A stretch of 64,000 nt of DNA from Chiloscyllium plagiosum (lineage: Eukaryota): positions 33,635,839-33,699,838 of the forward strand of contig NC_057736.1 of the NCBI RefSeq assembly GCF_004010195.1, read 5' to 3'. Shown piece after piece: positions 1-64,000 of the stretch (positions within the stretch are counted from its first letter, which is position 1; every line of letters begins with the position of its first letter). Position numbers and translations under genes: made by a program. Below the pieces are notes generated by a model, which was not told where the DNA came from, searched no databases, and worked only from the letters and a program-made list of their open reading frames with translations.

Positions 1-234
1 ATCACCCTCACCTTAACCTCCTTCCACCTATCGCATTCCCAATGCCCCTCCCCCAAGTCCCTCCTCCCTACCTTTTATCTTAGCCTGCTTGGCACACCTT
101 CCTCATTCTTGAAGAAGGGCTTATGCCTGAAACGTCGATTCTCCTGCTTCTTGGATGCTGCCTGACCTGCTGCGCTTTTCCAGCAACACATTTTTCAGCT
201 CTGATCTCCAGCATCTGCAGTCCTCACTTTTTCC
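1..234 (+). mobile_element. Penelope-like element terminal repeat (family A) with degenerate hammerhead core, cut by the window edge
   Basis: tTGAAGA-AGGGC-TTAT-GCCT-GAAA-CGTC at 109-136, then the ATGCTGCCTGACCTGCTGCGCTTTTCCAGCA...CTCACTTT tail shared with copies at 8381, 13504, 18719, 34422 and 52424. Confidence 0.8.
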
Positions 235-1450
235 TTACAGAAATACCAGCTTGATGTGGCAAACAATCAAGGTCAGCATGCTATTGAGAGCAACACTCCC
301 AATGAAGACAACAATGGATTCTATAATCGAGTGTGAAATCTTCCATATCCAACCTAAGCAGCAGTTTTGAAACACATGAACACAGAAGACACGTAACGGA
401 ATGAAACAGACAAGCACTTTTCCCAGATCAAGTCCACTACCCAACAAGATGTAACTCTCCAAGTATTCTAAGAAATTATGTCAAAAGCCTGGTTTGAAGC
501 ATCAAGCATACCTACTGTTTGCTATAAAACATACAGCGATTAATTGACAACGCAAGATGGCATCTAGTACAAAGAGCATGGAGTTGTTTCCCTATGCAGT
601 TGAGTGAAGTGATGCTAAAACAAATTTATGCAGGCCACCACGAAAATGAGTCAAGTCTATTGAAGACAATAAGTGTGCTTGATGGGCCAAACATGAAATC
701 AAGGATCTGGTCACCCAGTGCAATATTTGTAAGAACTACCAAACTAAGCAAGCTGGAGAGCCACTATTGAGAGATGAGATCCCAGGAGGCCATGCAAGAA
801 ACTGGGAGTACACCCCTTCACACTTACAGGAACTGATTACCTTGTCACTATAAAATTATATTCTAACCACCAAGAAGTGAACCTGCTGACGTCAATGACT
901 ATGTCTAATGCCTAACAGCTCAGTTCAATAAAGGTGACCAATGACAACGGCCCTAAGTTCACAAGTGAAGAATTCAGCTAAATGATTGAGAAATTCAACA
1001 CCAAACACCATTTCCATGTTATCTCAAATCAAATGGAGAGACTTAAATGGCAGTAAAAGTTGCCACAGGAATAAAAGAGATTGAACAAATGCATTACAAC
1101 CAAGGCAATTCCCTTGAGTGGAGAAACACACCTAGTGAAGGTATCTAAAGTAATCCAGTACAAAGACTAATATCATGCTGCACACCAGTTATGCCACCAA
1201 CAACAAAGCCATTATTGAAGCCAGAGGTAGCAACAGTTGTGAGTGACTACTCAAGGTGAAATGGCAGAAGTTTCATTTTGTCAAATCATGGCTAGAGTTA
1301 AGCACTGGAGAGGCAGTCAGGAAAGGATCTTCAATGTTTTTGACAAAGGTAAGCCCATTTATCACCTTGGTATTTACTCAGGTAATTGTCATCTTGATCA
1401 TACACAGTGAAAGTGAATGACAGTTGCAACTGCAGGAACATTCGCATAAC
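235..1450 (+). pseudogene. Ty3/Gypsy pol remnant (integrase zinc-binding and DDE core), frameshifted
   Basis: Manual translation gives MLKQIYAGHH...EIKDLVTQCNICKNYQTKQAGEPL (HHCC), LGVHPFTLTGTDYLVT, VTNDNGPKFTSEEF (SDNGxxF), YLKSNGE and LEWRNTPSEG..NPVQRL, in integrase order with stops and frameshifts. Confidence 0.85.
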
Positions 1451-1929
1451 TGGAGAAGTTGTTTCTCAACTGATGGTCACTGATCAAAAACAAATAAATT
1501 CACCACTTGCACAGTCCATAGACACCAGGGGCCAATTAACAAAGAAATAACAAGTGAACAATATGCCCCGGAGAAAAAAACATTACTCAGATGAACAGAC
1601 AAAAACAATTTGAACAAATACCATGAAGAGACCATCACAATTCAAATACTATGTATGCAATGCATTTGCAAAGACTGACAAGAATAACAAACTGCAAATA
1701 CATGAGAACTGATGTGTGCATTTGTCTAATTTGGGTATCACAAAATGTACATGATAACGTGTGCAAATTCTTTTGTATAGATGCTTGGATTAAAATGTAC
1801 GTACATGTCTGTAAATGGATGTGTGTAAATGTATGTACAAAATATCAAGTACAACTTATTTGCTGATCTGTTGTTGTCTGGTGATCTCTCACCATGAACC
1901 ATATAAACTCCAAGCAGCCATCTTTGAGG

Positions 1930-4900
1930 ATCATAGAACATAAAACAGTACAGTACAGGAAATGGCCCTTTGGCCCACAATATTTTGCCGAATATTACGT
2001 CAAATTAAACTAATCCCTTCTGCCTGCCCTTGGTCCATATTCCTCCATTCCTTGCATATTCATGTGCTAATGTAAAAGTCCCTTAAATGCTCCTATCGTA
2101 TCTACCTCAACCACCAACCCTGGCAGCACGTTTCACACTCTTACTGCCCTCTATATAAAACCTTGTCCCTCACATCTTCTTTGAATTTTCCCCTTCCCAA
2201 TATAAATGCATTGCCCCGTATTAGACATTTCAACTCTGGAAAAAATATTCTGACCGTCAACCCTATCTATGCATCTCATAATTCTGGAAACTTCTATCGA
2301 GTCTCCCCTCAGCCTCCACCACTCTTGAGAAAACAACCAGAGTTTTCTAGCTTCTCCTTATTGCTCATACCCTCTAATCCAGGCAGCATCCTGGTAAACC
2401 TCTTCTGCACCCTCTCCAAAGCCTCCACATCCTTCCTGTAATGTGGTGGCCAGAATTGAATGTACTACTTAAAGTGTGGTCTCATCAAAGTCTTATAAAC
2501 CTGCAGTATGATATCCTGACTCTTGTATTCAATTGCCTGACTAATAAAGGTAAGTATGCCATTTGCCTTCTTCACCACGCCATTTACTTGAGTGACCACT
2601 TTCTGTGAGCTGTGGACTTGAACCCCAAGATCTCTACATACATCTATGATGTTCAGGGTCCAGCCATCAACTGTGTACTTTCCTTAATAGTTGATCTCCC
2701 AAACTGCAGCACCTTACGCTTACCCGGATTAAACTCCATCCACCATTTCTCCACCCATACTTGCAACTGATCTATATCCTGTTGTGTCCTTTAACAACTT
2801 TTTACACTATTCACAACTCTCCCGATCTTTGTTTTGTCTCCAAACTTAGTAAGCCAGCCATCTACATTTTTATCCAAGTACTTTACATTTTTTTACAAAC
2901 AGCAAAGGTCCCAGTACAGATCCCTGCGGAACACCACTAATCATGGACCTCCAGCCTGAAAAACACCCTTCCACCACAACCCTCTGCCTTCTATGGGCAA
3001 GCCAATTCTGAATCCACACGGGCAGGTTACCATGGATCCCATGCATTTTAATCTTCCGGACAAGTCTCCCCTGATGGACCTTGTCAAAAGCCTTACTAAA
3101 ATCCATGTTGACAACATCCACTCCATCGATCACTTCGTCACCTCCTTGAAAAATTCAATTAAGTTAGAAAGACATGACCCACCCCACACAAAGTCATGCT
3201 GACTGTCCCTGATTAGGCGATGCTTTTCCAAACTTACATAAATCCTATCCCTAAGAATTCTCTCCAAAAGCTTCCCAACCACCGATGTGAAACTGATCAG
3301 TTTAGAGTTTCCTGGATTATTCCTGTTTCCCATCTTGAGCAGAGGAACAACATTACCGACTCGCCAGTTCTCTGAGACCTCTCCAGTAGCTAACCAGGAT
3401 AGAAAGAACTTGATCAAGGCCCTCCTCTCTTGCCTCTCTCAATAACCTGGGATAAACCCCATCAGACCCTGAGGACTTATCTACCCTAATGCTCTTCAAG
3501 AGACCCAAAACCACTTCCTTCTTGATCTCAAAGTTCCCTAGCATATTAGCATGCTCCACACAAATCTCACAATCCTCCATATCCTTCTCTTGGGTGAGAA
3601 TACCGGCACTAAGTACTCATTTAGGATCTCACCCACATCCTCGAAGCACAAGTTCCCTTCTTTATCCTTGAGTTGTCCTACCTTTTCCTTAGTTATCTTA
3701 TTTTTAATGTATGTATAGAATGCCTTAGGATTCTTTCTAACCCTACTTGCCAACATCATTTCACGGTCCCTTCTTGCTCTCCTAATTCCCTGCTTGACTT
3801 CTTTTCCTGCTCTCTTTATCTTGCTCACAGGCCCTGTCCAACTTTAGCTACCTAAACCTTACATATGCTTCTTTTTTTCCTTTTGATTAAACTCGCAACC
3901 TTCCTTGCTATCTAAGGGTCCCTTACCTTGCATCCTTCTCCTTGTTCCTTACTGCAACATGTCGGTCCTGAACTCTGATCAGCAAGTCTTTCAACAACTC
4001 TCACATGTCAAATGTAGACTTGCCGGATAACAGCTTTTCCCAATTAACACTCACTAGCTCCTGCCTATTACTGATCTATTTTGCCCTTTCCCAATTTAAT
4101 ACCTTCTCGCAAGGTCCTGACTTATCTTTTTTCACAGCAATCTTAAAACTTACGGAGTTATAACCACTGTTTCCAAAATGCTTTCCCACTGAAAGGTCAG
4201 TCTCCAGGCCAGGCTCATTAGCTAATCCAAGGTCAAGTATGGCCCCTCCTCTACTGAGACTATTCATATCCTGCTTCAAGAAACCCTGTTGGATGCACTT
4301 AACAAATTCTGCTCTGTCTAAGCCTCTTGCTGTAAGGGAGTTCAAGTCATTATTGGGGAAGTTAAAGTCACTAACTATGACAACCCTGCTGTTATTGCAT
4401 CTTTTCATAATCTGCCCACATATTTGTTCCTCACTGTCCCAGTGGCTGTGGGAGGAGGGCCAACAGTATAATCCTATCCAAGTGAGTTGACCCATCTTAT
4501 TTTTGAGCTGTACCCATATTGCCTCAGTGGATGAGCCCTCCAGTATGTCCTCTCTGAGTACAGATGTGACATTCTCCCTCATTAGTTATGCAACTCCTTC
4601 ATTTATTTTACTTTCCTCTCTAGCTCATCTAAAATGACAAAATCCTGGAACATTGAGCAGCCAGTCCTGTCCCTCTTTCAACCAAGTCTCTGTAACTGCC
4701 ACAACATCATACCTATAATACTCCTTGTCTTGAAGTAAACACATTTCAGCCCATGAGTACTATCATATTCATTTACCTGACTCTGCCTATCCTTCCTTTC
4801 TGACTTACTCATCCGAACATCTACCTCCCCCTCAATCCCTCCACTTGCTGACCTACTGCTCTGGTTCCCAGCCCCTTACCAATCTAGCTTAAACCCACCC

Positions 4901-5176
4901 AATAGAACTCGCAAACCTCTCTCAGAGGATATTGGGTCCCTTCCCGGTGTACAGGTCACCCCTGCCTGACAGGAGATCCCAATGATCCTGAAACCCTGCC
5001 CCCTGCACCAGTTCCTTAGCCATGCATTCATCTGTCCTATTGTTCTTTTCCTTTCCTCACTAGCACATGGCAAGGGTAGTAACCAAGAAATTACTACCCT
5101 CGAGGTCCTACTTTTCAGTCTCTTTCCTAACTCCTTTTATTCACTCCACAGGACTCCATCCCTCTTTCTCCCGATG
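1930..5176 (-). mobile_element. CR1-clade (HER1-related) LINE, ~3.2 kb, decayed: ORF1 end, APE endonuclease, RT and 3' tail
   Basis: ORF fragments show SDFNFP and ILDL (4076-4582), W..GNVVPLLK.G (3130-3417), and DFSKAFD plus GVPQGSVLGP (2870-3133). Short-repeat 3' tail near 1930. Confidence 0.93.
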
Positions 5177-5239
5177 TCAACTGCTGTCTGCTAAACACAG
5201 AACAAATAGAATTCTTGTACAACACAGAGAATATACATA

Positions 5240-5376
5240 CAAAAACAAAATGCACCAGATGCTAGAAATCTGAATTAAAAACAGAAAATGCTAGAGAAGC
5301 TCAGCAAGTTTGGCAGCATCAGTGGTGACAGAATCAGGGTTAATGTTTCAAGTCCAGTACAACCCTTCTTCAGAAC
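5240..5376 (-). mobile_element. Penelope-derived cassette (family B) with hammerhead core
   Basis: Minus strand reads gttCTGAAGAAGGGTTGTACTGGACTTGAAACATTAAC, followed by the family-B tail. Confidence 0.7.
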
Positions 5377-5878
5377 ATAAGAGGGTGTACATGTATGAAT
5401 GTGTCATTTCTGAATGGAATAATGTCAGCAGTGTCAATCCAAAGGCTGCTGACAGCATTGGACAATTATCAAAATAGATATTACTAATAATAGACCACTT
5501 TTAATTCTAAAAGTATTGATGGAAATAAAATATTTTACTGGTGGAATACTCTTCAAAAGTTACCACATTTCTCACTGCTAAACGAATAAATAATTGTCAA
5601 TGCTGAACCACCAAGTACACTTTTTAATTCTTTTTCAGCTACTTTCCAACAGCAAATCCTCATTGGCGATTGACAATACCTCTCAATTTATTTCAGACAA
5701 AAATCACAACAATTCTCAATCCATTGCAAGCCCAAATCATAATGGGCTTTAAAACATTATGAACCCAAGTCACAATAACCCTGAACCCTCTCCCGAACCA
5801 GTTCTGATAAATTGCAACCAACCCACATTCTCCTATTTCCTGACCACCTTTAATTTCATGGTTGGAAGCCTGCAGGAT

Positions 5879-5952
5879 TGGTCAGCAAGGAAATTGAATT
5901 AATGACCTTGGCATTATTAGCATCACGCTCTAACCATCTGAGCTAACTGACC
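5879..5952 (-). pseudogene. tRNA-Ile(AAT) pseudogene
   Basis: Minus strand GGTCAGTTAGCTCAGATGGTTAGAGCGTGATGCTAATAATGCCAAGGTCATTAATTCAATTTCCTTGCTGACCA is colinear with vertebrate tRNA-Ile(AAT). Acceptor stem and D arm pair; anticodon stem is weak; T stem and B box are destroyed. Confidence 0.8.
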
Positions 5953-6244
5953 AAGACAATAAGCTTGACCTGTCTCCCCTACTTATCTGGATGCAGGTGT
6001 AATGGGAGGGAGATAACAGGCAGGCTTGTCTAACTTTGGTGTGGTAAAGTACAAATGCTGATCTTTTATATACACACTATCCCACTCCAATGCATGTTGT
6101 GGAACATTACACAAATTAAGTTGGTCGCCTATTATTTTTGACAGTATCCCATCCACAAGATAATACTGGCTCATTCTAACAGGACGAATAATCAGCAGGA
6201 CTCAGTCGGACTGTTGCACCAGCAATTTTTTGCAAAATTCAATA

Positions 6245-6450
6245 ACAGACTGTCAACATCATGCTATTTCAGTGTTATACTGGGAACATATTGTACCATC
6301 ACAAATACAGTCTTGTGGATGAGACATGAAATCCAGGTTCCTTCAGCTTGTTCAGGTCATTGCAAAATACTATTTATCAACAGTTAAAGAAAGGATCAAT
6401 GGTGCTTACTAACATGCCTGTCTCAGGTAATATCATAAAACAAATCTTCT
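6245..6450 (+). mobile_element. Old Deu-domain SINE fragment (SacSINE1-like)
   Basis: GTCTTGTGGATGAGACATGAAATCCAGG resembles the Deu core GTCTTTCGGATGAGACGTTAAACCGAGG; colinear with 7108-7625. Confidence 0.5.
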
Positions 6451-6461
6451 ATTATTAATTT

Positions 6462-6988
6462 AGATGAAAGTGGTGGTGTAATGGCAATTTCACTGATTAG
6501 TAATCAAATAACACAGGTCGATCTTTCAGAGACAGGGGTTTGGACCCCACCATGGTAGGTGGTGAATTTAAATGAAATTAGAGCACTAGTATAATAGCAA
6601 AGATATCGTCCCTGTTGATGGCCAGAAAAAGCACATCTTGATTGCTCATCTTTCAGGTTGAGTGACACTTCCTCAGAACTCGACCTGAAACATTAACTCC
6701 GATTTCTCTCCACAGATGCTGCAAGACCTGCTGAGCTTTTCCAGCAATTCCTGTTTTGTTTCTGATTTACAGTATCCACAGTTTTTTTCTTCTTTACTAA
6801 TGTTCTTCAGGGAAGAAAAGCTGCCATCCTTGCCTGGTCTGGCCGAAATGTAACACCAGACTGACTGAAATATGGTTGATTCATAAATTGGTGACTCTCA
6901 GAAATAAATCTTAACTTCCTGCTGGGTAATTGGAGATGGGCTACCCTATGCAGCAATACACACATGCCATTCTTGAGCAAAGAAAAAC
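6462..6988 (+). mobile_element. tRNA-derived SINE (MetaSINE-like core), interrupted by a family-B Penelope cassette at ~6646-6790
   Basis: Colinear with 32159-32526 (CTAATGTTCTTCAGGGAAG...CCTGGTCTGGCC). The nested piece has an inverted then a direct hammerhead half. Confidence 0.7.
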
Positions 6989-7107
6989 GTGTTGTTTTGG
7001 ACCTGGTCATACCTACATAACCTGCTGTAATCATATACATAACAGTGATTACACTTCAAAAAAGATTCCATTAATTATAAATACATTGAAAGGATTGTGA
7101 TAACATT

Positions 7108-7625
7108 AGTGGAGGTCGTGGTTTAGCTGGTTGCACTCCGGTTTCTAGGTGAGAAAGTTTCTGGATCGCACCACAGGACTTAGCTATAAACAAAGCTGAC
7201 ACTTTAGTGCATTACTGAAAGTGTCCAGCACTGTCTTTTGGAAAAGACATTTAAAGCAATGCTCTGCATTCTCACCCAGGTGGACATAAAACATACCAAA
7301 GTGCTGTCTTGAAGAAGAGCAAGTGACTTATCTGCGAAATACTTACCCATCAATCAACATTGCGAAAACGTTATTTGGCCATTTTGACGTTGCAATTTAT
7401 GAGAACTTGCTCTACAGACACCAGTGATTACATTTCAAAAGAGTTCCAATTACCGTAAATTACTTGGAAATATACTGATGACATAGTTCTGTGGAAGGGT
7501 CACTTCACCTGAAATGTTAACTCTGATTTCTTTCTGCATATACTGTCAGACCTGCTGAGCTTTCCAGCAATACCTGCTTTTACTGAGGATATACATTGGA
7601 GGATGCTGTACAGATACATTTTTTT
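7108..7625 (+). mobile_element. Deu-domain SINE (SacSINE1-like), interrupted by a family-B Penelope cassette at ~7485-7580
   Basis: tRNA-like head, CAGGTGGACATAAAA...TTGAAGAAGAGCA core and CAGTGATTACATTTCAAAA tail. The insert is flanked by the imperfect duplication TACTGATGACATA/TACTGAGGATATA. Confidence 0.7.
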
Positions 7626-8242
7626 GCAGATATTTAATATACTTATCTCTTCTTTCTCTTTGGTTATCTTTTACTACTTCTAGTGTAACAACAGTATGCA
7701 GTCATTGTTTAAATGTACAATAACATTTCTAAGGCTCTCTGATATAGTTGCGAAATCAATTTAACCATTTTAGCTGTAATCTCTAATCAAAGTTGAGGTT
7801 TATGAAACTAATTGAGTCATAAAAATGTAGCTACTGTGAAAAAAACTGTTCAAGGCAATGGTACAGTGGCCACAGGTCAATGGTATTTTTTCAGTATGAT
7901 TGTGAATATAAATTAAAGATTAGATATTGTCAGTTGTTATACTGCAAATGAACAGTTTTGTTTGTTGCCAAGTATGGAACTTCAAGTGGTCTGCTATTCT
8001 CTAAAATTAACTGTACAATTCAAAATGTTACACAAAAAGTTAAAAGCTTGCCATTTATAGAAAAATGGCAATTGTGGTTTTCTTTTCCTTTCATAGTTCG
8101 ATTTCGTAGGAGGTCTACAAGGAAGAGGCAGGGAAGGCTTTCACAGAAACAACTTGGAATGAACACAATGGGCAGAGTCTTATGGAGGCTTGAACAACAG
8201 GATCTATAGCAAGAATTGTGGCTGAATCATGCAGGATGTTAC

Positions 8243-8830
8243 ATAAGAATACATGATTTAGGAGCAGGAGTAGGCCATCTTTGAGCCTACTCCACCATCA
8301 TGGCTGATCCTCTTGTGGCTTCAGCTCCACATACTTGCCCTCTCACCGTAACCCTCAATTACTGGCACGTTATTTATATCGGGAAGGAGAAAGTGAGGAC
8401 AGCAGATGCTGGAGATCAGAGCTTAAAAATGTGTTGCTGGAATAGCGCAGCAGGTCAGGCAGCATCAAAGGAACAGGAGAATTGACGTTTCGGGAATCAG
8501 GAATCTGAAGAAGGGCTTATGCCCGAAACACCGATTCTCGTTCCTTTGATGCTGCCTGACCTGCTGCGCTTTTCCAGCAACACATTTTTAAGCACGTTAT
8601 TTATATCCTCCACTGTGAAGAGCGATACAAAATACCTATTCGATGTCTCGGCCATTTCCTCATATCCCTTTACTAAATCCCCCTTCTCATCCTCAAAAGG
8701 GTTACCTTAGCCACTCCTTTTCATTTTCTGAATTTATAGAAACTTTTGCAATCTATCTCTATCTTCTAAACTAGTTTAATCTCATAATCTATCTTACTTT
8801 TCTGTATAGCTTCAGTGAGGCATGTCTTTG
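8243..8830 (-). mobile_element. CR1 LINE fragments hosting a Penelope cassette
   Basis: CATAAGA...AGGAGCAGGAGTAGGCCAT CR1 3' end, and ORF2-like sequence at 8607-8830 (EMAETSNRYFVSLFTVED on the minus strand). Confidence 0.7.
8381..8591. mobile_element. Penelope family-A cassette with inverted arms and 16-bp TSD
   Basis: GCACGTTATTTATATC at 8365-8380 and 8592-8607. Left arm is the reverse complement of the right arm. CTGAAGA-AGGGC-TTAT-GCCC-GAAA at 8505-8528. Confidence 0.88.
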
Positions 8831-9417
8831 GGAACCACTCACTGCATCTTTTTCCTAAAGTTCCAGTGTGGAGTTGAGATTCTCGATGGCAGTGACAAGT
8901 TGCCTATTAAAGGAGGTTATTGCTTGTTAACAACCTTATTGACACATACCTCTTTTATTCACAATGCAGCTTCCTATATGACCACCCGACATGAGCAAAC
9001 CAGATGTTGAGAATTTAACAACATGGAAAACAGAATAAGCACTTGGTGACTTCTGCTTGACATTGTCTCCAAAGAACCTCCATACTGGTCACCACACAAC
9101 AGCTTCTCAGGGCACATCAACTGCATGCCCCTCTCCCACAGACACTAGCAACTGATAATTGGCAAAAGCTTCAGGGGTCTCACGGAGCCTCACTTGCTAA
9201 TTTACATGCAGTTTGTTTAGAAAACAAAGTGCCATATTATACAGCCCATTGGCAACTACATTTAAAAGCTGCTGGAGGATTACACTGTGTGCAGGGACAG
9301 GCACTGAACTCATAGACTGGACCTGTCTGCATCTCATGCCTACTCACTTGCTCCCTTTGCACTCATTCATTCAGTGCCTCCCTGTACAGTCACAGCAACC
9401 ATGCCTTGCCTTGCCAT

Positions 9418-10788
9418 TGTTATAGACCAGGCCAGACTCTCTCAAAACATTTCAAAAAGGTACGCAAACACAAACACTTGTAGTTGTTTTAAGGAGATGA
9501 AAGGTGGATATTCCAGGAGTTATGCAGCTGGTCAAACCACTTCGCTTGAAGCAAAACAGAATTTATTTAAGCACTATGGATGAAACATGAACAAAAAAAA
9601 ACAAAATTTAGAATAACAACTTATTCTAAGTTGAAAATCCAATCCTTGCAACATCCCATAAACACACCCCTTGGCAAATGTAAATTCAAATACAGGTTCT
9701 TACAGGCAGGAGAGGAATCAGAGAGAAAGTTTAGGCAAGACCCCTGTTGAAACATGGAATCTCTTTTCACTGTAGCTGCTTCTCTAGGTTCCCAGCTAAA
9801 ACTAAACCAAACCAGGAATCAGAACACCCTGAACTGGGAGAACTGGCCACTCCCCTTTCATTATACAACTGTTCAAAAATAAAACCAAAACGCGTTTTCC
9901 CTGCTTTTTGCCTAAGGCAGTAAAGTGGAACCTCGACTATCCGAATGTGATGGGCGGACACTATTTCGTTCAGATAATCAATTATTCGAAAAATTGATTA
10001 AATACCTTTCCTCTGGGGCTCAGAGGTTTAAACTCTGCTCCCTATTCAGGAGACTGCAGCAGCATGCGAAACCCCACCCCCCCCAACACTGCCCTCTCAT
10101 CCAACCCCGCCCCCTAACCCAGTCCAACACTGTCCCTGCCCCCAGTACAAATCACGCGAGCCACTGCCCCCAACCCGGTCCAACCCTGCCCCTAACACAG
10201 CCCTCCACCGCCGTCCCCCTCTGCCCACCCCCAGCCCCTCTCCGGGGCATCCGGGCTGGACACCAACACCAAGACTGCTGCTGCTGTCTTTGTGGGCTAA
10301 GTCTCCAAATAGCACACACACACGCAGCCAGAGCCACACACGCAATCTTTCACTGCAAATTTTTGACAGGTTCCATGTTTGGCCGATGCAGGACAATTTG
10401 GAGAGATTATCCCTGGGAAGCCGGTGGGGAGGGGGGCACAGTTGTGTGGGGCACACCCCTCCGTATAACTCCAGGGAAAGTGTGAGGACAGAGAGAGGGC
10501 GAGAGGTCAGTCATTTGGAGACGGTGCCTGTGTAATCACTGTAAACAAAAGACACGATCACTGCTAGAAACAGGTCTTTGATGTAATGTTTCTATCGGGA
10601 CCTCAAGAACTCCTTTGGATAATCCGATTTTCGGATAATTGGTATTCGGATAATTGAGGTTCCCCTGTATCTGTTAGCTATGATCAATGTGTCCTAACCC
10701 TAGACAAGTCGGAACCTCTGTCTTTTACAATCCCTTTTGAAAAAAACTAAGGACAATATAAGCTTGTTATAGGAGTAGCATCGTCACA
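9418..10788 (-). mobile_element. Solo LTR (~625 bp without the nested MITE), probably Gypsy-type
   Basis: TGT...ACA termini, 4-bp TSD CCAT (9414-9417, 10789-10792) and AATAAA on the minus strand. Similar to the LTR piece ending at 45797. Confidence 0.85.
9923..10667. mobile_element. Non-autonomous Tc1/mariner-pogo (Tigger-like) DNA transposon nested in the LTR
   Basis: TA flanks at 9921-9922 and 10668-10669. TIRs AAGTGGAACCTCGACTATCCGAAT and ATTCGGATAATTGAGGTTCCCCTG, with subterminal TCGGATAAT-like repeats. Confidence 0.88.
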
Positions 10789-11003
10789 CCATGTCATGAC
10801 ATGCTTATTAGCATGTTGACACCTCAGTTAGAGTCTAAAAGCTATCATTTCTGCAGTACGGATATGCCCCTTTAAGCAGACATACACACAGGCTGATTGG
10901 CATGCTTGTCAATGGCAAAATGTCTCGGGTGAGAGACATGTTGCTGAATGCCACACTGAGATGGGATTTTGAGATAACACCGATCGCATATGCCAGCTAT
11001 CTG

Positions 11004-11056
11004 CTTCTCAGATGCTGCCTGACAGGCTGTGCTTTTCCAGCACCACGCTTTTTGAC
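11004..11056 (+). mobile_element. Short family-A Penelope fragment with 11-bp TSD
   Basis: GATGCTGCCTGAC..GCTGTGCTTTTCCAGCACCAC, flanked by CCAGCTATCTG (10993-11003) and CCAGCTACCTG (11057-11067). Confidence 0.7.
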
Positions 11057-11829
11057 CCAGCTACCTGTGTGGCAAACACACTATTCAACAAAATATTCAC
11101 GTCAGAAAGTAAGTGGGGGTTGGTCAGGGGGTCCTGGTACTGTCAAAACCATGAACATCTCTCACACATCCGGAGACTTGGCCATTCATCAACTGAGTCT
11201 CATCAAAGTAGGGAATAATTCTGACTACAATCCTAGGAGTGAACAAGGGTCAGTTCTATCGAGTGTTGTCGGTCAGGGAACTGAAAATGCAGTGGTCAGG
11301 GGGCTGACCAGTCATGTCAAGGGGCAGTTCATCAAGTCAGAGGTCTAGAATGAATACCGGCCTGGAGGTTAAATAGCTAGGAGGTAGTAAAGGGAACTGT
11401 AAGGACAAAATGGGGCTCATTGTCAAAGTGGGTGCGGCAGTTAACAGGGGGGAGGGGTGAATGCAGATGCATGTGTAGAGCTCAAGGTAAGGACAATGAT
11501 GGGATAAAGTCAAGGTATAAGGGAGGGATACAGTACAGTATTTGAGGGCATAGAAAGGCTGCAAGGGTGGGGGGGGGGGGGGGTAGGGGCGAGTGATGGT
11601 AATGGAAATCACCATCACTAAAGCCTCCTCAGGGAGAGTGAAGAGGAAAGACTGAATCAAAGTTGACTGTAGTGGGATTCAGTATGGGAGTGGATGGGTG
11701 AGAATGAACTATTGCAGTAGTGCAAGATAAAACAGGGCATCAAGGTTCCCTGACAATCTGGGAGAGTCCCGTGCTGGCAAAGACCACTGTAAACTGCAGT
11801 CCATGCCATCACTTGCTATTTGATGGACA

Positions 11830-13500
11830 GAGTCTTCGAATTTTACAGTATAAAAGGAGGCCATTTGACCCATCATGTTTGTACTGGCTCCTGAAAGAGC
11901 CATCCATCTAGCCCCATTCTCCAACCTTATCTCAGTCGCCCTCAAAATTCATCACTTTAAAATATATACCCACTTCTCTCTGAAACCTCATGAGGAATCC
12001 ACCTCTCCCAGGCAGCACGTTTCAAATCATAACTCTCTGACTAAACAAGTTTTCCTCATCTCACTCCTAACTCTCTTGCTGATAACCTTGAAACTGGGAC
12101 CCCAGTTACTGACATCCTTCCTCAAGTAAGATGCCCAGAACTAAACACAATTCTCCAAATTTGGTCTGATAAATTATTTGTGGAGATATAGTATCACTTC
12201 CTTCCTTTTATAGTTTATGTCTCGATTTATAAAACCAACGATCCTATAAACCTTATTTGCAAAAGTTTGAAGTTGCCTGGCAACCTTTGAAGAATTATCC
12301 ACTTGAATCACAAGGGCCCTCTACTCCTCTATTCCCCACAAAGTAGTACCATTGAGCATGGATTGTCTCTCGGTATTTCTTCCTCCAAGCGTATTATCTC
12401 AGATTTCTCTGCATTGATATTCATCTGCCAGATAGGGTCTGTCCAGTTGCAAAATTGTCAATGTACCTCTGAAGTTGCTCAGTGTCATCCTCACAATTCA
12501 CTATTCTCCCAAGATTAGTATCACCTGCAAAGTTAGAGGTTTTGCTCTCAACACCCAGCTCCAAATCATTTGTAGAAATCAGAAAAAGCAAGGGTCCAAA
12601 TGCAGATCAGTGGGGAACAACACCTTTAACTTGTCTTAAATTTGAGAAGTGCCCATCTGTATCTTTGCTCTGTATCTTATCTTTATAGCCAAATTCTAAA
12701 ACATGTCGAGGACTCATCAACCCCAAACATTTCTAATTTGTTAACCAACCTGCCATCTGGCACCATGTCAACTGCTTTCTGAAAGTCCAAATATACAACA
12801 TCCACAGCACTATCCTCATCCAGTGCCTGGGTTGCCTCAAATAACTCAGTTAAATGTGTCACGCATGATCTGCCCTTGACAAATCCATGTTGACTGCCTC
12901 GTGTTAACTTTTTTTTTTCTTTAAGTGTGCACTGATCTCATCCTGTATTATGGTCTCCACCAGTTTTCCCAGTATTGATGTCAAGCTGATGGGTCTGCAG
13001 TTTTGCATGTTATCCTTTATCCCTTTCTTAAACAATGGTGTCAACATTTGCAATCCCACAGTCCCGCGGGACTAATCCTGTGTTCAGAAAGACCTGGAAA
13101 ATTTTTGTCAATGGCTACACAATTTGTTCCTTTAACCTGCTCAGCAATCTGGGATACATTCCAACCAGGTCTGTGATTCCTCTATCTGAGTGCTGCCAGC
13201 CTTTTTAGCTCCTCTTCCTTATCTATCTCACTCTCTTGCTCGGTTGCTCAATAGCCACATTTTCAACAAGGCCATTGTCACTATTTTCTACTTTGCTAAA
13301 GACAGAAGCAAAATATTACTTTAGTACCTCTGTCATGTCTTTTGCTTCAGTGAACAGCTTACCCTGATTGTTCCTTATGGGTCCCACTCTGTCCTTCACT
13401 AATCTTTTATTATTAATATATTTTGAAGAACATTTTGCAATTTGTTTCAGCACAGACTGACATTCTGTCCTCATGTTTCTTCTTAGCCTTCCTTATTCCA
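11830..13500 (-). mobile_element. Old CR1-clade LINE (RT region and 3' end)
   Basis: Minus-strand translation near 12765-12815 gives AVDVVYLDFQKAVDMVP. CR1-type 3' end near 11830. Confidence 0.8.
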
Positions 13501-13503
13501 GCC

Positions 13504-13641
13504 GTAGGGGAAAGTGAGGACTGCAGATGCTGGAGATCAGAGCCAAGATTCACGATGAAGGGCTTATGGCCGAAATGTCGATTCTCCTGTTCCTTGGATG
13601 CTGCCTGACCTGCTGTGTTTTTCCAACACTATACTCTCGAT
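13504..13641. mobile_element. Penelope family-A cassette (short inverted arm plus direct arm), 11-bp TSD
   Basis: TTATTCCAGCC at 13493-13503 and 13642-13652. Degenerate core acGATGA-AGGGC-TTAT-GGCC-GAAA-TGTC. Confidence 0.8.
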
Positions 13642-14387
13642 TTATTCCAGCCTTAGCCTCTCTCCTCTTGAGATACTCTTCCTGATTTTTGTTGTTACTC
13701 TTACTCTACTGGATTTTTTTTTAGTTTCTCAAGACTTATCTAATTCCCTTTTTAAGTTAACCATAAAATCTAATTCAATGACTATTTTGGCAGCATATTT
13801 CACATAAGAATGACTTGCTGATATAAAATAAAATCATCTCCTTAGGTTTTTCTGCCAATTATTTTAAATCCTCATTATCCTGTTATTGGTCCTTCTGCCA
13901 ATTTCTCCCTTCAAAATCTATCAAAATTCTTGACAATTTTTAAATGTCTGTATTAAATCTCTCTATAATCCTTCCCTTGGAATAGAGAGCAATATCAGCT
14001 TCCCTACTATCTCCACGGAACTGAAGTTCCTCATTATTGATAGCACTTTAATAAATACACCTTGCATCTTTTGGAAGGCCATGATATAACTGATATGTAG
14101 TGTCTTGAATTAGCACAATACTTATCTGAGCACTATGACTCTATGACCCTGTGACTAATTAATGAGTTCTAAAGGTTTGTATTGTGTTTTTCTTCTCCTT
14201 ATGCTTGTTTAGTAAATAAAATCTATGCAAAAGAAGCTGGTTAAAGAAAATACCTGGGTTCATTTGTTAAGAAGTTAGAAGAAATGGCAGTAGTATTGCA
14301 TACTTGGAAAACCTGCACACATCACAATTGGTTGCTTCCTGAGTACAAACTACTCACTATTTCTGAATTACATGCTACATTGCATCA

Positions 14388-14770
14388 TAAAGTCATAGAG
14401 ACATACAGCATGGAAATAGACCCTTCGATCCATGCCGACCATATAACCTAAATTAATCCAGTCCCATTTGTCAGCATTTGGCCCATATCCTTCTAAACCC
14501 TTCCTATTCAGATACCTATCCAGATGCCTCTTAAATGTTATAACTGTACCAGCCTCCACCACTTCCTCTGGCAGCTCATTCCATACATGTACCACCCTCT
14601 GTGTAAAAAAAGTTGCCCCTTTGAGCTCTTTTAAATTTTTCTCCTCTCACCCTAAAGCTATGTCCTCTAGTTCTGGACTCCCCACCCCAGGGAAAAAGAC
14701 ATGGTCTATTTGTCCTATCCATGCCCCTCATGATTTTATAAAGCTCGATAAGGTCACCCCTCAGCCTCAA
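14388..14770 (-). mobile_element. HER1/CR1 LINE 3' end
   Basis: ORFs show LRGDLIELYKIM and WNELPEEVVEAGT..FKRHLD; AGTCATAG tail. Confidence 0.9.
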
Positions 14771-17044
14771 TTCTTCTCTCGTGACAGCAAACATAAAAAC
14801 ACCCATTTCAGAGTATACTACAGTTTGTAATGGAGGACTTATATTGGTGTTTAAAAAAACATGAAGCAATTGCCACAAAGTCCTCAGGCACTGGAAAAGT
14901 TGATTTACCTCCCATGAATGCAAACATGCCAGGTTTGTCAACTGTTATTGTGTGCCTACTTGCCTTTCCTTCCCCCACCTGCCGAAAACTGCACACTATA
15001 AAAATGGTTATGTTATATTGCATAGTCAATATGTCAGTATATCTTCAAGAGATACAATAGGTCAGTATGCTTTTTAAGAGACATATAGTAGCAGCACTTC
15101 ATCATAGCATGTGACCCACGGATTCAAAGATCTCATAGTCCATTTTAACTGAGATGACGTGAAGCATGATAAGCTACTAGAAGGATGCTGCAATCTGCTA
15201 TAATCTAAATGCTTCGTTTAGTCCATTCATGTGCTCGTGAATGTGATGCTTGTGTATAAATAGGTTCAAGAATTGTTGAGTGGGATCTAAAAGTATCCGA
15301 ACACCCACACCTAGTTTTTTTATGTTATGTGAGTTAATATGAGTATTGCCATATCAGGTAATATACGCTGCTGGAGGCAAAATTCACATCAAAGCCTTAA
15401 TTTCCATGTGTTCTTAAGTTATTACAGGAGGAGAATGTGCAATGAAAATGATGGTCATTCCTGATCTGGAAAGTGAAATGTCTAAAACATCAGTGAAAAC
15501 TGCTGACATTATTTTCACTGTAAAAATACTTCTGAAATATTATGGTATCAGAAGGTAAATGTTTGACTAAAATCTACACATGTAACAAAAATGTAATCCA
15601 TTCATCACTTTAAGCATTAATCAATACATATTGTGTTAAAACTCAGCCATAAAAACACCAAGATAATGGCTAAAGTGACACAGATACCGAAGGAAGTTGC
15701 TGCACAGTCACTCACAAGTGCACAATTCTTGTGAAGACTTCATTGTGAAAATGGATTGTAGGACTTAGGATAGGCACTTCACTTTAGTTTTGAGCAAAAT
15801 TTTAGATAATTTGCTTCATAATAATTAAATAATTAAGCAACTTAGTTATTCACAGAAAATAATGATCAGGAGCAAACCATCAGAAGTAGCATTTTATTTC
15901 ATCAGTTAGTGACCACATTTTGTGAAAAATATTATGCGGTTCTGTGTGATGTATTCACACATTGTCAGTGATATGCATTTGTTCTGAACTGGCACTTAAA
16001 TTAGAATTGCACAATTCCAAATATTTTTATTTTCCAAAGGAAAGCATATTTTTCAATATAACAATCTCTTAGAGCTGCACACTAACTCCATTACTTAGGT
16101 TATGTTTTATTACCTGCAAATAGAAAAATAATTATGTTTGTTACATTAGAATGTCTTGTTGGACTTATTTTTAAACTCCAGGTTAATTTGAATTATTTTG
16201 ACTATACATCATTATTTTGTCCAGTTTGAATCAATTGATGTCATTGCTTATCATTTTGCACAAATGTAATGCCATGTAACACTTAAAGTTTGATTTTTTT
16301 TTTCCTTTGAAGTTTCTGTTGCAGTTAGGGAAGTGTTCAAGATTTATTCTGCTGACCAATTCCCTAAAATAAAATCCGACAGTTCTCTCCCATTTCGACA
16401 TTGGCCTCACAGTCTCTGGTTCTTCAGTGCAAGAACAGCTGACCTCATCATGGGGCTGAAAGTGCAATCCACCCACAGTCAGCATGTGTTCCATTGAGAT
16501 GATCTTGTGCTATAATGCAAGGTCAGCTGATTTAAATTAATTTTCAACAGTCCCCTCACATACTGTCGGATATCCTACAAGGCACAGGGGTCAGACAAAG
16601 GGTTATCCATCAATTGCAGTTCTTAAAATGGGGATAGGCTCCAAAAGCAAAATCTGCTGAAACAAAGACATTAGCAGAAAATCACCATCACTGCAGTGCC
16701 ACAGAGAAGAATAATCTTTTTGGAGCATAGTGTGGCTTCTATTTGTGAATTGTCTCAGTCTGGCCTGAAAGGAAAATTGATTGAGAGCATGAAACACATG
16801 TTACTATCACTTAAACTTGAGGAAAATTGCTGGGTTATACAGTCTTGCCAAAATGAATGTGTGCACACATTTTGCATGAATTATTCTCTTAGTAGCATTT
16901 CAGTGGAATTGTGTTAATAATCACTGGTCAAGCAAATGTTTGTATACATTTGAATGAATAGATATGCCCTGTTGCACTTTGCACTGCTATCCTCAGGTGT
17001 TTTCCCTGCAGTGTTTTGGGACAAAAAGCTGCACATAAACTTCA

Positions 17045-17110
17045 ACTCTGCTTTCTCTCCTTAGATACTGCCAGCCCTGCTGAGATTCTCCAGCATTTTC
17101 TGTTTTTGTT
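17045..17110 (+). mobile_element. Family-B Penelope tail fragment
   Basis: AACTCTGCTTTCTCTCC..AGATACTGCCAG.CCTGCTGAG.TTCTCCAGCA matches the other family-B tails. Confidence 0.6.
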
Positions 17111-17809
17111 GCGATACATAAAATGCTGGTCTAAGCATTTGTGTCACACATATCAGATACATTCCAGCACATGCCTCCAGGTTGCCTCTGCTGCAGAAAG
17201 TAGTCTCACAAACACAGTAATAGCAAAAACAGGCATTACAAGTAAGTTGGAGCGAGAGCTTCTCCAAAGGAGAAGTCCCTCAAGAATCTAGAAAGACTCA
17301 GTACTTGTATCAACTCTTCTCTCTTCATCCATTCATCTCCATAGCGACTGGCACTGTAATTGGGTGCACTGCAGTAACACTCTACTTCAAACAGCATCTT
17401 TTATTACTTTTTAAAAAATTCCTTCTGATTATTTCTTCTAAAATATTTTCCTGGTCCCTTAAATGTCCAATTATTGACTGCATCAGAGTCCAACAAACAA
17501 CTCATTCAAGCAGCTTACAGCACCCTCCATGATTGATTCTCCCTGGCAAGCAGCTCTATACATGCTTGAACATCTGTGAGTTACAAGAGAGATTAGTTGG
17601 TAAAGCAATATGAGTAACAGAAATATATTGGAAATTAGAAGCTTAATCACACAGGTCAAAGTGTCAACTTCGTAGTTAAATCAGCTGCTGAACCCAGGGA
17701 TCTGAAGCTCACTGGCTTTACATTACAGGGAAGTAAGGAGGGATACCATGAATCCTTCCTACTGCCACATGTCCTTCAAATGGATCATGAACATTCTCTT
17801 CCTGCCCCG

Positions 17810-20228
17810 AGACCCACTAGGGAACAGGCAATTCTGGGTTTAGTGATGTGCAATGAGGCAGACATGAGAAGGGAGCTTAAGGTGAAGGAACACTTAGGAG
17901 GCAGTGGTCATACGATTGAATTTACTCTGCAGTTTGAGAGGGAGAAGCTGGAATCAGATGTAATGGTAAGGCAGTTGAATAAAGGCAACTACAGAGGCAT
18001 GAGGGAAGAGCTGGGTAGAATTGACTGGGAGAGGACCCTAGCAGGAAAGACAGTGAAAGAGTAATGGCAATGAGTTTCTGGGATTAATTCAGGAGACACA
18101 GCAGAGATTCATCCCGAGGTAAAAGAAGCATGGTACAGGGAGGATGAGGCAACCACAGCTGACGAGGGAAGACAGGAAGAGCCTAAAAGCAAAAGAGAAA
18201 GCATGTAATATGGCAAATGGCAGTGGGAAACCAGAGGATTGGGAAGCTTACAAAGACCAACAGAGAACAATGAAGAAAGGAAGGAAGGAGAAGACTAAAT
18301 ATGAGGGTGAGCTAGCCAGTAACATACAAGAAGATTGCAAGAGTTTCTATAGATATATAAAGGGCAAAAGAAGACATTAGGCTGCTGGAACACGACGGTG
18401 AAGATGTAGTAATGGGGAACAAAGAAAAGGCGGAGGAACTGAACAAGTACTTGCATTATTTATCAAGGTGGAAAATCAAGTAACATTACAAAAGTTCAAG
18501 AGTGTTGGGGTGGCAGAGGTGAGTATGATGGCCATCACCAAGGAGAAGGTGCTAGAAAAACTGAAAAGCCTGAAGTTGGTTAAATCACCTGGACCTACTA
18601 CACCCCAGAGTTCTGACAAAGATAGCTGAAGAGATAATGGAGACAGTAGTGGTGATCTTTAGAGAATCACTGGAGTCAGAGAGGGTCATAGAGGACTGGA
18701 AAATCACTACTGTAACCCGATTCCTGAAGAAGGGCTTCTGCCCGAAACATCGATTCTCCTGCTCCTTGGATGCTGCCTGACCTGCTGCACTTTTCCAGCA
18801 ACACATTTTTCAGCTCTGATCTCCAGCATCTGCAATCCTCACTTTCTCCCACTACTGTAGCCCCCCTTGTTTAAGAAGGGAGCAAGGCAAAGAACACAAA
18901 ATTACAGGCCCATTAGCCTGACCTCAGGTGTGGAGAAGAATTTGGAGTCCATTGTGAAAGATGAGATTTCTGAATATTTGGAAGTGCATGGTAAAATAGG
19001 GCAAAGTCAGCATGATTTCATCAAGGGGAGGTCATACCTGACAAATCTGTTCGAATTCTTTGAGGAGGTAACGAGCAGGTTAGACCAAGGTGAGCCGATG
19101 GATGTTATCAATCTAAACTTCCAGAAGGATTTTGATAAGGTGCCACACAGGACACTGCTGAGTAAAATAAGATCCCATAGTATTAGAGGCAAGGTGATAC
19201 TATAGATAGAAGCTTGGCTGTCTGGCAGAAAGCAGAGAGTAAGGATAAAAGGATCCTTCTCAGCATGGAAGCTGCTGACTAGTGATGTTCCACAGGGGTC
19301 AGTGTTGGGCCTAAAATTTTTCACTTTATAGATTAACGATCTAGATGAAGGAACTGAGAGGATTCTGGCTACATTTGCAGATGATACAAAGATAGAGAAA
19401 GAGGCAGGTAGTTTTGAGGAGGCATGGATTCAGACAGTTTAGGAGAGTGGGGTAACATGTGGCAGATGAAAGTGGGAAAGTGTGAGGTCATGCACTTTGG
19501 TAAGAAGAATAGAGGCACAGACTATTTTCTAAATGGGGAGAAAATTCAGAAATCCGAAGTGCAAAGGGAGTTGGGAGTCCCAATCCAGGATTCTCTTCAC
19601 GTAAAAGTGCAGGTTTGATTTGATAGTTCGGAAGACAAATACAACGTTGGCATTTATTTCAAGAGGACTAGAATATAAAAGTATGGATGCACTTCTGAGG
19701 CTTTACAAGGGTCTGGTCAGACTACATTTAAAATATTGTGCGCAATTTTGGGTCCCATACCTCAGAAAGGATGTACTGGCCTTCGAGTGGGTCCAGAGGA
19801 GGCTCATGAGAATGATTCCAGGAAAGAAAGGTTTAAGATATAAGGAATGTTTGAGGACTCTGGGTTGACACTTGATGGAGTTTAGAAGGATGAGGGGGAA
19901 TCTCATTGAAACTCTCAGAATATTGAATGGCCTGGATGTTGGGAAGATGCTTCCACTGGCAGGAGAGACGAGGATCCAAGGGCACAGCCCGAGAGTGAAG
20001 GGAAGACCCTTTAGCATGGAGAGTAGGAGAAACTTCTTCAGCCAGAGGGTGGTTAATCTATGGAATGCATTGCTACAGAAGGCTGTGGAGGCCAAGTCAT
20101 TGATGGAAATGGGTCCTTGATTGTTAAAGGGATCAAAGGTTATTGGGAGAAAGTGGGAGAATGGGATTGAGAAACTTATCAGCCATGATTGAATGGCCTA
20201 ATTTCTGCTCCTCTGTCTTATGGTCTAA
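17810..20228 (+). mobile_element. CR1-clade LINE, 5'-truncated ORF2, decayed
   Basis: ORFs show NYRPISLTS, LNFQKDFDKVPH, KCEVMHFG, LYKGLVRLHLKYC and FFSQRVVNLWNAL. Confidence 0.93.
18719..18849 (+). mobile_element. Penelope family-A cassette inserted in the CR1, 14-bp TSD
   Basis: CACTACTGTAACCC (18705-18718) and CACTACTGTAGCCC (18850-18863). CTGAAGA-AGGGC-TTCT-GCCC-GAAA-CATC at 18724-18751. Confidence 0.88.
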
Positions 20229-20949
20229 TGATCCAAATGGAGCATATGAAGAATATCATTCAAAGTAAGACAATTGAACATTTGTGACAAAAACTATTAG
20301 TGAGAAAAAATACAACTTGATCTCAAGAAGCTGTTGGGAGAGTCCAGTAAGTTTCACTAATGTTGTTTTTTTCCCCATAACAGCAATTACACACTGCAGC
20401 AACAAACTGCAAAACTGCAGAGAAATCTGAACACCCACAGCGAGAACCTAAATGGTAGGAAGAGTGGAGCTGTTTTACACCAACAGCCAGCATCTTGAGT
20501 TGTTCAGGCACTAGAAGCATAATATGAAACATTCCCTTTAATTTAAATAGAAATCGGGACCTTAATGAGCCGAGCTCACAACAAGTATGCAGCAATAAGC
20601 GTTAATGATGCTGACAGATTGTCCTCATATATTTATTATAAAGTTGGCATTTAGAAGGCTTGAGCGATTCTACAGGTCAGCACCTAGCACCTAATGCCCT
20701 GCAGCACTATACCTGCCAGAAAACCGTCCATGGATTTGCACATAAATACGTGTTCTTGGATTCCCACATTGTCACAGACACTGTTTGCGGCTATCTGGAC
20801 ATGCAGTGTTGAAAGGCCGGATTAGCAATGAATAAATGATGAAGGATTATCACTTGTAAGTCATACCTCAGGCTACTTCTTCAAAACAGCTTGACTTCAA
20901 CTCAAAACCTAAATCTGCTCCACGTTCTTGTACTTGCTCCAATAATTTG

Positions 20950-21268
20950 TGGGCGGCACGGTTGCACAGTTGTTAGCACAGCTGCCTCACAGCGCCAGAG
21001 ACCCAAGTCCAATTCCCACCTCAGGCAACTGTCTGTGTTGAGGTTGCACATTCTCCCTGTGTCTGCATGGGTTTCCTCCAGGTGCTCCGGTTTCCTCCCA
21101 CAATCCAAAAATGTGCAGGTCAGGTGTTTTGGCCATGCTAAATTGCCCGTAGTGTTAGGTGAAGGGTAAATGTAGAGGAATGGGTCTGGGTGGGTTACTC
21201 TTCGGAGGGTCGGTATGGACTTGTTGGGCCGAGGGGCTTGTTTCACACTGTGAGAAATCTAATCTAAT
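20950..21268 (+). mobile_element. HE1-type V-SINE, full length
   Basis: tRNA-derived head GGGCGGCACGGT.GCACAGT.GTTAGCAC, V-domain GGGTTTCCTCC.GGTGCTCCGGTTTCCTCCCACA, HER1-like tail and (AATCT)n end. Confidence 0.92.
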
Positions 21269-21377
21269 TTGACTGTAGTGTCCGCCTCAGCTATTAATTC
21301 TCTTTTTCAAATTATATAAATAAAAATGTACATAAAAAAAATCCCATGTTGCAGTTCAGACACTGTCCACAGGAAAT

Positions 21378-23878
21378 ACAACATAGAACATTACAGCGCA
21401 GTACAGGCCCTTCAGCCTTCAATGTCGTGCCAACCTGTGGAATCAATCTGAAGCCTATCTATCCGACACTAATCCATTTTCATCCATATGTTTTATCCAA
21501 TGACCATTTAAATGCCCTTAAAGTAGGCGAGTCTACTACTGATTCAAGCAGTGTGTTCCACGTCCCTACTACTCTCTGAGTAAAGAAACTTGTTCTGACA
21601 TCAGTCCTGTATCTATCATCCCTCAATTTAAAGCTATGCCCCCTCGTGCTAGCCATCACTATCCAAGGGAAAAGGCTTTCACTGTCCACTCTGTCTCACC
21701 CTCTTATTATCTTATATGTCTCAATTCAGTCACCTCTCAACCTTCTTCTATCTAACGAAAACAGCCTCAAGTCCCTCAGCCTTTCCTCATAAGACCTTCC
21801 CTCCATACCAGTCAACATCCTAGTAAATCTTCTCTGAACTCTTTCCAAAGCTTCCACATCCTTCCTCTTATGCAGTGACCAGAACTATACACAATTCTCC
21901 AAGTGAGGCTGCACCAGAGTTTTGTAAAGTTGCAGCATGACCTTGTAGCTCCAAAACTCAATCCCTCTACCAATAAAAGTTAACACGCCGTATGCCTTCC
22001 TAACAAACCTATCAACCTGGGTGGTAACTTTCAGCATTCTATGTACATGGACATCGAGATCTCTCCGCTCTGCCACACGACCAAGAATTTTACCATTCGC
22101 CCAGTACTCTTTGTTCCTGTTGCTCCTTCCAAAGCGAAACACCTCACACTTCTGCATTAAACTCCATTTGCCACCGCTCAGCCCACCTCTGCAGCTTATC
22201 TATGTCCCTCTGTAACCTACAACATCCTTCAACACTATCCACAACTCCACCGACCTTACTATCATCTGCAAATTTACTAACCAATCCTTCTACGCCTTCA
22301 TCTAGATCATTTATAAAAATGACAAACAGCAGTGGACCCAAAACAGATCCGTGCAGTACACCACTTGTAACTGAACTCCAGAATGAACATTTCCCATCAA
22401 CCACCACCCTTGTCTTCTTTCCAAACTGATTTCCATTTCTGATCCAAACTGCTAAATCACCCTCAATCCCATGCCTCCGTATTTTGTGCAATAGCCTACT
22501 GTGAGGAACCTTTTCAAATGCTTTATCTGAAATCTATATACACCACATCATCCACTTTATCCTCATCTACCTGTTTGGTCAGCATCTCAAAGAATTCAAT
22601 AAGGTTCGTGGGGCATGATCTACCCTTCACAAAACTGTATCGATTATCCCTAATCAACTTATTCCTCTCTAGATGATTATAAATCCTATCGCTTAGAACC
22701 CTTTCCAACACTTTACCCACAACTGAAGCAAGGCTCACTGGTTTATAATTCTCAAGGTTGTCTCTACTCCCCTTCTTGAACAAGGGGACAACATTTGCTA
22801 TCCTCCAGTCTTCTGGCACTATTCCTGTCGACAATAATGACATAAAGATCAAAGTCAAAGGCTCTGCAATCTCATCCCTGGCTTCCTAGAGAATCTTAGG
22901 AGAAATCCTATCTGGCCTAGGAGACTTATCTATTTTCATACTCTCCAGAATTGGTAATACCTCCTCCTTGTGAATCTCAATGCCATCTAGTCTAGTAGCC
23001 TGTACCTCAGTATTCTGCTCAACAACATTTTCCTTTTTTAGTGTGAATACTGACAAACATTTAACATTTCCCCCATCTCCCTGGACTCCACACACAACTT
23101 CCCATTACTATCCTTGATTGTCATTCTTTTATTCCTGATATACCTGGAGAAAGCCTTTGGGTTTTCCTTGATCCTATCTGTCAACAACTTTTCATATCCC
23201 CTCCTCGCTCTTCTTAGCTCTCTCTTTCAGGCTTTCCTAGCTAACTTGTAACTCTCAAGTGCCCTAACTGATCCTTCACGTCTCATCCTAACATGAGCCT
23301 TCTTCTTCCTTTTGACAAGAGATTCAATTTCTTCAGTAAACCATGGCTTCCGTGCTCGACCACTTCCTACCTGCCTTACAGGTACACAATTATCAAGGAC
23401 ACGCAGTAGCTGTTCCTTAAATAAGTTCCACATTTCAATTGTGCCCATCCCCTGCAGTTTTCTTCCCCATTTTATGCATCCTAAATCTTGCCTAATTGTA
23501 TCATAATTGCCTTTCCCCCAGCAATAACTCTTGCCCTGTGTTATATACTTAACCCTTTCCATCGCTAAAGTCAAATAAGAAACTTGTGGTCATTATCACC
23601 AAAATGCTCACCTACCTCCAAATCTAACACCTGGTCTGGTTCATTATCTAGCACCAAATCCAATGTGGCCTCGCCCACTGTTTGCTTGTCTACACACTGT
23701 GTCAGGAAACCCTCCTGCATACATTGGACAAAAACTGACTCATCTAAAGTGCTCGAACTATAGAATTTCCAGTCAATATTTGGAAAGTTAAAGTCCCCCA
23801 TGACAACTACCTTATTACTCTCGCTCCTGTCCAGAATCATCTTTGCTATCCTTTCCTCTACATCTCTGGAACTATTCC
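21378..23878 (-). mobile_element. CR1-clade LINE, 5'-truncated within the endonuclease domain
   Basis: ORFs show MGDFNFPNIDW, DWRIANVVPLFKKG, GSVLGPLLFVIFINDL, KFADD and WQMEFNA. Confidence 0.94.
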
Positions 23879-24189
23879 ATGATGACACTAGCTGTGAAAT
23901 ACATTCACCGATGGATAAAAGATGGACTTACTATCATTTGCCTGCTTTATGGTTAATACATAATTCACTGAAGCTCTGCTCAGAAATTGATACGAACACA
24001 TTTAATTGAAAATAGTTCTTTGAAAAACATGCAACCTGAAAATAAATTTTTGCACAGGATATACACTGTTCAATTTTTCTTGCATGGAAATTAATCATCA
24101 GAAGCACTTCTGTTCACATTGCACATTTCACAAACCCCCAAAAAATCCATTATGCATTACAACCAATGAAATATTTCCAAAACACAATA

Positions 24190-24394
24190 CAGTCAGTTCT
24201 GATATAATGTGATAGTTCAGTTCTTGAGCAATCTCGTGTTGTAAGAAAATCGTGCAGTAGCCAAGCCATCTCAAGTAATGGGGCCAGAATTGCATCATAA
24301 CCAATACAGGTAAAGAAAGTTAATGGTCTATGTTCTTCAATTGCGTTAAAGCCAATTCGCATTGCAGAAACATGTGTTATGGCAGAGCCTACTG
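24190..24394. mobile_element. 205-bp Tigger/pogo-like MITE
   Basis: TA flanks (24188-24189, 24395-24396) and imperfect TIRs CAGTCAGTTCTGATATAATGTG and TGTGTTATGGCAGAGCCTACTG. Confidence 0.72.
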
Positions 24395-24664
24395 TACTGC
24401 AAAAAGTATACATTATTCAAAAACAGCGAGCTATCAAAGGTTTCTTGGGGAATATTCTGATACTTTTTGAACAGTTTTGATTTATTTAAGCACTATTATG
24501 TCATTTGAAGCTCATCATTTGTTACAATGAAACTCTGTGTATTGTTTGAAAAACAACATTTCATTGACCATAGTATTGAAAGGAGGAGGAAAGAAACTGA
24601 GTTGCCCATTAATGAACAGTTTCATGCTATTCCAAAAATATTTCAGCACACACTTAGACCTAAC

Positions 24665-25155
24665 AATATGGTCCCCTAACATTAACAGCACAGAGGTGGA
24701 ACGAGTGGAGAGTATCAAGCTCCAGGGAGTGGTCATCCACAACAAGCTTTCTTGGACTCTTCATGTGGATGCACTGGTTACAAAGGCCCAACAATGTCTC
24801 TTCTTCCTCAGGCAGCTGAGGAAATTTGGCATGGTGGTGAATACCCTTGCCTATTTTTATAGATGTGCCATTGAAAGCATTCTGTCTGGATGTAACACAC
24901 CATGTATCGAAACTGTACCATTCAAGATGGTAGACGGTTACAGAGAATAGTGAACTCAGCCCGGACAATCACAAAGGCCAATCTACTGTCTATAGAATCC
25001 ATCTACCAGGCCTGCTGTCAAGGAAAGGCTGCCAGCATTCTTAAAGATCCATCCCACCCTGGCAATTTTTTTCTACAACCTCTACCATCAGGTAGAAGGT
25101 ACAGAAGTCTGAATACATGCACCAGCCGGTTTTGCAACAGTTTCAATCCTTCTGT
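24665..25155 (+). mobile_element. Rex1/Babar-clade LINE 3' fragment
   Basis: ORFs show VERVESIK..GV.I.NKLSW, KAQQCLFFLRQLRKF, FYRCAIESILSGC and LPSGRRYRS. Confidence 0.88.
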
Positions 25156-25699
25156 TGAATTGAATTTATTGTAACGTGTACCATGGCACAGTGAAAAGCT
25201 TTGTCTTGTGACAATTCATGGTCTGCTCATTCCTGTCAGACAAAAGTTGTGAATCCAAACCATCTAAATGAGTATGCCGTCAAAGTTGCTTTCTGCTTCT
25301 CTTTTTTTGAACATTGTGTTTCCATCATTTGTGTTTCTAATTAAATGGTGAGCCTCCAAGTTCTGACATTGCAACAACGGCAAAAGCGAGAAACAATTGA
25401 GAGATGGGTGTGTACTATATTGAAATGGAATTGGAGCTCTTTGTTTCTTTATGCTGCCAGCGAATACTGCACATAGGGGGAGGGTCCAGGGGCATTGTTT
25501 GCCGATCACCCTTTCTGAATGATTGTGTGTCTCTGACAAGCTTGTCTGAAAAGATTGCTCCAATGTAAATGAAGGATCACATGGATAGATCAACACATCT
25601 CCTTTTTACCTTTCACATGCATCACTATTAAGTACAATTTAGATACTTGCAGATTTTATTCAGGAAAGTAAAACTCCTATGCTCAGCATTTTGAGAAGA

Positions 25700-26487
25700 T
25701 CAGAAAAAAAAGGAATAGGAATAGGCCATCTGGCCGTGGACCCTGCTATGTTATTCAATAGGATCATGGCTGATTCCATAATCATCAGGTCCACATTCCT
25801 GCTCTTTCCACCTTACTCTTGATTCCCCAATTGATTAACAATCTACATAGCTTGAAATATACGCAAGGACTGTCACCATAGGTCACTCTGGCAAGTGTTT
25901 TAAGACTCAAAGGAGATTTCTTCTCATCTCAGTTTTAAACTGGAATCCTTTTATTCTGAGACTTTGTCCTCTGGTCCTCGACTCTCCCATGAGGGGAAAA
26001 ATCCTCTCAGCATTTACCCTAGCAAGCTCCTTAAGAATTCTACATACTTCATTGAGCTCACCTCTCATTCTTCTAAATTCCAAGTATGTAGAGTCCAAAC
26101 CTTGTTTAACCTTTGCTCATAAGACAATCCGTCCTTACCAGGGATCATCCTCATGAACCTACCCTAAACTCCTTCCAATGAAGTGATCTCTTTCCTTAAA
26201 TAAGGGGATCAAAATTGTTCACAGTACTCCAGATGTGGTCTCACCATCAGTTTGTACAGTTGCATTAAGGCTTCCCTACTCTGAAAGGAAGGACAAACAT
26301 TCCATTAGCCTTCCTGATTACCTGAGGTAGCTTTCTTGTTTGTGCACTAGTATCGTTAAGTCCCTTTGTGTTGCAACTTTCTGCAGTTTCTCTCCATTTC
26401 AATGATATTCAGTTGTCTTGTTGGCCCTTGCAAAATAAACACATTATCCTCCATTTGCCAAATTTGTGCCCACTCACTTAACATTTC
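25700..26487 (-). mobile_element. CR1 LINE 3' portion
   Basis: ORF shows LEFRRMRGEL.EV.RIL and GESRTRG; CR1 3' UTR at ~25700-25860. Confidence 0.85.
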
Positions 26488-27199
26488 TGCCTTCCATGAA
26501 TGTCAGATGCTATGTGCACAAGCATGAAGACTCAATCTTCTACTTTTAAAGAATTCCTGCTTTAAGAAGTGGTCAATAAAATAGGGGTCAAATGGCAATG
26601 CTGCAGGGAAATTGATTTAGAAAGTGAAAAGCCTACAAAATGCAAGAGGAACACATTACCTAAATACATTAGGCGTGTAAAAAGAAGGTTCACATCAAAT
26701 GCCTGTGGCCAGTTTATCCTTCCAGTGAATTCAAATCATCACTTGATAAGTACCTCAGGGATGGATCTGGTTTTCACTGATGCCAATTCTTAACAGTAAA
26801 ATGAGGCAGTTCCTGCTGACTTTGGGAAAGAATCCAAGTTCTGTTTGTCATTCTAAATTAGATTCAACTCAACTGACCTTATAAAAATATTTCATACAAT
26901 CTTTGCTGATCAACTCAGTGCGATATTGCAGCCAAATATTTCACCGGGGAGAAGCACACAATTGAGGAGGGGATGTTCTTATGACAAGTTGTCATGGCAC
27001 TATTCACAACTCTACAGAAATGTATCCCAATGGGCAATAACATAATGGCAGCAGTTGGTGGGTAAGATTATTGTCATTTTCCACTTATTGAAGGGGGAAG
27101 AAATGGAAACATGCACAGATAGAGACTGAGATGTTTTATTTTCTGCTGTGTTTAATGCAAGGGCATCCTTTGCAATCAAGCACAACTCAGTCTGTGATT

Positions 27200-27310
27200 A
27201 GGGATCTTGTTTCTGCAGTGGTAGTGTCCCTTTGCGGGCCTGAAGACCTCAGTACAAGTCCCGCCTGCTCCAGAGGTATGTCACAATATGTCTGAACAAG
27301 CTGAGGAAAA
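27200..27310 (+). mobile_element. Short tRNA-derived SINE (other copies at ~37868-37962 minus and 61631-61735 plus)
   Basis: Three colinear ~105-bp copies with A-box-like GCAGTGG, B-box-like G.ACAAGTCCC and a CAGAGGT.TGT.A.AA.AT tail. Confidence 0.6.
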
Positions 27311-27407
27311 ATGTAATTTCTCATCTGGGGATTATCAATTCCCATTCTTCTCCTTTTCTTTTGAGGATAATTTCAAACGGGGACAAGGCATGGGCAGTGT
27401 AAGGGGC

Positions 27408-27757
27408 TGGTGCAGCACATTGGACTAGTGGTTGGCACTGCTGCCTCACAGTGCCAGGGACCCAGGTTTGATTCCACCCTTGGGCAACTGCCTGTGTGGA
27501 GTTTGCATAATCTCCCCGTGTTTGCACACACTTCCACTGGATGCTCCGGTTTCCTCCCACAGTCCAAAGTTGTGCAGGTTAAGCAGATTGGCCATGCTAA
27601 ATTGCCCATACTGTCCAGGAATAAGCCGGCTCGATGAGTATGCCATGAAGAATGCAGGGATACAGGTCGTGGGGTGGGTCTGGGTGGGCTGCTATTTGGA
27701 GGGTCAGTGTGGACTTGATGCACTGAATTGCCTGCTTCCACGCTGCAGGGATGACAT
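27408..27757 (+). mobile_element. HE1-type V-SINE, older copy
   Basis: Colinear with 20950-21268. Confidence 0.88.
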
Positions 27758-28207
27758 GACCTGGTGGGAGAGGTTTCAAGAGAGCAAGTAAACCAAGCTA
27801 TTGTAATCTCGCAGAGCCGCAGAAAGCATGGCCATCAACACAGCAGCAACTCTATATGTCCACTCAGATTGAAGAAATCTGTGATTTCACAAAAATCTCA
27901 CCGAGGCAAAAAATACAAATGTTAAAAAGAATGATGATCAAATTGGACACATCAGAATATTAGAATGCAGGAGTATGATTCAAATGATGTGTGTTTAACA
28001 GCTGCCACTGATGCAAACAAAGGTCCTTGTAACAGCGGCAGAGGTCATATGACAACGACAAGTTAGTCCAATGAATGCAATTGCATTTCTCCAAGCATCT
28101 GCTTTGAATATAAAAACATACGTGCAGTATCATTTGCAGTTACCAATTACCCAAGCTGCTTTATCACAAAGAAATTATCCTTCATTAACAGAACTGTGTG
28201 TAATGCT

Positions 28208-28305
28208 GTTCTGATGAACAGCCACAGACCCAAAACGTTAACTCTGTTTTCTCCCCACAGATGATGCTGAGTTTCTTCAGCAAATCCTTTTTTAGTTTCA
28301 GATCT
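28208..28305 (+). mobile_element. Family-B Penelope cassette, degenerate
   Basis: gttCTGATGA at 28208-28217, then AAAACGTTAACTCTG and the family-B tail. Confidence 0.65.
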
Positions 28306-29047
28306 TCAATATTCGCTGGGCTTTATTTTATTATATTGATGTGTATCTCTCATTAGTCCACTTCCATTACTTGATGTGCATACGTTGTACACAGAGGATA
28401 AAATGTTAACCTCCCTGGTTGTGGAGTGAGCAATGGTGAGAAACGTATGTAACACTTTGAGGTTGAAAAAATAAAACTTTCTACATGAGCTTTTTTTTCC
28501 TGATTTTCCCCTCAAGTAGTAAATGACAACTTCAAAATCTTAGTATTGAGCAGCGACTACCTTATTTCCATATGTTTACCTCTCCTTAAAGACCCAACTA
28601 ACCTTATTTATATGCCACTTTTAATGCTCTTCTCTTCCAATGAGAAACTAGACATTGTAAAATCCTGACATCTATGTCAGGGCAGATTCTTGATGGTTGC
28701 AACTTGTTGACTGTTTGTCTTTGCCCTCACGTAACTGCTTATTCACAACAATGACTCACCATGCTCCATGCCCACCATCCTTCTCGGTCTTAAATCTGTC
28801 GAGTCGCTATCAGCAACCACCAGCCTCATCACATCATTGTGCCTGCTCTCGAACTCAATCCCATAACAATTCAATCCTCTCTAGTTTACTTTGGAGCTCA
28901 GGGGAACCTATGACTTGCTTGCTTCTGCCAGGTTGCTATGCACACAGCATACACATATATCTCATGCTTTTTTATGACTCACAGCTTGCTTACTTAGCAC
29001 TCTCTCCATTTAATTGCTTATCTGCAGGCTGCCAGCTCCTATACACT

Positions 29048-29355
29048 CAGAGTCATAGAGTCATACAGCATGGAAACAGACTCTTCAGTCCAAACAGTCC
29101 ATGCCAACCATATTCTCAAATTAAACTCGTCCCACCTCCCTACACTTTGCCCTTATCCCTGCAAATATTTCTTATTCATGTACTTATCTAAATATCCTTT
29201 AAACATGTTAACTGGACTCACATATGTCACGTCCCCTGGAAATCCATTCTACACACGAACAACTCTGTGGAAAAAATTGCCTCCCCCCCAGCCATGTCTT
29301 TATTAAATCTTTCTACTCCCATCTTTAAAAATATGCCTCTTAATCTTGAAATTCC
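29048..29355 (-). mobile_element. HER1/CR1 3' end
   Basis: (AGAGTCAT)n tail and CAGCATGGAAACAGAC motif, as at 14388 and 44088. Confidence 0.85.
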
Positions 29356-29615
29356 TAACAAATTCTGTACTGTTCTTTAGCACACATGCGTTGACTTCAA
29401 CACTGACTTGCAACAGAGAGTTATTCCTACTTTGAGTGTAGCATCAATCAGTTTGCATTGAGAACCTGAATGGAAGTGCAGTTGGTTATCCTTGCAACCC
29501 AACACGGTTTCCAAGTCCAGTCTCTGTGGCAGCGACAATAGTGAGACATCAAAACCTGTAAGGACTTGTGTTGTTAAGACCATAAGAAATAGGAGTAGGC
29601 CATTCAGCTCCTCAA

Positions 29616-29705
29616 GATTAGTGTGGTGCTGGAAAAGCACAGCAGGTCAGGCAGCATCTGAGGAGCAGGAAAAATTGATGTTTCAGGCAAAAGTCCTTCA
29701 TCAGG
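29616..29705 (-). mobile_element. Family-A Penelope cassette
   Basis: Minus strand CTGATGA-AGGAC-TTTT-GCCT-GAAA-CATC (29704 to 29677) and the family-A tail. Confidence 0.75.
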
Positions 29706-30499
29706 TCGAAACAGACGGTGTGTGACTCCCATCAATGTCTTCTTTCTCTTGCTGTTTTTTTGCCTCCTCCCAAATGAACACTACATCATCTGAGCTGAGA
29801 TCATTTCTCAGAACTATCCTCATTTTATCTGTCATGAACAGTGCTATCCAACACCTTTTCCATCCCTTCTATCTTTGTCAAATGCCTCCGAATGTGAGGC
29901 TTCCAGTTTTGATCACCTTTTTCAGTAATGACGATGAGGTCATATTAACTTACATGGATTTATTGCAAATACTTTGTACATTAATGTACGTTTAAGTACA
30001 TTAAGGTACAAAGCTCTTATGTTTGTTCTATTGTCAAATGTCCCGACACTTTTATGCTTCCATGGAGCAATATAGTTAGAGACAAAAAAAACTACAGATG
30101 CTGGAATCCAAAATAGATATGCAGGAGGCCTTGATGCTGCCTGGCTTGCTGTGTTCTTCCAGCCTCCTGCCTGTCCATGGCGCAATGTGACATTCATAAA
30201 TTCTGTTCCTTCTTTTTAATTTTGGATAACAATTAGCCCCATCATTAACTTGCAATTCTACCTTCTCATTTACCTTTGACTTTATAACTTTCCATGTAAC
30301 TGACTCCCACCCAACCCCCACACAGTTTAGTTTAAAGCTCAGTCTACTGTTCCAGTTACATGATTCACCAGGACTCTGGTCTCAACATGATTCAAGTGGA
30401 GGACGTCCCATTGAAACACCTCCCTCCGGCCCTCATACAGATTCCAGTGTCCTCATCAAAACCCATTTCTCTCACACCAATGTTTGGGTTTATTTATCC

Positions 30500-31345
30500 T
30501 CTTGGCATTTCATTATTCACCTTCAACTTCACTTTCAAGAGATTTAGGACCATTATCTGGAGACACTTTATTTCGGTCTGTGCAGCTCATGATGTTACAT
30601 GAAGCAGTGGTGTCTATCTGACAATTCATGGTCACTAAATACTCTCCTTCTGCAATTACAAGAGTCACAAAGTATTCTGCACCTTTAGAGCACATGATGC
30701 TGACTTCTTGTATGGTGTAAAGTGATTTGTCAGAATTATCGGCCGTTTTAGGTCCAGGAGATATCTTTATCGATTTGATTTGTTTCTTTTCAGCTGAACA
30801 CTTTTGTGCAAAATGATTGAGATTCTTACAGTTACAGTACGACTTTCTCCATACTAAACATGCTTCCTATTTTTGTGGGTTGCCTTCCACAATATTTGCT
30901 TTCTGTTCTCTGGCCTTGATCTTTCTGCTAGTTTTTCTGCAAGTACTTCTTTTGTCCAAACCTATTGTCCTCCTGGTATTAATCCCCAGTTAATGCAAAG
31001 CCTTGATTGTTTTGCAAAAAACACATTCTACTGTTGATTGACAAGTTTGGAGACTCTTATAAGTAACTTTAACATTTCCCAGCAGGTATATTCTCTTAAT
31101 TGCTGAAGATAATCTTAGTTCTGATTAGATAATGTTCAGTTATCTGATCTCAGGAGATTCAGGTTAAATTAATGTGGTCAATATCGTCAATAGTCCTCTT
31201 CTTTATTGCAACCCTGATGCTGAACAAAGTTCATAAGTAGCATTGTGGAAGGTTGAAAGTCTGTCTTCAAAGCCTGGAGAATATTTACTCTGACTTTTCT
31301 GCTCCTCTGTAAGACGCAGGCTACAGTGCAATGTGTGGCATTCAT
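30500..31345 (-). pseudogene. Ty3/Gypsy gag-protease remnant
   Basis: ORF 30513-30695 has CQIDTTASCNIM (DTGAS protease motif). Upstream on the minus strand is KYCGRQ...CNCKNLNHFAQKC, a double zinc-knuckle pattern. Confidence 0.78.
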
Positions 31346-31624
31346 TCAGCAGCAATGATAAAAGGGTTGCAACTCCTTTATGTCTAGGTTTCGTTAAAAA
31401 TAAACAATGTTGTTATTTCATAATTTTACCATTGACAATGAAAAAAAGTCCAATGCTCTCTCATTCTATTTTCATTGATACGCCAACAGGCAGTGACAAA
31501 GACATACCTATTTTGATTCACCCAGTAATTTAAGGCTGTACATTGTTGTAGTTTTTTTTTCTTTCTTTTTATAGCTGTCTCTCTTACAGTTCTGAAAATC
31601 CTCACATTTACAGTTGACAACTTA

Positions 31625-31968
31625 TTTTCTTTCTTTTTTTGTACGATGTGGGCATCACTGGCTTGTCCAGCACTTATTATCCATCTCTAACTGCTCAGAG
31701 AGCAGTCAAGAGCTAATATTATTGCTAAGAGTCTGGAGGCACAAATGGGCCAGACCATGTAAGGATGGCAGATTTTATTCCCGAAAGGAAATAGTGAACA
31801 GGGTTTTTATTTAATGACGGTAGACAATGCATATATGGTCGCTGCTAAAATAACTGTTTTATTTCAGTTTCTCACTGAATTGAAAATACACCATCAGCCT
31901 TGGTGGGATTTGAACACAAGTGTTTGAACTTGGGGCTCTGTGTTACTACACCAGTGACATTACCACAA
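31625..31968 (-). mobile_element. MetaSINE-like tRNA SINE, degenerate
   Basis: Reverse complement is colinear with 32159-32526 (GATGTGGGCATCACTGGCT..CCAGCA.TTATT tail). Confidence 0.72.
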
Positions 31969-32027
31969 TGAGTTACAAGTCAGGAGTAGAGGTCATATGA
32001 CCATTCCAAGCCAGTCAGAACACCAAA

Positions 32028-32665
32028 TATCATAGAATCCCTACAAGGAAGAAACAGGCCACAACCCTCTGAAGAGAATCCCAACCAGTCCCACTCCCCC
32101 TACCCTTTCCCTGCATTTCCCATTGGTTGCACATTCCTGGACAATATGGGTAATTTAGGGGAGGTGGTGGCCTAGTGGCATTATCACTGGACTATTAATC
32201 CAGAGACTTGGATAATGTTCTGGGGATCCAGGTTCGAACCCCACTATGGCAGATGCTGGAGTTTGAATTCAATCAAAAAAAGTTTGGAATTAAGAGTCCA
32301 ATAGTGACTATGAATCCAGTAGCGATAATTGGAAAAACCCATCTGATTCACTAATGTCCTTTAGGGAAGAAAACTGTTATCCTTACCTGGTCTGACTTAC
32401 ATATGACTCCAGACCCACAGCAATATGGTTGACCTTTCACTGCTCTCTGGGAAATTAGAGATGAGCAATAAATGCTGGCCTAGCCAGTGATGCCTTCATC
32501 CCATGAATCAATAAAAGAAAAAAAAATAGCATGGCCAATCCACCTAGCCTGCACTTTGGACTGTGGCAAGAAACTGGAGCATCCGGAGGAAACCCACAAA
32601 GACAGTCACCCGAGGGTAGAATTGAACTTGTGAGGTAGCTGTGTTAACCATGGAGCCACCAATCT
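32028..32665 (-). mobile_element. HE1 V-SINE split by a younger SINE
   Basis: HE1 reverse-complement sequence ...GGTAATTTAG|CATGGCCAATCCACC resumes after the insert. Confidence 0.8.
32159..32526 (+). mobile_element. Full-length tRNA-derived SINE with MetaSINE-like central domain and A-rich tail
   Basis: A box TGGCCTAGTGG, B box GGTTCGAACCC, core CCCATCTGATTCACTAATGTCCTTTAGGGAAG...GACTCCAGACCCACAGC and poly(A). TAG is duplicated at the flanks. The family name is from memory. Confidence 0.82.
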
Positions 32666-34421
32666 GTCCAATTACAAATGCATTTGCCCAAACAAAGTTA
32701 GGGTTATGTTGCATCCAGAAACCATTAGAACAATAGCACTAAACTATTTGCCGATGGTTAGTGATTGGAAGGGAATGGTCCAAAATTCTACTGGTATTCT
32801 CAATATTGAATTGCAAGCAAAATCAATGGATTACTCAGAGAAGTGGCTTTGAAAGCAACAAACAAGCAGGAATATCATTTGCTTGGGTTTTGTTAGTCTC
32901 CTGTTGAAGCTATGCAGCGCAATTAGGTGTCCAACTGCAGGAACTCCATAAATCTGAAAACATGGAAGCATCCCCTATCTGACAAAGGGCAGAAAGGAAG
33001 ACAACCTTTACCAGCTAGCCTAGCTAAACTTCAGGCATGATGCTTTAAAATATATTGAAAGGGTACATTGACCAAAAGCGCATTTTCGACATGAATATAT
33101 TATATTTGCAAAGTTACAATGCCAAGACATTAAAATATCCTCATGCTAAATTATTGCATGTATAATTGAATTAATGCCACATGACAGACATGTTGCCCAC
33201 GTGAGCGTATGCATCTTCCAGATGCAGATTTCAGGATATTACCATTACACCAGGATATCTGCACTTAATTTCATTTGTGAGAAGTTTTACTTTCGCAAGT
33301 GATTTTTATGACCTGTAATCTATGTTGGTCATTGAAACATGGGGGCAAATGAATCCAAATTTACAACTCATTTCTCCCAATCAAACCTGCTGGAGCAAAA
33401 TGTGGAAAATTTAGTGAATGATTGTTAATTGATCAAGTTACATTTTAACGTACCAACATACAAAATGCAACTGAGAAATAATTCTGTTCCAGATATTTGT
33501 TGGACAATGAATCCTCATCACAGCTCATCGTGTAGAGTCACTGTCACCACCTCCTCTTCAGATAAAGCTCTTGGACTATTGCTGTAGAAGGAAGCCACCT
33601 GGTAGTCTAAGAAGAAAACCCTTTTGTCTCAAATGAACTGTAGTTTATTGCATAATATTAATGAGGCATAAGTGACTTTGTGAAAATGAGTTTTGTTACT
33701 GAGGCTAAGAGTAAGATCTCAAAGTTATATCTTGCTCACTCCAAAGCTGTCCCACATACACACAGTCCATGTGTCATCATCATAGGTGGGGCTGAATGAC
33801 ATTGCTCATGAGAAAAATGTAAATTCATGCTATAGTTCAGATTCTAATGAAACATGATCAGAATAAATTTGAGCTAAAAACAGATGCAGTTAAGAGGAAA
33901 GATCTGATTGACACTGTTTTTGAAGTGCAGCTGCCTTATTTTCAGTAAATTACTGATTGAATTCAACTTAAATTTAGCCGCACAAGGCACATAAGTTGGA
34001 GAGTAGAGATTATGCTCTGGCAGCAATTGGTGATTAGGGCACAAATTCCAAAGTTTGCATTGTTTTAAAGAACTTTGCCACCAGCTTGCACACCCACATG
34101 ACTCCCTCATGGAGGGATTTTCACAAAAAAAAATCTTATTTGCATATCACCAACTGGAATGATTAAATAGCATCATAAAAAATAGTTTTTAAAACAAATA
34201 TTACTTCCATAAAATATTATTTGTGATATTTCGATGTGGTCAATTGGTAAAGATTCATTAACCCAGCTGAAAAAGAGTTTTATTATAAGAAAACGTATGT
34301 AAAGTTGATGGGCAAATTTGATAACTGCCTGAATGATACTGGCTATGGTGAGAAATATGGCAGAATCCCACATTGGGAATCAGGCTTTTAGCTAAGTTCA
34401 CATTGTTAGGTGAGGTTATTG

Positions 34422-34628
34422 TTGAAGAGAGTGGTGCTGGAAAAGCACAGCCGGTCAGGCAGTATCCGAGGAGCAGGAGAGATGACATTTTGAGCAGGAT
34501 TCCTGATGAAGAGCTTATGCTCGAAATGTCGACTGTCCTGCTCCCAGATGCTGACTGACCAGCTGTGCTTTTCCAGCACCACACTCTTCAACTCTGATCT
34601 CCATTGTCTGCAGTTCTCACTTTCTCCG
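34422..34628. mobile_element. Penelope family-A cassette with inverted arms, 14-bp TSD
   Basis: AGGTGAGGTTATTG at 34408-34421 and 34629-34642. CTGATGA-AGAGC-TTAT-GCTC-GAAA-TGTC at 34503-34530. Confidence 0.88.
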
Positions 34629-34694
34629 AGGTGAGGTTATTGCTTGCTAATGAACTTACTAACTGACAATTGGCACAAACCAATTCTTTCTCCC

Positions 34695-36820
34695 GGATTG
34701 CTTTGATCCATTATAATTCACCTAATGGCACAATAGGTTCATAGCAGGCACCACCTCCCTGGCCCTACATTCATCTGACATCTACATCAAACTCCTTTTG
34801 ATTGACTTGAGCTCCACCTTCAACATCATCATTCCAACCAAACTCATCTCCAAGCTCCAAGGCCTAGGAATCTGCTCCCTGTTCTGGAATTGAATCCTTA
34901 ACTTACTGACCCACAGATCGCGATCAGTAAGGAAGACGACGACACCTCCTCAGACTGCAAGGCTGCATACTCAGCCCCTCACTATACTGCTTATACACTC
35001 ATGACTTTTGTTGTGAGACTTGAAAGGGTTCAGAAAACATTACAAGGGTGTGGCCAGGATTGGAGGGTTTGAGCTACAGGGAGAGGCTGAATATAGGTTT
35101 GCTCACTGATCTGGAAGGTTCATTTTCAGATGTTCGTCACCACACTAGGTAACATCTTCATTGAGCCTCCGGACAAAGCACTGCTGGTGTTTCCTGCTTT
35201 CTATTTATATGTTTGGGTTTCTTTGGTTATCCAAACCCAATGAACCTTCCAGCTCAGTGATCAAACCTACAACCAGAAGCTCAACCTGAGCTACAAATCT
35301 TCTCAAAACTTGCTAAGAGGCTGAATAGGCTGGGGCTGTTTTTCCTGGAGCATCGGAGGCTAAGGGGTGACCTTATTGAGGTTTATAAAATCATGAGGGC
35401 ATGGATATGGTAAATAGTCAAGGTCTTTTCCCTGGGGTAGGGAGTCCAAAACTAGAGGGCATAGGTTTAGGGTGAGAGGGGAAAAATTTAAAACAGACCT
35501 AAGGGGCAACTTGGTCACACAGAGGGTGCTGTGTATATGGAATGATCTGTCAGAGAAAATGGTGGAGGCTGGTACAATTACAACATTGAAAAGGCATCTA
35601 GATGGGTATATGAATTGGAACAGTTCAGAAGAGTATGGGCCAAGTGCTGACAAAGGAGATTAGATTACTTTAGGATATCTGGTCAGCATGGACAAGTTGA
35701 ACCGAATGATCTGTTTCTGTGCTGTACATCTCTATGACTCGATGACTCTATGACTGTGTATCCAAATCTGCTCTAACTCTGTGTACAATTTTGCTGATGA
35801 CACCACTGTAGTGAGTCAGATCTTAAACAACAATGAGACAGTATAAAGAAATAGAGAGATTAGTGGCATGGTATAAAGACAACATTCTCTCCCTCAATGT
35901 CAGCTAAATTAAGGAGCTGGTCATCAACTTTGGGAAGTGGAGTGGAGGACATGCCCCTGTATATATATAAATGGTGTTGAGGTGGAGATGGTTGAAAGCT
36001 TCAAGTCCCTCAGTCACCAACAATCTGTCCTGGTGTATCCATGTCATTGCTACAGGCAACAAAGCACACCAATGCCTCTATGTTCAAAGAAGGCTAAGGA
36101 ACTTCAGCATGACCACAATGGCTCTTTCCAATTTTTATAGATTAACCAGAGAAAGCATCCTATCTAGATGTATCACAGCTTGGTATGGCAACTGCTCTGC
36201 CCAAGACAGCAAGAAATTAGATAGGAAAGATTCAAAAGGGAACTGAGGGGCAACATTTTCATACAGAGGGTGGTGCGTGGATGGAAAGAACAGCCAGACT
36301 AAGTGATGGAAGCTCGTACAATTACAACATTTAAAAGGTATCAGGATGGATATATGAATAGGAAGGGTTTCGAGGGATATGGGCAAGTGCTGGCAAATGG
36401 AATTAGATTAGGTTAGGATATCGGGTCAGCATGGACGAGTTTGACCAAAAGGCCTTTTATCCATGCTGTACATCTCTATAACACTAGTTGCAAATGAAAT
36501 CCAGTGCATTATGTCAACTCACCTCCCATCCATTAATTCCATCCAAACTTCCTGCTGCTTCCAGAAAATAGCCAACATAATCAACGACCCCAATTATACT
36601 CTTCCATTGGGCAGAAGACCCAAAAGTTTGAAAACATATACCATTAGATTCAAGAACAGCTTCTTCCCTGTTAAGGGCTTCTCATATACTAGAAATCATC
36701 TTTTCCTGCACTTTCTCTATAATACCATATTCTGCATTCTGTTCTATGACCCTGATGTACTCACATAAGGTATAATTTGGCTGGATATCATGCAAAACAA
36801 TATTTTTCCCTATACCTCAG
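34695..36820 (+). mobile_element. Rex1/Babar LINE carrying nested HER1 3' ends (~35015-35755 and ~36216-36480)
   Basis: RT motifs LLLIDLSSTFNIIIP, FADDT and ESILSRCITAWYGNC, interrupted by LRGDLIEVYKIM and WNDLSE segments that end in (CTATGACT)n. Confidence 0.85.
35094..35315. mobile_element. Penelope-derived cassette (family D) with inverted arms, 12-bp TSD
   Basis: AGAGGCTGAATA at 35082-35093 and 35316-35327. Minus-strand degenerate core aTGAAGA-T-GTTACC-TAGTGT-GGTGAC-GAA-CATC. Confidence 0.75.
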
Positions 36821-36821
36821 A

Positions 36822-37310
36822 ACATAGAGTCAAAGAACTTCAAAACAGACAACCAGACATCCCAATCTGACCACGTTCAATTTGCCAGCATTTGGCCTCT
36901 TTCCCTCTAAACACTTCATATTCAGGTACCCATCTCAATCCTTTTTAAATGCTGTAATTATACTAGTCTCCATCACCTCCTCTGGCAGCTTGTTCCATAA
37001 ATGCACCCCCGTCTGCGTGAAAATGTTACCCCTCAGGTCCTTTTTAAATCTTTCCCCTCTCACCTTAAACCTATGCCTTCTCATTTTTGGATGCCCCCAT
37101 CCTAGGAAAAAGACCTTGGCTTTTCACCTATCCATGCTGTTCATGATTATATAAACGTCTATAAGGTCATCCCTCAGCCTCCGATGCTCCAAAGACAAAA
37201 ATCCCCAGCCTCTTCCTATATCACAAACCCTCCAGTCCTGGCAAAATCCTTGTAAATCTTTTCAGCACCCTCTCAAGTTTAACAATTTCCTTTGTCTAGA
37301 AGGACAACAA
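36822..37310 (-). mobile_element. HER1/CR1 3' end
   Basis: Reverse complement of the 35330-35750 sequence (AAGGTCA.CCCTCAGCCTCCGATGCTCC). Confidence 0.85.
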
Positions 37311-40300
37311 TCATTCAAATCAAACCAAATCAAATCATAAATATGCAACTTTCTATTGTACCACCTACTGTGACCAAACCGATGACTCCAATTCATATGT
37401 GCTGCATTTTTTCTTTCATCTTGTAGTTTCAGCTTCTGAGCGCGAACTAACTGTTGTAACCTGTCAAAGATGGCTTCTGCATCACATCATATTGATCTGC
37501 TTCCTGTGATAGTAGAAGTACTTGATTAAGCATAAACTATTGTATTTAATTTATACTATCACAACATGCCATCCTTCTGTAGCAGAGGCCACCATTGTTG
37601 ACCACCAGACATTTCCTTAATCACATTTTTCATCTTCAGAAATTTTATTTTTCCACCATATTTAGCAGTTCTGATGAAAGGTTGTTAGCCTGAAAATTCA
37701 ATGGTTTCACTCTCTAGAAATGTAGTTCTGTTTTTCCATTTGTGTCTTAGTTTTCCAATCTTTAATGACTTTTGCATTTGTTTTAAACTTTACTTCACAA
37801 TTACTTTGCTCAGTTCCACTATTGTAACATGCCATTCAATCCCTTACAGACTATGTTTGTTTAATAAATCTGTTCAGAGATGTCAGAATACATCACTGGA
37901 GCTGGTGGGTCTTGAACTGAGGCCTCATAGCTCAGAGATAGGAATATTACATCTGCCCCACAACAGTATTTTACAGACACTAATCTCTCAGCCCCATTCA
38001 TTGCTGTGTAAACCTACACTGCTGAGATACATCTATTAGTTGGGTTTTGAATTGAGTCAAGCATGAATAATGGTAATCCATTGCATAACTATATAAACAA
38101 ACCCTCTGAGCTCAATACAATGGTGCCTTTAAAGTTGACAGTACAGATGACTATTCATTCCAAGCAGTTTGGGAATCCACAAAGATGCAATTTTAGCACA
38201 GAAACATTTGCCAGAACTATTTACTTTCAGGAACCTACTTCTAATAGCAGGTTTTATATCCCAGTCAGTAGCAAATGATTCAAGTGATTGGATTTCAGCA
38301 TTTACACACACAAAATACACCCCATTTCTATTATTTTCTTAATCAGTGAGTATTAATAGCTTGCATTACCATGTCAAGCATGTCACTGTCTTTGGGTTAA
38401 ATGCAAAATCCCACACCACAGTTTGAAAAAGGCAGGGGAGTTATTTCTTGTGCCGTCCTGATACTGAACATTCAATCAACATAATCAAAATAGATTATTG
38501 TGATCATATTTGTTTGCGTCAGTTCACTCAGTTGGCTAAACAGATTGTACAGATGGCCATTATGTAGATCAAACTAACATCAACAGCATGGGGTACAATT
38601 TCCGTTCAACTGAGGTAGGCTGCCTCTTCATCCTCGTGAAAGAAACCAGGAGAGTTTACTCTGGTTTTGTGAGCTATTGCCAGAGACTTCAAACAAGTCA
38701 TTGATCTGATGACAATTAAGTTGACCTCAGAAAACTGCAGGTGATACTTTGACCCAGGAACAAAAGTGCACTGCTAAACCATTGAGTGAGATCAAATATT
38801 GAAATTGACTGTCTCACCCATTTTGGTATATCTTATTAGTTTAGTAGCTACGCCCCTGGCGTTTACTGATTATTTAAAGTAATAAGATCACAGTGAACTG
38901 TGGCCACAATGGACAGAGTCATTCAGAAACTGGTTGGATTACTGTGGTCACTTGAATCAAAGAATTGTTGCAGCACAGAAGGAGGCCATGCAACTTATCA
39001 TGTCTGCACTGGGTCTTCAAAGAGGCATCATCACAGAGTGCTAATCTCCAGAATCTTCCTGAAAAATTGGCTACATGAAGAAAGAAACTCTACAGCAATG
39101 ATGACTCTAAATGAAAATTGTCAACATTAAGCTAGGGTGGATAAATAGACAGGGAGAAGAGAGAACAGGAGAAGAAAGGAAGAGGAGAGTAGGAAACTAA
39201 TCTGCAGGCAAAAGCACAAAGTGGGGTTTGGCTAGTCACCAGTTCCATAGAACCTACTTCACAAATGGGAGTCTTATCAGGTGGGTTACAATGAGCATCC
39301 CTGGACACTTTAAGTAAATTTCTGTTGACCGCAATTTTACTCAATAAAGAAGTTTGGGATTGGGTTTAAGGTCAAATTGTTGGGTGTTGGCATCTCATTT
39401 TGGAATTCTAGTCTTTAAGAACTAAATAATGGAAATTGAACCTGCGAACCATCAGCGACATGGAATCTAGAGTATTTGGCCACATGTCAGGAATGCACAC
39501 CAGGGAAGAGTACATTAATTCTCCCTACAACCTGCCTTTGGGCAGAAAATTCAAGATCATCATATTTTCTGCTTGTAGATGTTCACTGCCTGAAAAATAT
39601 TGTGTGGGCTGTTAAAATTTGGCATTGGACTCTCAAGGAGAAATATAAATGTAAGATTTGCTTTCTTCCAGTACTTGTGAACTTAATTTTTACTTCATGA
39701 TATTTTATAGCAATTACATAGAGAAAAATGTTCAGAAGTTTCAAGGTATAGAGCACATTAGTACCTTCAGTGTTAAGGAATGGCTCAATGGTTATTTGCT
39801 TGTAGCCAATGTGATGTTCTATTAAAACTAAACTAACCATACTTGCCTCCCCAATGTTTGTAAAGAATATTGAAGCTGAAACAGCTTTCCCAACAACGAC
39901 ATATCTCTGTAACAACATATTCAGTAAACTGTTAAGTTTCATTATGTATAAATTCGTAGGTAGCTATCCCTCTGTGCTGTGTGAAGATAGGTTTGCTAGC
40001 ACTTGCAAGCCATTTATTTTACCATAAATCATCTGTCAGACATTATTAGCCAAAAACACAGAGTGGGCCAATGGATCCACAACTGTAATGAATCTTTTTT
40101 TTGCACTCTGATTTGTTACCTATCTTAACTAGCCTATGGCAGAGAATCCATCTTACAGAGATATGCATTTTCTGATCATTTCTGTATTTTCCTATTTAGG
40201 GTTTTCATACAAATAGCACTTCACATTTTTATACCTGCTGATTTATTGTGTTATTTATAATTCTTTGACATTCATTTATGAAACCACAAGGGGTCAGTTT

Positions 40301-40402
40301 TCTCAGATGCAACATTTCATCATGATTTTACTCAGCATTTATGTTCTTAATGTTTCTATGTTACAGGTACTACATGAATACAAGTTCTTCTTGCATAGAT
40401 AT

Positions 40403-41148
40403 TTTATGAAGGTGTAGAAGTGTACTGTACCTTTAAGAAAGTTAAAAACTAACAGAATTACCTGACAGCACTAAATGTTCTGAACAAGACACAATGTAAT
40501 CTTTTGGTCCAGCAGCTAATGCAGCTGGTTGTCTGGAGACAAAAACAAATTAGAATTAGGCCAATCAATTTAAGTTATACCCCCAAAATACCAAACTCCA
40601 ATCAGATTTGAATTTAGCATTTGACAGTATTAAAAAGCCAATATATCACAATATGATGCTTTGAGGTTTAAGACCAGGAAAAATTGAACAATTGGGAAAG
40701 AACTGCCAAGCCACCAGCATATATAGACTGCCTGAAAAATAGCTCTCCTAAAGGTACTTTTATTGATCACTGACTTGTGAAACAGAAATCCCTAAGAAAA
40801 AGAAAATCTACAGAGGAAGATACCAAGAGAAGATTCAACAGCTGCCTGGTTTTGAAATATGAATTTTTGGTAAATCTTAATCGGGGGTTTTATTGGACTA
40901 ATATTGTAGAAGGGGAAGGTAGAAGGGGAAGGTAAAAGATAGATTAGAGAAAAAGGTTGCAAATAGTTGTTCGTTAATTATTCTCTGTTCTACTTTAAGA
41001 AATAAAGTTGTTCATTTTTACTTTAAACAGTTCAAAGCCACTCGCATTTTCACAGATTACAGCACAGAGTGAATTTTTCCAGTGTTGCTGGTTTAAATTA
41101 GCTGGGGTGGGGAAGGGGTTGGGGAAGGGGTTACTCTACATCATAACA
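40403..41148 (+). mobile_element. Solo LTR (~745 bp)
   Basis: Ends T(G)TTATGA...TCATAACA, where the left end lacks the G. ATAT on both flanks, CCAAT boxes and AATAAA at 41001-41006. Absent from the paralogous segment at 43290-44070. Confidence 0.75.
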
Positions 41149-41585
41149 ATATCTATCAACTATCTAATGGTAACACTGTGATATCACAGTGGCTGGAAAC
41201 CTTTAATGAATTTATACGTGGTTAAGTACATTGTTAGTGTAGTGTCTGTAATGAGGTCAGCCAGTTGGACCCTTTTCAAATTCCTTCTAACTCTGTGGAA
41301 ATTCGGCCCTAACAGTTTCTCCAGAGGCTTCATTGTTGATATCCCACTAAACTGAACGGGGCTAACTTTCATAATTACTGTTATCCATCTTCACTGACAC
41401 TGAGAAGCTAAGTTTATATTTAATGAATCGCAAACATTTCCATTATGATCAAAATACCCATAAATTGTATAGATATACTCAGTTTGTTTATTTTTATTTC
41501 AGCATTGCATAAACATAATCATTATAATGCATTACACTGCCTGAAATTTTAAAATAAAAACACAAAATATACATTTCCATTAAAA

Positions 41586-41766
41586 AAATGAGTTCGCTGT
41601 TTGGGTGTATTAATCTGGTCCAATAAGGGACCCCTGGCTGACATATAAAAAAGGGATACTGATACTCTGATAGTTGACTCTGAATGAGGTAGGAGGAAAG
41701 TCAAGGGCTGTTCACATGTAAATACAGGTAGACTTGATGACTGGCTACCAGCTCTGTGCAGTACCA
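41586..41766 (+). mobile_element. Old uninterrupted copy of the small LTR family seen at 56471-57981
   Basis: ATGAGTTC.CTG.TTGGG..TTAATCTGGTCCAAT.AGGGA.CCCTGGCTGACA.ATAAAA...GTCAAGG...ATGTAAATA aligns with the reverse complement of 57876-57945 plus 56480-56590. CCAAT at 41620-41624, TATAAAA at 41644-41650. Confidence 0.7.
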
Positions 41767-44087
41767 CAGGTTCAGTCATTACTGTGTCCATTTTACTTCC
41801 GATTTCTAAACATGCACCACTATCTAACCAAAGTCACAGAGATGGGGCAATAATGAATGGAGATGAGGGGAATGTATAATTTTTCACCTGAAAAGTCAGA
41901 AATTCTCCCAAGTCACCTCTTTCGGGGAATGTTTGCTGTGTTAACTTGTTGGGCAGCAGTAGACATTCCCTGGGATCAGGATCTCAAGGCAAGAGTTCCA
42001 CTCTCCAAGAGCTGCTGGCCGGAAAGTTATTGGCAGCTTTTCATTGCCTAGCAGTGCCACCTGAGAGTCTGCTGGCTATTGCTGGCACTACACCCCCTAA
42101 AGGACAAGGAAGGTCAATAGACCCAGACACAAGTGACTGAAAGTAAGAGGGTGTACCTTCCCTGAAACTGAGTGACATGAGCTAGTTTTAGTAGCAGATG
42201 CAGATAGCACATAAAAGCCATTAATCATGCGATAAATCTTTTGTCAGACATCGTTAGTTGAAATCACCTTTGAATGAGTGACACTCTCCCAAACCCACCC
42301 CATGACCCCGCTGAGGATCCACAAGCAACCACTGTTTTCTGGGCTTGCTTTCTGGGTTCCGTCTGGTTTAATAACTTCAGAAGCTGGATGAGATCTGAAT
42401 GAGGCATTAATTACCCAGGTGAGTGTGTGAAGAGGAAGTCTGACAGAAAGATCTTCAACAGACCTCCATTAACTACTGCCTCATTTCTGTGACTTTGGTT
42501 GGGTAACAGTACGTGTTTGGAAACCTAAAAGAAAAATGGACACACTAATGACTGAATCTGTGGTCTGATGGAAGTTAGCAAACATGGCTTATTGGAAGAG
42601 TAACTGAAACAACTCCACCAGTATCCTGTCATCAAGTCAACCTGTGATTGACTAAAAATAAGGATGGAGGCAGGACAGCAAAGGCTCACAATTCTCCGTG
42701 GGATTGATCATTCCCCATCACCAAATGCGTAACTCAGCAGAGTATTGAATTCTGTCCATACTCTGTCTTCTCGATAGCATTAAATACTGTTCCTGTACTA
42801 AACACCAGGAGGTGTATAAGACCACTACGGATTTGTTCATTCTCTAACACCCATCCAATAGCATAATTAAAGATATTCACTGGGAAAATATAAAGCGCAC
42901 ATAACCTTTAACTCTACTGAGGTTGACAAGTGGAACTTTTATTTGTTTAATTAATTTTAGCACAGACAGAAAAGAATCTTTGCTGTAATAATTTTGACTT
43001 GGTCAGGAATTTGAGGTAAGTAAAAATGCTTTTCCATTATGATTACATCTGAGAGTAGACAGGCTGTTAACATTTGGTGTCAAACTGTAACAAATGAAAA
43101 AAATGGCAGATGAATGTAAGTTTGATCTTATTACATTGCATTTTCCAAATAAATTGACGAATGCAATCTTGTAGTATATAGAACACATAATTCAGTGAGG
43201 AAGATAAAGTATGATAAATTGCTGTCTGCCTCAGTCGGTGTTTTGCACAGCATCGAACAATGTCCATACAATACAATGTGAATACCAATAATACATCTTA
43301 AATGGAAAAAAATCTGCTGTCCTGTTGAACTTAAAGGTTGTTCTAAAAGAAAAGTTAAGAACTATATTTAAGGAAAACTTCTAAAGTTTCAGCAATAGCT
43401 CAAAATTCATATTTCTAGTGTTAAAGGAATGGTTCAATAATTATTTGCTTGGAGCCTATATGATAATTTATTAAATCATACTCTCTGCCCGCTTGTTCAT
43501 AAAGGATATTGAAGGGATAACTGCATTCCTGACAATGATATATCTCTGCAGCAATTTCTTGAGCAAACTGGTTTGCTTCATTATATAGAATTTCTCAGGT
43601 AACTAACTATGCTGAGCTATGTGAAAATAGGTTTGGTAGCAGATGCAGATAGCACATAAAAGCCATTTATTTTGCTATAAATCATTTGTCAGACATTGTT
43701 AGCTGAACTCGCTGAGTGGACCAATGGATTTGCAACCGTATTTTTTTTTTAACTAGTGCTCTGCTGTCACTATATTCTAGCCAAATCATGTCAGATGGAG
43801 TATCTTGAAATTATATGATTTTTATTTTCTTCCCCTATTCCTTCCGCAGCTTTCATACAGACTGCACTCATCTTCTTCTCACTGTTGAACTGGTACAGAA
43901 ATTCATATTTCTCTGCTGTTAATTTGTTCATCTTAGGCAGACATTATCATTCATTAATGATTTTCTTTTGCAATTCTTTCAGCTATCCCCCTTACAAGGC
44001 AAGTAAGCTATTTAGCCACTTCTCATTATGGTACTCTGAGATGCACAAGCATCTGATAAGTTAATGCAATCTTTGTTTTTTTTTCTT

Positions 44088-44700
44088 ATAGAATCATAGA
44101 GTCATACAGCATGGAAACAGACCCTTCAGTCTAACTCATCCATGCTGATTAGGTTTCCCAAACTAAACTAGTTCCAGTTTCCTGCATTTAGCCCATAGCC
44201 CTCTAAACCTTTCCTAGTCATGTACCTGTCCAAATGCCTTTCAAATGTTGTAACCACCTGCATCCACCACTTCCTCTGGCAGTTCATTCCACACACAAAT
44301 CACTCTATGTGTGGAAAGGTTTTCCCTCAGGTCCCTTTCAAATCTTTCTCCTATCAGCTTAACAGTATGTCCTTTAATTTTGAACTCCCCTACCCAAGGG
44401 AAAAGATCTTTGCTATTCACATTATCATTGCCCCTCATGATTTTATAAATCTCTATAAGATCCTGCCTTAACCTCCTATGCTCCAGTGAAAGGAGTTCCA
44501 GCCTATCTCACCTCTCCTTATAACTCAAACCCTGCGGTCCTGGCAATATCCTGAAATATATTTTCTGCACTCTCTCCAATTTAATATTATCCTTCCTACA
44601 GCAGGGCAACCTGAACTGTACACAGTACTCCAGAAATGGCCTCACTAATGTCCTGCACAGCCGCAACATGATATCCCAACTCTTATACTCCATGGTCTGA
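44088..44700 (-). mobile_element. HER1/CR1 3' portion
   Basis: ORFs show LVRPFLEYCVQF, LERVQK and WNELPEEVVDAG; (AGAGTCAT)n-type tail. Confidence 0.9.
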
Positions 44701-44974
44701 ACATGAAGTATTTTGTTTTCAGAAATAGCCCCTAGCTTCCAATTGTAACCACCCTCACAGTCTAGTGAAATTAAGAATACATAATAGAATTTTGTTATTC
44801 AACCTAAAAAATAAAAAAAGACATTCGGCCTTCTCTGATCTACAATAAATATTCCATGTAAACCTGCTTTTATAAAGCATGATGACTCCATATAAAAGTC
44901 CTGGAACATCAGCTTGGTCCAAAAGGTGAGGACCCACCACAATGTCCAAATACCAAAAGGCACAGTTATTCTTC

Positions 44975-45797
44975 TCTCAGCTAGAGATAAAAGCTGGAGT
45001 TCTCTTCATGCTACAATATAAACAACAAATGCTGGAGATCACAACGGGTCAGATAGCACCTATGGAAAGAGGGCAAACTAACGTTTCAAGGCTAGATGAC
45101 TCTTCATCAGAGCTGACGTGAAGTGTGGCAGGGCAGCATTTGTGCAATAGTTTGGGGGGGTGGTGCAGTAGGGATAGTGGGTATAGGATGTTGCTGGAGT
45201 AAAGAAGTTGATAGTTCAGATAAAATGATTGGAATGTGAGAAAAGCACAACAATGGTGTGTTTCCTGCCAGGCTTGAAAAGATAGACACTGAAATAGGGG
45301 AGGGGAGAGAGGATATGACAACAAGCTAAACAAAAGGAAGGAAATGGTTCACAATTTGAAGATGTTGAACTCAATATTAAGTCCAGAAGGGTGAAAGTAT
45401 CTAGTCTGAAGATGAGATGTTGTTCTTCCAATTTGTGCTGTGATTCTCTTCCTGCTGCAAGAATGCATGAGAGACAATTTATTTTACTGAATTTGCTTTT
45501 GCCAAAGGTGTGCTTATGGGATGTTACTGAATTGAAACAGTTAATTTGTGATAGTTAACATAGTTATTATTTTATTAAGCATTTTGATAGAGTTACATTG
45601 AAGCAAATGCTTTCCTTTTAGCTTTATTTTTCTTGTATTTTAAGTGTGGTAGAAATAAAGTGTGTTTTGCTTAGTTGATAGTTTGAATAATCAAATTGCA
45701 TTTGGAATGCCTTACATTTGCCTTTAAAATAAGAAACCATTTGGGTCTGGATTATCTTCTTAATATATTTTGAGGGGGTTTGGTCTGGACCATAATG
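44975..45797 (+). mobile_element. Partial LTR related to 9418-10788, interrupted by a Penelope fragment
   Basis: TTTGCCAA.GG.GTG..TATGGGATGTT, AATAAA.T.TGTTTTGCTT and TTTTGAG.G.GT.TGG.CTGG.C.ATAA match the reverse complement of 9418-9680. Confidence 0.72.
45008..45443 (-). mobile_element. Penelope-like element 3' end: GIY-YIG endonuclease C-terminus and terminal repeat with hammerhead
   Basis: LEEQHLIFRL.T...LN motif (ORF 45216-45431), then agctCTGATGA-AGAGTCATCTAGCCTT-GAAA-CGTT-agtt. TSD TTCTCTTC at 45000-45007 and 45444-45451. Confidence 0.85.
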
Positions 45798-46404
45798 TCC
45801 TATACAAAGTTACATACTGTTTGTCTTGATAAAACAAAACTCTTTAAAATCTCTATTGCACACAGACTCCTTTAACTTTGACAACTTCAGAGAGGTGAAC
45901 AGAATGCTGTTCTCCATGGATAATAAACTATGCTGTGGCATTATATATTATCTTGTGCTGTCTTTCTAAGTGAGATCTAAGATATGCCAGGAACCAAGCC
46001 TGTGATGATGATACATTCTTGCCATGGCTGGTAAATATTTTTGGATTACCTGGTCCAGTTATGCTTTAAGCAACTAATGTAGAATATCTTATGAAAGAGA
46101 AGGACACTTCAGCACTCTGTTGTTGTCCCATCTTGATTCCAATGTGCTCTGGCTGGTTGAGATGGAAATTTGGAGCAGAAAACAAATTGAGATTCAGTGC
46201 TTGGCTTTGACTTATTTATGTTTTAGAAACATTTTATAAATGCAATTGCTTGCAAGTTTACACATAAATATCTGCATTGACCATTCTCTGTACACCCCTG
46301 AATTTGCTCACTGGCTTTCCCAGTTAATCCTAAGTCAGCTTCTAATTTTTTCTATTCGAGTGACAAATGCGTTCTCATGGTATGGAAAACCTGCCGCCTG
46401 CTTG

Positions 46405-46870
46405 CATTTTAGGAGTAAGAGTAGGCCACTCTGCTCCTCAAGCTGAGGCAGTTTGTAAAGATTAGGATCTTACTTCCATTTTCCTGTCTATTAAATAGAC
46501 ACTTTTATGAGTCAAAAATATATGGAACTCTGCCTCCACTGCCCTGTGAGGAAGAGAATCCCTTGGGCTTAGAGAAAAAGATGTTTTCTTCATCTTAGGA
46601 AATCCACTTTATTTTAAAACTATGTTCCCTAGTTCTCGTCTTTCCACATGGGGCAACATCCTTTCAGCGCCCACTTTACATCCCTACAGCATCCTACATG
46701 TTTCAGGAAGACCATTTTTTTCATTTTTGTAATTATCCAATTATTAGACGTCAATCTCATCCAAACTTTCATCATAAGAAAACCACCTTATTCCAGGAAT
46801 CAGTGTAGTTAACCATCTCTGAACTGCTTCTCATGTAATTATGTCCTTTCTTAAGTAAGGAGACCACAGA
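46405..46870 (-). mobile_element. Old CR1 3' end
   Basis: TTAGGAG.A.GAGTAGGCCA terminus; colinear with 25700-26220. Confidence 0.7.
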
Positions 46871-49800
46871 AGAGGATTAGGATTTCCCTGGTGTGCAAAC
46901 CACTGCATTCAGGTGATCATAAAGAAAGAGGTTGGAAGCAAACTGAATGAAAGAAGATGGGACCTTGAAGCAGGAATGAATCATTCAGCTCTTCCCTTCA
47001 AGCCTGCTCGTCCATTCGATAAGACTGTGGCCTTGTCTGTTACTGGTGCCAATGTGTCCTGCCTGTCTAACTCCCTCATCACCCAATGGAAGACAAAAAC
47101 ATTCTAAGATAACAAATATGAGAGTGGATGTAAGTTACTATACATTTTGTTATGGTGCAGTGAGTTTGCCAACAAGGACATGTTTGGCAGCAAAGCATTT
47201 ATCTGGGTTTTCATTTCTCTAACTGGATGCAAAGAAAATTCAGGAATGCATGAACAACAAGACAAAGAGGAATGAAGCAGGACAGAAAGACAAATAAATG
47301 GTAACAGAAGAGATGAGGGGAGAAGAGAAGGAAATTTGGACGGAAACAGAATGAAATGGATGATAAGAGAGAGAAAAGGGGATTGAAGCTTGCACTAATG
47401 AGTTGAAGGGAAGAGCAGTTGAGAGTCATATTTATGGTGGTTTGAAAATGAGTGCTAGCATGAGCATAAGGAGAGAGAGACAGGTTAATTCAAGAGCTGA
47501 CAACAGCAATTGATCAGAAGTGCTTAATTTGTAACATCAGAGAGGAAATGTTTGCAAAGATTGCTGGCAAAACACTGTCTCCAATTTCGCAGAATTGCAG
47601 TGATATTTTGTTGTAAATAGATACTGTTCTATTTTAATTCAGTGGTGAAAATCTGACATGCCTGCTGTCATGGTTGGCAAACATAATGGTAATATGGGAG
47701 TCACAGATGGCTAAGTACTTGGATTGTCCACATGTCTGACATGGCACACAAAGATATCATGGTCGTGGAAACTGTGACCACAAAATTAAGATGTACACTG
47801 TAGTAACCCATCACCTGTGCCTGTATCTCACGTTGGGAATTAACAAGAAGCAAGATTTTTCCAATCACCTTACTTTTCAACTGCCTTCGATAGTTAATTT
47901 CCACATCATCAACAAATCAGTATTAATATGCAGAAAAATGAACATGGAATTAAGGAAGAATAAGTGTGTAGGAGTACTGCCTTGCTGAACTGTGGTTATT
48001 TCATTCAACTGAAGGAGGGAATGAAACATCCAAATATTAGCTACTTCAGGCATAAAGTGCCATGGCAGGGGCGATCGATACAATTCATTACAATCTACCA
48101 ATGTGCTGCATCAATTTGAATTTCCTCGAGTTTATCCTTAAAAAAGTATTACCTTCACCAAAAACACATTTGTCTAAAATGCCAAACAGCGAACTTCCAA
48201 TTTTCTTCACACAATGGTACTGAAACCATGGCTTTTTGGTGTTTGGATGAAGTAGATGTTAATGATATTATTGAACATAGCAGATTGCAGCACCAAAGCA
48301 CGAGGATGATGGAGAATTGCAGTACACAGTAAGTGTTTGAAATACAAGCCAAAAAACACTTACCTACACTCACAGAAAAATGAATCATGGCATTACTGTG
48401 AATTTCTTACAGTAGGCCTATATTTCACTTGAAAATTTGCTGAATTCCAACAGAAACCTGCTTAATTTTTTTTGAATATGGCAGAAATAGGGAGGCAGCT
48501 GTGGGGCATTTGCTCTCTGTTCACCAAATGATGTCAGCAAGACACTCAAAATATTTTTAGCTGCTCCCGCTGATTTGCTATTCAGAATGCAGGACATCCA
48601 CTCGTGGGGCTGTTGACACTTCTGTCTGTTGTCTTATAGCTGTAGCAGCTTACTGCCACCTCATCCAGCCTAACGGTGAAATGTCATTTGTTTTGTATCT
48701 CAGAGTTGCTCAGCCTGCATTAAGCTCTCCAAAATTAATGATGTTATTTGATGTAAGAGAGGAGTCACTGTGGAGAAAGTGATGAACAGAACAGACAGTT
48801 TCCTTTCTTGTATCGGGTTACAAATACTACAGAAAATTGACCAACAGTGTTTGAAAAGTGTCCAAGGGTCAATGTCAGCAGCACTGCCCAGGGTAGAAAT
48901 ACAACAATTTTGTTGGAACTGTTAAGTTCAGCATTTCTGTCATTCTTTGGACAGCCTACAGCATGCTATTTTAGCCTGAGTACCATCAATCCTGCTCTTT
49001 TCCAGCAAAAACCTCCCCTCCATTACACATGACTACAATTGCCTTCCACACTAATACTTGCAAATTCAATATCGAATACAAATTTCAGAAATACAACTCC
49101 CTCCAACCCACACTTGTTGTTTCTTTCTCTTGGCACACAGACTACTCGGAACAAAGTCAATTATTTTCAAACTCCTGCAACAGGTCACATATTGACCCCT
49201 TCCTTCTCTTCTTGGAAGAGAGACTGGCAGACAATCCAGTGGGAAACTTCAAAACAGCAAATGTTCAATGACACTGAAAGTGCTACAATGCCTTTCTATT
49301 AGTCTGGTACTATTGCTATTAAACCTCTCGACTCACTACCAGTTCATACAGCCAGACAAAGAGGTGAGAGGGGAAAATGCATTTTTTCGTCATTTTCTCG
49401 TTCTATAGCAAAGAAATTAATAGATTCTTTGGAATAGACAGAAAGCTGCAGAGGTGCATCACAGCATGATGCATCAAGCACAATGGAGCAGGAGCAGACA
49501 GAACCTTGTGACAGGGTAAGGTTATAGATTAGCTCTGTTGGAGAAGCTAGAAATTATGGGTCCTCGTTTTTGAAAGAATTATGCTTTCTGTGCTTCAGCA
49601 ATTGTTCGATGAACTGAAGTGCCTGATTGGTAGCTATCAAAATGTTGTGCAGAAGTTCATCACCGTCACCATGGAGTTCTCGTGTCAACACTTTGTCATA
49701 ACCTTGCAGCACACAGACATTTCAATAGATATTAAGGCTGCCTTTTCCTTGCAGAAGTAAGTGCAGCAGTCTTTGCACTTCTCAGGGGTATTCATTTAGG

Positions 49801-51089
49801 GATGAAGCAGGCTACAATCATCTCCAATGCTTTGTACAGACTGGGAAAATGAATGATCATGTCCTCACTTGGATAATTGATATCCTCAAGAATGTTCTTC
49901 TACTGATTAACAGGAGTGCTAATTCTAAACCCAACCAAAGGATCAGTCTCAAAATTGCATTCAGACACAATGCACTCTGTCAGGATGGTAGCATATGTGC
50001 ATTCTTGTCACCGACTTAATCTCTGCCCAGTTTAGTGCCAGAAGCCATCTTTGCTACAACAGCCCAACAAGTGCAAACTGCCCAAAACCTTCTCAGGACT
50101 AATCCCATTGAGGTCACCACCACCTCTCCTGCCATAGTATCCTTCAATATCCTATACTGAGCTTAAGGATGAGGATGGACTACTCCATGAGGTTTTTAAT
50201 TTACTCATGGGTTTGAGAGTAGCACAGAATGTATTACAAATTCCAATAGGGCTCATGAACCAACTTTACAGGGATCACCATTGCCCACCAGCAATCAACC
50301 TCTCATTCACTGTACTGGGCTTACAGTGGATGACAGAGGAATGGCACATGGCAAGAACATCTATCAGTTGCCCAATATGAGAGGGGGGGGGGGAGGGGGG
50401 GCGGGGGGCAAAGCTGCTAGCCTGTTGAATTTTAAAGGAAACATTTTCACATGCTTGAGTGGATTATCAATCGAAAATGTTGTAATTTGGGTGAATGTAT
50501 AAACAGCAGGCAATTACACAAATGATGAATGATTTGATGAAATGTATAGCATAAGTTGTGCATATTCTTGCAGCAGACAATAAAGTGCTGCATTAAACAA
50601 TATTCTTTATGTTTTTGAATAACTCTAGGATCTATTAGTAAGAATAATTTGCTCATTTCCTTGTTCTGAATATTCAAACTGTGACATTTAGTGGGCGGTG
50701 TAGACAAACCACTTGCATTGTTACAAAATTCATGTTTATGTCGTGACACAACATCACACTTGATATTTAAGAATGTATATGCCAGCTGCGCCCATGCAAT
50801 GCAAATGGGAAAATCAAATGTGCCAAGTCACGTCACAGGCTAGTGCCACATACTTCAGGAGTCAACTCATTAGTAACATTGGCAGAAGACTAGAGCTAAG
50901 TCACTGACTCATTCTCTCACTCAGGAAAGCATATTTGACCTGGAGAAACCTAAAAGGTCTGACAGAAAGGAACATATATAATTAAAATTTGAGTAGGTCA
51001 AAAAAGGGAAATATCTAAAGGAGTTTGATAGTACTGAAACAATTGGAAATGAGCAGCTACTAGTCAGTCAATGGAAAGGATGATAGGAG

Positions 51090-52383
51090 ATAGGATTTAT
51101 AATCATCTAGAAAGGAATAATGTGATTAGGGATAGTTGACACGGTTTTGTGAAGAGTAGGTTGTGCCTCACCAACCTTATTGAGTTCTTTTTGAAGATGA
51201 CCAAACAAGTGGATGAAGTTAAAGCGATTGATGTGGTGTATATGGATTTCAGTAAAGCATTTGATAAGGTTCCCCATGGTAGGCTATTGCAGAAAATACA
51301 GAGGCATGGGATTGAGGGTGATTTAGCATTTTGGATCAGAAATTGGTGAGCTGAAAGAAGAAAGAGGGTAGTGGTTGATGGGAAATGTTCATCCTGGAGC
51401 TCAGATACTAGTGGTGTACCACAAGGATCAGTTTTGTGGCCACTGCTATCTGTCATTTTTACAAATGACCTGGATGATGGCTTAGGAGGATGGGTTAATA
51501 AATTTGCGGATGCCACTAAGGTAGACAAATTGTGGATAGTACTGAAGGATATTGTGGATTACAGAGGGATACAGATAAGATGAAGAGCTGGGCTGAGAAG
51601 TGGCAAATGGAGTTTAATGCAGAAAAGTGTGAGGTGATTCACTTTGGAAAGAGCAACAGGAATGCAGAGTACTGGGCTAATGGTAAGATGGTTGGCAGTG
51701 TGGATGAGCAGAGAGAGCTCGGTATCGATATGCAAAAATCTCTGAAAGTTGCCACTCAGGTTGATAGGGTTGTTAAGAAGGTATATGGTGTGTTGGTGTT
51801 TATTGGTAGGGGGGTTCAGTTTCGGAGTCAAGAGGCCATGTTGCAGCTATACAAAACTCTGGTGTGACCACACTTGGAGTATTACGTACAGTTCTGGTGA
51901 CTGCATTATTGAAAGCATTGGAAAGGGTTCAAAGGAGATTTACAAGGATGTTGCCTGATGTGGAGGGAAGGTCATATGAGGAAAGACTGAGGGACTTGAG
52001 GCTGTTTTCATTAGAGAGAAAGTTGAGAGGTGAGTTAATAGAGGTATATAAGATGATCAGAGGATTAGATGGGGTGGACAGTGAGAGCCTTTTTCTTTGG
52101 ATGGTGATGGCTAGAATGAGGGAACATAGTTTTAAATTGGAGGGGTGATAGATATAGGACAGATGTCAGAGGTAAGTTCTTTACTCAGAGTAGTAAGGGC
52201 ATGGAATGCCCTGCCTGCAACAGTAGTAGACTCACCAACTTTAAGGGCATTTAAATAGTCAGTGGATAAACATATGAATGATAATGGAATAGTGTAAGTT
52301 GGATGGGCTTCAGATTGGTTTCGCAGGTCGGCGCAACATCGAGGGCCAAACGGCCTGTACTACGCTGTAATGTTCTATGTTCT
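51090..52383 (+). mobile_element. CR1-clade LINE, 5'-truncated, same subfamily as 21378-23878
   Basis: ORFs show MDFSKAFDKVPH, GVPQGSVL, WQMEFNAEKC and LERVQRRFTRM; (TGTTCTA)n tail. Confidence 0.94.
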
Positions 52384-52423
52384 GTGGTCAAATTTAATAA
52401 ATGTTTTGCTATTCAAGAGTTTA

Positions 52424-52558
52424 GGAGAAAGTGAGGACTGCAGATGCTGGAGATCAGAGCTGAAAATGTGTTGCTGGAAAAGCGCAGCAGGTCAGGCAGC
52501 ATCCAAGGAGCAGGAGAATCGACGTTTCGGGCATGAGCCCTTCTTCAGGAAAGAGTTC
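52424..52558 (-). mobile_element. Young family-A Penelope cassette, perfect 15-bp TSD
   Basis: CTATTCAAGAGTTTA at 52409-52423 and 52559-52573. Confidence 0.9.
52521..52548 (-). ncRNA. Minimal type-I hammerhead ribozyme core, intact
   Basis: CTGAAGA-A-GGGC-TCAT-GCCC-GAAA-CGTC: CUGANGA box, stem II, GAAA box, palindromic ACGT in place of stem III, GUC triplet. Activity is untested and stem I is short. Confidence 0.75.
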
Positions 52559-53021
52559 CTATTCAAGAGTTTAACTGACTTTACTGAGATGAATAATTAA
52601 CAAATTAGCACTTGTATGTAAAGGAATGTGGCAAATTCATCAGATATTTATATAGACACACATATATATTATATTCTATACACAGACACCAATACAATTT
52701 AAGTACTTATATAAATTGTCCTTGTAATACAATTTTTCACAGCAATTAATAGATCGCATATTGGGTTTTATGCAGTGCACACTTAATTTCAATGAGCTGA
52801 AAGCTGCTGGAAATTCAATATTATTACCCATGTCATTTTTAGGAACCCCATAAAGACCAATAGCTCAAAACAATTTGAATTCCAGTGACTAAAATTCCCA
52901 GAGGTTTTCTGTCATGATGAAATGGTGAAATAAGCACAGAAATCTTTCAGTCCTTCTGTTGATTGCAGCACTTTCTATTTTTGTGGGAGAGGGATTGGTG
53001 CCAGGCTGCAGTACATAAAGT

Positions 53022-53122
53022 GGTCTGAGGAAGGGTCACTTGACCCAAAATGTTAACTCTTATTTCTCTCCATCGATGCTGCCAGATCTGTTGAGCTTTT
53101 CTAGCAATTCTGTTTTTGTTTC
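53022..53122 (+). mobile_element. Family-B Penelope cassette
   Basis: CTGAGGA-A-GGGTC-ACTT-GACCC-aAAA-TGTT starting at 53025. Confidence 0.75.
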
Positions 53123-53227
53123 GAGCCATTTAAATGATCAGCTACCTCCAGCCAAATTGGATATTGGCATTCCTGTAATGATGAACACGTGTGGAAATCA
53201 AAACAGATTCAGATGGTCTGCAGGCTA

Positions 53228-54772
53228 CAGAGATAATGATCTTTCAAGGATCCTTAATTACTGGAAGAGGGCTGGAGTATTGGAAAATTGCCACTGTAAC
53301 ATATTCATTTAAATTGGAAAGGAGACCAAAAGCAGTAACAATAGGCCAGTTAGCTTTGCTTCCAATAATGGGAGATGTTAGAATCAAAAGCTCAAAAGGA
53401 GACATTTAGAAATGCACATCACAAGTCAGCAAACTCAGCATGATTCACGCAGGGGAAGTCATGCTTGAAAAATTTCTTAGAATACTTTGATGAGGTAACA
53501 AGCTGGGTAGATGAAGGGGAAACTGTGGATGTCATATATTTGAATTGTAAGAAGGTATCTGATAAGGTCCCATTTATTAGGCTATTTAATAAGAACCCAA
53601 AGTGTTGGATTATTACATTAGCATGTATAGAAGATTGGTTAACTAGTAGAAGTCAGATTTGGGACCAGGGGATATTTTCAGGATAGCAACTTATGGAGTG
53701 CCAAAACGGATCAGCACTGGGGCCACAACTACTTGCAATACATATTAATGACTCAGATGAGGGAAATTAATATATAATTGTTTGCAGATAACACATAAAT
53801 TAGTGAGAAGACAAATGGCAAATCTGCAGAGGGCAACAGACAGGTTAACTGAATTAGCAAAAATTTGGCAGATAGAATATAACGTGGGAAAATGTGAGCT
53901 TGTGATTTTGGTGGGAGATGAATGTTATCAAAATGGAGAAAGATGTAGGATAGAGGGATTTGTGAATCTGTGCATAAATCACAAAAAACTCCCAAAAAAG
54001 TTCAGCACATTAACAAGAAGGCAAATAAAATGTTGGCCTTTATTTCAAAGGGAATGCTGTCCAAAAATAGGGAGGGCTTCTTAAAACTACATAAGGCATT
54101 AGTTAGATCACACCTGAATGACTACAAACAGTTTTGGTCTCCTTATCTGAGAATAAATATACTAGCATTGGTTGCAGTCCAGAGAAGGTTCACAAGGTTA
54201 ACCCTGAGTATGGAGGGATTGTCTTGAGGAGAGGTTGAATAGGTTGGGCCTGTATTCATTGGCATTTCTAGAATTAGAGGTCATCTTATTGAAACATACA
54301 AGATTCTTGAGGGACTTGATAGGGGAGATGCAGAGAGATTTTATTTCATCTAATATTATCTTGGTTACAATCTCAGAGTAAGGGATCACCCAGTTAGGTC
54401 AGAAATGCAGAATAATTTCTTCTCCCAATTGATATTGAATCTGCAGAGGGCTGAAGAGGGTTGTGTCATCAGGTATTCAAGACTGTGGTAGACAGATTTT
54501 TAATTCGTAAGGGAATCAAGGCTTATGGAAGAATGTCAGGAATTTGGAGTTGAAGATTACCAGATCAACTATGTTAAAAAATCTGATGAAGGAGCGTTGC
54601 TCCGAAAGCTAGTGTGCTTCCAATTAAACCTGTTGGACTATAAATTGGTGTTGTGTGATTTTTAACTTTGTACACCCGAAACATCGGCATCTCCAAATCA
54701 GATCAACTATGATCTCATTGAATGGCACAGCTGACTTTCTGGGCTGAATGGCCTACCACAGCTTATCTTTTA
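53228..54772 (+). mobile_element. Old CR1 LINE 3' half
   Basis: ORFs show VDVIYLN.KK..DKVP, WQIEYNVGKC, ALVRSHL and VQRRFTRL. Confidence 0.85.
54574..54698 (+). mobile_element. Penelope cassette (family C) with intact hammerhead core, 13-bp TSD
   Basis: CAGATCAACTATG at 54561-54573 and 54699-54711. CTGATGA-A-GGAGC-GTT-GCTCC-GAAA-GCTA at 54583-54611. Confidence 0.85.
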
Positions 54773-55879
54773 GTCCGTTGGTTTTGGCATTTGCTCAGAA
54801 ACCCATGCTGGATTTGGTCACATGCGACCTTTAGGAGAGGAAACAAACTTTTTGGGAGAATTAAGGCATTCCTTGGGCAAGATGGAGTACTCTTTGGGAG
54901 GAGTCCGGACCTGTTGGGATTGTGAAAAGTAAATGTGGATTGCATATTAAGTGCACAAACTCACTGGAATAATTAAACTGTCAATGTTAAGCTATCAAAG
55001 CAGTCAAAGAACTGTGAAGTCTGTCAAAACATTAATAATTCCAGGCCTTTTAAACATTGAAAATGTATTTGGAAGGTGAAATATATTAATTAGTTACTTC
55101 CTGTCTCAATCTGTCTATTGCTATTAGCCTGAGGTATTCCACTACTTCAATTGTTCAGCATGATTGATTTCACAAAGATGTATTTTCCCATTGGCATACT
55201 TTCCATTTCATAACTCGATTGACAATGAGAAGTTGTTTTGGACTTTTACATGTGTGTCTTTGAATTCGAATGCCTGTTCCACTTGAATGAAATTGTTATT
55301 TCTAATAAGATATTGTGAAGATTTTATGTTTGATTATTTTTGAGGATTGGAGTTTGAAGGATTGTGGAACCTGGATTGTTACTGAAAGGACATTGGAAGT
55401 TTTTTTTTAAAACAAGGCATTTTTGGTCATCACATGTCTTCAGGTAACTGCTGTTTACTGGAAACTCCTCTTCCTGGCTTTATGATTGTCAGGTTTCATT
55501 GTCTGCTTTGGATACTGGTTGGAGCAGCTGACCAGCCTGCTGAAGGAATGGAGCTTCCCACATTAACTCTCCTGTTTCTGGAAAAATCCTTGTAGTGAAT
55601 CTAATGTGGAAACTGATTCAGTCTCCTACTGGTCTTAAAAAAAAAGTGAGACTGAAGGTAAATACTGCTGAGTGCAATAGGAGTTAAATAAGGTTGATAA
55701 AAGATATATAGAGATGTTGTCAAAGGAAGATAACCCCTTTTCTTTAAGTAATACAGCTAAATCCATAATCATAATAAAGGATAGAGAAGCTACGTAAGCT
55801 CTTTTTTTCTGGGGAAAAGCAATTAATCCTCCAGAGTGCAGTGAAATGGAGTTTTAACCCTAAGAATTTTTGGGTTAAG

Positions 55880-56006
55880 CTACAGCGTGTGGACGGCAGA
55901 GATTCAAGAAGGCAGCTCACCACTACCCTCTCAAGGATAACTAAGGAGGGGCAATAAATGCTGGCCAGCTAACGATGGCCATTTCCCACAAGTGAATTAA
56001 AGAAAA
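55880..56006 (+). mobile_element. LINE 3' terminus sharing its tail with the MetaSINE-like family
   Basis: Encodes QRFKKAAHHYPLKDN*, followed by GGGCAATAAATGCTGGCC (compare 32463-32480). Confidence 0.65.
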
Positions 56007-56755
56007 CCAATGTTTCAATATGAATAGAGTGTGGAACCTGATTCAATCTTGAAGAATCATCCAGACTGTGTTCTTCGCAAAGCTACATTTGCAAAAATCC
56101 CAGAGAGAGCTGCCTTTACATACTGACACATGCCAGAACTAATGTCATCTGAACACTCCATACCATACTCCATTTTCCTTCAAGGATTAACCATTGTGAC
56201 TAAAATTGTTTTTACTTAAAAGCAAATCTCTGCAAAGAGGAATATATTTCTGTTTATCTTTTATCTGGCACATGGGTTTGTGCCTATGTTTTTGGTAATT
56301 TGCAGGATGAAAGATTTGTATTGCTACATTGCAAACCAATGTTACAGAACATATTTTGCATCTTTGTGGACTACGTTTTGTTTTACAACAAATGTATAAT
56401 TTTAGGCATTTCAAAGTACTACCATTGATGTAACCATTTGAAAGAAAAGTCTAATATCAAGAAAGCCTACCAAAATAACTCCACAGAGGCCAGTATCCTG
56501 TCACCAAGACACCGTTTATTTACACATGGAGAGTCCTGGACACTGATCCAGCTCCCTCAGAGCCGGCTCTCGGAGTGAACAGGATCTCTGACATGTCTGC
56601 TCTTTTTTTTGCACGAATCTTTATTCACATTTCTACCACCAGGAAGAAAAGAAACAATATGTCTGCTTTTTTTAAATATAATATGTACATCCATTTTCAC
56701 ATTCTACTGGCTTTTTGTCAGCTTTTCCCTCTGGATGTGAAATAATTCCACAGAG

Positions 56756-56844
56756 TTAAAAATCACACAACACCAGGTTATAGTCCAACAGGTTTAATTG
56801 GAAGCACACTAGCTTTTGGAGCGACGCTCCTTCATCAGGTGATG
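56756..56844 (-). mobile_element. Family-C Penelope cassette nested in the transduced LTR piece, 15-bp TSD
   Basis: AATAATTCCACAGAG at 56741-56755 and 56845-56859. cacCTGATGA-A-GGAGC-GTC-GCTCC-aAAA-GCTA-gtg. Confidence 0.85.
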
Positions 56845-57140
56845 AATAATTCCACAGAGGCTGGTATTCCCATCACCACGTCACCCTTTATTTACAAGTG
56901 TATGGTCCGGCTTCCTCAGACCCAGCTCTCAGAGTGTCAGAACATCTGACACTCCTATTTTCTTTTACTTTTTATTTTTATTTTTACCCCCACACTACTG
57001 CCTAACTGCGGTGGTGCTTATTTTTTCCCAGCACCCATGTTGGTGTGTATGCAAATGTGAGACACAGTGAAAGACACAAGGTGCACAAATCTTTATTCAA
57101 ATTTCCACCACCAGGAAGAAAAGAAACAACATGTCTGCTC

Positions 57141-57433
57141 TTTTTTTTCTTTCTTTTTCAGTGAGAGACACAAGGTACACCAATCTTTATTCAATTTCCA
57201 CCACCAGGAAGATAGGAAAACACCAGAGTGGCCAGTGACAAGCAGTGCCCTTCACATCGAAGGGCAATGCTCTGTGATCAAAACAGTGAAGGGGAGGGTA
57301 GGGACTAAATCAAAATAGAGTTGGAGAAATGATGCACTCCACTCCCTGCGGCGGCCACCTCTCCCTGAACAACTCCAGGGTGTTGGTGGACACCGTGTGC
57401 TCCTTCTCCAAGGACACCCGGGCTCGAACATAA
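57141..57433 (-). mobile_element. Tx1-clade (L1 group) LINE 3' end: ORF2 C-terminus, 3' UTR and poly(A)
   Basis: Minus-strand translation from 57432 gives YVRARVSLEKEHTVSTNTLELFRERWPPQGVECII, resembling the Tx1-type C-terminal F..RW...C motif. AATAAA and an A tail follow. Confidence 0.75.
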
Positions 57434-59668
57434 ACATGTCTGCTCTTTTTTTTTCAACTACTCCTGTTCTTTTTTTATATAACCCCTACACTACCGCCTA
57501 ACTGCGGTAGTGCTTATTTTTTTCCCCAGCACCCATGGTGCGTGTGTGCATGTGTGAGACACTGTGAGAACATATGTGCTCTTTTTTTTTCAAGAAACAA
57601 AAATGTATTCTATTTTAAATTTTACATGGTTAAGTTCTCCAATAACAATTAAAACTTAAAAAGATTAGATTCCAAACTTATAATAAATGATTTTCACAGG
57701 ATCAGTGAGGTTGACTAGCCATACTTGAAAAATATCACATTGTGAAAGACTTGCATTTGTTAGGACATTTTGTAAGATGCAACAGGAAAACCAACATTTA
57801 TACAGCACAAGAGGAGAGTGCTGATAAGTTAACATGCATTAGTAGCTACATACATTAGATTAAACATGTGTGCTCTTATCTGTCAGCAAGGGCACTCTGA
57901 CTGGGGCTAGATGAACAACCCCAATTAAGGAACACATATTCTATAAGGTCCACCTTGGTTGACCTTGTTACAATCACTACACTGACAATTTCCATATTGA
58001 GAATCAGATAAAACAATTAACTTTACATTGCGATTGGAAAGCTGTGGGACGAGAGAGAGTTGGTGCACTGTTTCTGTTTGGGAACAGCAAAGGATTTACT
58101 GTAAGGAAGAAATTTCAATGTGACAGACGTGCTTTTAGGAATGAGTGCATTTTGTAAATTTTCAATACAGGTATGGTGAAATACCGATTTTATTTAACAA
58201 ATCTTTATTTTCCTCACTGTGCACAGGTCCTGACATCTGCTGACTTATGGTGGATACGATACTAAATGAGTTGGCATAGGATGTAAAATAGCAAAGGGTA
58301 GGAGGTGTGGAGCATGGCTTAACAGCCACAGGTTGTCTTGAAGATAATGATAGGTTATGGAAAGTGGGTACAGTGGCATAGTTTAACAGGAATGACAGGG
58401 GATCGTGGGGATGTGTGCAGTATGTCTGGTGGCAAAGATGCAAATGGATTGAGCATGGGAAGTGTGCATGGGAGGGAGAAGATGAGAGATTACAACTGTC
58501 TTCAGTTTCATTAGCTGTTTTAAAATTAATTTTCCACACAGTATCCCTTTCTCGTGCCCAGCTTGCATCCAGAGTCAGTATCCTCCACCTTTATTCCAGG
58601 TTTGCACCTCCATCCTATTCATCATCTTACAACAGTGCTGCATGTTACTCCAGATTTTTACCTGAGTAGCTGTGCCTGACAAGTCTTGAATGCCTAGTGC
58701 CATGGTCTCTTTGCCAGCCTTGAGCGAAGAGAATGGGTCTCTTCTCCAACACCCGCCCAATGGGATCTTCAGGTCCCTATCAGTGTAACTTTCCCTCTCT
58801 CAGTCTCATCTCCTTTGGAATTGTGCAGCAACACACTGTTAAGGACAGTTCCTGGTTTGCTGTGTTCAAAATGGTTTTACTAAGACACTCAGGGTAAATA
58901 CCAGAAAGGCCCATCTTCCTCTGTTCTGCCTATGCTGAGCACAATACTGTGCAGGAATGTTGCCATGGAGATTTAGCATACATAATGAGGTGAATAGCAG
59001 TAAATCACATGAAACAAGTTATCGGATTTATGTAGCAAAACCCTCCATGTAACTCCCTGAAACTGACATTGGTCAAATTAAAGGAAGATTCAGCCCATTA
59101 TCCCTCTATTACTATTCTTTACTTCCGAGACAAACTAAAATTACATTCCAAAGACCTTTTCATTTTTCCATGGCTAAAAGCCAGTCCCAATTCACAAAAA
59201 CTTTCTCAAGCCAATTTTAATTGAAAACCGAAGACACAGTAATGCAAGCAAAATTAAACATCCAAACGAAATGGTAAAATACTGATCAATATCTTCTCAC
59301 AGCTTCAGTGTCACCTTCTAACACTTTAAACAATTTTGTAAAAAAAAAACAAAATTTTTTAAGCAGGTGGCCATTCCTTTTTAAGACAAATGGATGCTAA
59401 ACTTAATGTTAAACACCACTCAAAGTATTATTACATTTAAAACAGCTATGAGGCAATTCTGGCAGCTGACCTATGTGGAACACAGAGACAAGATGCTTTG
59501 ATTTTTGCTGAGTCCACCCCATTTATAGGCAATTGGAAGCTTCCAATTTTTTTTTATTAAGGACAGCAAATTTGTCACAACATGAAATTTAATTAACTGA
59601 TTACTCAACATTAATAAATTGGGTTTTGCATTAATGCAGATACTCCGGAACTTGGGAAACTATATCCA

Positions 59669-59874
59669 CGATGGGTGAATACAATGGTATTGGGAGAGCA
59701 CTCCCACGTCTCCTACTTCCACACAAATGATCTTTGATAAGAGAATTCCTGATTCCTGTTTCAGTTATACCTTGTGATTTTTACAATCTTGATTGAGCAA
59801 ACCTGGAAGTCCTAGGCTCAAATTCAGGCAGGATTTGGGCCTAGTCACTGCTTACTTTGTGTTTTGAGCTAATA
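59669..59874 (+). repeat. Direct repeat, copy 1 (~207 bp)
   Basis: Aligns end to end with 60842-61051 at high identity by eye. Confidence 0.9.
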
Positions 59875-60841
59875 CCCACGAGAAGGTCAACGGTCCAGTC
59901 TCATCGTGCTCATATGTTGCATTCTGCAGTGACTTTTTTACCTTTTCCACTCTGCAAATTTAAAACTTCAGCTGCAGAATAGACATGTTCGGATAATTAG
60001 TTGAACCCAATGCAGACTTGGTGTTACAAGCCCATGCTGTATTAACCTTAACTCACTGATCAGGTGTTTCCTGTAGGCATGGCTCCCCACCAGCACTGCA
60101 TACTCTCACCTAATTTTATTTCTGAGGTGTTGCGTATGGGTTGGGGGAGGGGGAGGAATAGAAAGTAAAGAATTGAGTTATTTGCCTTCAGAAACTTCTA
60201 TGCAACTGTCTTGCTTCAGAGGAAGAGACGAGCCTATCATTTGTAATGATTGTGATGCAAATAAAGATGCAGTGCAATGTGTTCTACATTAAGAAGTGCA
60301 CAAAAGGATTCTTTTAAGGTTACTGTTCCTTTAAGATTCCCTGCGCCTGCTGTTTATGTGACAATGGTGTAGCACTTCACTGAAGTTTCTGACAGAATCA
60401 CTTGAAAGTAGCCTTACAGGAAGAGGTAACTGGCAGTGACAACTTCTTGTGTGAAACTGACAGAAACAGTGACAGAAAACTGACAAAATTCCACCAAGTG
60501 CAATGCAAAGTTGTGAAAGAAGAAAGTTGTATTGTGTACCAGCAAAATAAAACAAGAAAATAAGTTGTCTTTTTTTAACAACAGCTAAAAAAGACTCCTT
60601 CAATGATTAATGCGTTAATATTCCAACAATTTCTAATAAGTTACACAATTATCCATCACCTGAGTTCAAGCATACAGAAGGATACAAATACAACACCTAT
60701 TTGTGAAATATGAGACCAGCTTGAAATTGAGCCAAGGGCCACATTTGAATAATTTAAGTGAATTAATACACCAGCCATACCTCGACAGGTAGGTTATTCA
60801 GCTCAACTGCCTTGCTAATGGCTGCTAGGTGAATTGGAGAT

Positions 60842-61051
60842 CGATGGGTGAATACTGTGGTGTTAGGAGAACACTCCCACTTCTCCTGCTTCCACACAAA
60901 TGATGTCTGAGAAGAGAACTCCTGATTCCTATTTGTTATTCCTCGTGATTTTTTAAAATCTTGATTGAGCAAACAGCCTGTAGAAGTCCTAGGTTCAAAT
61001 TCAGGCAGGATTTGGGCCTATTCACTGCTTACTTTGTGTTTTGAACTAATA
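60842..61051 (+). repeat. Direct repeat, copy 2
   Basis: Aligns with 59669-59874. Confidence 0.9.
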
Positions 61052-62087
61052 TTGTAAACCAGCTCTTTTAAATACTTATCTCTTCAGTATCCCTCAATGG
61101 TGGGTATACTATGCTGAGCCTGACACTTGGCTTCTAATCTTAATTCGGGCTGCACCATTTCTGATCTATTATAACACTCATTTATTTACATCTATATATT
61201 GCAGGCTATAGCTACAGCTCTTTACTGGGTGTGTCTAAGACCTCTCTTTGCATATGCTTCTGGCCTGATGTTTTCTCTTGATTTCCCTTACTGAGTCACA
61301 TCATCAGACATATAATTATTATTCACGTATATCATTATACTCCAGCTACCATTTTGGGCTCAGTCAAATTTCAAGTTTTTTTCAAATTACATAATCTGTT
61401 ATCATGAGTGCATCCAGGATATATTCCAAATGAATGGAAATGGTTGAGCATTATGAAGCTTATTAGGTGACTTTTCAGGCTTTCCTGAATACTAGCATTC
61501 ACTTTAAACGTGCAATCCAGTATCGGCACATTCAGATTTAATAGATTATAATTGTTGCAAATTAATTGGGAACGTTGAGAGATTGCCAAATTATTCTTCC
61601 ATCATTTCTAAAGTTAGAAAATAACATACAAGGGCTTTTGTGGCACAATGGTACAGCTGAGCCAGGAGGTCTGGAGACAAGTTCTACCTGTTGCAGAGGT
61701 GTGTAATAACATCCCTGGGTGATTAGAAAGTATTGAGAAGATAACATATTGGGAGACTGCTGCAAAATAATCTTTGATAATCTTAGCAGATGCACAAGAC
61801 AAATCTCAGAACGGAAGCTGGATTGAAAGATCATGCCTCTTTTCACTGATTGTGGTAGTCAGTTACATAAATATTGTCATACAAGGTCGTGAAATGATAC
61901 ATAAAAAACATGGATTTTTAAAGCATTTCTTCACAGTGTACAGTCAGTTACAATATTTACCCTTTTGGATAGTCTGGAGGGTGTGATGTAAGCAGAGGGA
62001 TTGGGTAGCCCATTAGTTAATGACCAATAATGAAAAACATGCTAATCCTGTGGAAAAAGAGGTCAGCATTCATCTAGTCCATATCGA

Positions 62088-64000
62088 AGAGTCATAGTAT
62101 CCCAAAGATATACAGCACGGAAACAGACTCTTCAGCCCAACTCATTTATGCCAAATACAAGTCCAATATAAGTCATTTGTCATCATTTAGCCCAAATCTC
62201 TCTAAACCCTTTGTATTCACATTCTTATCCAGATGCTGTTTAAATGATTCAATTTTACCAGCCTCCACCATTTCCTCTGGCATCTCATTCCATACATTCA
62301 GCACCCGCTGTGAGAAACAGTTGCCCCTCAGTCCTTTTTAAATTTCTCCCCTCTCATCTTAAACCTTTTCCCGCTGGCTTTGGACTCCCATATCCCCAGG
62401 AAATGACCTTGCCTATTCACCCTATCCATGCCCCTCACGATTTTATAAACCTCTATAAGATCGTTCCTGAGTCTCTGACACTCCAGAGAAAATAGCCCCA
62501 GCCTCTCCCTACAGCTTAAACCCTCCAAACATAGCAAAACACTAGTTAATCTTTTCTGAAACCTTTCAAGTTTGACAACATGCTTTCTCTAGGACGGAGA
62601 CTAGAATTGCAGTCAATACTGCAAAAATGGCCTAACCAATGCCCTGTCCAGCTGCAACATGACCTTCCAACTCCTGTACTCAATGCATTGACCAATAAAC
62701 GCAAGCACACCAAAGGCCTTCCCTCACTATCCTATCTACCCGGTGACTCCACTTTCAAGGAACTATGAACGTGCACTCCAAGGTCTCCTTGTTCAGCAAC
62801 ATTCCTCAGGAACTTATTAAGTATATAAGTCCTTCCCTGATTTGCCTTTCCAAAATGCAGCACCTCACATTTATCTAAATTTAATTCCATCTTCCACTCC
62901 TCGGCCCACTGACCCACCTGATCAAGACCGAGTTATACTCCGAGGTAACCTTCGTCGCTGTTCACTACACCTCCAATTTTGGTGTCAGCTGCAAACTTAC
63001 TAACTGTACCTCGTATGTTCACATCCAAATCCTTTACATAAATGATGAAAAGCAATGGACCCAGCATCAAACTGAGTGGCACACCACTGGTCACAGGCCT
63101 CCAGTCTGAAAAGCAACCCTCCTCCACTATCCTCTGACTTCTACCTTCCAGCCAGTTCTGTGTCCAAATGGCGAGATCTCCCTGCATTCCCTGTGATCTA
63201 ACCTTGCTAACAAGTCTACCAAGAGGAACCTTGTTCAATGCCTTATTGAAGTCCATACAGATCATGTCCACCACTCTGCCCTCATCAATGCTCTTCGTTA
63301 CTTCTTCAACAATTTCAATCAAGGTTGTAAGACATTATTTCCCATGCACAAAGCCATGTTGGCTATTCCTCATCAGTCCTTACCTTTCCAAATATTTGTA
63401 AATCCTATCCCTCAGGATTCCCTCCAACAAATTGTCCACCATCGATGCCAGGCTCACCGATTTTTAGTTCCTGGCTTTTCCTTCGCACCTTTCATTAATA
63501 GTGGCACCAAGTTAGCCAACTACCAGTCTTCCAGCACCTCACCCATGACTCTCAAGGATATAAATATCTCAGCAAGGGGCCCAGCAATCACTTTCCTCAT
63601 TTCCCATAAAGTTCTAGGGTACATCTGATCAGGTCTTGGGGATTTATCCACCTTTATGTGTTATCAGATATTCAGCACCTCCTCCTCTATAATATAGGCA
63701 TTTTTCAAGATGTCGCTACTTATTTTCTGACATTCTCAATCTTCCATATCTTTCTCCACAGTAAACACTGATGCAAAATACTTGTTTAGTATCTCCTTCC
63801 TCTCCTGCGGTTCCACACACAGTTGACCTTGCTGATCTTTGAGGGGACCTGTTCTCTCCCTAGTTACCCTTTTGATCTTTATGCATTTGTAGAATCCCTT
63901 TGGATTCTCCTTAACTTTATTTGCCAAAGCTACCTCAAGTCCCTTTTTTGCCATCATGATTTCCCTCTTAAGTATACTCCAACTCCCTTTATACTGTTCT
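62088..64000 (-). mobile_element. HER1/CR1 LINE running off the window end
   Basis: ORFs show KENPKGFY, MDFNKALNKVP, KFAADTK, DKCEVLHFG and LRNDLIEVYKI. Confidence 0.93.

Follow-up and report, generated by a model that had tools for sequence, protein, structure and literature searches.

The described elements closest in habit are the crocodilian Tx1-8_Crp and Tx1-4_AMi, which prefer LTR retrotransposons as targets (Kojima 2015, PMC4494074), as does the LINE analysed here. According to the main text of that article, they form part of a Keno-related group, whereas the present LINE groups with Tx1L, the two being set apart by description, and the protein matches of the present LINE included no sequence bearing the name of Tx1-Mar, Tx1-8_Crp or Tx1-4_AMi; the main text gives neither a position within the LTR nor arrays, which the supplements might. 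Tx1L of Xenopus laevis (P0004), the closest named protein (45%) and a member of the same tree clade, likewise uses a mobile element, in its case the piggyBac-type DNA transposon Tx1D (PMC4494074, main text), whereas the target of the present LINE appears to be an LTR promoter region. In Drosophila, R1 arrays arise by re-insertion into duplicated targets and later unequal exchange (McGurk and Barbash 2018, PMC5932611), and resemble the present locus in that the duplicated target keeps the site and head-to-tail units are parted by target; unlike R1, as far as the consulted part of that article describes it, the present family forms numerous small arrays, dispersed and made up of short 3' ends and mixed passengers, in which shared junctions carry differing tails. 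For L1, a growing cDNA can pair with nearby homologous DNA and duplicate it, and read-through RNAs move flanks (bioRxiv 10.1101/2024.08.27.596794, with templated insertions also in the consulted part of PMC11702581); in the text consulted, these templated insertions are rare (22 instances), concern the non-specific human L1 and do not amount to repeated growth of site-specific arrays.

The locus lies at 56471–57981 of a window of 64,000 nucleotides from Chiloscyllium plagiosum. Our main reading, to which we assign a probability of about 0.72, is that a Tx1L-lineage LINE inserts into a Gypsy-like LTR at its TATA-like box and that the resulting stack grows by fresh insertion and by re-copying of resident units. 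The features are as follows.

56471–56602, minus strand: downstream half of the host LTR, likely R-U5, ending in the first target word (alignment with an empty natural copy)
56591–56602, plus strand: local variant of the target word, first copy (T1), next to the TATA-like box of the LTR on the minus strand
56603–56656, minus strand: spacer 1, poly(A) and 44 bp of LINE 3' UTR, the poly(A) about 9 nt after an internal AATAAA
56669–57128, minus strand: spacer 2, LINE 3' end, poly(A), foreign target word, foreign LTR half, about 60 bp of its flank, poly(A)
56756–56844, no strand assigned: short repeat of 89 bp inside spacer 2, flanked by a 15-bp duplication of its own (56741–56755 and 56845–56859)
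57141–57433, minus strand: spacer 3, poly(A) together with 3' UTR and the final 40 codons of a Tx1-type ORF2 (40% identity, Tx1L residues 1254–1293)
57446–57569, minus strand: spacer 4, LINE 3' end with two T runs parted by a foreign target-like word at 57456–57470
57582–57863, minus strand: spacer 5, poly(A) and unique non-LINE sequence with a single full-length donor at C5:96788223
57864–57981, minus strand: sixth target word (T6) and upstream half of the host LTR, likely U3 (alignment with the empty copy)

The 12-bp target word occurs six times (56591, 56657, 57129, 57434, 57570 and 57864; at most two mismatches each), at the positions given in the earlier note; T runs directly follow the first five copies, and the sixth continues into the LTR. 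Re-measured, the spacers are 54, 460, 293, 124 and 282 bp long, exactly as had been claimed, and their removal does restore one LTR, with 56471–56602 and 57876–57981 aligning end to end with the empty copy L022 (238 bp). Parts of the LINE 3' end are found in four spacers with three different poly(A) starts, also in agreement with the earlier note; spacers 1, 2, 3 and 4 correspond to positions 96–139, 1–139, 79–357 and 1–84, respectively, of the one natural LINE copy used as the reference. Overlooked until now was a second, foreign target word within each of spacers 2 and 4. A scan of the 64 kb on both strands, with two mismatches allowed, returned 12 matches to the word, of which the array contains half; the clustering of six oriented, T-tailed copies in 1.3 kb is not due to chance. 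Tandem Repeats Finder reported no array in this region, as expected from the unequal spacers. Read contigs from run X1 cover 56542–56706 with one difference and 57805–58400 with none, and a contig from X5, a second sample and study, covers 57591–58400; these short-read contigs cover the left and right junctions separately, none of them reaching from end to end of the array, and X1 possibly comes from the very sample that was assembled. With this support at both junctions, an assembly artefact is unlikely, and it is left possible for the middle of the array because single contigs stop short of spanning the whole. Among the sampled reads of run X21 (about 2 in 100), those over the LINE parts were strand-biased, 77 of 2,123 matched at 99% or better and none matched the unique spacers; the expression evidence therefore concerns the LINE family and not the window locus.

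The host solo LTR measures 238 bp and is split by the array at a TATA-like box, immediately behind which the target word sits; judged by its sequence, the region around this box is a putative LTR promoter. PBS-like or PPT-like sequence flanks several copies of the LTR, and frames near its copies gave sub-threshold Pfam matches to rve (E 6e-05) and to an aspartyl protease (E 0.013), with no single copy showing the domain order. Because of these flanks and weak protease and integrase frames, the LTR is oriented on the minus strand, and the host repeat appears to be Gypsy-like. The target duplication of the LTR itself is not clean (three of five letters), a 5-bp duplication being clear by eye in LTR copies L017 and L023 only. 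The possibility that the two LTR halves are unrelated was not supported: compared with 23 empty copies, the window sequence is 83% alike in the left half and 75% in the right, and the empty copies among themselves are 76% and 77% alike. A first look at the genome gave 2,908 candidates for the downstream half, and the common form of the target site has 1,431 exact pattern matches.

The assignment of the LINE to the Tx1 clade, proposed earlier, was supported by a Tx1L-like C-terminus in spacer 3, a 571-aa natural frame of the family and a tree. For the 571-aa frame, which is 96% like the C4 copy, the best family-named match is Xenopus Tx1 ORF2 (45% over the full length), outranked by three unnamed turtle proteins. 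In a tree of 24 rows, which used 20 of the 120 listed matches, with short and long-branched outgroups and the L1 row absent, the reverse transcriptase groups with Tx1L and two turtle proteins (support, 100/99); human L1 scored only 65 bits. By tblastn, Tx1L is covered from residue 1 to 1292 in pieces on L075 and L077, i.e. from the endonuclease to the C-terminus, with both copies broken. The RVT_1 domain was found in the LINE frames with Pfam, and the endonuclease family was not detected in the frame-broken pieces. A CCHC zinc knuckle, a feature of ORF1 in the Tx1 clade, was read in the broken ORF1 frame of L075. No intact ORF2 was seen among nine loci checked for long frames, the long frames listed there crossing N gaps. 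A 29-mer of the LINE 3' end has 3,527 exact genome matches, hence at least that many LINE 3' ends. A more diverged Tx1 copy (L079:2190-6480; C5:96780189-96784455), 82–87% identical in DNA to the present LINE (family A) and its sister in the tree, lies 4 kb downstream of the donor site of spacer 5.

Two of the spacers can be traced to donors. For spacer 2, the genome holds one further match to the unique part (both of two candidates considered), at C4:20577096, with 95% identity over 79 nt. The LTR at this C4 site has the same internal deletion as the LTR half in spacer 2, and its target holds a long array of its own, including a near-full LINE and N gaps; the exact donor unit within that array is not pinned, the best candidates being 84–91% identical. 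Since the unique C4 match flanks an LTR with the same deletion and a long LINE array, spacer 2 is likely a 3' transduction, made from a read-through transcript of a LINE end, the LTR half and its flank. As in L1-type 3' transduction, the unique flank lies downstream of a LINE in the donor, and spacer 2 has poly(A) and a target duplication. The 89-bp repeat nested in spacer 2 was inserted after arrival of the spacer, because the C4 donor is without it at that place. This repeat, possibly of Penelope or hammerhead origin, is very abundant, has a second copy in the window (54583–54671, 94% identical to that at 56756–56844) and draws many poly(A) reads in run X21; in an Rfam search of 56400–58000 with E values of up to 1, the three matches were weak and of no relevance, and there was none to the 89-bp repeat. 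For spacer 3, a first look at the genome gave 1,624 candidates.

Spacer 5 differs from C5:96788223 by 13 mismatches in 273 nt and carries AATAAA 18 nt ahead of its poly(A) junction. This one donor and its poly(A) signal support the capture of a non-LINE sequence, and spacer 5 likely derives from a polymerase II transcript, of which it would be the 3' end. In the 40 kb or so upstream of the donor, neither an exon (by eye) nor a copy of the LINE (family A) was found, and the search yielded no parent gene. A 23-nt donor segment is absent from spacer 5 of the window and kept in the second sample. The orthologous contig of organism B fits from 57863 rightwards, most of spacer 5 being hardly covered, which is a faint indication that organism B lacks spacer 5. 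Directly upstream of the donor is a tRNA-like element with a short tandem tail (L062:1790-2103, on C5), which we take to be a SINE, and spacer 5 stops at that tail.

A transfer in the outward direction is suggested by a poly(A)-tailed LTR half on C3, located behind a full-length LINE and 95% like the window LTR. Of five rare letters considered, it has four in common with the window LTR among 87 other copies, the next best having three, and it bears the unusual target word of the window except for one letter. From these shared letters, the window locus, its allele or a close sibling was probably a donor too, to the C3 copy. The surrounding array of about 9 kb (L075:500-9800; C3:82084000-82093300) contains the full-length broken LINE followed by the transduced LTR half that closely resembles the window's LTR, and one 5' junction is seen in it about six times.

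To what extent the LINE is bound to the LTR was examined in the first 100 matches of the 29-mer in order along contig C1, which form 66 clusters, all fetched; the exact 29-mer requirement biases this sample to young LINE copies. An LTR half lies beside 42 of the 66 clusters (27 with both halves, 8 with the left alone and 7 with the right alone), and some of the hosts with only a left half may be LINE heads or transduced halves and not true LTRs. In the remaining 24 clusters, no LTR half is present in the fetched stretch; some are cut by N gaps or long copies, and others are plain off-target insertions. Likewise, by eye, at least seven of the 30 best LINE matches are in unrelated sites with their own duplications. 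Viewed from the target, T-tailed inserts were present at seven of the first 30 LTR sites read fully and, by eye, at 22–25 of the first 100 listed. In LTR-anchored arrays, 46 of 78 units directly precede a near match to the local word, which supports duplication of that word with each unit. The earlier claim of LTR targeting thus stands as a strong preference and falls as strict specificity: the targeting is strong and relaxed. Kojima's main text counts a Tx1 family as target-specific when one repeat occupies more than 20% of its flanks (PMC4494074), and the LTR accompanies 42 of 66 clusters. A far weaker aim, in which the LINE loosely favours accessible DNA with a short CCTG-T-run motif and the TATA region of the LTR is simply the most frequent suitable site, would agree with the often motif-like off-target sites and with the third or so of clusters having no LTR half; we consider it very improbable, as 42 of 66 clusters fall at one position of a 0.24-kb repeat and the LTR-like sequence at the 5' end of long copies points to a long association.

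How the stack has grown is most directly approached through the 5' junctions of its units. The 5' junction of spacer 1 is that of spacer 2, their poly(A) starts differ, and both read A at a position where other LINE copies examined read G (the reading of spacer 1 is supported by match D5, 92% over 64 nt). We compiled 196 units in 59 clusters, leaving out matches shorter than 35 nt, units cut by N gaps or ends, and units past reference position 715. The same 5' junction, within 1 nt, is found in 122 of 507 within-array unit pairs, compared with 8.8 ± 3.0 after shuffling (maximum, 22 in 5,000 shuffles), an excess of about 14-fold that touches 27 of 40 multi-unit arrays; the pairs are not independent, 57 of the 122 coming from two large arrays. 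Microhomology was tried as the cause and rejected, the shared stretch being no longer than in controls (1.2 nt vs 1.1 nt). Because the sharing exceeds that in shuffles and includes spacers 1 and 2, resident units were likely also re-copied during array growth. The earlier note had regarded the array as a log of independent RNAs, with each spacer a separate insertion. That independence survives for part of the array, spacers 2, 3, 4 and 5 being unlike in junction and origin, with two donors on other chromosomes, and pairs with different junctions diverge within an array about as much as pairs across arrays (means, 0.93 and 1.17 of expectation). As an account of every spacer it is improbable, given the excess of shared junctions that microhomology does not explain and the junction and variant letter common to spacers 1 and 2.

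The shared-junction pairs themselves could have arisen at the DNA level after insertion, if dimers were duplicated by unequal exchange or slippage and their tails were then changed by gene conversion or deletion, with no template switch. Such a route has been described for R1 arrays (PMC5932611, in the part consulted), and here shared-junction pairs have about half the control divergence over most of their length (0.45–0.77) and several groups are identical at every common variable column. In pooled pairs, divergence climbs with distance from the shared junction, from 2.2% to 7.6%; per array the gradient is weak (the near part is less divergent than the far part in 15 of 22, with p = 0.05 and medians of 0.42 and 0.47). 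Rare letters are seldom common to shared-junction units (7 of 45, 3 of 66 and 2 of 75), and the evidence for copying therefore lies mostly in the junction itself. This rarity and the weak per-array gradient keep whole-unit DNA duplication a live rival. We nevertheless judge it unlikely, though less so than strictly independent insertions, since poly(A) starts differ in 49 of the 122 shared-junction pairs and two linked subfamily marks differ inside three of 21 shared-junction groups, both of which suggest new tails on old junctions, and since the two-unit arrays with one shared junction in L123, L125 and L126 would need an exchange through only about 12 bp.

A further bond between LINE and LTR is found at the 5' end of long copies. 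Among 15 LINE 5' heads located by motif in the fetched loci, four reach a target word through LTR-like sequence, one nearly does, and ten are joined to part of the LINE's own 3' region. The long form of the head scored 79.5 against the LTR (shuffle maximum, 36.5), whereas the deleted form in L075 is not above shuffles (32 vs a maximum of 35). The LTR-like head of long copies suggests that they borrow the LTR promoter, and we infer that master copies of the LINE arose inside LTR arrays and use this promoter. Transcription from a flanking target has been proposed for SINEU (PMC4494074, main text).

The same LTR site also holds a second passenger family of about 2.4 kb (L077:660-3105, on C4), with GC-rich internal tandem repeats, poly(A) tails and 5' truncations, pieces of which are present in L003, L010, L092, L100, L116, L123, L125, L151, L188 and L196. 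By eye, no convincing coding frame was recognised in it, and it resembles a non-autonomous element that partners the LINE. Two copies contain an inverted part (L125:383-1523 and L167:1693-2619), as twin priming would give. Separately, the window has a direct duplication (59669–59874 and 60842–61051), with the copies about 1,175 bp apart and 87–96% identical in pieces (D1, D3 and D13).

In the main reading, of a LINE aimed at the LTR whose stacks grow by insertion and re-copying, the LINE would likely nick one site at the TATA-like box and insert by target-primed reverse transcription, the 12-bp word being duplicated. The endonuclease would cut the T-rich strand, on which poly(A) RNA would prime. 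Any poly(A) RNA borne by the LINE proteins could then be copied, for example LINE RNA processed at one or another of several poly(A) sites, a read-through of a different array (spacer 2 and probably spacer 4) or, now and then, the 3' end of a cellular RNA (spacer 5). In part of the events, the cDNA would switch to the adjoining resident unit, copy its 5' junction and target word, and re-anneal at the cut; such a template switch would leave a new tail with an old junction, as spacer 1 may have been formed from spacer 2. As long copies open with an LTR-like head, an insertion behind the TATA-like box could be transcribed from the LTR promoter. It is possible, and we put it forward only tentatively, that LINE and LTR together form a self-renewing hub, in which the head, on landing behind the TATA-like box, rebuilds a working promoter and brings the target along, arrays import and export RNA copies, and cDNAs routinely copy the junction of a neighbour. 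Export would be represented by the transfers from C4 to the window locus and from the window locus or its allele to C3, and target-primed insertion with local strand switching would be the regular engine of tandem growth.

Our literature search, with Repbase and subscription journals outside it, returned no paper on this LTR target or on junction-sharing Tx1 arrays. The suggestion that the target had not been described may hold for the exact LTR site and does not for its kind, as LTR-preferring Tx1 elements (PMC4494074, main text) and R1 arrays (PMC5932611, in the part consulted) are published; aimed insertion into LTRs and target-regenerating arrays are already on record, which limits the surprise. 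The locus adds a new and precisely placed Tx1 target, the TATA region of an abundant LTR, and with at least 3,527 LINE 3' ends and 1,431 exact LTR sites, the arrays offer natural material for studying how a LINE cDNA is joined at its 5' end. Traceable donors provide source-to-offspring links between chromosomes, and filled and empty LTRs could be used as phylogenetic markers. If copying of a neighbour's junction is common, tandem repeats can grow during insertion itself.

Follow-up and report, generated by a model that had tools for sequence, protein, structure and literature searches.

A stack of LINE inserts at one site in an LTR copy, including a spacer that may be a 3′ transduction carrying its own LTR target

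3′ transduction by L1 elements, in both partnered and orphan forms, is described by Hancks and Kazazian (2016, PMC4859970), together with internal priming on A-rich runs. For LINEs that insert at specific sites, the account of crocodilian Tx1 families by Kojima (2015, PMC4494074) reports that Tx1-8_Crp and Tx1-4_AMi prefer LTR retrotransposons and that SINEU-3/Tx1-Mar prefers another transposon. It counts a Tx1 family as target-specific when >20% of its copies are flanked by target sequence, and it gives the site within the LTR in supplementary figures. 3′ transduction has also been reported for the target-specific elements R7Ag and R1Bm (as cited in PMC7265360), and annealing-type joining of the 5′ end has been described for fish and human LINEs (PMC4245944). 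In the text covered by our literature search, with most subscription journals and Repbase Reports outside its scope, we found no paper on a Tx1-type 3′ transduction that carries its own LTR target, or on Tx1 targeting in sharks.

Here we analyse a 64-kb stretch of DNA (the window) containing an LTR-like copy, A (about 56471-57987, minus strand), that is split by a stack of inserts. All features of the stack lie on the minus strand. The half of A downstream of the insertion site is at 56471-56590 and the upstream half at 57876-57987, and between them a 12-nt target repeat occurs six times within 1.3 kb (R1 to R6, starting at 56591, 56657, 57129, 57434, 57570 and 57864; three of the six are exact). 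Across the whole 64-kb window, the same repeat has 12 matches with up to two mismatches, versus 6.7 expected. The 12-mer is followed by T runs of 8 at R1 (56591-56610), 5 at R2 (56657-56673), 8 at R3 (57129-57159, including the tail of spacer 3), 9 at R4 (57434-57454) and 9 at R5 (57570-57590). R6 (57864-57875) is the empty site: it has two T, runs on into the other LTR half, and is the sole copy with the original T-T/A step. Together, R1 to R6 and their T runs are the signature of successive target-primed insertions on the minus strand that each duplicated 12-14 nt, and we number the inserts spacers 1 to 5. The plus-strand base before R2 to R6 (positions 56656, 57128, 57433, 57569 and 57863) is an A, the original flank before R1 being G; this A is possibly an untemplated base from the cDNA end. 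Further along the window is a direct repeat with two copies (59669-59874 and 60842-61051) that are 87-96% identical and about 1175 nt apart.

We compared the window, at 80% likeness, with the public contigs of four of the 24 runs listed; X1 and X2 come from one sample of organism A, and X9 and X13 from two studies of organism B. No RNA run was listed as containing the sequence. Organism A is possibly the source of the window sequence, and organism B is a relative that differs from the window's flanks at 10 of 208 and 13 of 238 letters. All contig evidence below is drawn from the rows listed, i.e., 40 of 208 other-letter rows, 12 of 800 between-letter rows, 15 of 1036 joints, 24 of 4266 loose ends and 32 of 282,322 pieces.

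The host LTR belongs to a high-copy family, of which copy C (41223-41765, minus strand) is also in the window. The downstream half of A matches C at 41652-41762, and the upstream half matches it at 41585-41648 and 41223-41271. The family has a sharp boundary at the TG at 56473, before which 1259-1353 contigs per run carry unrelated sequence. Some traits of a solo LTR can be seen (the TG at the boundary, a TATA-like run in copy C, and AATAAA at 56515 in A and 56887 in B), and the terminus has decayed in A. In the window sequence we saw no target-site duplication (TSD) around A and no internal region of an LTR retroelement. Read in the LINE sense, A contains AATAAA at 56515-56520. In copy C the insertion site is empty and reads as a TATA-like run at 41644-41651, so the LINE's preference for the LTR site is not absolute. 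Copy C also carries an insert of roughly 310 nt (41271-41586), about 60 nt from the empty site and with a T run at one end, and a fourth member of the family is present as a short fragment at 42607-42652.

Spacer 3 (57160-57433) combines the last 40 codons of an ORF (57313-57432) with a UTR that ends 26 nt after an AATAAA. Its protein matches identify these codons as the end of ORF2 of a non-LTR retrotransposon. In a set of 1.84 billion proteins, the peptide matches three at their C termini (E from 5e-8 to 3e-5), and it is 69% identical to the C terminus of P0004, a protein that has zf-RVT at E=1.5e-5 and 26 bits, just under the curated cut-off of 27.5. The neighbours of P0004 in the protein atlas are chordate zf-RVT clusters, whose members are without informative names. 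Searched alone, the 40-residue peptide matched neither a Pfam family nor a homolog in the word index and had no informative atlas match, and for P0004 we found no longer or full-length relative and no solved structure. The array has features of L1/Tx1-type elements (an ORF2 end with a cysteine-rich zinc knuckle, a 3′ UTR, poly(A) and a TSD of 10-20 nt), and the reverse-transcriptase and endonuclease part of the LINE is absent from the 64-kb window. The clade is putatively Tx1, a label suggested by the C-terminal motif. Patterns of the LINE tail had no match in metagenome contigs or viral contigs. Spacers 1 and 3 end 9 and 26 nt, respectively, after an internal AATAAA, which shows that more than one 3′ end is in use within the family. 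The 3′ end of spacer 3 (57159-57168) and the 5′ end of spacer 4 (57560-57569) overlap by about 8-10 nt in family coordinates.

Spacer 5 (57591-57863) is a copy of a non-LINE locus, and the contigs of both organisms bear on its history. In organism A, one X1 contig (record 7) matches 57591-57742 behind 3445 other letters, which is a second copy with another left flank. In organism B, the same sequence is single-copy, occurring in one contig with 667 other letters before it and 18 after (records 15 and 31), and it is joined to neither R5 nor R6; the contig of organism B that carries R6 and the right flank (records 16 and 32) has 15 letters before R6 that differ from spacer 5. In organism A, the depth of this two-copy spacer relative to the flanking sequence is 1.8-2.7 in five of six bin values and 0.84 in the sixth. 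Spacer 5 was copied from a single-copy locus in the lineage of organism A, with a tail and a duplication, and the orthologous array of the relative lacks it. In one X2 contig (record 24, depth 4.4), R6 is joined to the other version of spacer 5; we read this contig as a putative assembly chimera. In both samples of organism B, the source contig stops 18 letters upstream, perhaps on reaching a repeat, and positions 57764-57824 of spacer 5 are a short piece of moderately repeated sequence (summed depth 760-1820). Spacer 5 is possibly an orphan transduction.

Because spacer 5 is a tailed copy, the array does take in non-LINE genomic sequence. Spacer 5 is the youngest insert, R5 and R6 have one base in common that R1 to R4 lack, and the T-T/A step is found only at R6, so the stack grows at its R6 end. 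This order of insertion is established for spacer 5, and the order of the other spacers would follow the same direction.

In the LINE sense, spacer 2 runs from a 5′-truncated LINE 3′ UTR (56986-57128) through an old, degenerate A-rich tail (56957-56985, 23 of 29 plus-strand letters being T), the downstream half of a further LTR copy, B (56738-56960), and about 60 nt of low-copy flank (the tag, 56674-56737), to the 12-nt target repeat. The outer end of the LTR B piece, and hence the length of the flank, is uncertain by about 8 nt. The UTR matches those of spacers 3 and 4 (90% identity over 62 nt and 86% over 87 nt, respectively). A previous sequence-only reading had named these pieces along with a terminal T run, and all of them are present. 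It had proposed that spacer 2 is a 3′ transduction, i.e., that RNA from a donor LINE read through into its own insertion site in LTR copy B and was then inserted here. We think this moderately probable: several features of a partnered transduction are present (a LINE 3′ end, an inner A tract and non-LINE sequence, with the donor's target inside and a TSD around the whole), and the layout is the published one for L1 (PMC4859970). Spacer 2 also begins at precisely the nick that the other four inserts share. The duplication around it is R2/R3 (10 of 12 identical), and this extends to 64 nt by way of spacer 1.

The LTR piece in spacer 2 was said to come from a different copy cut at the homologous position, and this holds. 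B aligns to the left half of A with 91 matches, 25 substitutions and 20 gap columns (78% ungapped identity; E=1e-13 in a within-window search). The other pairs have ungapped identities of 74% (B and C) and 71% (A and C). An identity of only 78% is what separates old copies of the family, so B is not a local duplicate of A; duplication of the host LTR was rejected for this reason and for the different flank. The B junction is in ungapped register with the host target site, within the uncertainty of the T run, and A, B and spacer 4 share one register when read ungapped from a common upstream motif. An independent insertion of a whole LTR would have brought both halves of B. We looked for the second (right) half with the within-window search, found none in the array, and rejected this possibility. 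The flank is unlike the host LTR's own flank (54% identity), and nothing else in the 64 kb matches it convincingly (best E=0.05). That it is LTR-internal sequence was rejected because its depth is low.

Nested inside LTR B is a short cassette with a hammerhead-like core (56756-56844, minus strand), between identical 15-nt duplications (56741-56755 and 56845-56859). It lies in the sense of the LINE RNA with its core altered, and a second copy is at 54583-54671, to which it is 95% identical (over 54583-54665); summed contig depth of the cassette is above 3 million. Rfam gave no match (three chance matches fell below their gathering scores), and the cassette is putatively Penelope-like, a label taken from its motif. 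Folding z-scores were -2.1 for the cassette and -0.7 for its sibling, and such a z is no test of a ribozyme. Minimal hammerheads are typical of Penelope-like elements (PMC6155905). Clues to age are available (95% identity to the sibling and a perfect TSD for the cassette, and 92% identity for the duplicate in spacers 1 and 2), and they leave the relative order unranked.

The new poly(A) tail proposed for spacer 2 is harder to defend. A T run is present, but it is only 7 T long (56667-56673) and overlaps the target repeat, leaving just 3-4 T unexplained by the target, which makes it the shortest of the five tails. We checked for poly(A) signals using 13 hexamer variants. None of the 13 occurs 5-35 nt before the new tail of spacer 2, whereas spacers 1, 3, 4 and 5 each have one. 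A signal of this kind is usual in transduced sequence without being required, since priming on internal A-rich runs has been described. The spacer 2 RNA would furthermore have passed four AATAAA motifs (at 57092, 56977, 56971 and, in LTR B, 56887). These points count against transduction, and they favour an alternative without any RNA, in which a break, possibly the LINE's own nick, was repaired by copying another LTR-plus-LINE locus. Entry would have been through homology to the UTR piece of spacer 1 and exit through T/A microhomology, and the donor locus would still have had its LINE at this LTR position. Vertebrate genomes are known to contain duplications that arose through repair (Pace et al. 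2009, PMC2671141). In that study, 824 of 1,136 donors were within 5 kb and an A/T tract of at least 5 was found in 0 of the 39 proximal cases examined, whereas for spacer 2 the 64-kb window contains no other copy of the flank, which stops in a T run right at the nick. We consider this DNA-level copying unlikely, though it is the most serious of the rivals.

The 5′ end of spacer 2 bears on the same choice. Spacer 1 (56611-56656) is a 46-nt piece of LINE UTR that is identical to 57083-57128, within spacer 2, at 43 of 46 positions. More broadly, 56610-56673 is a 92% copy of 57082-57145, i.e., a 64-nt duplication, and the 5′ truncation falls on one and the same base in both spacers. The chance of such a coincidence of two among four independent truncations is 1-4%. 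The letters that spacers 1 and 2 have in common, as opposed to spacer 3, are also in four X1 contigs that run on into the LINE (joint 57123->57218). Because contigs continuing into the LINE have the same variant, it is a feature of the subfamily, and we rejected it as proof of copying. The shared truncation points to homology-guided joining or to DNA-level copying: with transduction it needs an extra step, while the in-register fusion with spacer 1 and the 64-nt duplication fit copying at the DNA level equally well. The simplest account would be annealing of the spacer 2 cDNA to the older spacer 1 beside the nick, followed by copying of spacer 1. The reverse order is possible, with spacer 1 copied from RNA of this locus.

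A transduction should have a donor, and the sequence-only reading had taken the flank to be a unique tag for finding it. The flank has no second copy in the window. Among the 32 of 282,322 contig pieces listed, none places the tag in another context and none is a donor contig. Relative to flanking single-copy sequence, the flank's depth is 1.0-1.1 in organism A (1.02 and 1.13), below most values for the two-copy spacer 5, and it is about threefold in organism B (2.84 and 3.46), contig depth being a rough measure. The repeat bin beside the flank is 25-54 times as deep as the flanking single-copy sequence and is similar in both organisms, so spill-over from it is no obvious cause of the difference. 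Flank depth counts against a visible donor in organism A and allows extra flank copies in organism B. Contigs are broken at 56955-56995, so missing joints there are uninformative. One X1 contig (depth 18) spans the junction of B, tail and UTR (56954-56998) with two other letters and stops short of the tag; it looks like a paralog, either donor-related or independent. At the same junction, X13 has the window's letters at a depth of 37.1, about twice its single-copy depth.

A depth of about one copy in organism A, along with the in-register UTR fusion, would suit a rearrangement in place, in which neighbouring LTR-plus-LINE loci underwent unequal crossing-over followed by a deletion, leaving a single-copy flank in its original position. 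Against this, R3 to R6 and a right LTR half of type A are on the far side of B, a deletion would need to have stopped right at the nick, and no remainder of locus B is in the window. We regard such a rearrangement as very improbable.

Sequence joints at other loci were more productive. Contigs join the left half of the LTR to the LINE UTR at 56578->57057 (X1 and X2) and at 56561->57057 (X9 and X13), among the 15 of 1036 joints listed. A set of X13 contigs has two LINE pieces with an 8-nt target-like piece and 8 T between them, the 8-nt piece matching A at 6 of 8 positions, B at 5 of 8 and spacer 4 at 6 of 8. The LTR-LINE joints at other loci were each seen singly, in a listing that covered 15 of the 1036 joints and 24 of the 4266 loose ends. 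These paralogous contigs bear out the earlier suggestion that the LINE is at the same LTR site elsewhere, and targeting of the site at other loci is supported.

The joints also weigh on another way to explain the missing donor: that reverse transcriptase copied an RNA of LTR B and its flank, then jumped at the LTR's A-run to the poly(A) tail of a LINE. The junction would be homologous merely because the A-run is there, and no LINE would ever have been in LTR B. Spacer 5 indicates that non-LINE RNA can enter the array, both chimeric retrocopies and template jumps have been described (PMC4859970, PMC4494074), and no donor is among the contigs listed. But a jump of this kind needs the chance capture of an RNA from the very LTR family that is targeted, an RNA driven by the LTR would presumably start downstream of the TATA-like run, and LTR-LINE joints do exist at other loci. 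We judge a template switch improbable. Transduction from a LINE in LTR B remains our preferred reading: the insert starts at the common nick, B is a distinct copy present as one half and in register, the array captures non-LINE sequence, and the LTR-LINE joints are found elsewhere. That a LINE was at this LTR site at another locus holds for both transduction and DNA-level copying, so it is more secure than transduction itself.

Spacer 4 (57455-57569) had been put forward as a second case, based on a 10-mer between two T runs. The layout is as described: a LINE 3′ end, an inner 7-T tail (57470-57476), an LTR-target-like 10-mer (57460-57469, matching B at 8 of 10 positions and A at 6 of 10) and then the outer T run. 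However, the match is only 10 nt long, and the five bases between it and the outer run (57455-57459) have no LTR match. The first 7 bases of the 10-mer match B at 6 of 7, which is equalled in register by 1 of 77 other T runs in the window, so the chance of such a match is about 1% (0.65% from base frequencies), as a post hoc test. A TATAAA that arose at the old tail and lies 18 nt ahead of the outer one favours read-through. Spacer 4 is probably a 15-nt read-through like that in spacer 2, and we offer it as a suggestive candidate.

Putting these pieces together, the array could have formed as follows. A poly(A)-tailed LINE of the Tx1/L1 type would nick members of a short LTR family at their TATA-like A-run, on the T-rich strand, rebuilding the site as a 12-14 nt duplication, so that inserts stack with new ones at the R6 side. 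A source copy at the same site in LTR B would have given an RNA that ran through its tail, the downstream half of the LTR and about 60 nt of flank. Reverse transcription would have started at the R2 nick, with a very short tail or an A-run within the RNA as the priming site, and the cDNA end would have annealed to the older UTR piece of spacer 1, copying both it and the target repeat. Annealing to spacer 1 would explain the shared truncation point and the 64-nt duplication. The hammerhead-like cassette may have come later. For spacer 2, then, we infer the RNA intermediate, the donor, the 5′ annealing and the late arrival of the cassette.

If this reading is true, 3′ transduction extends to an LTR-targeting LINE in a shark-like genome, unique tags could link offspring to source copies (as for human L1), and one, possibly two, further insertions at the same LTR site have been added. 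Spacer 5 and the relative's locus fix the direction in which the stack grows. No principle is changed by the reading of spacer 2. A broader idea, which we hold as speculative, is that such LTR sites are polarised recorders: inserts regenerate the site at one end, read-through RNAs bring tagged copies of the target, and each new insert anneals by its 5′ end to the spacer before it. Were it true, the lineages of source elements and of captured germ-line RNAs could be read from an array in dated order, and read-through and self-homology would help to maintain targeting.

Spacer 2 can be compared with the described systems on several points. Like L1 3′ transductions (PMC4859970), it has two A tracts (the outer one only putatively a new tail), the donor's 3′ target inside, non-LINE flank and a target duplication. 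Unlike the L1 cases, it carries the LINE's preferred target (the LTR half) and lands in the same site of another copy, and its proposed new tail is minimal. SDSA duplications (Pace et al. 2009, PMC2671141) also place a short stretch of copied sequence within a transposon, one junction showing homology, but their donors are mostly within 5 kb and have no A/T tract, while spacer 2 has no copy of its flank in 64 kb and does have a T run. In R7Ag and R1Bm, transcripts extend into the downstream target and this part is sometimes copied with them, especially when the poly(A) is short (PMC7265360), a behaviour that resembles spacer 2. Those are R1-clade insect elements in rDNA, with the behaviour shown in assays, whereas spacer 2 is a genomic relic in an LTR, with several hundred nt carried. 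The crocodilian Tx1 families (PMC4494074) are like the array in their preference for LTRs and in having tandem inserts separated by TSDs. They differ in that the host here is not crocodilian and in that, within the portion of the account relevant to this comparison, no 3′ transduction is reported (the word occurs once, as 5′-transduction). LTR-targeting Tx1 families, TSD-separated stacks and read-through copying by target-specific LINEs have each been published, and spacer 2 is probably known behaviour in a new element.

Follow-up and report, generated by a model that had tools for sequence, protein, structure and literature searches.

A retrocopy of a single non-coding-looking locus at an LTR site preferred by a Tx1-like LINE

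Among the units stacked in a short LTR-like repeat of the window (the whole stretch of DNA that was analysed, 64,000 nucleotides long), unit E is genuine and well resolved: a retrocopy of one locus that looks non-coding, made by an ordinary mechanism. We estimate at roughly 70% the probability that the proteins of a Tx1-like LINE made it by TPRT in trans, from a polymerase II transcript that was polyadenylated and shows no coding evidence. The unit has a single donor, an untemplated tail and a paired duplication around it; the LINE has a preference for the site, and intronless copies of host mRNAs stand at other copies of it. Unit E belongs to a pattern, seen across the genome, of retrocopies directed to this kind of site, and is itself probably inert.

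Unit E and the stack that holds it

Five units (A to E) split the short LTR-like repeat, whose sense is that of the minus strand, and unit E is the TATA-side unit of this stack (Table 1). It has 28.4% G+C, and its best match in the rest of the window reached only E=0.17, so that it shares nothing with the LINE pieces. The first-pass annotation had described an AT-rich spacer of 282 bp, unlike the LINE pieces and lying between target copies, with an A9 tail at the minus-strand end. This description proved accurate: the minus-strand end of the unit reads AATAGAATACATTTTTGTTTCTTG, followed by A9.

The two target copies that flank unit E, T5 and T6, have a C>G change in common; the remaining four, at 56591, 56657, 57129 and 57434, do not carry it. 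As this private substitution occurs in both 12-bp flanks, T5 and T6 are one duplicated pair, made after unit D, and they form the target-site duplication of unit E.

Table 1. Features of the five-unit stack, in window coordinates.
Feature	Position	Strand	Description
LTR-like repeat, 3' half	56471..56590	-	contains AATAAA
Target copy T1	56591-56602		before unit A
Unit A	56603..56656	-	46 bp of Tx1-like 3' region + A8
Target copy T2	56657-56668		after unit A
Unit B	56669..57128	-	Tx1-like 3' end + part of a second LTR + its unique flank, then A-tail
Insertion inside unit B	~56758-56845		later insertion, TSD-flanked
Target copy T3	57129-57140		before unit C
Unit C	57141..57433	-	Tx1-like LINE 3' end, A-rich tail
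Target copy T4	57434-57445		after unit C
Unit D	57446..57569	-	Tx1-like LINE 3' end with A9, older than E
Target copy T5	57570..57581	-	ACATATGTGCTC; 3' target-site duplication of E
Unit E	57582..57863	-	282 bp; retrocopy of G000:C5:96788224-96788517
Unit E, A9 tail	57582-57590		
Unit E, body	57591-57863	-	
Target copy T6	57864..57875	-	ACATGTGTGCTC; 5' target-site duplication of E, immediately following the LTR's TATA-like GATAA
LTR-like repeat, 5' half	57876..57981	-	begins TGTAGTG; 1375 first-look candidates genome-wide

In the case of unit B, the sequence points to a likely 3' transduction. Its unique flank has a donor at G000:C4:20577096-20577174 (95% identical), and the source region is a ~10-kb LTR stack on the same contig (L100/L101). 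Since unit B carries flank DNA of this stack, 3' transduction likely feeds the stacks too; two loci, L051 and L082, are built in the same way. The LINE piece of unit B and the C4 units are only 84-91% identical; the source unit may be hidden in an N gap. Unit A has a 5' end identical to that of the LINE piece of unit B (57082-57128) and stops soon after an AATAAA that is internal to the LINE. Its template may have been an RNA transcribed from the window's own array.

The donor locus

When the window's genome (3.56 Gb) was searched and 40 of 59 candidates were scored, these 40 included one full-length donor of unit E, on another contig; a genome search was the check that the first-pass annotation had proposed. 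The remaining scored matches were unit E itself and 38 short ones to an old dispersed repeat, which corresponds to approximately bases 27-132 of minus-strand unit E and gives weak matches (75-93% over 39-104 bp, 38/40 scored). This old repeat sits inside the donor and does not supply the ends of unit E. The annotation had also named a high-copy repeat with its own ends as a result that would speak against capture. Instead, there was one full-length match, and the 38 others cover inner stretches of 39-104 bp only.

The alignment of unit E to its donor holds 260 identities and 12 substitutions in 272 bases, together with one 23-nt deletion in the copy. Contigs from two other runs cover the donor and carry the copy's letter at 5/12 (X1) and 3/12 (X3) of the substituted sites, and 8 substitutions are left when unit E is compared with the donor allele of the X1 contigs. 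The donor alleles (L002:824-1812; X1, X3) are ~1% different from the assembly. The unbroken donor contigs give a hint that unit E may be absent in the X1 and X3 individuals, although contigs as such cannot show absence.

At the copied end the donor has the anatomy of a poly(A) site: an AATAAA lies 18 nt before the last copied base, followed by CA and by T7 at +20. AATAAA at such spacing occurs at 1.5% of 67,342 positions in the donor region. Past the copied end the donor continues as CATCTCTC, which is without an A-run, so the A-tail of unit E is untemplated. Because this AATAAA/CA/T-run end has no genomic A-run, the template was likely a cleaved, polyadenylated RNA. The copy itself has AATAGA. 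It had been read as a variant poly(A) signal, and the hexamer is indeed present; it is however a decayed AATAAA, as the donor has AATAAA, unchanged in the contigs of both X1 and X3.

A DNA-templated origin would dispense with the RNA. An endonuclease cut could have been repaired by copying donor DNA, with the A-run taken over from the array, and the tails of units D and E, both TTG-A9, would suit such a patch. Yet the TTG of unit E is already in the donor, the target copy behind the tail of E is of the T6 type and not of the T4 type that follows unit D, and the copied end coincides with a poly(A)-type site. We consider such a patch extremely improbable. A tail of E borrowed from unit D is rejected by the target-copy variants.

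Regarding the nature of the donor transcript, Pfam searches of 150 of the 207 upstream same-strand unmasked frames in L031-L037 gave no match above the cut-off and two zinc-ribbon hits below it, and 80 further frames (from frames over 180 kb) likewise gave no match above the cut-off. This exon hunt covered 230 of 1,060 unmasked frames. Rfam gave no match on the donor, and no promoter or upstream exon was identified for it. In the single-cell run X5 (one sample, 2-6% of the run read), 12.96 million reads left zero depth over the unique donor bases.

These results bear on the first-pass proposal of an mRNA 3' UTR retro-copied in trans. Its core, the capture in trans of a non-transposon RNA, is borne out by the single donor and its poly(A)-site anatomy, whereas the 3' UTR part lacks a Pfam-positive exon: as no coding exon was found, the label is unsupported. 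The donor could still be the distal part of a coding mRNA's 3' UTR, or a terminal non-coding exon whose acceptor is the AG at the SINE 3' end, the insertion route remaining the same. The canonical poly(A) anatomy is compatible with this, as are the true mRNAs captured at the LTR site elsewhere and a weak acceptor-like AG 6 nt before the copy start (crude score 4.6). Besides the Pfam result, however, a 2.6-kb LINE remnant lies in antisense 4.8 kb upstream of the donor, and the copy contains no exon junction, which leaves this origin quite improbable.

Orphan 3' transduction, the other possibility raised earlier, would have a Tx1 element upstream of the donor that was read through to the AATAAA, with the copy truncated before any LINE sequence. 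Unit B, which resembles a 3' transduction from the C4 LTR stack, and the similar loci L051 and L082 give it a precedent. The 111 kb upstream of the donor, however, contain neither a 3' end nor a body of a Tx1 element, the second L1-like family described below has no copy in them either, and their lone LTR faces away from the donor. The only Tx1-like copy in 180 kb (L031:149-4455; G000:C5:96780148-96784454) is on the same strand, 5'-truncated and 3.8 kb downstream of the donor poly(A) site. Orphan transduction would therefore need a source that is absent from the assembly, either an insertion missing from the assembled haplotype or one within the ~1.6 kb of N in the upstream region, and it is very unlikely. 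The downstream Tx1-like copy was itself rejected as the source, being on the wrong side and 5'-truncated, and no causal link between it and unit E was found.

The SINE at the 5' end of the copy

At the donor, the 5' end of unit E corresponds to a position in the (AATCT)n tail of a SINE on the same strand. A copy start within ~10 nt of the SINE tail has a chance expectation of ~0.2%, which counts against the preferred reading. The SINE is a putative HE1 V-SINE; ARAGORN and Rfam gave no match on it. HE1 is described in PMC3747384 as a tRNA-derived SINE of sharks and rays. Stalling of the reverse transcriptase at the SINE 3' hairpin is not supported, the hairpin being no more stable than shuffled sequences (z=-1.43). 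A pattern search for other captures starting in a SINE tail gave one match, a rearranged LTR with no capture.

This start raises the question of whether the SINE supplied the RNA. In such a scenario, its polymerase III promoter would have started an RNA that read into the flank and was polyadenylated at the AATAAA, and a 5'-truncated copy was then inserted in trans (a SINE orphan 3' transduction). The exact position of the start within the tail argues for it, and so does the age of the SINE, which is older than unit E (best identity to 20 other copies 87%). Poly(A)-ended SINE-sense RNAs do exist in X5, where 1,377 partly aligned reads have poly(A) near the tail, all from other SINE copies; the donor locus has no X5 reads. 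T4-T5 runs usually stop polymerase III, and four of them stand between the SINE tail and the copied end. The copied end comes 8 nt after the last T5 and has the character of a cleavage site. Overall, we regard a SINE-initiated RNA as unlikely. Separately, ~800 X5 reads from other SINE copies have their poly(A) exactly at the SINE tail or immediately beyond it (L002:1786-1802).

The target site and the LINEs that use it

The site beside the TATA-like motif of the short LTR is a preferred target of the Tx1-like LINE. LINE 3' ends lie inside LTR halves at 16/29 loci, compared to an LTR in 2-3/28 comparison loci (Fisher p=0.0006), the 28 being weak matches to the old repeat and not a random draw. 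This share also exceeds the >20% of flanks in one repeat by which target preference is defined in PMC4494074. The exact pattern of target plus T-run had 48 occurrences and its reversed control 0. The targeting is a preference only. When LTR loci were looked at in turn, five or six of 29 were occupied at the target site.

Copies of the LTR-like repeat chosen for their TG...CA ends are mostly 236-241 bp long when empty, and a 5-bp TSD was exact for 3/21 and within one mismatch for 6/21. The repeat has a density of ~1 per 54 kb (6 in 324 kb), from which the exact target site is estimated to make up ~0.03% of the genome.

The mobilising LINE is classed as Tx1-like by its sequence, that is by an ORF2 encoding a reverse transcriptase domain (PF00078) and by its named relatives. 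These include the 'transposon TX1 uncharacterized 149 kDa protein' and pol-like proteins, most of them with PF03372. A protein atlas search returned unnamed clusters and PRP8 RT-like domains only. The LTR site is shared with a second, L1-like family, whose 3' region is GC-rich and repeated (L101:250-2600; L142, L143, L152, L158, L168), and for this reason the enzyme behind unit E is not assignable with certainty.

Other non-LINE units were also seen at the target. They include the old repeat in antisense with a short tail (L065:1183-1497, reverse-complement numbering) and, among L040, L079 and L093, unique pieces of 128-194 bp joined to LINE ends and a ~30-bp tandem unit.

Retrocopied host mRNAs at the LTR site elsewhere in the genome

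The suggestion that the site archives host transcripts is supported, as copies of host mRNAs were found at it on other contigs. RPL29 occurs there as two young retrocopies, L113 (C34) and L115 (C3), the second of which was found independently. Compared with the parent, which has a GT-AG intron, both are spliced; the first, in stack L072, lacks this 84-nt intron. Four older RPL29 copies all lie outside the LTR site. A ferritin retrocopy occupies the site at L149 (C11; 1/30 pattern loci) and an RPL30-like copy at L132 (C9). The RPL30-like copy came from a search for the L7Ae family, which gave 10 matches, with 1 in an LTR stack and the other 9 unsorted as gene or retrocopy. The two RPL29, the ferritin and the RPL30-like copies are each in sense and either nearest the TATA-like side or alone. 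In the case of RPL29 at L113 and of ferritin, the copies have coding parents whose introns they have lost, as expected of processed pseudogenes.

To obtain a count for one gene family, 40 of 194 ferritin candidates were scored and 30 loci fetched, leaving 18 further intronless copies once the query, 10 exon-limited copies and the ambiguous L179 were left out. Of these 18, 4 are enclosed by the two LTR halves, 1 stands behind an LTR half in a stack, 3 belong to Tx1 stacks, 1 adjoins a partial LTR and the other 9 are elsewhere. The copies in stacks (8/18) exceed a loose background of any LTR within 3 kb (p=0.014). The strict count of 5/18 against 3/28 for the loose 3-kb background is not significant (p=0.23). 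Given that the exact site is such a small part of the genome, the positional enrichment is far above what these loose-background tests show.

Four of the 18 ferritin retrocopies (L165, L173, L176 and L181) have their poly(A) tail directly before the head of a common tRNA-type SINE on the same strand, and L182 and L091 look like the same arrangement. Ferritin tails before SINE heads could mean a second preferred target or template jumping. About 10 intron-containing ferritin genes form a tandem cluster at G000:C39:4.62-4.72 Mb, which likely holds the parents of many of the retrocopies.

Proposed route of insertion

The preferred reading, TPRT in trans of a polymerase II transcript, can be laid out as follows. 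A germ-line transcript, non-coding or intronic, would have been cleaved 18 nt after the AATAAA of the donor. An endonuclease would then have nicked the LTR-side target copy, giving a T-ended primer that pairs with the A-tail. Copying presumably halted after ~295 nt at the tail of the older SINE, unless the RNA began there. Cleavage of the second strand would have left 12-14 bp duplicated and the target rebuilt. Later, the copy probably decayed, losing 23 bp and changing AATAAA to AATAGA. The SINE-initiated RNA, the coding 3' UTR and orphan transduction have this insertion route in common with the preferred reading and differ from it in the origin of the RNA.

Comparison with known systems

L1 3' and orphan transductions copy unique flanking DNA with a poly(A) tail. 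Unit B fits this description, whereas unit E differs in having no source LINE upstream of its donor. L1 copies are dispersed over short T-rich sites, whereas here a large share goes to one motif of one repeat family and stacks there. In other respects unit E is like the processed pseudogenes of L1 as given in PMC3747384: templates are chosen in trans in a poly(A)-dependent, 'relaxed' way, copies are 5'-truncated and a TSD is made.

Taken at the level of sequence, the stacks give evidence that any polyadenylated RNA is accepted by a Tx1-like LINE with a target preference, or else by the second, L1-like family at this site. The target is rebuilt with every insertion, so that the order of the insertions can be read from the stacks. 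The captured ends map germ-line poly(A) sites, that of unit E in unannotated-looking DNA. As a wider and tentative idea, possible but not the likelier outcome, a site-choosing LINE steers roughly a quarter to a half of host retrocopies (from the ferritin sample) to a motif behind the TATA-like box of the LTR, in sense and ahead of the LTR poly(A) signal. The ~66,000 LTR copies might then be an ordered, datable archive of germ-line RNAs, including unannotated non-coding ones. If true, retrocopies would from the outset be placed between a promoter and a terminator that are ready for use.

LTR-preferring Tx1 families have already been published, and so have SINEs that are brought to the target of a Tx1 element. 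No report of host mRNA retrocopies steered to a Tx1 target came up in the literature searched, subscription papers and Repbase reports being outside its scope. A vertebrate-wide survey (bioRxiv 10.64898/2026.06.26.734816) counts 14,081 retrocopies in cartilaginous fishes and states that CR1 or Tx1 elements sustain retroduplication outside mammals. Its link to Tx1/CR1 is made by correlation of abundance, and the term 'target site' is absent from its main text.

The closest parallel is found in crocodilians (Kojima 2015, PMC4494074), where two Tx1 families, Tx1-8_Crp and Tx1-4_AMi, prefer LTR retrotransposons, and where SINEU-3 is carried in trans to the target of Tx1-Mar in tandem insertions. 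The passages on these elements in that paper do not report host mRNA copies at the target. Both cases have a transposon as the target, a poly(A)-tailed passenger in trans and tandem insertions that sandwich a TSD. They differ in the passenger: a multi-copy SINE family in PMC4494074, and in the present genome a single-copy host RNA at unit E and spliced mRNAs where the site recurs elsewhere.
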